Assembly: GCA_046484315.1 (NCBI GenBank)
Contig: JAWOJC010000168.1
Span: 1-34,616 of the forward strand
Origin: Smithellaceae bacterium
GTDB taxonomy: Bacteria > Desulfobacterota > Syntrophia > Syntrophales > Smithellaceae
Direction: 5' to 3'
Length of the DNA: 34,616 bases
Shown: piece after piece, positions 1 to 34,616 of the stretch
Layout of the letters: each line of letters begins with the position of its first letter
How positions within the stretch are numbered: the first letter of the stretch is position 1
The notes under the pieces: generated by a model
Told to the model about the DNA's origin: nothing
What the model saw: only the letters and a program-made list of their open reading frames with translations
Database searches by the model: none
Made by a program: the position numbers and the translations under genes

Positions 1-101
1 ACGAAAAGGGGCGGAAATTTAAGTAATTCTATCGTATTGACGATGACATACCTGAGGACTTCCTGCCTCATGCATTTTTTGTTTCACGGGAGGTAATTGT
101 C

Positions 102-413
102 ATGGTCAGGGCCATTGATTTACAAACAACCATATCGCAGATTTCATCTGCGGAGAAAGTGCAGCAAATTCAACAGCAGCACGCGGATATGCAGCAGAGG
201 CATTTCCAGCTCGAGCTGCAAAAACAGGATCGACTGGCCAAAGATCAGGTGAAGCATTCCGAAGAAGCGGACAGAGCAAAAATCCGCGAAAAGGAAGAGC
301 AGGAAAACAAAAGAAAAAGAGAAAGCAAACAAGAAAAAAATCAGACCCGCCTTCTGGAAATCTTCGACGAAGAAGAATCGGAGGAAGGAGGGATCATCAA
401 CATCACGGTGTGA
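102..413 (+). CDS. Flagellar-cluster hypothetical protein (Gln/Lys/Glu-rich, predicted coiled coil)
   Basis: GGAGG RBS just upstream. N-terminus 'RAIDLQTTISQ', charged coil, C-terminal 'GGIINITV' strand. Coupled to the next gene (1-nt gap). Confidence 0.75.
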   Translation: MVRAIDLQTTISQISSAEKVQQIQQQHADMQQRHFQLELQKQDRLAKDQVKHSEEADRAKIREKEEQENKRKRESKQEKNQTRLLEIFDEEESEEGGIINITV

Positions 414-414
414 C

Positions 415-864
415 ATGAACCTTGCAAATCCCGCTTTTTTACAAATCGGTATTGATCTGGCTCTGCTGGCGGCCATCCTTTTTCTTTTGTGGCGGATCAA
501 TGTCGGCCTGAAAAATCCTCTGATAAAATCCAACAAAGACATGCTCAAGGAACTCAAGGTCATTGTCCGCGAATCCCAGGCGGCTTCCGATGCATTTTTA
601 CAAACCATGGAGCAAAGCCGACTGGCGATCAAGCAGTTGGCCATGGAACTCGACCTCAAGGAAAAAAGGGTGAAGACGCTGCTTGATACTTCCGCAAGCG
701 GGATGTCCAGCGAATCCGCGGGAACGCAGACAAAATATGCCGAGGTCGTGGATATGATTTCCAGGGGCATCTCCCGGGAGCAGGCGGCCCAAGCCACAGG
801 GTTTACGGAAGCCGAGATCGGATTGATCCTTGATCTTTATCGTGTCAAGCAAGAGACAGGCTGA
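415..864 (+). CDS. Membrane-anchored DUF2802/DUF6115-like (SwrB-like) flagellar protein
   Basis: N-terminal TM helix (LQIGIDLALLAAILFLLW), coiled coil, and a C-terminal HTH-like segment 'YAEVVDMISRGISREQAAQATGFTEAEIGLIL'. Confidence 0.65.
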   Translation: MNLANPAFLQIGIDLALLAAILFLLWRINVGLKNPLIKSNKDMLKELKVIVRESQAASDAFLQTMEQSRLAIKQLAMELDLKEKRVKTLLDTSASGMSSESAGTQTKYAEVVDMISRGISREQAAQATGFTEAEIGLILDLYRVKQETG

Positions 865-866
865 TC

Positions 867-2021
867 ATGCCGGTGCTTATTGACCCCAGAGCGCCCGCCA
901 TCGCGACACAGCAGATGGTTCTGACAGGTAAGCCGGAGGGGTTGCCCGGGCTTGCTGTCGGCGAAACGCTTCAGGCGCGAGTGCTTGAAAAAATCGCCGA
1001 AGGCAAATATCTGCTGTCGCTCAAAAATTCGACGCTCATGGCGTCCAGTTCCCTACCGCTCAGGGCCGGAGAAAATTTGCCCGTCAGGGTCACAGCGACA
1101 GGCCCGCAGATTCTTCTAACGATTCTCGATCCGGGAAAGCAACATGCCGATGGCAGGGTCCAGGAGCAATTGCTTCAGTGGCGGGCCAACCCCGATGCGC
1201 TTTTGTCCGTGATGAACAAGCTTGGCGAGTTTTCCAGCCTTTTGAAATCCGACGCGCTGCCTTTAAAGTTTACACAAAGCGAGGTCAACAATCTGATCAG
1301 ATTATTCGATCAGATGATTTTATCGCCCCGTACGAAAGGGGATCCTCTGTTCGTTCGCAATTTTGTCAATACAAGCGGCCTTCTTCTGGAAAAAGCGCTG
1401 GGTGATATTGTTTCCGGCGCTGTTCGGAATGCCCCTTCGAATCTGACAGATAACCTGAAAGCCGCCTTGCTGCGATTGAGCGATCAGATAGTCCGGGCGC
1501 AGATGCAGGGGGATAAAGTCCAGCCGCCAATCATGAACAAACTTCAGGTTCTCGCCACATTGACTCAGGACGCGCTTAAAACCATTGAAACCAGGCAGGC
1601 CGTGAACGTCGTCTTTCAGCAAAGCGATCAGGGCTTGTATCTGCAGGTTCCGTTAGCCCTGGGAGATATGCTCAGGCTGGCCGATGTCTTTATCCGGCCT
1701 GACGGCGGCAATGAAAACAAAGGCGAAGGCTTTGGCAACTGTACGATCACGATATTTCTCAATCTTGATTATCTGGGCGAATTATCCATCGAGGCGCGTT
1801 TGCGTGAAGGCAATTTCCACTGTGTGATTTCCTGTGAGGATGACGATGTCAAAACTCTGATCAACGAAAAGGTGACTGAGTTATGGACAGCCCTGGAATC
1901 TCTGGGATACCATGTGGACGCTTTGCGTTGCCTTCGAAACCCTGACCTGGAAAGCAAACGTATTGAATTTCTTTCTGAACAAAGTTTTTCCCGGATGAAC
2001 CTGATTAATTTTTTTGTTTAG
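867..2021 (+). CDS. fliK: Flagellar hook-length control protein FliK family (paralog type paired with FlhX)
   Basis: C-terminal FliK/T3S4 domain 'YLQVPL...TIFLNLDYLGELSIEARL...LESLGY'. Directly upstream of a FlhB-C-terminal-only gene. Confidence 0.7.
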   Translation: MPVLIDPRAPAIATQQMVLTGKPEGLPGLAVGETLQARVLEKIAEGKYLLSLKNSTLMASSSLPLRAGENLPVRVTATGPQILLTILDPGKQHADGRVQEQLLQWRANPDALLSVMNKLGEFSSLLKSDALPLKFTQSEVNNLIRLFDQMILSPRTKGDPLFVRNFVNTSGLLLEKALGDIVSGAVRNAPSNLTDNLKAALLRLSDQIVRAQMQGDKVQPPIMNKLQVLATLTQDALKTIETRQAVNVVFQQSDQGLYLQVPLALGDMLRLADVFIRPDGGNENKGEGFGNCTITIFLNLDYLGELSIEARLREGNFHCVISCEDDDVKTLINEKVTELWTALESLGYHVDALRCLRNPDLESKRIEFLSEQSFSRMNLINFFV

Positions 2022-2030
2022 GGGTGCGGC

Positions 2031-2327
2031 ATGAAGAAACCAAAAAATACCAAACCGGATATCAAGATGGCTGCAGCCGTCCGTTATGACGCTGAACTTG
2101 AAAACGCGCCCAAGATCACCGCGTCAGGCCGCGGGACCATCGCGGAAAAAATCATCGAACTGGCCAATGAAAACGGTATTCCCGTTAAGAATGATCCCGA
2201 TTTGGTGCAGGTGCTTTCCAAATTGAAGGTCGGCGCAGAGATTCCGGTTGAGCTTTATCGCGCCGTGGCTGAGATCCTTGCCTTTGTCTATTCCTTAAAC
2301 GAAAATCAGCGAATCAAAAACATCTGA
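2031..2327 (+). CDS. flhX: FlhB C-terminal-domain-only protein (FlhX/YlqH/HP1575 type)
   Basis: 'AAAVRYD...APKITASGRGTIAEKIIELA...IPV...EIPVELYRAVAEILAFVY' matches the FlhB-CC subdomain. No TM part. Confidence 0.9.
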   Translation: MKKPKNTKPDIKMAAAVRYDAELENAPKITASGRGTIAEKIIELANENGIPVKNDPDLVQVLSKLKVGAEIPVELYRAVAEILAFVYSLNENQRIKNI

Positions 2328-2349
2328 AAATCGCAGTGAAATCTGGCGG

Positions 2350-2380
2350 GGAAAAAATTTCCCGGCGGTCAATTCTTGCC
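2350..2380. promoter_or_regulatory. Tandem palindromes, candidate enhancer (bEBP) sites for the flgF sigma54 promoter
   Basis: GGAAA-AAA-TTTCC (2350-2362) and GTCAA-TTC-TTGCC (2368-2380), about 120-150 bp upstream of the -24 element. Confidence 0.45.
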
Positions 2381-2445
2381 GGTGCGGGTAGCGTGCAGGC
2401 GGAGTCGCAAAGGTCGTTTTCGGATCTTGTTTTGTCATCTCAAAG

Positions 2446-2473
2446 TATAAAAATAAATAAAATCAAATAGATG
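2446..2473 (+). promoter_or_regulatory. Candidate IHF site
   Basis: A-tract followed by AATCAA-ATAG-ATG (consensus WATCAA-N4-TTR, one mismatch), lying between the candidate enhancer and the sigma54 promoter. Confidence 0.45.
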
Positions 2474-2501
2474 TCGTTGCCATTGCTTCGGAATTCGTTT
2501 A

Positions 2502-2517
2502 TGGCACATCGCTTGCA
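2502..2517 (+). promoter_or_regulatory. Sigma54 (-24/-12) promoter of the flgFGAHIJ operon
   Basis: TGGCAC-ATCGC-TTGCA, an exact match to TGGCAC-N5-TTGC, 27 nt before the flgF ATG. Confidence 0.9.
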
Positions 2518-2544
2518 AAAGTTACGGAAAAAAGGGAGGCACCC

Positions 2545-3258
2545 ATGCGATTCGATGTAACCGATGTGGCGATGGCAGGCGCAAGAAAACTGACACAATT
2601 GGATTTTGTCGCCAACAACCTGGCCAACGCGTCCACGCCGGGATTCAAATCCGAACATTTGTATTACGCCATGACGGGTAAAAAGGCGCAGGAAGGTGCC
2701 ATGATGGATCTGGCGCCAACGTCTACAAGAATGGATTTATCGCAAGGGACGCTCAGCCTGACCGGCAATTCGCTGGATCTGGCCATTGAGGGCGAAGGCT
2801 ACTTCACGATTCAGACCCGGCAGGGCAATGCGTACACGCGAAACGGCAGCTTTGTCATCAATCGCAACAAGGAACTTGTGACCTCGTCGGGAGAGCCTGT
2901 CCTGGGTGATGCGGGTAAAATTATCATTGACGGAGAAAAGCTGCATGTCGATACAGACGGCACCGTTTATGTCGATGAAGCGGCCGTGGGAAAAATCAGG
3001 GTTTCCGCATTTACGAATCCTCACGCACTGACCCGTTCAGCGGAAGGGCGCTTTGTGGATGACGGCAGCGCCGGCGCTAAAACCGCCGCAGGTTACCGGA
3101 TTTCCAGTGGTTATCTCGAAATGTCCAACACCAATGCCATTAAGGAAATGGTCAGTATGATGGAGATTCAGCGGGCATTTGAAACGTATCAGAAAGTGAT
3201 TTTGACACTTACCGATATGGACAAAATATCGACGAACAGAATTGGAAAATTGATTTAG
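2545..3258 (+). CDS. flgF: Flagellar basal-body rod protein FlgF
   Basis: ANNLANASTPGFK, LDLAIEGEGYF, YTRNGSF and LEMSN motifs. GGAGG RBS. Precedes flgG. Confidence 0.92.
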   Translation: MRFDVTDVAMAGARKLTQLDFVANNLANASTPGFKSEHLYYAMTGKKAQEGAMMDLAPTSTRMDLSQGTLSLTGNSLDLAIEGEGYFTIQTRQGNAYTRNGSFVINRNKELVTSSGEPVLGDAGKIIIDGEKLHVDTDGTVYVDEAAVGKIRVSAFTNPHALTRSAEGRFVDDGSAGAKTAAGYRISSGYLEMSNTNAIKEMVSMMEIQRAFETYQKVILTLTDMDKISTNRIGKLI

Positions 3259-3271
3259 CAAGGAGGGCGGT

Positions 3272-4057
3272 ATGATTCGATCATTGTGGACGGCGGCAAC
3301 AGGGATGGTCGCCCAGCAGATAGAGCAGGATGTCGTGGCCAACAACCTGGCCAACGTCAATACAGTCGGTTTCAAAAAGGCCCGGGCGGATTTTCAGGAT
3401 CTCATGTATCAGGTTTACACCAAATCCGGTTCGGAGACGACACAGGGCAATCAACTGCCTGTGGGCATTGAAATCGGCATGGGGGTCAAGCCAGCCTCCA
3501 CACAGAAAATCTTTACGCAGGGCGATTATCAGCAGACCGGCAACAAGTTCGATTGGGCCATTGAAAGAGACGGATTTTTTCAGTTCGACAACAACGGCGC
3601 CACCGTTTACAGCCGGGCAGGTAACCTCAAAATCAACAATGAGGGCATCCTGGTGAACAGTGACGGCCTGCCTCTGATTCCGACGATTTCTGTACCCCAG
3701 GACGCGGTTTCATTCACGATAGACAGCGGCGGCACATGGACGGCGGCGGATGAGGAGGGAAATCCCCTGGCTACCGGCCGGTTGGAACTGGCTACTTTTA
3801 TCAATCCGGCGGGACTCTCCAGCATCGGCAGAAATCTCTTTGAGCAGACGGAGTCCTCCGGAGAAGCGATCACGGGAAATCCCGGTGAAAGCGGGATCGG
3901 CACCATCTCACAGAATTTTCTCGAAATGTCTAACGTCAACGTTATTGATGAAATGGTTCGCATGATTGTCGGTCAACGGGCTTATGAAATCAACTCCAAG
4001 TCCATTCAGACGGCGGACAGCATGTTGTCGATCATCAATGGGCTCAAGAGGTCTTAA
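3272..4057 (+). CDS. flgG: Flagellar distal rod protein FlgG
   Basis: MIRSLWTAATGM, ANNLANVNTVGFKK, FQDLMYQ, LEMSNVN, QRAYEINSK. Confidence 0.97.
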   Translation: MIRSLWTAATGMVAQQIEQDVVANNLANVNTVGFKKARADFQDLMYQVYTKSGSETTQGNQLPVGIEIGMGVKPASTQKIFTQGDYQQTGNKFDWAIERDGFFQFDNNGATVYSRAGNLKINNEGILVNSDGLPLIPTISVPQDAVSFTIDSGGTWTAADEEGNPLATGRLELATFINPAGLSSIGRNLFEQTESSGEAITGNPGESGIGTISQNFLEMSNVNVIDEMVRMIVGQRAYEINSKSIQTADSMLSIINGLKRS

Positions 4058-4792
4058 ATGACAAAAATTTTTAAAAATATTGGATGGGCCTTTCTTCTGG
4101 CAACCTGCCTGGTTGCCGTGTCCGGGCAATCCGCTCTGAGCGCGCAGGAAAAAACGAAGCAGGATCAGGCCGGCGTGATGCAGGCCGTCCGGCAGCACAT
4201 AGAGAATCACGCGCATTGGGCGCCGGACACGATGCGGATTGAATTTCTGCCCCCCATGCCGGTCTTGGCCGGGCTTCAGGGACAGGTGTCCTTCCGGGTG
4301 GAGAGCAAACCCCGTGAAGAGTATATCGGGGAAACGTCCTTTAAACTTAGAATCCTACAGAATAATGTCTTCGTGAAAGAAGAAAACATCCGGGTTCGCA
4401 TTGAAGTTCTGCATGATTTTATAGTCAGCGCAAGTTCTCTGGGCCGGGGTGCGGTTCTTTCGGCGAATGATGTTTCCTTACAGCAGAAGTGGGTGCGCGC
4501 GATTCCGATGAATTCGGTCAATTCCATGGATGATGCGGTGGGTAAATCCCTCAATGCAATCGTTCGTCCCGGCAGCCGGATCACCAGAAGTATGCTCAAA
4601 GATATCTTCCCGGTTCAAAGAGGGAAAAGGGTTCAGGTGGTTTTAGACAACGGGATCATGACGATGGTGATGAATGGCCTGGCCGAGGAAGACGGTGCCG
4701 AAGACGCGATGATCCGGGTGCGCAATCTCAGTTCCAATAAGATTATTTATGCGCGTGTGGTCGGTCAGGGAACAGTTCGGATAGATTTTTAG
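4058..4792 (+). CDS. flgA: Flagellar P-ring formation chaperone FlgA
   Basis: Signal peptide, SAF domain and C-terminal 'VQRGKRV...GLAEEDG...IRVRNLSSNKII'. Confidence 0.92.
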   Translation: MTKIFKNIGWAFLLATCLVAVSGQSALSAQEKTKQDQAGVMQAVRQHIENHAHWAPDTMRIEFLPPMPVLAGLQGQVSFRVESKPREEYIGETSFKLRILQNNVFVKEENIRVRIEVLHDFIVSASSLGRGAVLSANDVSLQQKWVRAIPMNSVNSMDDAVGKSLNAIVRPGSRITRSMLKDIFPVQRGKRVQVVLDNGIMTMVMNGLAEEDGAEDAMIRVRNLSSNKIIYARVVGQGTVRIDF

Positions 4793-4807
4793 AAGGTTGA
4801 GGTTTTT

Positions 4808-5506
4808 ATGAAAAAATACACTTTATATATTGGGATGGCCGCGATGGGCTTGACGTTGATGTTTGCCGGCTGCATGCCTAAAAAAATGGATACCGTTCGA
4901 CCGGACACGACGCAGCAGCCTGTTTTGGAAACGGTAAAGCCGGCGCCCGGTGCGATCTGGCGGGGTGAAAATCAAAAGAGCATGCTCTTTACAGACAAGA
5001 AAGCAAGATCCGTTGATGATATCGTAACGATTATCGTTTCTGAGGCGTCTCAGGGTGGTAACCGGGCCTCGACGGGGACAAGCCGCGATTCGTCAACGTC
5101 CGCCTCCATTACGTCTTTGCTGGGTATTGAAAATTCCATTCTCAGTTCAAACGCAAATATGTCCGGCACCATCGGTCTGGGGGGCACGTCCAACAATGCA
5201 CTGAAAGGTCAGGGTGACACCAGCCGCAACACCACGCTGACGGCGCGGATCAGCGCGAGGGTGATTCGCGTGCTGGAAAACGGCAATATGCTGATTGAGG
5301 GACGAAGGCAGGTAACTGTAAACGCTGAGGATCAATACCTGGTTATCAGCGGGATCATCCGTCCCGAAGACATCACCACGGAAAATTCGATTGCATCACA
5401 GTACATTGCCGACGCGCGCATCATTCTAACAGGGCAGGGTGTGGTCAATGACAAGATGAGACCGGGCTGGCTGACGCGCGTGGTGGATTGGGTCTGGCCG
5501 TTCTGA
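4808..5506 (+). CDS. flgH: Flagellar L-ring lipoprotein FlgH
   Basis: Lipobox FAGC, 'LFTDKKA..VDDIVTI', 'SGIIRPEDI', C-terminal 'PGWL...WPF'. Confidence 0.96.
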
Positions 5507-5543
5507 TTCGAAAGACAGGGGCATAATGCGCAAGGAGAGAAAA

Positions 5544-6722
5544 ATGAAAAAAACATATACAGGTATAGCCGTCATCGCGCTTCTGGCCATTTTTTTGGCG
5601 GGCAGTTTTGCCGAAGCGGCCCGTATCAAGGATATTGCTTCCATTGGCGGGGTGCGCGACAACCAGCTCATTGGTTACGGTATTGTGGTGGGTCTGGCCG
5701 GCACCGGTGATGATTTGGCAAAAAATATCTTCACGGCTGCGGCGCTGGCCAACATTATGAACCGCCAGGGTCTGTCGATGAAGGATAAAACAAACGTTCT
5801 GAAGGCGGACAACATCGCGGCGGTTATGGTCACAGCCACTTTACCGCCTTTCGCGAAAAACGGCGCAAAAATTGATGTGATGGTTTCTTCGGTTGGGTCG
5901 GCTAAAAGTCTCCTGGGCGGCACGCTTCTCTTGACCCCATTGCGCGGCGCCGACGGCGAAATTTACGCGGTTGCTCAGGGCGCGGTGTCGCTCGGCGGTT
6001 TCTCCGCGGGCGGCGCAGGAGGCGGTGCGACAAAAAATCATACCACCGTCGGGTCCATTGCCAACGGCGCGTTGGTGGAAAAAGAGTTGGCCTATGACTT
6101 TGATCAGAAACGGATTTTGATGGTCAACCTCCAGCAGCCGGATTTTACGACTTCTTCAAGAATGGCGCAGGCCATCAATTATGCGGTTAAGACCGCTTCC
6201 GCAAAACAAATCGATGCTTTTTCCGTCAGTGTTCAGGCCAAGGATGATTTTACCGGAAGCTTGTCGGAGCTCGTTTATCTCATAGAATCCATTGATGTTC
6301 CCGTGGATGCGTCCGCGATCGTGATTCTGAATGAAAAAACCGGCACGGTTGTAATGGGCGACAATGTTCGTATTTCGACGGTGGCCGTCGCACACGGCAA
6401 TTTAAGCATCCAGATCAAAGAAGACGCGAAGGTGTCGCAACCGCAGCCGTTCGGACCCAGGCCGCCTGCGGCAGGAGCCGCTCTTCCGACAGGACCCGGC
6501 GGTGCGGTGATTACGCCGGGAGGGCAAACGGTGGTGGTTCCGCAGACGGATGTGACGATTGTTGAAGAGCGCAATAAGCTTTTGCTGGTGCCTCAGGGCG
6601 TGACAATTTACGATGTGGTTCGGGCACTCAATGCGATCGGTGTTTCGCCCCGGGATCTGATTACGATTCTTCAGGCGATTAAAGCTGCGGGCGCCCTTCA
6701 GGCGGATATACGGGTTATTTAG
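5544..6722 (+). CDS. flgI: Flagellar P-ring protein FlgI
   Basis: 'RIKDIA..GVRDNQLIGYGIVVGLAGTGD' and 'ILQAIKAAGALQA'. Start placed at ATG 5544 after the AAGGAG RBS. Confidence 0.96.
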   Translation: MKKTYTGIAVIALLAIFLAGSFAEAARIKDIASIGGVRDNQLIGYGIVVGLAGTGDDLAKNIFTAAALANIMNRQGLSMKDKTNVLKADNIAAVMVTATLPPFAKNGAKIDVMVSSVGSAKSLLGGTLLLTPLRGADGEIYAVAQGAVSLGGFSAGGAGGGATKNHTTVGSIANGALVEKELAYDFDQKRILMVNLQQPDFTTSSRMAQAINYAVKTASAKQIDAFSVSVQAKDDFTGSLSELVYLIESIDVPVDASAIVILNEKTGTVVMGDNVRISTVAVAHGNLSIQIKEDAKVSQPQPFGPRPPAAGAALPTGPGGAVITPGGQTVVVPQTDVTIVEERNKLLLVPQGVTIYDVVRALNAIGVSPRDLITILQAIKAAGALQADIRVI

Positions 6723-6738
6723 AGATTGGAGGCGAATC

Positions 6739-7065
6739 ATGACGGACCTATTAAAGTTACAACCGGTTAATCTTCAGCAGGCAGGCGCTGCGCCTCAATC
6801 CAGATATAATGAGGAAGAGCTCAAGAAGTTGAAGAAATCCTGTGCCGATTTTGAATCGATCTTTACCTATCAATTGATTAAAACCATGCGGGCGACCATT
6901 CCCAAAGGGGAGAAGATAGGGGAAAGTTATGGCAAGGAGACCTATACCATGATGATGGACCAGAAGCTGGCTGAAGAAATATCGAGTAAAGGCGATGGTT
7001 TGGGTCTGAAGAAGGTATTGTACGAGCAGTTAACCGGACAGCATGCCAAGGAGGTTGTGAAATAA
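6739..7065 (+). CDS. flgJ: FlgJ rod-binding domain protein (no muramidase domain)
   Basis: 'LKKSCADFESIF..QLIKTMRAT...MMDQKLA...GLGL..VLYEQL', only 108 aa. Confidence 0.88.
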   Translation: MTDLLKLQPVNLQQAGAAPQSRYNEEELKKLKKSCADFESIFTYQLIKTMRATIPKGEKIGESYGKETYTMMMDQKLAEEISSKGDGLGLKKVLYEQLTGQHAKEVVK

Positions 7066-7068
7066 AAT

Positions 7069-7096
7069 TAAAGTTGTGAATTTGTTTTGCCGATAG
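7069..7096 (+). promoter_or_regulatory. Sigma28 (FliA) promoter of flgM
   Basis: TAAAGTT...GCCGATAG (TAAA-N16-GCCGATAG) upstream of flgM. Confidence 0.8.
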
Positions 7097-7132
7097 GTGG
7101 AGTAAGATCACATATCTTAAGGAGAAGTTTCC

Positions 7133-7441
7133 ATGAAAGTATCAGACATCAAGGACATCAACGCGCAGATGATTCAGCAGTACCAGCGGGGGGATAATCT
7201 CGCGGTCGCGGCTGAAAAACAGGTTGCCGGCGCGGCGGTGAAACCGGAAGAAAAAGTTGATCTTTCCACCAGGGCAAAAGAGATTCAGCAAGCGAAAGTT
7301 GAAGTGGCCAGGTTACCTGACGTGCGCGAAGAAAAAGTGCAGGAGATCAGAAGTCAGGTGGAAACAGGCGCCTACAACGTGAGCGGAGAGTCGATTGCCG
7401 ATAAGATGGTGGGAGAATCGATCATAGATCTATTCGCCTGA
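7133..7441 (+). CDS. flgM: Anti-sigma28 factor FlgM
   Basis: 'EKVDLS', 'PDVREEKVQEIRSQVETGAYNVSGESIADKM'. AAGGAG RBS. Confidence 0.93.
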   Translation: MKVSDIKDINAQMIQQYQRGDNLAVAAEKQVAGAAVKPEEKVDLSTRAKEIQQAKVEVARLPDVREEKVQEIRSQVETGAYNVSGESIADKMVGESIIDLFA

Positions 7442-7499
7442 GTGACAGGGAATATTATTTTCCCTTAAAGGATCCCCCGTCTTTTGTCATGGTTTTTAT

Positions 7500-7551
7500 C
7501 CGGCGGTCTTGACTTCTAAAAGGTCAAGGCCTGCCGGCCCCCCCCCTCCCC
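7500..7551 (+). other. Long hairpin followed by a C9-T-C4 tract in the flgM-flgN spacer
   Basis: CCGGC-GGTCTTGAC / GTCAAGGCC-T-GCCGG stem (7500-7537), then poly-C at 7538-7546 and 7548-7551. No U-tail. Confidence 0.6.
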
Positions 7552-7594
7552 ACGTTTGAGCTGCCCAATTTATAAACCCGATAAGGATATCGAT

Positions 7595-8146
7595 ATGTTA
7601 GATCAAGGCACGTTTGTGACGACCTGCCGGGAAGAAATCAGTTGCGAGGGCCTGTTTACGTCTTTAATTGATGTTTTCAGAAAAGAGCTCGGCATCTATC
7701 AGGAGTTGAAGGGTTTTATGGTCAACGAACAGCAGATGCTTCTAAAATCATCGTCCCTTGACCGGTTGAATGAAAACAACGCGGTTAAAGAAAATATCAT
7801 CCTGAAAGCGCGTCTTCTGGAGGAGGTGAGAACCTCCCTTTTGAAAAGAATCGCACGCGAATTCAATGAAAATGATGATTCCGTTGCACTGACCGGTCTT
7901 TTGAAATACGCGGATAACGATCAGAGGAGAACGCTTGCAAACCTGGGAGATCAGCTCATTGCCGCCGCCCGCGACATCACCGCCGCCAATGAAGCAAATG
8001 CGGGACTTCTGGAGATGTCCATGACCAACGTGAGAGGTGCCATCGACTTTTTGAGTTCTCTTGTGAGCCGGTCCGGTGTGTACTCCGGAAGCGGAAAAAT
8101 GAACCTGGTTTCAGGAAACGGGAAGTTTGTAAGGACGGAGGGCTGA
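7595..8146 (+). CDS. flgN: Flagellar export chaperone FlgN
   Basis: All-helical, 'ANEANAGLLE...Y..SG'. Lies between flgM and flgK. ATG 7595 (after AAGGA) preferred to TTG 7556. Confidence 0.85.
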   Translation: MLDQGTFVTTCREEISCEGLFTSLIDVFRKELGIYQELKGFMVNEQQMLLKSSSLDRLNENNAVKENIILKARLLEEVRTSLLKRIAREFNENDDSVALTGLLKYADNDQRRTLANLGDQLIAAARDITAANEANAGLLEMSMTNVRGAIDFLSSLVSRSGVYSGSGKMNLVSGNGKFVRTEG

Positions 8147-8149
8147 AAA

Positions 8150-9832
8150 ATGGCCGATATCAGTCGGGTTTTATTTACCGCGAAAGAGGCGCTGCTTAGC
8201 AATCTGACAGCCATCAATGTTACGGGTTCCAACATTGCAAACGTCAATACGCCGGGTTACAGCCGTCTGCGTCCATTGTTCGAATCGGTCGGGACCAGGG
8301 ATGCCACGTCGGCCCAGGAACAAATCGGTGTGCGCATTGCCGATGTCGAAAGAATATACGACCGTTTTCTGGAATTCCAGATTGTTTCTCAGCAATCCTC
8401 CGTGGAGAATTACACGGCCCAGAAGGAGATGCTCCAGAGGATCGAAGGCATTTTAAACGAAAGCATTGACGGCGGTATTAATGACGCTTTGGCAAGGTTC
8501 CTCAATGCCTGGGGTGATCTCTCTGTCGATCCCTCGAGTCAGTCCAAAAGGGATATGGTTGTTTCCACGGCCGTGAATCTGTCTTACGGATTTAATCAGA
8601 GGGCCGACGAAATTATCAACATTCAAATGGCCGCCAACGAAACGGTTGCCGATACCGTGTCTGAACTCAACGAATATTTAAAACAAATGGCCTCATTCAA
8701 TGAAATTATCGTGAATGCGGAAAGCGCAGGGGGAAACGCGACGGCGGTCAGAGACCAACGTGGTGTATTGCTTGGGAAAATAAGTGCTTTGATCGACATC
8801 AGTTACATTGAGAAAACAGACGGGTCTTTGTATGTCTACCTTCCCACAAACGGAAAGGCCCTTGTCGAAAGCTTTAACAGTTGGGATTTGCAGGTCGCCA
8901 GAAATGAAGATGGCATGTATGATATCAATTTTAAAGGTGACACGACGAGCAGCGCGATCAACAGTCAGATTTCCGGCGGAAAATTGGCCGGTTTGCTTCA
9001 GGTACGTGACACGGCCATTCCGGCATACCTTCATGCACTGGATCAGGCTGCCTCCTCCATCGCTAATAAAGTCAACGAACTGCACACAAGCGGCTATGAT
9101 CAGAACGGCAATCCAGGCGGGTTATTTTTTGAGCCAACGGCGCAGGCGCGTTTTATGTCCGTGAGCGCCTCTATCCTCGGCAGCACCAGAAACATTGCTG
9201 CTTCGCAAACGGTGAATGCCGACGGCAATATTGCGGCTGCGATCACGGCGTTTAAAAATGACCAGATGTACGCGTCTATGGGCCCAGTTTCAACATCTGT
9301 GCCGGGAAACTCAGCATCCGGGCAAATCAACAATATCGGACAGACCTATAAAGATACGACCGGGGCAAACGGCATCGTTTTGACACGGGGAGCGACGCCC
9401 GATTCGTGGACCGTAACCGATAACGGCGGTTATGTCTCCGCAAAGGTGCTGTCATCGGCTGACGGAACCATTACCGTTGATTTGAACGGCAACAACACTG
9501 CGGATATAACCTTTACATTATCGGGAACATGGGGTAATGGGGACAATGTTTCATTTACTTTAGAAAAGAACCCAAATACAAACACCATCGACGGTTATTT
9601 TAACGCCTTTATCGCCAACATGGGACAAGACGTTGTCAACGCGTCGAGAGCGCTGGAGCGCGAGACGATCATTCTCAATCAGCAGACGAATCAGCGAGAG
9701 CAGCTCTCAGGCGTGTCGCTGGATGAGGAAATGCTCAATCTCATCAAATACCAGATGGCGTACGGCGCTGCGGGACGAATGACCCAGACCGTCTCGGAAA
9801 TGATGGATGTTATCATCAATCTGGGAAGATAG
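8150..9832 (+). CDS. flgK: Flagellar hook-associated protein FlgK
   Basis: 'NIANVNTPGYSR', 'SGGKLAGLL..RD', 'SGVSLDEEMLNLIKYQMAYGA'. Confidence 0.96.
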   Translation: MADISRVLFTAKEALLSNLTAINVTGSNIANVNTPGYSRLRPLFESVGTRDATSAQEQIGVRIADVERIYDRFLEFQIVSQQSSVENYTAQKEMLQRIEGILNESIDGGINDALARFLNAWGDLSVDPSSQSKRDMVVSTAVNLSYGFNQRADEIINIQMAANETVADTVSELNEYLKQMASFNEIIVNAESAGGNATAVRDQRGVLLGKISALIDISYIEKTDGSLYVYLPTNGKALVESFNSWDLQVARNEDGMYDINFKGDTTSSAINSQISGGKLAGLLQVRDTAIPAYLHALDQAASSIANKVNELHTSGYDQNGNPGGLFFEPTAQARFMSVSASILGSTRNIAASQTVNADGNIAAAITAFKNDQMYASMGPVSTSVPGNSASGQINNIGQTYKDTTGANGIVLTRGATPDSWTVTDNGGYVSAKVLSSADGTITVDLNGNNTADITFTLSGTWGNGDNVSFTLEKNPNTNTIDGYFNAFIANMGQDVVNASRALERETIILNQQTNQREQLSGVSLDEEMLNLIKYQMAYGAAGRMTQTVSEMMDVIINLGR

Positions 9833-9852
9833 TCTAAGTGAGGTAAAAGAAT

Positions 9853-11337
9853 ATGGTTAACAGGATTACTGAAAACATTAAATATACGATGATCACCACC
9901 AATCTGCTGACGGTATCCGGCAAGTACGGTGAACTGATGGAAAAACTATCCACTCAGAAAAACATTAACCGGCCGTCGGATGATCCGGTTGGGATGAACG
10001 ATATTCTGGATTTCCGGACCGCAAGAGCCGGTATCGCTCAATTTCAGACCAACATTACCGACGCGGAAAGCTGGCTGAAAATGACTGATACGAACCTTTC
10101 CGGCCTTTACAAAGTCATGGAAAATGCTAAAATCATTGCCATTACAGAAGCGGGCGCCGGCGGTTCGCCGGAAACAAGGCAAACATCCGCGGTTGCCGTT
10201 TCGGCTTTGATCGAGGAGGCGCTTACGCTGCTTAACGCAAAAAGCGGTGAAAATTACATATTTGGCGGATCTCAGACGGATCGTCCACCCTTTTCTGCCA
10301 CCTATCGTCCGCCAACCGTGACCGCAGCATCGGCATCGACGGAAAATACGTTCAACGGAACGGTTGTGTCGGGCGGCACCTTTACAGCGGCGGAAAACAA
10401 AACTTATGTTTTGCGTGTTCTGCAAGGTGGCGCTCTGGATGCGACCACCTATCAGGTTTCTTCCGATGGAGGAAAAACCTGGGGAGGAAGTCAGACAGAT
10501 CTTTCCGCTCCGGTCAATTTGGGCGACGGTGTGACTCTGACGTTGACGGCGGGAACCGCGGATCTTGCAGCCGGTGATCTTTTTACGGTCAACGGGAATA
10601 TCGCGGGCTATTATTCGGGAAACGAAGATTCGCTCAATGCCATGATCGGCAAAGACAACCGATTTGTTTATAACATTACCGGCGCTGAGCTGGCGACGGC
10701 CGCAAACGGTCCTGTGGCGCAGGCGGCCATCGATGCCGGCGCTGTTATGGCCGATAGTACCACCGTCGTTCTGACCAGGGGCGGAAGCGCCGGCAGTTGG
10801 GCGCTTTCAGGTCACGAAAATTATCCGGACATGGTCATTTCATCGCAAAGCGCCTCAACGGTCACGATTGACGCAGATAACGACGGTACGGATGATATCA
10901 CGATCAATCTATCCGGAGACTGGCATGCTGGCAACACGGTTACGTTTGATGTCACAGCCGGCGCGCCTCCTACGTCGGGAACTGTGGATGTTTCGGGGCC
11001 GGGCACAGTAGATCTCCTGGGATCCTTGTTTGCGTTGAAAGAAGCATTGGAAACGGACGATGAGGCGGCCATTAGCGCCCTGATTGATGATTTAAAGGTC
11101 GCACAGACACAAGTTTTGCAGGCGCAAACCCGTGGCGGCATGAAAATAAACTCCCTTCAGCTGACAAGCGGTAATCATGATGCAATAAATCTACAGATTA
11201 CAAACATGCTGGCCGATATAGAAAATGCCGATCTGACGAAACTGATCACAGAATTTCAAATGAAGCAGATTGCAATGCAGGCATCCTACAGTATGGCGTC
11301 GCAAATCGGGAAGATGACGATCATGGATTATCTATAA
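9853..11337 (+). CDS. flgL: Flagellar hook-associated protein FlgL
   Basis: 'LSTQKNINRPSDDPV', 'YIFGGSQTD..PF', flagellin-like C-terminus. Follows flgK. Confidence 0.95.
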   Translation: MVNRITENIKYTMITTNLLTVSGKYGELMEKLSTQKNINRPSDDPVGMNDILDFRTARAGIAQFQTNITDAESWLKMTDTNLSGLYKVMENAKIIAITEAGAGGSPETRQTSAVAVSALIEEALTLLNAKSGENYIFGGSQTDRPPFSATYRPPTVTAASASTENTFNGTVVSGGTFTAAENKTYVLRVLQGGALDATTYQVSSDGGKTWGGSQTDLSAPVNLGDGVTLTLTAGTADLAAGDLFTVNGNIAGYYSGNEDSLNAMIGKDNRFVYNITGAELATAANGPVAQAAIDAGAVMADSTTVVLTRGGSAGSWALSGHENYPDMVISSQSASTVTIDADNDGTDDITINLSGDWHAGNTVTFDVTAGAPPTSGTVDVSGPGTVDLLGSLFALKEALETDDEAAISALIDDLKVAQTQVLQAQTRGGMKINSLQLTSGNHDAINLQITNMLADIENADLTKLITEFQMKQIAMQASYSMASQIGKMTIMDYL

Positions 11338-11359
11338 AATAATGAACGTATGGTGAAAA

Positions 11360-11536
11360 ATGCTTATTTTGACGAGAAAACAGGGTGAATCCATTACTAT
11401 CGGGGAAGATGTGAAAATTACAATACTTGATGTCAAAGGCAAATATGTCCGGGTCGGCGTCGAAGCGCCAAAGAGTTTGGCCGTTCACCGGTTGGAAATA
11501 TCGCCTGTTGCACAAAAAGAAGCAGCCGAAAAATGA
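11360..11536 (+). CDS. csrA: Carbon storage regulator CsrA (58 aa, absent from the ORF track)
   Basis: Hand translation: [58 protein letters not shown]. Has the canonical MLILTRK..E.I.IG and G..AP..V.R motifs and the usual position after flgL. Confidence 0.93.
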
Positions 11537-11581
11537 AGTTCATAAATATCAACAACATACATTGCTAGATCAAATCAGACC

Positions 11582-11608
11582 TAAAGTTTTACATTGTCCT
11601 GCCGAATA
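11582..11608 (+). promoter_or_regulatory. Sigma28 (FliA) promoter
   Basis: TAAAGTTT-N11-GCCGAATA, close to consensus TAAAGTTT-N11-GCCGATAA, about 30 nt before the 11640 ORF. Confidence 0.8.
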
Positions 11609-11639
11609 AGTAAGTGAAAGAGTTTATTCGGAGGATGAA

Positions 11640-11855
11640 ATGGCCATTACCCCCTATCACTTGGATAGTGTGATCAATGCCTACACCCGTCAGAACAAGG
11701 TGAAGGTGGTGCCGGCTATTCAATCCCCGGAAGGTCTGGAAAAAAAATTTAAGGATGTTGTTTCTCTGTCCGAAAAGGAGGATGGCAAATCCGAAGAATT
11801 GGATAAAATCAGCTATTCACTCCGCGACGTTATTCTCAAGAGCAGGGATATCTGA
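11640..11855 (+). CDS. Small DVU0524-like FlgM-associated protein
   Basis: 'MAITPYHLDSVINAYTRQ' N-terminus and 'DVVSLSE' motif. GGAGG RBS and sigma28 promoter. Family assignment is from recall. Confidence 0.65.
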   Translation: MAITPYHLDSVINAYTRQNKVKVVPAIQSPEGLEKKFKDVVSLSEKEDGKSEELDKISYSLRDVILKSRDI

Positions 11856-11926
11856 TATCTGACGATTTGTATCCCTCGCAAATCCGGAATTACTTTCTTT
11901 TTTTATCTCAGCCATAGGCTCCTTGA

Positions 11927-13411
11927 ATGACAAAAAAAGAACAATCGGTAAAAAAGAAGAAAACCCTCAAGAAAATTCTGGTTGTCGATGATTATCTGCC
12001 CACGCGTAAACTGATTGTCGATACCTTAGGCCAGTCCCCCGGTTACTTAATCAATGAAGCGGAAAACGGTCAGCAGGCGCTGCATCTGTTTGATGATAAC
12101 GATTACGATCTGGTGATCAGCGACATCATGATGCCGGGGATGAGCGGGATGGATCTGCTCCACCTCATTCGTGAAAAAAATCCCAATGCCGCCGTGATCA
12201 TGGTGACTGGCAATCCGACGACGGATCTTACCGTCAGCGCCATCAAAAAAGGCGCTGTGGATTTTCTGACCAAGCCTTTTGATATCGACGAACTTCTTTA
12301 TAAGGTGGATATTCATCTGCGCGAGAAAGAAATGCTCGCAGGTGAGAGTCTCTGGCAGGTTTTAGAACAAAGCCGTCTCCGGGATAAAACCCTCGAACTT
12401 TCCAAGCAAGGCTACATCTACGATTCCATCGAAGATTCCCCCTTGGACAACGATTTGATCTTCCATAAAATCACTGAGCTGGCCCTCAAGCTCGTCGATG
12501 GCGAAGTTTGTTCGATCCTGCTTTTTGATGAGCAGGATCGTGAATTTCATGAGAAGGTGGTGAAGGGAAATACGGAAGGCGTCTTGAATAACTATACCCG
12601 GTCTCCATCACTCAGGTTGGTTTATAATGAGGTGATTGAGCGCAAAGAGGCTGTCTTGATTAATTCCAATGATCATCCGGAAGTCGCCCCGTCACTCATT
12701 TGCGCCCCGCTGATGATTCGCAACAATATTTTGGGAATCCTGAGCATTCGTAAGAAAAAGAATCGTGAAGTGTTCAATAAAAAAGACCTGCACCATATTC
12801 TTAGCCTGACCAAGCGTGCCTCCCTGAATCTGGAGAATAAAATCCTCTACGAAAGTATCTACAGCAATGTGCTCGATACGCTTAAATCCTTGATATCATC
12901 CATTCAGGCCCGCGACCATTATACCGAAGAGCATTCTCAGCGGGTAACTAAAGAGGCCATCCGGATCGCCTTGAGCATGAATTGTTCGCCAAATGATATT
13001 GAAAGCCTCAAAATTGCGGGTGTTCTCCATGATATCGGCAAGATTGCCGTACCCGACAGTATTTTACTCAAAGCCGGAAAGCTGACCGATGAGGAATATC
13101 TGATCATTAAAAATCATCCGACCATCGGTGAAAATATCGTTAAACCGATTATTCTTCTGGATAAAGAAAGACGGATCATCCAGAGTCATCATGAGCGATG
13201 GGACGGGAGCGGTTATCCCATGGGACTCAAGGGAGAGGACATCCCTTTGCTCGCTCGTATTTTGTCCGTGGCGGACGCCTATGACGCAATGACCAACAAT
13301 CGGCCTTACCGTCCCGAAATGCCCCGGGAAAAGGCCGTTGAAGAACTCATTCAAAATGTTAATATTCAGTTCGACCCGGATGTGGTCAATGCTTACCTTA
13401 AAATCCTGTAA
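11927..13411 (+). CDS. Response regulator REC-GAF-HD-GYP, probable c-di-GMP phosphodiesterase
   Basis: REC (VVDD, ISDIMMPG, KPF), GAF (CSILL...ICAPL...ILGILSI), HD-GYP (HDIGK, HHERWDGSGYP, VADAYDAM..RPYR). Confidence 0.92.
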   Translation: MTKKEQSVKKKKTLKKILVVDDYLPTRKLIVDTLGQSPGYLINEAENGQQALHLFDDNDYDLVISDIMMPGMSGMDLLHLIREKNPNAAVIMVTGNPTTDLTVSAIKKGAVDFLTKPFDIDELLYKVDIHLREKEMLAGESLWQVLEQSRLRDKTLELSKQGYIYDSIEDSPLDNDLIFHKITELALKLVDGEVCSILLFDEQDREFHEKVVKGNTEGVLNNYTRSPSLRLVYNEVIERKEAVLINSNDHPEVAPSLICAPLMIRNNILGILSIRKKKNREVFNKKDLHHILSLTKRASLNLENKILYESIYSNVLDTLKSLISSIQARDHYTEEHSQRVTKEAIRIALSMNCSPNDIESLKIAGVLHDIGKIAVPDSILLKAGKLTDEEYLIIKNHPTIGENIVKPIILLDKERRIIQSHHERWDGSGYPMGLKGEDIPLLARILSVADAYDAMTNNRPYRPEMPREKAVEELIQNVNIQFDPDVVNAYLKIL

Positions 13412-13430
13412 TGCTTCAATGACTTAAAAT

Positions 13431-13446
13431 TGGCATGGAAATTGTA
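13431..13446 (+). promoter_or_regulatory. Probable sigma54 promoter of the transglycosylase gene
   Basis: TGGCAT-GGAAA-TTGTA (correct spacing, -12 GT instead of GC), preceded by an IHF-like TTCAA-TGAC-TTA. Confidence 0.55.
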
Positions 13447-13501
13447 AAACTGTTGTTACAGGAGAGGGTACAGAATTATTCTGTCTTTGAGGGGGTGTAT
13501 C

Positions 13502-14233
13502 ATGTTGACAATTGATAAATATGCGGTATTGGCTAATCAAAGTCCGCAAACAGGTGCCACTTCGGGAAAGGCCGGGGACGTTCAATTTCAAGCCACCCTG
13601 CTTGGTTTATTGCAAAAGACGCAATCCCCCGAAGATGCAGGCAGGGCGGGTGTAGCACCGGATAAAGAAAGACTGATGCTCTTGTCTAAAGCGTTGCAGA
13701 TTCAGATGAACCGGCAGTTGCTCAACAGTGTCCTTGGAGACGCACTGGAGGTAAACGCACTGGCGTCGCAGCTGCTTTCGGATATGAAGATGCCCGTCGC
13801 AGCGTCAAATAACGAACACCATCCGTCAACGACCGGAAAATTAGCGCCAGATTCAGCAATAGAGAATGTGATCGCCAAAGCTTCGAGCATCTATGGTCTG
13901 GATCCGGATTTGATCCGTTCTGTCATAAGGGTTGAAAGTGATTTTAATCCCGGGGCGACCTCTCCAAAGGGGGCAATGGGTTTAATGCAGCTTATGCCGG
14001 ATACGGCGCGTGAACTGGGTGTCCGAAGTCCCTACGATCCCGAAGAAAACGTTATGGGGGGCGCACGCTACCTCAAGTCGCTCCTGGATCGTTACGATGG
14101 GCAGGTCGATATGGCATTGGCAGCTTACAACTGGGGCATGGGGAACCTGGAAAGAAACCCGGACCGGCTTCCGTTTGAAACAGCGGGCTACATCGACAGG
14201 GTGAGCCGATTGTACCGCGAAGCGAAGTCATAG
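13502..14233 (+). CDS. Lytic transglycosylase (SLT domain)
   Basis: 'VIRVESDFNPGATSPKGAMGLMQLMP' and 'ALAAYNWG'. Start ATG 13502 after GAGGGG. No evident Sec signal. Confidence 0.9.
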   Translation: MLTIDKYAVLANQSPQTGATSGKAGDVQFQATLLGLLQKTQSPEDAGRAGVAPDKERLMLLSKALQIQMNRQLLNSVLGDALEVNALASQLLSDMKMPVAASNNEHHPSTTGKLAPDSAIENVIAKASSIYGLDPDLIRSVIRVESDFNPGATSPKGAMGLMQLMPDTARELGVRSPYDPEENVMGGARYLKSLLDRYDGQVDMALAAYNWGMGNLERNPDRLPFETAGYIDRVSRLYREAKS

Positions 14234-14244
14234 CATTCAGGCAA

Positions 14245-14286
14245 AAGAAAGGCGCATGTCAGAATAAATCGACATGCGCCTTTCTT
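14245..14286. terminator. Bidirectional intrinsic terminator
   Basis: 16-bp perfect inverted repeat AAGAAAGGCGCATGTC / GACATGCGCCTTTCTT between convergent genes. Confidence 0.88.
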
Positions 14287-14314
14287 GCATAAAACGAACT
14301 ATAAAGGGGAGGGG

Positions 14315-14674
14315 TTATTCTTTAGAGCCCGTGAATTCACCCGAACCCTGGCCGCCGAAATCCACCGTGCCGGTTACTTTATTGCCGTTCAATTTGCCCT
14401 TGTAAACAACTTCTGTGCCGCCCAGGCTGTAATTGATCTGAAAATCGTTCCCTTTGACAGTGCCTGTGCAGGGGGCTTCTCCCCATCGGCCTTTGTAGGT
14501 GCCTGTTAATGTATCTTTGTCCTGCTTCAGAACGAATACGGGATTTCCCGAACCGCCTGCAGATTTGACTTCCAGATTCCATGTGCCGGTCATGTCCGCG
14601 GCAAAAGCAAATGTTGCGCCGAACGCCAGGGTCATTGCCACCACACACAACAAAAACAGATGAAGCTTTTTCAT
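14315..14674 (-). CDS. Small secreted beta-rich protein of unknown function
   Basis: Signal peptide ending AFA-A, then 'DMTGTWNLEV...LKQDKDTLTGTYKG'. GGAGGG RBS before ATG 14674. Confidence 0.8.
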   Translation of the reverse strand: MKKLHLFLLCVVAMTLAFGATFAFAADMTGTWNLEVKSAGGSGNPVFVLKQDKDTLTGTYKGRWGEAPCTGTVKGNDFQINYSLGGTEVVYKGKLNGNKVTGTVDFGGQGSGEFTGSKE

Positions 14675-14907
14675 ACAACCCTCCTTTTGCAATAGAAATT
14701 ATTTGTTGTTTTTTCAAAACCCATGAAACCGTACAATGTGTCATCTCAATAGCATAACCGCTATGAACTGGCAAGCTCCGGATGCAAAAAAAACCAGGAA
14801 TGCAGAATGAAAATCATTACATGTGTCTTATGGCACATCCTTGTGCAACATTCTGTGCCGTTTGATCGATTCTCTTTTCCAACTTTGTAAAGGTTTGTCG
14901 TGCATGA

Positions 14908-17900
14908 TCAGGTCGATGACGGTTGCATCCGCTGGAGATCTTTTGCCTGGCCGCGCGGAAATCGAATATAGGGGCTGATCCTGGAGTTGATGTTTTTGCC
15001 CGTGCCGTCGTAATTGAGAGTAACAACCGGAACACCGGTGTATTCTTCAATGCGCGCCGCCATGGCTTCAGTGACAAGGCCCGCGCAGCAGAAGGCGGGA
15101 TTGGTCTGCACGAAAAGAGATATGTCGGGATAATGATTTTTTTGCGCGGTGATCTTGAGAAGATTGTCGGCTGATTCACCGAAGTGTTGCAAGGTGAGAT
15201 GGAAGTGATCATAAACAGCCTTGTAGTCGATGTTGCTTTCCAGCACGGGTTCCCGGAGCAGATCATTGAAAATTTTATAGTAGCTTTTCTCCAATTGGTT
15301 GACGAGTGCGATCACGGTTTTTGCAAAAATAACATCCATGAATTCACCTTCGAGAAACCAGCGTCGCATGTAAGGGCCGGCGATGAGTTTGGCGAATTCA
15401 TTAAAAGGCGTGGTGATGACTTCACCGCCGTACGCTTCAATGCAGTGAATCAGATCCTGATTGAAAACGTCGTTATCACGCGCGTACATATCTCCAAAAA
15501 TAGCTACCTTCGGGCGGCGACCGGGAACGGTCTCAATCCTATTGAACAGATTGATCACGCGGGTCAGGTCGTCATCCTTGCTTCGGCCGCCCAGAAACGT
15601 GTTGTATAAAATGTTGATGGATTGAGCGATGACTTTGTCTGTGAGGCCCTTTTCTTTTTCATAGGGACGTATCCGACATCCGATTTTGCGCAGCATGCCG
15701 CCGAACATATGGGCGAAGTAGGCTTCGATGGAAGCCTGCATGGAAATGTCGGACAAGGTGAGTTTCCCGACATACATTTCCACTTTTTCCATTCCATTGC
15801 CTGCGGCTTCCATAATGCCTTTGATCAGCTGCGGATACAGGCGAATGTTGCAGGCGATATGGCTGTCGAAGGACCATCCGATCGTCTGAGCGGGATCCAG
15901 CAGATTCTCCTCGATGTAATCCATATAGCTTTGCGCAATCAGGTTTACCGGAAGACATTGACCGGTGTTGGTGCGCAAGCCGCGCTGAATCATTTTTTCT
16001 GTGAGCGGCACCATGCGTGTGTCAATACCTTCCTTGATAAAGACCGCTTCCAGCAGTTTGGAACTGATCGGGTCAAAGCAGGGAAACAAAAGCGTTTTAC
16101 CTTTAATTTTATCGCTGCTTTCAGAATTGAGCGGCAGAACACGGGAGGTGACCAGACGAAGATTCTTGTTTTGATGATGGTTGTTAAAAGACCGGATCGC
16201 CGCCTCAATGCGTGTTTCATAACCGACGTTGGAGTCATGCTCATCGAGTTCCAGGATCAGATAGGGTTTGCCGTACCGGTCCATGATCCGTTTGAAATAA
16301 TCCAGCGTGAAAGAATCGGGACTGCATTTAAACGACGTGACATACACGGGGTAAAGTCCGGGTGTGCGCGCGATATGAAGGGCGGCTTTGAGAATTCGTG
16401 CGGCATAATTCCAGTGCATGCGCTTCAGCAGGGGCGCGATTTCGGACAGATCCTCCGTATCTGATGGCAGCATGTCCTGATAAAACGTTTTAACGGAAAG
16501 TGCGCTGAAGATGTCCGGGATGCCTTTATTCATCGACCTTTGCATGATGGCGTAGGGTCGGCCCAGCAGCGCCACGCTGATCTCGCCTGTTGCGGGTCTT
16601 TCTCTTGCGTAGACGTTTTGCAGATTGGCGCACCCTTCATTGAAAAAGGCCAGGGCCGCTTCGTATGCGTTGTATATTTCCCAGTAGCCCGTGTTCAGAA
16701 TCGACTTCAGGATGGAAAACAGTTCAATGCGCGACTGGAAAGAGGCATGGTCGATCACGGGCATGATGGTTTTATTTCTGGTCCGAAGGGTTTTAATGCC
16801 AGCCGCCAGCGTGGACGCAAACTGAGTATAATAGCAGTAGAAGCGGAAAACGTCATCCTTTTGCCTGGACGCTTCCAGATAAATCGGCAGAAAAATATAA
16901 TCGCACTTGTCCGTCAGGTACTGCACGTGACCAAAAAAGGCGTTCATCGGGGCGCAGAATTCTGCGCCGGCAAGTTTTTTGCCGGCTTTGATCGCGTTTT
17001 TCATGCCCTCCGATGTAACGGTTTCCACCCCGAGTGTGGCGAAAAAATGTTTCCAAAGCGGCATCTCTTCGGCCAGATACAGTGCGTTGGGAATGCCGAT
17101 CTTCACACTTTTTTTATAAGATGCGGGTTTTTTCGGCAAAGGAAAAACCAGGCTTCTTTCCTTGATCAGGTCGTATTGCTTCTTCGTTTTGCCGACGTAA
17201 TGTTTGGTGTCATAGTCGCGCCCGCAAAGAAAGCCGAAAGCCACTGTTTCGCCCTGGACAGTCACTTTGTTGATTTTGCAGTTGTTGTGACACAATTCGC
17301 ATACTTCATTTTCGACGGGGATATTTTCGTGATAAAGCGAAAGGCCCCGAAACGAAGAATCTCTGACGTTGGTTTCCGCCAGGATCAGGGCGCTGCCCAG
17401 CGCACCGGTTAAATGACAGAATTTGGAGACAAAGACAGGTTTTTTTAAACGATGTTCAAAAGCGGCCACCAGCGCCTGATTGCGGGCTGTCGCGCCCTGG
17501 AAGCAGACGCTCTGACCGATATTGGCTTCCACCGCAACCTTGGCCAGATAATTCTCACAGACGGAATGCAACACGCTGGCCAGCACTTCATTGACCGTGT
17601 AGCCTTCTGTCAGATAGTTGTTGATGTCGCGTTCCATAAACACGGTGCAGCGGTCGCTGGAAACAGGCGCAGGCGTATACAAGGCCCGTCCGGCATACTC
17701 GGCGAGCGTTATGCCGAGTTTAACGGCCTGTTCCTCGATAAAGCTGCCCGTGCCGGCTGCGCAGACATTGTTCATTACGGAAGAGGTGACCATGCCGTTT
17801 TTCATCGTGGTGAATTTGGCGTCCTGGCCGCCAATCTCGATGATGGTGTCTGCTTCATGATTAAGTTCATAAGCGGCGCGCGCGTGTGCGGTGATCTCGT

Positions 17901-19113
17901 CGATGATCAGATCAGCGTTGATGATGCGGCCGATAAATTTCCGGCCCGAACCGGTGGCGCCGACGCCGTCAAAGATGAACTCACAGGCCTGTGTGCTGCC
18001 GATATGGTCAAGGGTCTCTAAAAGCGCCTGGACGGCTTTCACCGGCTGACCCGATGTTTGTGTGTAAAGTCCCGCGATCACGTCATTTTGACCGTTGATT
18101 AAAACCGCCTTGGTGCTGGTCGATCCGATGTCGATGCCCAGATAAACACGGAGCCTCGGCAAAAGAGGCTGATAAAGGTCCACTTCAACGGCTGTATGGC
18201 CGTTTGCGGGTTGATACATCCGGCTGGATTCGGTGGTAAAAGCCGGGTAATGAGAAAGCGAAAGCTTAAGCGGCGGGTAGCCGTATGTCTTTTCTTTTTT
18301 CTCCACCGCGAAAAGTTCACGCCAGGATTCCGCATTCATCGGTGCGGGTTTTGTTTCCTCCAGATACAGCAATGCCGCGCCGATGGCGCCGTAGAGCTGG
18401 CTGTGTTCACCGATGACGGGGTCGGTCTGCAAAAGACGGGTGAAATGTTTGACCACGGCGGAATTCATGGAGACGCCGCCCGCCAAAATAAGCGGCGTAA
18501 GGATGTTCGAATCGGGAATGAGGGTGTCGATGACATTTTTAGCCAGGCCTTCACAAAGACCGTCGCTGATCTGGCCTACGGAATAGCCTTCCTGTTGGGC
18601 GTGAATCAGATCGGTTTTGGCGAACACCGCGCAGCGCGTGGCGATTTTCGGCGTGTTGCTCTGGTTGCAAAATGCCACCGTGCTGAGCGTTTCAATGCTT
18701 TTGAGATTGAGGCGTTTGGCCTGCTGATCCAGAAAGCTGCCGGTTCCGGCGGCGCAGGAAGAGCTTGACCGGAAGCGTTCATAGTCGCCTTTTTCGTTAA
18801 ACGTGATCAGTCCGAAATTTTCGCCGCCCACGAATAAAATGCTTCCGACGCCCTCATGATATTTTTTGACGGCTGCAATCATGGCAATCTGCGTGTCGTA
18901 ACGGGGAACATCTTCGAAAATATCGGGGCCGGATTGTGTCATGGCGATGCCGCCGATTTCAGCAATGTCAACATCGACGAGCATCGCAAGCAGTGTGTCG
19001 GCGATGGCCCCCTGATGAAATTGATATGATTTATTAACGATGGCACCTTGTCCGTCCATGACCACCAATGACAGCGCGACCGAGCCTATGTCTATTCCTA
19101 AAATGTGCAGCAT
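14908..19113 (-). CDS. Acyl-CoA dehydratase activase fusion (two BadF/BcrAD-type ATPase domains plus DUF2229/dehydratase-like domains)
   Basis: Two 'GIDIGS' ASKHA motifs, two 'CAAGTGSF' and 'RCAVF/RCTVF' [4Fe-4S] ligand sets, CxxCxNxC linker, and C-terminal 'EFCAP', 'SFKCSPD', 'ELDEH..G..TRIEA'. Confidence 0.9.
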   Translation of the reverse strand: MLHILGIDIGSVALSLVVMDGQGAIVNKSYQFHQGAIADTLLAMLVDVDIAEIGGIAMTQSGPDIFEDVPRYDTQIAMIAAVKKYHEGVGSILFVGGENFGLITFNEKGDYERFRSSSSCAAGTGSFLDQQAKRLNLKSIETLSTVAFCNQSNTPKIATRCAVFAKTDLIHAQQEGYSVGQISDGLCEGLAKNVIDTLIPDSNILTPLILAGGVSMNSAVVKHFTRLLQTDPVIGEHSQLYGAIGAALLYLEETKPAPMNAESWRELFAVEKKEKTYGYPPLKLSLSHYPAFTTESSRMYQPANGHTAVEVDLYQPLLPRLRVYLGIDIGSTSTKAVLINGQNDVIAGLYTQTSGQPVKAVQALLETLDHIGSTQACEFIFDGVGATGSGRKFIGRIINADLIIDEITAHARAAYELNHEADTIIEIGGQDAKFTTMKNGMVTSSVMNNVCAAGTGSFIEEQAVKLGITLAEYAGRALYTPAPVSSDRCTVFMERDINNYLTEGYTVNEVLASVLHSVCENYLAKVAVEANIGQSVCFQGATARNQALVAAFEHRLKKPVFVSKFCHLTGALGSALILAETNVRDSSFRGLSLYHENIPVENEVCELCHNNCKINKVTVQGETVAFGFLCGRDYDTKHYVGKTKKQYDLIKERSLVFPLPKKPASYKKSVKIGIPNALYLAEEMPLWKHFFATLGVETVTSEGMKNAIKAGKKLAGAEFCAPMNAFFGHVQYLTDKCDYIFLPIYLEASRQKDDVFRFYCYYTQFASTLAAGIKTLRTRNKTIMPVIDHASFQSRIELFSILKSILNTGYWEIYNAYEAALAFFNEGCANLQNVYARERPATGEISVALLGRPYAIMQRSMNKGIPDIFSALSVKTFYQDMLPSDTEDLSEIAPLLKRMHWNYAARILKAALHIARTPGLYPVYVTSFKCSPDSFTLDYFKRIMDRYGKPYLILELDEHDSNVGYETRIEAAIRSFNNHHQNKNLRLVTSRVLPLNSESSDKIKGKTLLFPCFDPISSKLLEAVFIKEGIDTRMVPLTEKMIQRGLRTNTGQCLPVNLIAQSYMDYIEENLLDPAQTIGWSFDSHIACNIRLYPQLIKGIMEAAGNGMEKVEMYVGKLTLSDISMQASIEAYFAHMFGGMLRKIGCRIRPYEKEKGLTDKVIAQSINILYNTFLGGRSKDDDLTRVINLFNRIETVPGRRPKVAIFGDMYARDNDVFNQDLIHCIEAYGGEVITTPFNEFAKLIAGPYMRRWFLEGEFMDVIFAKTVIALVNQLEKSYYKIFNDLLREPVLESNIDYKAVYDHFHLTLQHFGESADNLLKITAQKNHYPDISLFVQTNPAFCCAGLVTEAMAARIEEYTGVPVVTLNYDGTGKNINSRISPYIRFPRGQAKDLQRMQPSST

Positions 19114-19193
19114 GCATGAACCTCTTTATTTGATATGAAAAAGATCATGCCGTGTTTCATCAGGTTCGTCAATATGCAAAAAGGATAAACCGG

Positions 19194-20393
19194 TCAGGGC
19201 AGGGGGGATGTGGCTGAAGGTCCCGGCGCATGCGTCTTTTTATAGAAGATGTTACCGGTCATCATGATGATGATGGTGATAAAAATAACCTGGCTGATGA
19301 TGCCTTCATTCATGAAAGGCAGCATCATGGATTCAGGAATGCTTAGAAAAAGCAAAATAGTGATCAGGCCGCGAGGCGCGAAAAAAAGCAGTGGGCTGAG
19401 TGAATGGCGGGTGCCCAGAAGGAACAGTGCGCGGATCAGGAGGATGCAAAAGACAATGAACAGAGAAAGGGTCACGTTTTTTAAATTGAGCAGGTCGGCT
19501 ATGCTTGTGTAATAGCCGAAAAGAATGAAGAAGAATGAGCGGATGACAAATGAAATTTCGCCGGTGATGTAACGGAAGGAAGTGAGCTCCGTTATGAAAT
19601 CGTCAAAGTTGATGAATCGCGTCGGCAGTTTGTTTTTGAAAAAATGCGTGTTGTTCATGATCAGTCCGAAAATCAGCACCACCAGCAGTGACGGCATGTG
19701 AATTAATTTGGCGGACGCGTAGACCAGAACAATGGCGGTCATGATGACGATGTATTTAACGGAATGATTGATTTTGTGCAGCAGGACTGCCAAACCGGTG
19801 CTGAGCAATATGGATGCGATCACGGTGACGATCAGCTCGGCGATAAAGCCGATGACACCGACGCCGATGGATCCCTTGCCGAGAAGAACGAAATCAAAGA
19901 CAAGAATACCGATGATGACGGATATCGCGCTTTCATACGTGATAAATTCCCTGTCCCGTAAGGAAAGATTCCCGGCGGCGGATATTGCGACCGTGCTGCT
20001 GATCACGGCCAGAGGAATGCTGTTGAGCATTGACGGCCTTATATCAAGGTTGAGAAAGGATACGCAAATCCAGGTGAACAAACCGACAAATACGAAAAAA
20101 AGAAGCAGCGCAGAAGCGATGGAAGCTAGAATCAAATTGCGTTTGTCGGCACTGATCGAAAGATCGAGGCTGCTTTCCAAAACGACCAGGATCAGACCCA
20201 GCGTGCCCATGAAAGGAAGCATCACAGACAGGTTGGGAACATGGATACCGAAAAAATCCGCCAGAACGTTGATGGCCATGCCTGTGAGAATCAAAAGGAT
20301 CACGCCCGGTATCTTTGTGTATTTGCTGGTGATATCAAATATATAGGATAGGATGATAATGACGCAAAAAATGATGAGCAAATAATCGGTCAT
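19194..20393 (-). CDS. Cation:proton antiporter (CPA1/NhaP-like)
   Basis: About 12-13 TM helices with 'GTLGLILVVLE', 'YESAIS' and 'APRGLITILLF'. Start ATG 20393 after GGGAG. Confidence 0.82.
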   Translation of the reverse strand: MTDYLLIIFCVIIILSYIFDITSKYTKIPGVILLILTGMAINVLADFFGIHVPNLSVMLPFMGTLGLILVVLESSLDLSISADKRNLILASIASALLLFFVFVGLFTWICVSFLNLDIRPSMLNSIPLAVISSTVAISAAGNLSLRDREFITYESAISVIIGILVFDFVLLGKGSIGVGVIGFIAELIVTVIASILLSTGLAVLLHKINHSVKYIVIMTAIVLVYASAKLIHMPSLLVVLIFGLIMNNTHFFKNKLPTRFINFDDFITELTSFRYITGEISFVIRSFFFILFGYYTSIADLLNLKNVTLSLFIVFCILLIRALFLLGTRHSLSPLLFFAPRGLITILLFLSIPESMMLPFMNEGIISQVIFITIIIMMTGNIFYKKTHAPGPSATSPLP

Positions 20394-20528
20394 GAGGCTC
20401 CCGCCGGTGGATTCAAAAAAAGGTTGATGTGTTGCCGACACGCAACGGGAGACTAGCACAGGTTTTGGCAAAATGCAGTTAAAAAGAAAAAACAAAAGAA
20501 GGACAATCTATTCCAATGAGGTCTGACA

Positions 20529-22139
20529 CTACCTTTTGCCCATGTGCAAAATACCCTTGGTAATATTGCACAGGTGATTATTGAGCCTTTCGATATCCGT
20601 CAGGATGTCGTTGTAGACCAGGCCGGCATTGCTGATGCAGATCGCGTTTTCAAGACGTTTGATGTGGTTGTACTTATATGTGGAGATCAGCTCATCGATT
20701 TCCTTTTCGATTTTCAGACTGATACTGGCCGAATCCTGGTCGTTGAATTCCATCGCTTTCCGGGTGTGTCTGGACAGGGCTTCCGTTTTGTCAAAAAGTT
20801 TTTCGAGTTCTCTGGTTGCGTCGTCGGAAAATTTCAGATCATTTTCATAGGCCCGCTGCGACAACAAGACGATGCCTTCACAGTAATCGCCGACCTTTTC
20901 CAGATCGTTCACACTGTGCAACAGGGCGGGAATCAACCGGGAGTATTTTTCCGGCAGTTCATTTTGGGTGATTTCAACCAGATATTCAGTGATGTCTTTT
21001 TGCATTTCGTCAACGGATTCTTCGTCGAGCGCAATCTCGTTGCGCAGTTTGTGATCGTAAGCGGTGGTGCATAATCTGGCCTTGCGCAGCATCTCCATAC
21101 AGGTATCCAGCATGACCACCATCTGGTTGATCACCGCGCGGATGGCCAGATGCGGGACTGTGAGCAGGTTCTTGTCGAGGTACTTTGCCTCTTTCTTGGT
21201 GTAATCCTCCCCGGGGATGATTTTGGTCATCAAAAAAACAAAGAAGGGAATGATGGGAAGAAAAATGATGGTGTTGATGACATTGAAAAAAGTATGCGTA
21301 TTGGCAACCTGTCTTGCGACATCGGCGGACAACAAAGGCACATATTTTAAGTACAGGGGCGCCATGATCACGGCGATAAACGTTCCTGCTATGTTGAAAA
21401 GCGTATTGCCCCATGCCAGACGTTTACTCGAAAGGTTACCCCCGATGCTGGCCAGGATACCGGTGATGCAGGTTCCGATGTTTGTCCCAAAGATCAGATA
21501 GATCGAGGTGGGAAGGTCCATCAGGCCTGCCGAGGCAAAAGCGATGATCATACCGGTTGTGGTGCTGGAGCTTTGAAATACGACGGTGACCAAAAGACCC
21601 GTCAAGACACCGAGAACCGGGTATTTACCGAAGGTGACCAGTGCGTTTTTGGCGGCTTCATTGCCGGAAAGCGGCGCGACGGCCATGCTCATCATCGCCA
21701 GACCCAAAAACAGCATGCCGAAGCCCAGAATCACAAGTCCTTTATTCTTTTCCTTTATTTTTTTGGCAAAGAAAAAATAAGCGGTGCCAATAAAGACGAA
21801 CACCGGCGCAATCGCCGTCAATTTAAAGGCGATCAACTGGGCCGTGATGGTTGTGCCGATGTTGGCGCCGATCATAATGGCCATGGCTGCGCCTAAAGAC
21901 AGGATGCTCGCGTTTAAAAAACCGATCAGAATGACGGAAGTGGCCGAAGAGCTCTGGATGAGGGCCGTCACGGTTATACCGACGATCATCGATTTAAAGC
22001 GATTGGAGGTGATTTTTTCGAGAAGGTTTTTCAAAAGGCCCAGCGACAATTTCTTGAGCGAATCGCTCAAAAGAAACATGCCGTAAATGAAGAGCCCCAA
22101 ACCGCCTATCAAACCGACAATTACACTGAAGTATTCCAT
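20529..22139 (-). CDS. Na+/Pi cotransporter family protein with C-terminal PhoU domains
   Basis: Two QSSS repeats, 'GANIGTT' and 'GTNIGTC', PhoU-like 'DLEKVGDY' and 'DIERLNNH'. Confidence 0.92.
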   Translation of the reverse strand: MEYFSVIVGLIGGLGLFIYGMFLLSDSLKKLSLGLLKNLLEKITSNRFKSMIVGITVTALIQSSSATSVILIGFLNASILSLGAAMAIMIGANIGTTITAQLIAFKLTAIAPVFVFIGTAYFFFAKKIKEKNKGLVILGFGMLFLGLAMMSMAVAPLSGNEAAKNALVTFGKYPVLGVLTGLLVTVVFQSSSTTTGMIIAFASAGLMDLPTSIYLIFGTNIGTCITGILASIGGNLSSKRLAWGNTLFNIAGTFIAVIMAPLYLKYVPLLSADVARQVANTHTFFNVINTIIFLPIIPFFVFLMTKIIPGEDYTKKEAKYLDKNLLTVPHLAIRAVINQMVVMLDTCMEMLRKARLCTTAYDHKLRNEIALDEESVDEMQKDITEYLVEITQNELPEKYSRLIPALLHSVNDLEKVGDYCEGIVLLSQRAYENDLKFSDDATRELEKLFDKTEALSRHTRKAMEFNDQDSASISLKIEKEIDELISTYKYNHIKRLENAICISNAGLVYNDILTDIERLNNHLCNITKGILHMGKR

Positions 22140-22180
22140 ATTATTGGCCTTTTATAAATGCTTCGGTCAAAACTGCGCGG

Positions 22181-22209
22181 AGTATAGGAAAGAGAATCCC
22201 TGCTGTCAA
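22181..22209 (-). promoter_or_regulatory. Sigma70 promoter of the Na/Pi cotransporter gene
   Basis: Minus strand TTGACA-N17-TATACT. Confidence 0.8.
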
Positions 22210-22316
22210 GAGCAATCAGAAATCATGAAGTATTTTAGTATGCTATAAGATATCCGGTTGCCTCGATCACTCTTTTAGATTAAGGTGCCGCATTGCCTTA
22301 TTCAGGAGAAGAAAAA

Positions 22317-23219
22317 ATGATCCGGCATCTAAAAAACAGAAATGTTATTTTTCTTTTGGCCATTCTCTGCGGGCTGATCGTGCCGCAACCGTCCGAATGG
22401 ACAAAACTGTTCATGCTGCCTTCGCTTGCTGTGGTTATGACGCTTGCAACCATTCAGGTACCCAATCATTATTTCCTGAAACCCAAAGCGATCTTGGGGC
22501 CTTCTCTAATCGGCATTTTCATGACCTATATCGTTCTGGGCGGGGTGATTCTCGCGGCAACGGCTTTATTTGTCAGCGATCCGAACATCCGGATCGGTTT
22601 TATTCTGATTGCGGCCGTGCCGCCCGCCGTGGCCGTTATTCCCTTTACCGCGATTCTGGACGGCAATGTCACCGACACTCTTTCAGGTACTGTGGCCTCC
22701 TACCTTGCCGGTCTGATCGTTATGCCCGTCGTCTTCTGGCTTTTCATAGGAACCGGTTTTACCGATCCCTGGAAGCTCCTTCAGATCATGCTGATATTAA
22801 TTGTCCTGCCTCTGATCCTTTCACGGGGTATTCTCTATTTTCGCCTTCAGGACCGGATCGCGCCGGTGCGCGGATTAGTGACCGATTGGGGATTTTTTAT
22901 TGTTTTGTACTCGATGATCGGCGTCAATCGCGACTTGATTTTCAGCTCGCCTGGGCTGGTCCTGCCGGCGATTCTTATCGCGTTCATATCGACATTTCTA
23001 CTGGGGGTTCTCATAGAAAAAGCAGGTGCGCTGTTTGCGATTGAAGCGAAGAAGGTCATCAGTCTGAAGCTTCTGGGCACCCTGAAAAACCAGGGCATCG
23101 CGGGCGGTCTGGCCATCGTGCTGTTTGTAGAAGAAGCGGCCCTGCCGTCGGCCGTCTACAGCATCTTTATGATTCTATATATCCTGTGGCTGGATTGGCG
23201 AAAAAAGCGTGAGGCGTAA
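22317..23219 (+). CDS. Bile acid:sodium symporter (BASS) family transporter
   Basis: About 10 TM helices with 'AAVPPAVAV', 'LDGN' and 'GTLKNQGIA'. AGGAG RBS before ATG 22317. Confidence 0.75.
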   Translation: MIRHLKNRNVIFLLAILCGLIVPQPSEWTKLFMLPSLAVVMTLATIQVPNHYFLKPKAILGPSLIGIFMTYIVLGGVILAATALFVSDPNIRIGFILIAAVPPAVAVIPFTAILDGNVTDTLSGTVASYLAGLIVMPVVFWLFIGTGFTDPWKLLQIMLILIVLPLILSRGILYFRLQDRIAPVRGLVTDWGFFIVLYSMIGVNRDLIFSSPGLVLPAILIAFISTFLLGVLIEKAGALFAIEAKKVISLKLLGTLKNQGIAGGLAIVLFVEEAALPSAVYSIFMILYILWLDWRKKREA

Positions 23220-23265
23220 AGCAAAACGAATAAAGCCATATCACGAAAATCATTCATAATGAAAA

Positions 23266-23305
23266 ATAGAAAAGCCCGGAAGGGAACCCCCGCCGGGCAT
23301 TCTAT
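23266..23305 (-). terminator. Intrinsic terminator of the aminotransferase (possibly bidirectional)
   Basis: GCCCGG...CCGGGC stem followed on the minus strand by TTTTCTATTTT, between convergent genes. Confidence 0.7.
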
Positions 23306-23322
23306 GAGCTATCAGCTATGAA

Positions 23323-24567
23323 CTACGCGCCATACTCCGCAGAAGCCAGTTTTACGCAAACGGCCAACACCTCGATGGCTTTTTCCAGTTCGGCAACCGG
23401 AGGGCGAGTCGGCGAAATCCGGATATTGGCATCTTTCGGGTCTTGGCCGAAAGGAAATGTCGCACCCGCCGGCGTGATCGCCACGCCCGCTTCCTTGCAT
23501 AAGGCCACCGCGCGCCTCGCGACCGGTTTGGTTGTATCCAGGCTGATGAAATAGCCGCCCTGCGGGTTTGTCCAGGTTGCCAGCCCGGTGCCGTCCAGTT
23601 CGCGACAGAGCACTTTGTGCGCGATGTCGAATTTCGGTTTCAGGATTTTGGCATGTTCCTTCATCAGACCGGTCACGCCACCCGGATAGGCATTTAAAAA
23701 TTTCACATGCCGCAACTGTTCAACTTTATTGGGGCCGATGAACATGGTGCCGAAAAGCTTCGAAACGTAGGCCAAATTCGATGTGCTGGTTGCCATGAAT
23801 CCTAGGCCTGCGCTGGAAAAGGTGATTTTGGACGTGGAGCTGAACAGGTAAACACGGTTGGGGTTTCCCGCTTCCTCGCAGGCTCTGAGCAGGTTTTTGG
23901 GTTTTGCGGGCTGATCCACCAGGTGATGGACGACATAGGCGTCATCGGCAAAAATGGTGAAATCCGGTGCTGCCGTTTTCATAGCGGCCAGCCTTGTGAC
24001 GGTTTCATCGGAGAGCGTATCCCCTGTGGGGTTGGAGTAGGTAGGCACAAACAGGATGCCTTTGACGGATGCGTCCGTGGCTGCGATTTTTTCAACGGCA
24101 TCCATATCCGGTCCGGCAGGCGTCATCCGAACCTGAATCATTTCGAATCCCAGTTCAGACAGCAGCAAAAAGTGGCGGTCATAGCCGGGCACGGTGACAA
24201 TCATTTTCGGTTTGTCGATTTTACACCAGGGCTCCTTACTTTCGATCAGGCCCCGAAGCAATGCCCACATGAGCACTTTGGAGAGGATGAGCAGACTGGC
24301 GTTGTTGCCGACAAGCGTTTCTTCCGGCTTTGCGCCGAGCACCGAGGAAAACAAATTCCGTGCTTCGGGAAGTCCCAAAACGCCGCCCGGGTAGTTGCGA
24401 ACATCAAAACCGCTCTCTGTCATGATGTCTTTTTCAGTGACGATATTCAAAAGCGCATTCGATAGATTGAAGTTTTCATCTCCCGGCTGACCGCGTTCAA
24501 TATTCAATTTCAGACCCAGCCCTTTGAGGGATTCATAACGCAACTGCAAGTCCTTCAAGCTTTCCAT
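23323..24567 (-). CDS. PLP-dependent aminotransferase, class I/II fold (Rv3722c-like aspartate aminotransferase type)
   Basis: 'LNIERGQP', 'RNYPGG', 'VPGYDRHF', 'YSNPTG', 'DDAY', PLP lysine in 'STSKIT', 'GGYF'. GGAGG RBS before ATG 24567. Confidence 0.88.
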   Translation of the reverse strand: MESLKDLQLRYESLKGLGLKLNIERGQPGDENFNLSNALLNIVTEKDIMTESGFDVRNYPGGVLGLPEARNLFSSVLGAKPEETLVGNNASLLILSKVLMWALLRGLIESKEPWCKIDKPKMIVTVPGYDRHFLLLSELGFEMIQVRMTPAGPDMDAVEKIAATDASVKGILFVPTYSNPTGDTLSDETVTRLAAMKTAAPDFTIFADDAYVVHHLVDQPAKPKNLLRACEEAGNPNRVYLFSSTSKITFSSAGLGFMATSTSNLAYVSKLFGTMFIGPNKVEQLRHVKFLNAYPGGVTGLMKEHAKILKPKFDIAHKVLCRELDGTGLATWTNPQGGYFISLDTTKPVARRAVALCKEAGVAITPAGATFPFGQDPKDANIRISPTRPPVAELEKAIEVLAVCVKLASAEYGA

Positions 24568-24701
24568 ATAATGTAAAACCTCCCGTAAAGTCATGTCTTT
24601 AAACTGGCACTGCTCATGCGCAGAATTCTGAAAATTTGTCAATTATCATCTATGTTTTTCTGAGAAAATAAATGATCAGGACGTGATATGTTCAGAAGAA
24701 C

Positions 24702-25409
24702 TTATATTTTTTTCAAGTGCCGCAAAACAGACTTCAAAAGCGAGGCGCTGTGGCCGAGCTGGATGTAGGCTTCCTCTTTTGTGATATTCCTTGTTTCCGC
24801 ACGCAATTTGTAACCCAGCATGCGGCTGATGTTGGCAATACGCGCGATTTCACGGGCGAGGTCCGCTTCGAAATGCCCCGCCCTCAATGGGATGTCATAC
24901 ATGTGGGCGGCGATTTTATCCGCTTCTTCCCAGATCGTGGATTCCACAATACCGTCGGATGCATGATGGAATGACTTGTTAAAATCGTCATGCGCAATAT
25001 TATGCAGGGGTTGGGACAGATCGGCGATATAGTGGGCGCAGAAGACCAGATGATACTCGGCGTATTTGCCGGCCCGGATTGTCTTTTCGTAGGCGCGAAG
25101 CGATGCGAGAATTGCACCGTACAGATGCCCTTCCGCGTCGGTTCTTTTCCTTTGATTGTATCGGTTGATTTGACTGAACACCATTTCCGGTGTCACTTTC
25201 ACTTCCGCATCGTTGTTGTACCAGTGGTTATAGGTTTCAATATTGCCCGCCTTGATTTTGGCCAGATCAGGGCCTGCGGCATTGTACCAGGAATCCAACC
25301 CCCCGACTTTTGCAACCATCAGATGGGTATGATCATGCCAGGCCTGCGCAGGGGCGCAAAGGGTCATTAAAATGAGAACCATCAGAGTTTTTAAGATGAC
25401 GTGTTTCAT
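24702..25409 (-). CDS. Secreted S1/P1 nuclease / Zn-phospholipase C fold protein
   Basis: Signal peptide AQA followed by mature N-terminal W-H-D-H-T-H, 'AGPD', 'HW', 'HYIADLSQPLH', 'FH...D'. Confidence 0.82.
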   Translation of the reverse strand: MKHVILKTLMVLILMTLCAPAQAWHDHTHLMVAKVGGLDSWYNAAGPDLAKIKAGNIETYNHWYNNDAEVKVTPEMVFSQINRYNQRKRTDAEGHLYGAILASLRAYEKTIRAGKYAEYHLVFCAHYIADLSQPLHNIAHDDFNKSFHHASDGIVESTIWEEADKIAAHMYDIPLRAGHFEADLAREIARIANISRMLGYKLRAETRNITKEEAYIQLGHSASLLKSVLRHLKKI

Positions 25410-25437
25410 GTTTGTCCTTTGTTTGATTTGAGGGGGA

Positions 25438-26199
25438 CTATTTCATGCGACTGAAAAGAATGCTTCCCAAAACCAGCATGATCAAGGCGAAAAGCATGAT
25501 GATGCCGAGGTTCATGTAAAAGGGATGCACACTCATGCCCAGAAGCGCGCCGCGGACGCCGTCCACGGTATAGCTCAGCGGGTTTATTTTAACCAGTCCC
25601 GCAAGCCAGGAAGGCAGACGTTCATCCACAGGGAATAGCGCCCCGGATAGAAAGAAAAGTGGAAAGACCAGAAAAGCGGTGATGACCTGAAACCCCTCCA
25701 GGCTTTCCATCAAAGAGCCCAGGGCCAGACCCAGAGACACGAGAGCGATGGATGTAAAAAACAGAATCAGCAATGCCTGCGGGATCCCCCGTGGATCCAC
25801 CGAGGGGAAAAGAAAACAAAACGCAAAGAGAATGGTTACCTGTAAAAGGACGTCGGTGCAGCCGCCGATCACTTTGCCGAAAAAAATGCTGATCCGGGAG
25901 ACGGGAGCCACCAGGACGGCTTTGAGTACGTCAAGTTTCCTGTCCCAGATGATATACAGACCGAAAAAAACGGAGCCGAAGATGACCGACATGGTCAGGA
26001 TGCCGGGATAAATGTAGTCGCGATAGTTGACGTGCCCGACCGTGAGGGTGGCGCCAATGCCGCTGCCGAATAAGAAAAGCCACATCAAAGGCGAGATGAT
26101 GCTCGAAACGATCCGGCTTTTTTCGCGCCAGAAGACCTTGAATTCGCGCCACCAAACGGCGGAAATACCCATCAGTTCTCTGCGGATCAAATCGGACAT
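25438..26199 (-). CDS. ABC-2 type exporter permease (DrrB-like)
   Basis: 'YIYPGIL', 'IIWDRKL..LK..LVAPVSR', 'FFLSGALFP', 'INPLSYTVDGVR'. Confidence 0.92.
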   Translation of the reverse strand: MSDLIRRELMGISAVWWREFKVFWREKSRIVSSIISPLMWLFLFGSGIGATLTVGHVNYRDYIYPGILTMSVIFGSVFFGLYIIWDRKLDVLKAVLVAPVSRISIFFGKVIGGCTDVLLQVTILFAFCFLFPSVDPRGIPQALLILFFTSIALVSLGLALGSLMESLEGFQVITAFLVFPLFFLSGALFPVDERLPSWLAGLVKINPLSYTVDGVRGALLGMSVHPFYMNLGIIMLFALIMLVLGSILFSRMK

Positions 26200-27170
26200 T
26201 ACGTTCCCCTCTGGCGATAGCGCGCGACGGTTTCCACCCAGTCTTCGCCGCTCTCGACGTCGTCTTGACGAATGTCCCGTCCGGTGAGCTCAATGAAAAC
26301 GTCATTGAGCGTGGGTTTTCTCATTTCAACACTGGCCACGTCCGAAATCAAAGACAGGATTTCGGCCAGATGCAGGTGCGCCGATTTCATGGTGATTTCC
26401 ATCAGGTCGCCCGACGTCTTGACGCCGGATACATAGGGAAGCGCACGGATGGTTTCGACCGGCGGCTTCGGCGCCTGGATGGTGACAATATCGCCGCCCA
26501 GTTTGTCGATCATATTTTCGGGTGTGTCGAGCGCGATGATCCGTCCTGAGTCGATAATCCCGATGCGGTCGCACATCTGTTGGGCCTCTTCCATATAGTG
26601 TGTGGTCAGCACCACAGTGGTTTCTTCTTTTTGCGCCATTTTACGGATGTATTCCCAGGTGCGCGCTCTCGTTTGCGGATCAAGCCCCAGCGTGGGCTCA
26701 TCGAGAAACAACACCGACGGCCGGTGCAGCAGGCCGCGCGCCAGTTCGAGCCTGCGTTTCATGCCGCCGGAATAGGTGCGGGTCAGATCATCCGCGCGCT
26801 TGGTCAGGTCCACGAGATCAAGCATTTCATCAATCCATGCGTTTCTCACACGGGCGGGAATCGCGTACAGCCGGGCATGAAGCTGAAGGTTCTCACGGCC
26901 GGTCAGAATGGTGTCAAGCGTCGGGTCCTGAAAAACAATGCCGACTTTGCGCCGGACTTGTGTCGGATTTTGGGCAATATCAAAGCCCGCGATCACACCG
27001 CTGCCGGATGTCGGTCGTACAATGGTGCAAAGCATGCCGATAGTCGTGGTTTTGCCCGCGCCGTTGGGGCCCAGAAGGCCGAATATCTCGCCTTTGGCAA
27101 TATGCAGGTCAATGCCGCGCACAGCCTGAATCTTGCCAAACGTTTTCGTCAGGGCTCGGATTTCAATCAT
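26199..27170 (-). CDS. ABC exporter ATP-binding protein (DrrA family)
   Basis: Walker A GPNGAGKT, signature YSGGM, 'FLDEPTLGLD', 'TTHYMEEA'. Start MIEIR at 27170. Confidence 0.93.
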   Translation of the reverse strand: MIEIRALTKTFGKIQAVRGIDLHIAKGEIFGLLGPNGAGKTTTIGMLCTIVRPTSGSGVIAGFDIAQNPTQVRRKVGIVFQDPTLDTILTGRENLQLHARLYAIPARVRNAWIDEMLDLVDLTKRADDLTRTYSGGMKRRLELARGLLHRPSVLFLDEPTLGLDPQTRARTWEYIRKMAQKEETTVVLTTHYMEEAQQMCDRIGIIDSGRIIALDTPENMIDKLGGDIVTIQAPKPPVETIRALPYVSGVKTSGDLMEITMKSAHLHLAEILSLISDVASVEMRKPTLNDVFIELTGRDIRQDDVESGEDWVETVARYRQRGT

Positions 27171-27190
27171 GGATGTATGCGCCAATCTGT

Positions 27191-28177
27191 TTAATCTGAA
27201 TGCAGGCCGCCCGGCCACAGGTAATAGAAACCCGCCCCGGCGGACAATATATCCGGAAGATCAATGTTCAGAAGCGAGATACTTGCCGTATCGGAGGCTG
27301 CCTGAGCCGTCCGGTAAAAATTTTCTTCGGGCATGTCCTTGCGCCGGTAAACCACGATGCGCGCATCATCCGACAGGCCGGCGATCTTTTTCGTTTCTCT
27401 CACCGCATCCCGGATATAGCCGATTTTATCGATCAGTTTGAGTTGGAGCGCTTCGTCGGCGATAAAGACGCGTCCGGTGGCGACTTCTTTCAGAGCCTGA
27501 TCGTCGAGGTTGCGGTGGCGGGAAACGAGGTTGACAAAGCGGTTGCCGAACGCGTCAACGGTTTTCTGCATCAGAAATTTCTCGTCGCTGCTTGTCGGGC
27601 GATAAGGCGAACCCATATCCTTGTGGCTGCCGAACTTAGTGATTTCAACGTTGAAGCCCACTTTGTCCATCAGTTGGTTGACCTTGGGTCGAAGCAGAAT
27701 CACGCCCACCGAACCGGTGATCGTGGTGGGATGCGCCATGATCATATCCGCCGGCAGTGAAAGGTAGTAAGCGCCGGAGGCGGCCACATCCATCATAATC
27801 ACAGAGACTTTGTTGCCGGTTTTTGCCTTGTAGGCTGACAGTTCCTGATAAAGAATGTCGCTTGCGGTGATCGTGCCTCCTGAGGAGTTTACTTTTAAAA
27901 GCAATGCCTTGATCTGCGGGTCGGCCTGCGCCTTGTTGAGCAGGATGACGATCTGCTCCACCAGGCTGGGAGATGCGCCGAACAGGCCCCGTTTCGGCAT
28001 GTCGGAAATTAAGCCGTTGAGGGGAATCAACAGGATTTTATCTTTTCCTGTTCCTTCAAGCGTATATTCCTGAAGCGGTTTGGGGGCCGTATCAAAGAGA
28101 TTGAGCCGTGGCGCGGAGCAAGCGTTCAAGAGCAGGAGCGCGCAAACAACAGACACGAAGATCATGGACTTTTTCAT
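27191..28177 (-). CDS. sppA: Signal peptide peptidase SppA (S49), lipoprotein type
   Basis: 'NSSGG', 'AASGAYY', 'TGSVGV', 'HKD' motifs and lipobox LNAC. Confidence 0.9.
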   Translation of the reverse strand: MKKSMIFVSVVCALLLLNACSAPRLNLFDTAPKPLQEYTLEGTGKDKILLIPLNGLISDMPKRGLFGASPSLVEQIVILLNKAQADPQIKALLLKVNSSGGTITASDILYQELSAYKAKTGNKVSVIMMDVAASGAYYLSLPADMIMAHPTTITGSVGVILLRPKVNQLMDKVGFNVEITKFGSHKDMGSPYRPTSSDEKFLMQKTVDAFGNRFVNLVSRHRNLDDQALKEVATGRVFIADEALQLKLIDKIGYIRDAVRETKKIAGLSDDARIVVYRRKDMPEENFYRTAQAASDTASISLLNIDLPDILSAGAGFYYLWPGGLHSD

Positions 28178-28204
28178 AGCAGGCATCCTTTCTGGTCAGC
28201 GGTG

Positions 28205-29584
28205 TTATTTCAACAGTTTCAATATGAATTTTAAAAGCTTTCCTTTGTGCGGCTGTGCCATGTCCACAGGGTCGGTCAGGTTGTAACTTCGCAGTACGCT
28301 TTTTGACTGAGAAAATGTCTCGAAGCTGTATCGACCGTGGTACCGACCCATCCCGCTTGATCCGACGCCGCCGAACGGCAGCAGATGATTCACAATGTGC
28401 ATGATGGTGTTATTGACCGCGCCGCCGCCGAATGACGTTTCACGGATGATCTTGCGGCGCACCGCCTTGTCACTGACAAACATGTATAAAGAAAGCGGCT
28501 TGGGGCGTTCGTTGATGCGGCAGATGGCTTTATCCAGATTGCTGTAGGGAATCACGGGCAGTATCGGGCCGAAAATTTCATCGGCCATGACCGGATCATT
28601 CCAGCCAACAGGGTAGAGCAGTGTCGGTTCGATATAGCGGGCAGCCGCACTGGTCTTCCCGCCGTAAACGATTTTTTCCTTGTCGATAAGCGCGCTGAGG
28701 CGCTGGAAATGCCGATCATTAATGATCCTGCAATAACGGGGATGCGTCGAGGCGTCTTCGCCGTAGAATTTCAGGATCACCTTGATTAGCTCGTCAACAA
28801 ATGCCTCTTTGATCGATTCATGAACCAGGACATAATCGGGCGCGATGCAGGTTTGGCCCGCGTTAAGAAACTTTCCCCAGCTGATACGCGCAGCCGCCGT
28901 TTCCAGATTCGCGCTTTCATGCACAATTGCCGGGCTTTTACCGCCCAGTTCCAGTGTGACCGGCGTCAGGTTTTTTGCAGCGGCGGCCATGACCACTTTT
29001 CCCACCGGCACCGAGCCGGTAAAGAAAATATAGTCCGTCGGCAGGTCTAAAAGCGCCTGAGTTTCCGTCACTGCGCCGGATACGACATGAATATATTCTT
29101 TGGGAAAGGCTTGATTGATCATCTTTTCAATCACCGCCGCCGTATGGGAGGACACCTCCGAGGGTTTGAGAATGGCGGTGTTGCCCGCCGCGATCGCGCC
29201 TACCAGCGGCATCATGATCAGTTGAAAAGGATAATTCCAGGGCGCGATAATCAGCGTGACACCGTACGGTTCCTTGTAGATGTAGCTTTTCGCGGGCAGC
29301 ATGTATAAAGGCGTGGAGACTTTAACGCGCGCTGCCCAGTCGCGCACATTGGCGATGGCCATTTTGATTTCGTTATAGATGCCGGAGATTTCCGTGGCGT
29401 AGGCGTCTGTCTCTTCCTTGTGCAAATCGTCATAAACGGCGGCCAGAATTTCTTTCTCATGGGCTTTAATCAAATCCCTGAGCTTGGTGAGCATGGCCAT
29501 GCGAAAATCAATATCACGCGTCTTTCCCGAGAGGAAGAATGTTTTTTGCGCCTGGTATAAACTCAAAAAAGCGTTTTGTTCCAT
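28205..29584 (-). CDS. Aldehyde dehydrogenase (ALDH3/YwdH-like)
   Basis: 'PWNYP', 'FTGS', 'LELGGKSP', 'NAGQTCIAPDY', 'EIFGP'. GGAGG RBS before ATG 29584. Confidence 0.93.
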   Translation of the reverse strand: MEQNAFLSLYQAQKTFFLSGKTRDIDFRMAMLTKLRDLIKAHEKEILAAVYDDLHKEETDAYATEISGIYNEIKMAIANVRDWAARVKVSTPLYMLPAKSYIYKEPYGVTLIIAPWNYPFQLIMMPLVGAIAAGNTAILKPSEVSSHTAAVIEKMINQAFPKEYIHVVSGAVTETQALLDLPTDYIFFTGSVPVGKVVMAAAAKNLTPVTLELGGKSPAIVHESANLETAAARISWGKFLNAGQTCIAPDYVLVHESIKEAFVDELIKVILKFYGEDASTHPRYCRIINDRHFQRLSALIDKEKIVYGGKTSAAARYIEPTLLYPVGWNDPVMADEIFGPILPVIPYSNLDKAICRINERPKPLSLYMFVSDKAVRRKIIRETSFGGGAVNNTIMHIVNHLLPFGGVGSSGMGRYHGRYSFETFSQSKSVLRSYNLTDPVDMAQPHKGKLLKFILKLLK

Positions 29585-29627
29585 GATGCGGCCTCCGGGA
29601 ATAAAGAAAGCGTTTACAACAAGCGTT

Positions 29628-29656
29628 AGTATATGCGCAGGCGGGCAGGGTGTCAA
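29628..29656 (-). promoter_or_regulatory. Sigma70 promoter of the aldehyde dehydrogenase-sppA-ABC-nuclease operon
   Basis: Minus strand TTGACA-N17-TATACT. Confidence 0.8.
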
Positions 29657-29781
29657 GTTGATCGCCGGCAAACAATACGATCAGGGAAGAATGATGGCAA
29701 TGCCGACGGAAGTGGACAAAAAAACAATTATCATGTAAGGCTACCCGACCATCATCACACTTCAAAAAAGGAACTCAAAGA

Positions 29782-30579
29782 ATGGATATTCTGCACGCGA
29801 TTGTTTTAGGACTGGTTCAGGGACTGGGGGAGTTTCTTCCGATATCAAGTTCCGCACATTTGATTTTGGTGCCGTGGCTGATGAAGTGGGTGGACCACGG
29901 CCTGATATTTGATATTGCCCTGCATGTGGGCACCTTGATTGCCGTAATTATTTATTTCTGGAAAGACTGGCTGATTCTGCTGTCCAAGGGATTTACAAAG
30001 CCGAAAGAAAGGGAAGGGAACCTCTTCTGGTATCTGGTGCTGGCAACCATTCCCGGCGCGCTGATCGGATTTATGCTTGAGGACATCGTCGAGACGGTTT
30101 TCCGCAATCCCGTTTTAATCGGTTTCATGCTGATCATTATGGGGACGATTCTCTATGTTGTGGATCGCAAGGGTAAAAAGCTAATTGATGTCCAGCATAT
30201 TTCATTAAAGACCAGTTTTCTCATCGGCCTTTCACAGGCCCTGGCAATTATTCCGGGCGTTTCACGATCCGGCGTGACGATGACCATGGCGCTGGCTTTG
30301 GGGATGACCCGCGAAGGCGCGGCGCGTTTTTCCTTTTTACTTTCCGCGCCGATTATTCTGGGTGCGGCGATAGTCAAGGTACCGGTTTTGATGGCCCATC
30401 CGGAGATGATCGACGCGGGCTTTCTCACCGGTGTGGCGGTGGCCTGTGTTTCGGGTCTTGCCGCCATCGGCTTTCTGTTGCGTTATGTCCAGACAAGAAC
30501 ATTTCTGCCCTTCGTAATTTACCGTTTCGGACTGGGCCTACTGGTTCTGGGTGTTGCGTTTTACCGCTGGGCTGTATAG
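29782..30579 (+). CDS. uppP: Undecaprenyl-diphosphate phosphatase
   Basis: 'QGLGEFLPISSSAHL', 'HVGT', 'PGVSRSG', 'AARFSFLL'. Confidence 0.96.
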   Translation: MDILHAIVLGLVQGLGEFLPISSSAHLILVPWLMKWVDHGLIFDIALHVGTLIAVIIYFWKDWLILLSKGFTKPKEREGNLFWYLVLATIPGALIGFMLEDIVETVFRNPVLIGFMLIIMGTILYVVDRKGKKLIDVQHISLKTSFLIGLSQALAIIPGVSRSGVTMTMALALGMTREGAARFSFLLSAPIILGAAIVKVPVLMAHPEMIDAGFLTGVAVACVSGLAAIGFLLRYVQTRTFLPFVIYRFGLGLLVLGVAFYRWAV

Positions 30580-30587
30580 CTGCAGGT

Positions 30588-31790
30588 TTAGAGTTTGTTT
30601 TCAATATCCTTTTCATCCGGGGCCTGATCGTCGAGGATCGGCGCTTCCAGAAGATGGCCGGGCAGGAAGAACTTATTGGCAATCAGCGTCGGGATCACGG
30701 CACTGGCAATGACCGCGCCGACAATCAGAGAATACTGATCCTGTGTAATGATATTGTTGGACAGACCGTATAGGGCTGAAATCGTTCCAAAGGTCAGGCC
30801 GGTGCTCATCAGCAGAGTGTAATACCATTTTTCATTTTTGTCTTCACGGAACCGGTGAATGGCTGGGTACAGGCCGAATATTTTTGAGACAACCTTTCCA
30901 CCGAACAACAAAATAAAAACACCAAAACCAGACAATAGCGCGGGGATGGAGACAAGCGCGCCGGCCCGGAGAAAATATAATGGGGTCAGGAAACCTACGG
31001 TCAACGTTCTGAGGCGTCTTACAAAGTGTCCGTCTTTTTCCATGGTGCGCGCCAGCACCATCCCCAGAACGTAGGCGGGCAGAACCGGCTCGCTTCCAGA
31101 CCAGGCGGCCAAAACGCCCGTGGCCAGAAGCACAAAGAGAACCCACTTGGCACGGATGGCTGCTGTTTTATAGGCAAATCGTTTGATGATGTATTCCGTC
31201 ATCGGGCGCAGGGTGAAGATCAAAAAGATCGTCACTGCAATAAATATCACCGTTTTATACGTGAAAGGGGCGAAGATCAGACCCAGCGCGATGACGGTTC
31301 CAAGATCGTTGACGAAACAGGCGCCCAGGATTCCTTTGCCGAATTCGGTTTTATTAAAGCCGTATTCGAGCATGACCGCATACACCACAGCCATGGAGGT
31401 GGTGGATAGGGCTATGCCGCATAAGAGACTGGCCTGAAGATTCCAACCGATGAGGTAATACGCAATCAGAAAGCAGCCGATAAACGGCGCAAAAAAGCCG
31501 ATCATGCCGATGATCGAGACTTCCTTGATTTTGGTCTTCATGGCGTCCGGATTGAGTTCCGCGCCGGCAAGGAAGGTCAGCAATATGGCGCCTACCCCCG
31601 TGCAGAATTTCATCCAGTCGGCATGGAGCAATAATGCGTCGAAACAGCCGAGCTTAAAAGCGACAAAGCCTGCGACGGCGCCCACCATGATTTCCATGAG
31701 CGCGATTGAAATTTTAAGACGGTTGGCTAAAACGGTGGACAAAACGGCGGCAAAAAACCAGAAAGCCGCGACGAGATAAATCTTTTCCAT
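30588..31790 (-). CDS. Cation:proton antiporter (CPA2/KefB-like), under fluoride riboswitch control
   Basis: About 13 TM helices with 'FLAGAE', 'LSTTSMAVV', 'CFVNDLG', 'TPLYFLRAG' and 'MSTGLTFG'. AAGGAG RBS. Confidence 0.88.
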   Translation of the reverse strand: MEKIYLVAAFWFFAAVLSTVLANRLKISIALMEIMVGAVAGFVAFKLGCFDALLLHADWMKFCTGVGAILLTFLAGAELNPDAMKTKIKEVSIIGMIGFFAPFIGCFLIAYYLIGWNLQASLLCGIALSTTSMAVVYAVMLEYGFNKTEFGKGILGACFVNDLGTVIALGLIFAPFTYKTVIFIAVTIFLIFTLRPMTEYIIKRFAYKTAAIRAKWVLFVLLATGVLAAWSGSEPVLPAYVLGMVLARTMEKDGHFVRRLRTLTVGFLTPLYFLRAGALVSIPALLSGFGVFILLFGGKVVSKIFGLYPAIHRFREDKNEKWYYTLLMSTGLTFGTISALYGLSNNIITQDQYSLIVGAVIASAVIPTLIANKFFLPGHLLEAPILDDQAPDEKDIENKL

Positions 31791-31816
31791 ATTAATGACT
31801 CCTTATCCGAATGAAG

Positions 31817-31863
31817 GTAGGAGTCATCAGCGGCAAAGGCAGTTAAAGGCGAACTCCATCGCC
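31817..31863 (-). ncRNA. Fluoride riboswitch (crcB motif)
   Basis: Minus strand GGCGATGGAGTTCGCC-TTTAACTGC-CTTTGCC-GCTGATGACTCCTAC. Shows P1 GGCGA/TCGCC, pseudoknot GGAGT/ACTCC and the conserved AAC.GC...GCTGATGAC.CCTAC elements. Confidence 0.93.
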
Positions 31864-31999
31864 TGCGCGAACAAAGGTTAAGCACTTAGACGGCGCGATT
31901 CATTAATCAAAATGCATCTCTTTTGTCAATAGTATTTGACAGTTCGGCAGATGTTTCCTGTTATCCGCCGCAAACATTCTCAGAAAGATAATTAATGAC

Positions 32000-32209
32000 A
32001 TGTCCAGACAGGAAACCATCAACAACGTTCACGGCTTATTCGATGAGGGTTACGCCTGTTCGCAATCTGTCTTGCTGCCGTTTAGTCAACGCTTCGGCCT
32101 GGATGAGCATACGTCAAAACGGATATCTTCCACCTTCGGCGGCGGGATGGGCAGGCTGCGCGAAAAATGCGGCCATCGAGAACATTTGGGGAACGCCCAG
32201 ATAACTTGA
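32000..32209 (+). pseudogene. Truncated C-GCAxxG-C-C family redox protein
   Basis: 'GYACSQSVL...FGGGMGR..EKCG' followed by unrelated sequence and a stop. The rest of the CGAxxG motif and the last two Cys regions are missing. Confidence 0.75.
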
Positions 32210-32240
32210 CGGTTACAAGCCGTTCCCCGCGGAATTCTGG

Positions 32241-33239
32241 TTATTTCATCGCCTGTTCCACAGCCACCGCGACAGCGACGGACGCGCCCACCATGGGGTT
32301 GTTGCCCATGCCGATGAGGCCCATCATTTCGACGTGCGCCGGAACGGAAGACGACCCGGCAAACTGCGCATCGGAATGCATGCGCCCCATCGTGTCCGTC
32401 ATGCCGTAGGAGGCGGGCCCTGCCGCCATATTATCCGGATGCAGCGTTCTGCCCGTTCCACCGCCGGAGGCGACCGAGAAGAATTTCTTCCCCGCCAGCA
32501 GACGTTCTTTTTTATACACGCCCATCACCGGATGCTGGAAGCGCGTCGGGTTGGTGGAGTTGCCGGTGATGGCAACATCCACGCCTTCCAGGTGCATGAT
32601 GGCCACGCCCTCGCGTACGTCATCCGCGCCATAGCAGCGTACAGCCGCGCGGTCGCCTGTCGAATAGGCTTTTTCTAAGGCGACGGAGACCTTGCCCGTT
32701 TTATAATCGAACGCCGTGGCGACATGGGTGAAGCCGTTGATGCGGGCGATGATATGGGCCGCGTCTTTTCCTAATCCATTCAGGATGACGCGCAGCGGTT
32801 TCTTTCTGGCCTTGTTGGCGGATTTGGCAAGCCCAATCGCGCCTTCGGCCGCCGCAAAAGATTCGTGACCCGCGCAGAAAGCGAAGCAGGCGGTTTCTTC
32901 GCGAAGCAGCATGGAGGCGAGATTCCCGTGGCCGATGCCCACCTGCCGGTCGTCCGCGACCGATCCGGGAATGCAAAAAGATTGAAGTCCCAAGCCCAGT
33001 GTTTCGGCGATATCGGCAGCTTTTTTTTGTTCTTTCTTGATCGCAGCGGCCGCGCCCACCAGATAGGCCCATCCGGCGTTTTCAAACGAAATCGGCTGGA
33101 TGTCTTTTACGATTTTTCGAACGTCAACGCCTTTGTCCTGACATACTTTTTCTGCGTCTTGAAGCGACGCAATGCCATATTGGGCCAGAAACGCATTGAC
33201 CTGCTGTATTCTTCTTTCATATCCTTCAAAGAGAGCCAT
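32241..33239 (-). CDS. GGGtGRT protein
   Basis: 'MALFEGYERRI', 'FCIPGSVADDRQVGIGHGNL', 'GHESFAAAEGAI', signature 'SGGGTGRTLHPDN'. GGAG RBS before ATG 33239. Confidence 0.92.
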   Translation of the reverse strand: MALFEGYERRIQQVNAFLAQYGIASLQDAEKVCQDKGVDVRKIVKDIQPISFENAGWAYLVGAAAAIKKEQKKAADIAETLGLGLQSFCIPGSVADDRQVGIGHGNLASMLLREETACFAFCAGHESFAAAEGAIGLAKSANKARKKPLRVILNGLGKDAAHIIARINGFTHVATAFDYKTGKVSVALEKAYSTGDRAAVRCYGADDVREGVAIMHLEGVDVAITGNSTNPTRFQHPVMGVYKKERLLAGKKFFSVASGGGTGRTLHPDNMAAGPASYGMTDTMGRMHSDAQFAGSSSVPAHVEMMGLIGMGNNPMVGASVAVAVAVEQAMK

Positions 33240-33250
33240 ACTCAAACTCC

Positions 33251-33943
33251 TTATTCTTTACGGGGGTTAATGGTTTTGACGGCTTCGGCAAAGCGGCCGT
33301 AAGTTCCTGTTGCCTTGGCCAGCGCTTCATTGGCGTCCATACCTTTGGAGATATGATCCATCATGACGCCGAGATTGACAAATTTGTAGCCGATAATTTC
33401 GTCGTCGGCGTCGAGGCCGATTTCACGAACGAATCCTTCAGCCATTTCCAGATAGCGCGGCCCTTTGACCTTCGTGCCGTACATGGTGGCAATCACGCTG
33501 CGCAATCCCTTGCCCAGATCTTCCAGACCCGCGCCGATGGGCAGCCCTCCTTCGGAAAATGCGGTCTGTGTCCGGCCGTAGGCAATCTGGAGGAAGATTT
33601 CCCGCATCGCCACGTTGATGGCATCGCAGACCAGATCGGAATTCAGCGCTTCCAGAATCGTTTTGTTGGGCAGAATTTCGGCGGCCATCGCAGCGGAATG
33701 CGTCATGCCGGTGCATCCCAGTGTTTCGACCAGCGCTTCTTCAATGATGCCGTTTTTCACATTGAGCGTCAGTTTGCAGGCGCCCTGCTGCGGGGCGCAC
33801 CAGCCCACGCCGTGGGTCAGGCCGCTGATGTCTTTAATCTCTTTGACCTGTGACCAGCCGCCTTCCTGCGGGATGGGCGCGGGGCCGTTTTTAGCGCCCT
33901 TGGCGACGACGCACATCTGTTGAACTTCATGTGTGTGTTCCAT
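33251..33943 (-). CDS. NifU/IscU-like Fe-S scaffold-domain protein partnered with GGGtGRT
   Basis: 'HGVGWCAPQQGACKLTLNVK.GII.EALVET.GC.GMTHS' and 'LVCDAIN'. AAGGAG RBS. Confidence 0.85.
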   Translation of the reverse strand: MEHTHEVQQMCVVAKGAKNGPAPIPQEGGWSQVKEIKDISGLTHGVGWCAPQQGACKLTLNVKNGIIEEALVETLGCTGMTHSAAMAAEILPNKTILEALNSDLVCDAINVAMREIFLQIAYGRTQTAFSEGGLPIGAGLEDLGKGLRSVIATMYGTKVKGPRYLEMAEGFVREIGLDADDEIIGYKFVNLGVMMDHISKGMDANEALAKATGTYGRFAEAVKTINPRKE

Positions 33944-33999
33944 AAACTCTTATCTCCTTTACATCGTATTATTACCTTTCGTTTGAGAAAGGAATTTTT

Positions 34000-34616
34000 T
34001 CAGGTAGCTATTGTTTCGATCCGGCTTTCTATTTGTTGAATCGATTGCCTGATTGAGTCCGTTTGTCCCTGTGTCCGCGAAAGCAGCGCCTCGACGGTCG
34101 TCAGCTCTTCGGAAATGTAAGATACCGCCTGACGGCGCATCGTGTCAATGGACGTGTTGATGCTTTTCTCCCATTGATAGGCCAGACGCGACAGATTGAT
34201 ATGGGTTTCTTTGGGAATGCCTTTAAGAAAATGCCGCTCAAAGATCTTTCTGAACAAAAACATCGGAATCAGAAACCAGATGAGATCCAGATGAATGTCG
34301 AAGGTTTTGGTGAAGGAAACATCGGGGTGATCCGGTTCGGCCACCTCGATTTTCCATTCGACCGGCGCAAGCTTCGCGCCCAGGACGTTTTCAATGTTAT
34401 CGCCCAGGAATTTTCGAAACGCCTCAAGCGACCGGGAAAACCCCGCGTGGGCCTTGTGCAGCGTACCCAGAAAATGGCGCTGCTGGGCTTTTGAAATGCG
34501 GCGTATTTCCTCCGAAAATGTCTCGGAGACCCAGGCTTCATAGCGACGGGAAAGCTTCCAGAGATTGCCTCGCCAGGCAGGCAGGTCGGCAGTCAGCTTT
34601 TCACGAACGGCGCGGG
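34000..34616 (-). CDS. C-terminal part of a probable dynamin-family protein (5' end outside the window)
   Basis: The frame of the 34000..34344 ORF stays open to the window edge (RAVREKLTADLPAWRGNLWKLSRRYEAW...PDVSF..FDIHLDLIWFLIPM). Helical with one hydrophobic paddle-like segment. Family call is from recall, GTPase domain not visible. Confidence 0.55.
   Translation of the reverse strand, partial: RAVREKLTADLPAWRGNLWKLSRRYEAWVSETFSEEIRRISKAQQRHFLGTLHKAHAGFSRSLEAFRKFLGDNIENVLGAKLAPVEWKIEVAEPDHPDVSFTKTFDIHLDLIWFLIPMFLFRKIFERHFLKGIPKETHINLSRLAYQWEKSINTSIDTMRRQAVSYISEELTTVEALLSRTQGQTDSIRQSIQQIESRIETIAT

Follow-up and report, generated by a model that had tools for sequence, protein, structure and literature searches.

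A fluoride riboswitch stands in front of a gene for a NapA/Kef-type cation/proton antiporter in the 34,616-nucleotide stretch of Smithellaceae DNA analysed here (the window), and this locus is an ordinary example of a clade of antiporters found behind such riboswitches in more than ten phyla. In the reading that we favour, to which we give a probability of roughly 0.55 taken as a whole, the riboswitch is a translational ON switch, its product is a 13-helix monovalent cation/proton exchanger of the NapA/KefC fold, and the clade is widespread and dedicated to fluoride stress, its members being induced by fluoride and probably resetting the cytoplasmic pH or ΔpH.

The aptamer was identified by a Rfam covariance-model search, in which it is the single match within the whole window. 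The match covers the full fluoride-riboswitch model (RF01734, model positions 1-64) and scores 53.4 bits (gathering score 34; E 3.1e-12), with two pairs of P2 deleted in the alignment; it is also the single fluoride riboswitch found across the assembly. The 5′ pseudoknot strand in the P1 loop aligns to GGaGU of the model and can pair with ACTCC at 31824-31820 (-). The model match and the pseudoknot together confirm, at the level of sequence, a genuine fluoride riboswitch, which would be expected to respond to F- and Mg2+. The sequence-only reading had already placed a crcB aptamer ahead of the antiporter gene, which the covariance model bears out; its distance of 26 nt to the start codon was approximate, the codon lying 20 nt beyond the Rfam match and 28 nt beyond ACTCCT. 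The features of the locus are collected in Table 1.

Table 1. Features of the riboswitch-antiporter locus and its neighbours in the window.
Feature	Position	Strand	Basis
Convergent uppP/bacA, closing the transcription unit	29782..30579	+	Pfam BacA 3.7e-80
NapA/Kef-like cation/proton antiporter P0001, 400 aa	30588..31790	-	Pfam Na_H_Exchanger 6.7e-34
Shine-Dalgarno strand AGGAGTCATTA, GGAG core 31802-31799	31793..31803	-	Sequence, minimum-energy fold
Fluoride riboswitch aptamer (crcB motif, RF01734)	31811..31872	-	Rfam covariance model
3′ pseudoknot strand, also anti-Shine-Dalgarno strand TGATGACTCCT	31819..31829	-	Sequence, minimum-energy fold
5′ pseudoknot strand GGAGT, inside P1 loop	31853..31857	-	Read from sequence; aligns to model GGaGU
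GGGtGRT-family protein, upstream of antiporter	32241..33245	-	PF14057 2.6e-187
230-aa protein, weakly NifU_N-like	33251..33943	-	Pfam: no match for window copy
Dynamin-like protein, C-terminal part, cut by contig end	34000..34614	-	Identity to an ORF of relative G016

The 3′ pseudoknot strand also forms the expression platform. As had been proposed for an anti-Shine-Dalgarno mechanism, ATGACTCCT (31827-31819, -) is a perfect 9-bp complement of AGGAGTCAT (31803-31795, -), and the minimum-energy fold lengthens this pairing to 11 pairs (TGATGACTCCT with AGGAGTCATTA) in a hairpin that alone amounts to -16.0 kcal/mol. The antiporter ATG (31790-31788) lies 8 nt downstream of the GGAG core. GGAGT is present twice, in the 5′ pseudoknot strand and in the Shine-Dalgarno core (31802-31798), and both copies would compete for the same ACTCC. 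No terminator-like site was found between the aptamer and the ATG, which agrees with the earlier reading, and the hairpin is followed by UAAUAUG rather than a U-run; transcriptional control in the window was rejected on these grounds. The hairpin is more than a chance pairing, because base-pairing between this pseudoknot strand and the Shine-Dalgarno window recurs in 23 of 24 homologous loci with short leaders, with compensatory changes (GATGACTCCT/AGGAGTCAT in the window, GATAACTCCTG/CAGGAGTTAT in locus L053). In long-leader homologues, GC-rich hairpins followed by U-runs (terminators) take the place of Shine-Dalgarno sequestration, and one gene family is therefore under fluoride control by two kinds of platform.

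In the proposed switch, ACUCCU and its flanks would pair with the Shine-Dalgarno region when fluoride is scarce, and the resulting 11-bp hairpin would block translation. Fluoride and Mg2+ would lock the GGAGU/ACUCC pseudoknot during transcription of the aptamer, leaving the other GGAGU copy, that of the Shine-Dalgarno sequence, free for translation. Since the hairpin is much more stable than a pseudoknot of 5-6 bp, switching would be kinetic or would need strong stabilisation by the ligand. Translational fluoride riboswitches usually work by letting the 3′ pseudoknot strand sequester the Shine-Dalgarno sequence. The element in the window resembles this type of RF01734 in the full-length match, the pseudoknot and the placement within a 5′ leader whose gene is related to fluoride, with no essential difference apart from the short P2.

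The antiporter gene had been described as lone and monocistronic. It is true that no gene follows it, the end of the convergent uppP/bacA being 8 nt from its stop codon; however, a cluster on the same strand, comprising the dynamin-like, NifU-like and GGGtGRT genes, ends with it. In a relative with a 91% identical antiporter, this upstream cluster has a fluoride riboswitch of its own, and the GGGtGRT gene sits behind a fluoride riboswitch in two relatives (G008 and G016). The dynamin-like C-terminus is 66% identical to a riboswitch-controlled ORF of G016, which in turn aligns to residues 324-547 of L055, a Dynamin_N protein of 551 aa, and an orthologue of the 230-aa protein (L017) matches NifU_N at 0.002, below the cut-off. 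A simple scan, which may not suit the promoters of this phylum, found neither a terminator nor a sigma-70-like promoter in the spacer of 368 nt (31873-32240) that separates the aptamer from the GGGtGRT gene, so that the riboswitch may sit inside a longer transcript. The aptamer may be carried on a polycistronic transcript in which two riboswitch units stand in tandem, its own being the second.

Identification of the product as a NapA/Kef-type cation/proton antiporter, already made in the sequence-only reading, is upheld by both sequence and structural comparison. Na_H_Exchanger (PF00999, 117.8 bits against a cut-off of 26.2) is the sole Pfam family matched, with no homology to PF02537 (CrcB) or CLC in the Pfam search. 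TIGR00932 (CPA2 subfamily) is the best NCBIfam match, yet its 97.5 bits are below the cut-off of 238.3, and KefB (35.7 bits, cut-off 804) and KefC (25.2 bits, cut-off 752) fall far short. A profile search of the PDB gave NapA (1.5e-17) and KefC (2.7e-11), and the Protein Atlas returned nothing besides Kef-type and cation:proton antiporter clusters. The AF2 model (pLDDT 78.9) has helix breaks at 128-133 and 328-333, and its top Foldseek matches are NapA (TM 0.66-0.79), PaNhaP, NHA2 and KefC; the predicted structure thus has the NhaA-type or NapA-KefC fold with discontinuous crossing helices. A literature search found no paper characterising any member of the clade.

The residues expected of a cation/proton exchanger are largely retained. 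TM5 carries F-V-N161-D162, in which N161-D162 align to D156-D157 of NapA. The aspartate D162 (NapA D157) is present in 81 of 81 sequences, the motif itself having been among the seed patterns of the homologue search, and it is invariant also in 11 relatives found without the motif seed. The TM5 pair is N-D in 76 of the 81 sequences and T-D in 5, and none has the D-D of the electrogenic type. K299 and K303 are both present, and the alignment is compatible with either as the counterpart of the TM10 lysine, NapA K305. Invariant or near-invariant among the 81 are E33, E78, LSTTS128-132, K215, R259, R261, K299, K303 and MSTGLTFG328-335, and the invariant R259-x-R261 occupies the position of the E-E of NapA.

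NapA of Thermus thermophilus (CPA2; PDB 4bwz, 5bz2) is the best match in both sequence and fold and has a similar length, the broken TM4 and TM11 helices and the TM10 lysine; differences, at about 20% identity, are the TM5 pair, the R-x-R and a missing PRGE segment of TM11-12. The glutathione-gated K+/H+ exchangers KefC and KefB (PDB 8bxg) share the fold and a single TM5 carboxylate, the Kef motif being Q-D where the window has N-D. Unlike these proteins of about 600 aa, the 400-aa antiporter has no C-terminal KTN/RCK domain, the membrane domain alone being matched in Pfam and NCBIfam, and its control is apparently exerted by the riboswitch rather than by ligand gating.

According to a 2024 review (PMC11139923), Na+/H+ antiporters are the next commonest class of genes under fluoride riboswitches after the exporters, and the association itself is therefore not new. 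What is new is its extent: among the best 80 homologous loci, from more than ten phyla, a riboswitch lies within 400 nt in 67 and within 2 kb in 6 more (73 of 80), counts that, like those below, are drawn from MAGs and from related, non-independent genomes. As cited in the review, the statement of the gene association reportedly goes back to Baker et al. in 2012, whose supplements may already list the antiporter clade. In 34 of 50 genomes that carry such loci, the riboswitch of the antiporter is the sole fluoride riboswitch, and in 41 related genomes a riboswitch is directly upstream at 12 of 13 homologous places, the thirteenth being cut by a contig end. This linkage exceeds that of the true exporters (about 15% of Flucs and about 30% of CLC-Fs; PMC11139923), and such dedication would not be expected of a general pH antiporter.

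Also new is the scarcity of known exporters in the hosts. In the genome of the window (93% complete, 332 contigs), the search for fluc (CrcB) and eriC-F (CLC-F) named in the sequence-only reading found neither; its only CLC (L002, 601 aa) was rejected as CLC-F, having GREGP and GHGTD instead of the signatures GNNLI/GMGLI, GREGT/V and GEVTP (listed in PMC11139923). CrcB was found in only 5 of the 50 clade-bearing genomes, which span many phyla, leaving 45 without it. Strict CLC-F signatures occurred in none of 40 CLC loci, a result obtained without a known CLC-F as positive control and with 5 fragmentary matches left out; loosened patterns gave one match each in 4 of the 40 (GREGA twice, GNGLV and GMGLL), and GEVTP in none. 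According to the review, an exporter is present in over 85% of GEBA strains (PMC11139923). In a sample of the phylum of the window, CrcB is present in 9 of 55 clade-positive genomes, compared with 157 of the remaining 346, and none of the 16 genomes with the closest clade has it. Not one of 41 genomes from the order has CrcB above the cut-off, yet 17 of them retain fluoride riboswitches.

Clade and CrcB are thus largely complementary in distribution, and six genera contain species with either the antiporter or CrcB, never both. In one genus (g78), the position behind DUF486 is taken by a CPA2-family gene in one genome (G154) and by crcB in two others (G190 and G222), the flanks being shared. 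The CPA2 gene in this position is a more distant homologue of the window antiporter, and no riboswitch was detected at the g78 loci even at E up to 1; this replacement is therefore independent of the riboswitch. Of five genera in which positional replacement was sought, it was found in g78 only, and not in g41, g74, g136 or g53. The complementarity would fit a true exporter substitute as well as an indirect role in pH or ΔpH. Some relatives share an operon with crcB, in the order riboswitch-CPA2-crcB (L161, L162 and L164) or riboswitch-crcB-...-CPA2 (L166), and these arrangements would speak for the indirect role over fluoride export; in L163 (G331), CPA2 adjoins crcB with no riboswitch at the gathering score.

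In the indirect role that we favour, the antiporter would reset cytoplasmic pH or ΔpH and would not transport fluoride. In cells that have neither Fluc nor CLC-F, Kef-like exchange of K+ (or Na+) for H+ would dissipate ΔpH and thereby remove the driving force for trapping of F- after entry of HF. Protective acidification of the cytoplasm by Kef provides a precedent for such a mechanism. Constant activity of the exchanger would be harmful, which would explain why tight riboswitch control replaces the KTN gate.

Direct export of fluoride by the antiporter-fold protein, as a third family beside Fluc and CLC-F exchanging F-, HF or a cationic metal-fluoride species such as MgF+ against H+, is in our estimate unlikely. 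Such a function, already suggested in the sequence-only reading, gains some real support from the comparative data as an alternative to CrcB: it would suit the lack of exporters in the genome of the window and in most clade hosts, the lack of CrcB in its order, the alternation with CrcB within phylum and genera, the g78 swap, the close linkage to the riboswitch and the arginines in place of the E-E of NapA. However, the cation/proton machinery of the CPA type is kept (D162, the TM10 lysine and the TM4/TM11 crossover), and co-transcription of several relatives with crcB suggests a complementary rather than a redundant function. Moreover, both CrcB and the antiporter are missing from 29 of the 41 genomes of the order, where living without an exporter is thus common in any case, and the supporting counts come from MAGs and non-independent relatives. 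No member of the Na_H_Exchanger family is known to carry an anion.

Electroneutral exchangers of the NhaP/NHE kind typically carry an N-D motif, and some of them extrude H+. A classical Na+/H+ (or K+/H+) antiporter, exporting protons to offset acidification by HF entry, would fit this motif and the crcB operons, in which exit of F- through Fluc would leave a proton behind, and attribution of the riboswitch-controlled antiporters to pH homeostasis is also the view of the review (PMC11139923); we nevertheless regard it as rather improbable. In cells without an exporter, as most clade hosts are, a higher cytoplasmic pH would increase weak-acid trapping of F-, and toxicity would be expected to worsen, judging from the account of weak-acid accumulation in the same review (PMC11139923). 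A housekeeping antiporter, with a riboswitch that is coincidental, a relic or serving the upstream cluster, is very improbable even with no promoter-like site in the spacer, because the pairing of riboswitch and gene is kept across phyla with two kinds of platform and the hairpin uses the antiporter's own Shine-Dalgarno sequence.

Like Fluc and CLC-F, the antiporter is a membrane protein of the fluoride response under riboswitch control, but it is unrelated to them in sequence and fold. An ion-sensing riboswitch that switches on a cation/proton antiporter is also seen in the Li+/Na+ riboswitches that control nhaA (PMC9646797), where the ligand is the transported cation, whereas the ligand here would be an anion.

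The role of riboswitch-linked "Na+/H+ antiporters" has been a standing question since the fluoride riboswitch was first described, and where the review deals with it, general pH homeostasis is the sole explanation offered (PMC11139923). The association can now be traced to one sharply defined clade, the hosts of which mostly have neither of the known exporters, and which alternates with crcB within genera, once (in the case of a more distant homologue) at one and the same site on the chromosome. A vague association thereby becomes a concrete and cheaply tested question, namely whether the antiporter can replace Fluc and by what transport reaction. That the NapA-fold clade is a third, so far unrecognised family of fluoride-resistance transporters, through fluoride export or through a dedicated collapse of ΔpH that makes an exporter unnecessary, is a tentative and rather unlikely proposal; on that proposal, many anaerobic and uncultured lineages would rely on the clade in place of Fluc and CLC-F. 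If the antiporter does replace Fluc, prediction of fluoride tolerance from genomes would change, and the finding would be relevant to anaerobic digesters and defluorinating consortia, the home of Smithella-like syntrophs.

The riboswitch that the sequence-only reading had placed before the antiporter gene P0001 is borne out by a full-length match to RF01734 (53.4 bits, gathering score 34), of which it is an ordinary member. This match is the only one to Rfam in the 34.6-kb window and also the sole fluoride riboswitch found in the assembly. The claimed 9-bp complementarity between the pseudoknot strand and the Shine-Dalgarno strand is correct and reaches 11 pairs in the minimum-energy fold, where TGATGACTCCT (31829-31819) complements AGGAGTCATTA (31803-31793) on the minus strand. 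A scan of the window leader for terminator-like sites found none from the aptamer to the start codon, in agreement with the same reading. It is very probable that fluoride stabilizes the pseudoknot and thereby frees the Shine-Dalgarno sequence, from which ACUCC would be withheld, so that translation would begin. The pseudoknot is far weaker than the hairpin, so the switching decision would fall during transcription.

Features of the antiporter locus in the window
Feature	Position	Strand	Basis or remark
BacA/UppP, convergent	29782-30579	+	Pfam
P0001 ORF, 400 aa	30588-31790	-	Pfam Na_H_Exchanger, 6.7e-34
Second GGAGT, Shine-Dalgarno core	31802-31798	-	8 nt before ATG at 31790
Fluoride riboswitch (RF01734)	31811-31872	-	Rfam
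Pseudoknot partner ACTCC	31824-31820	-	read from sequence
P1-loop strand GGAGT	31857-31853	-	read from sequence
GGGtGRT protein	32241-33245	-	upstream of antiporter
NifU-like protein, 230 aa	33251-33943	-	upstream of antiporter
Dynamin-like protein, C-terminal 204 aa	to 34614	-	truncated by contig end

Linkage of the riboswitch to the antiporter extends far beyond this locus. In a set of 41 genomes from the window's own genus and order, 12 carry P0001 homologues (E < 1e-30) at 13 places; judged by coordinates, 12 of these have a riboswitch match immediately upstream, and the thirteenth is cut by the contig start. A wider scan, in which each GTDB species was represented by one genome, returned at least 589 relatives, the best 80 of which (53-91% identity) were kept and come from Bacteroidota, Nitrospirota, Planctomycetota, Acidobacteriota, Omnitrophota, Spirochaetota and other phyla. 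For the first 50 loci, paired by coordinate and strand only, a same-strand riboswitch lies at most 400 nt upstream in 43 and at most 2 kb upstream in 3 more, two of these 46 being sub-threshold (30-31 bits); a riboswitch above the cut-off occurs somewhere in 45 of the 50 genomes, and the antiporter-linked one is the genome's sole fluoride riboswitch in 34. The other 30 loci, searched with Rfam, include 24 with an adjacent riboswitch and 3 with one at most 2 kb away, while the remaining 3 have none. This gives 73 linked loci among the best 80 of at least 589 relatives. In short leaders, the pseudoknot strand lies 22-42 nt from the start codon and pairs with the Shine-Dalgarno window in 23 of 24 cases, with compensatory changes; long leaders (~85-130 nt) have a terminator, made up of a GC-rich hairpin and a U-run behind it. 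The presence of two kinds of platform on one gene family argues strongly that fluoride induction is the property under selection. The contigs of loci L056 (G046:C95) and L100 (G090:C80) each bear three fluoride riboswitches in tandem on one strand, over ~7.6 kb and ~2.8 kb, respectively, and these groups look like small fluoride-response islands.

The description of the antiporter as "lone" holds downstream, where the convergent BacA/UppP gene leaves nothing to be co-transcribed, but not upstream, where the GGGtGRT, NifU-like and dynamin-like genes lie on the same strand. Relative G016 has an antiporter of 91% identity, and there the same upstream genes stand behind a first riboswitch, ~2.8 kb upstream of the second; by this comparison, a second riboswitch is expected roughly 100 nt past the end of the window's contig. 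These genes likewise follow their own fluoride riboswitch in relative G008. No fluoride link appeared by title or abstract among the GGGtGRT literature matches listed. The riboswitch-controlled ORF of G016 (L022 671-1501 (-), 277 aa) is dynamin-like without the GTPase domain: its residues 46-269 match 324-547 of the 551-aa protein at locus L055, and a short N-terminal piece is also common to both. In several phyla, fluoride riboswitches are immediately followed by dynamin-family GTPases of ~550-620 aa (Pfam Dynamin_N, 1e-21 to 1e-30; loci L018, L019, L024, L035, L040, L055, L065, L076, L086, L100, L103, L104, L109 and L114), which often share an operon with the antiporter. In the examined loci of the "within 2 kb" class (L065, L086, L103, L109 and L114), a riboswitch, a dynamin-family GTPase and the antiporter form an operon in that order, with enolase next in L065 and L086. 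None of the papers searched joins fluoride, riboswitch and dynamin. At L104, a Na_Ca_ex (cation/Ca2+ exchanger) gene (4307-5353 (+)) lies directly 3' of the antiporter, followed by a second riboswitch and a dynamin-like gene. A MutS-related protein (MutS_V, MutS_III) is encoded 176 nt behind a fluoride riboswitch at L025 (G040); MutS-related genes are a known association of this riboswitch.

The top NCBIfam match of P0001 is the CPA2 subfamily model, at 97.5 bits far under its 238.3-bit cut-off, and the KefB and KefC equivalog models reach just 25-36 bits. A profile of 11 homologues matches the solved structures of NapA (1.5e-17) and KefC (2.7e-11) and aligns N161-D162 of P0001 with D156-D157 of NapA. 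The AlphaFold model (pLDDT 78.9) predicts broken helices as in the NhaA fold, and its top Foldseek matches are NapA (TM 0.66-0.79), PaNhaP, NHA2 and KefC. P0001 has no KTN domain, the Kef C-terminal gating domain. In 81 sequences, E33, E78, LSTTS, K299, K303 and MSTGLTFG show little or no variation, conservation of segments 67-76 and 157-165 in this set being partly by construction because both were seed patterns of the scan; D162 does not vary among the 11 relatives gathered without a motif seed. Judged from these alignments, the residues defining cation/proton exchange are retained in the clade.

The sequence-only reading had also suggested searching the genome for fluc and eriC-F. This assembly (93.4% complete, 332 contigs) gave no match to CrcB, and its only CLC (L002 505-2310 (-), contig C318, 601 aa, with a CBS-type C-terminus) has GREGP and GHGTD and none of the CLC-F signatures GNNLI/GMGLI, GREGT/V and GEVTP given in PMC11139923; its CBS-type C-terminus and GREGP mark it as a chloride-type CLC, not a CLC-F. 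In the order, CrcB above the cut-off is absent from all 41 genomes, several of which are in one or two contigs; fluoride riboswitches are found in 17 and CLC in 10, and none of the 10 CLC loci has CLC-F signatures. The one-contig genome G008 has a riboswitch and no CrcB, CLC or antiporter homologue. Across 50 clade-bearing genomes of many phyla, CrcB is present in 5 and CLC in 29, with CLC-F signatures in 0 of 40 inspected CLC loci in a signature search run without a positive control. According to PMC11139923, an exporter is present in >85% of GEBA strains.

In a sample of 401 genomes from the window's phylum, 55 carry the clade (E of 1e-60 or better) and 166 carry CrcB, the latter being present in 9 of 55 clade-positive versus 157 of 346 other genomes (Fisher p 3e-5, an overstatement given the non-independence of related genomes). 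By identity to P0001, CrcB-bearing genomes number 0 of 16 at ~60% or more, 7 of 9 at 51-57% and 2 of 30 at 37-49%. Six genera contain antiporter-only (12 genomes) and CrcB-only (10 genomes) species and no genome with both; genomes with both were found in seven genera. In genus g78, the same two genes, one for an ABC transporter and the other for DUF486 (DMT_6), flank a 379-aa homologue in G154 and crcB in G190; in G222, crcB shares the ABC-transporter flank, the side of DUF486 not having come up in the comparison. In this same-slot pair (homologue, L170 3972-5108 (-); crcB, L171 4029-4406 (+) and L181 3285-3626 (+)), the homologue is 40% identical to the antiporter and has F-I-T-N and A-L-S-E-T-S versus F-V-N-D and A-L-S-T-T-S in P0001, an apparent shift of the carboxylate from TM5 to TM4. 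No riboswitch was found at the g78 slot, and four other genera showed no shared antiporter/crcB position.

Direct export of fluoride by the antiporter is the reading that these distribution data most simply favour, but we consider it unlikely. The exporter-less state is common in the order regardless of the antiporter, 29 of 41 genomes having neither CrcB nor the antiporter; the cation/proton exchange residues are kept; and one riboswitch precedes the antiporter and then crcB at L161, L162 and L164, or crcB with the antiporter further on at L166, an arrangement that looks like partnership rather than redundancy.

We slightly favour an indirect role for P0001 as an electroneutral cation/H+ exchanger (probability roughly 0.55), in the preferred version by Kef-like dissipation of delta-pH. 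HF is the permeant species, so that F- accumulation follows delta-pH in an exporter-less cell (PMC11139923); proton extrusion would then worsen the position of such a cell, and dissipation of delta-pH would remove the trap. A gradient-draining activity needs an off state when it is not required; both the lack of a KTN gate and the unusually tight control by the riboswitch are consistent with this. In crcB operons, the same reversible exchanger could dispose of the proton remaining after F- exit via Fluc. The pairing of fluoride riboswitches with Na+/H+ antiporters is already in print (PMC11139923, citing Baker 2012), and a search of titles and abstracts found no paper characterizing the riboswitch-linked antiporter in fluoride resistance. 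It is the clade-level distribution, rather than the window locus, that deserves follow-up.
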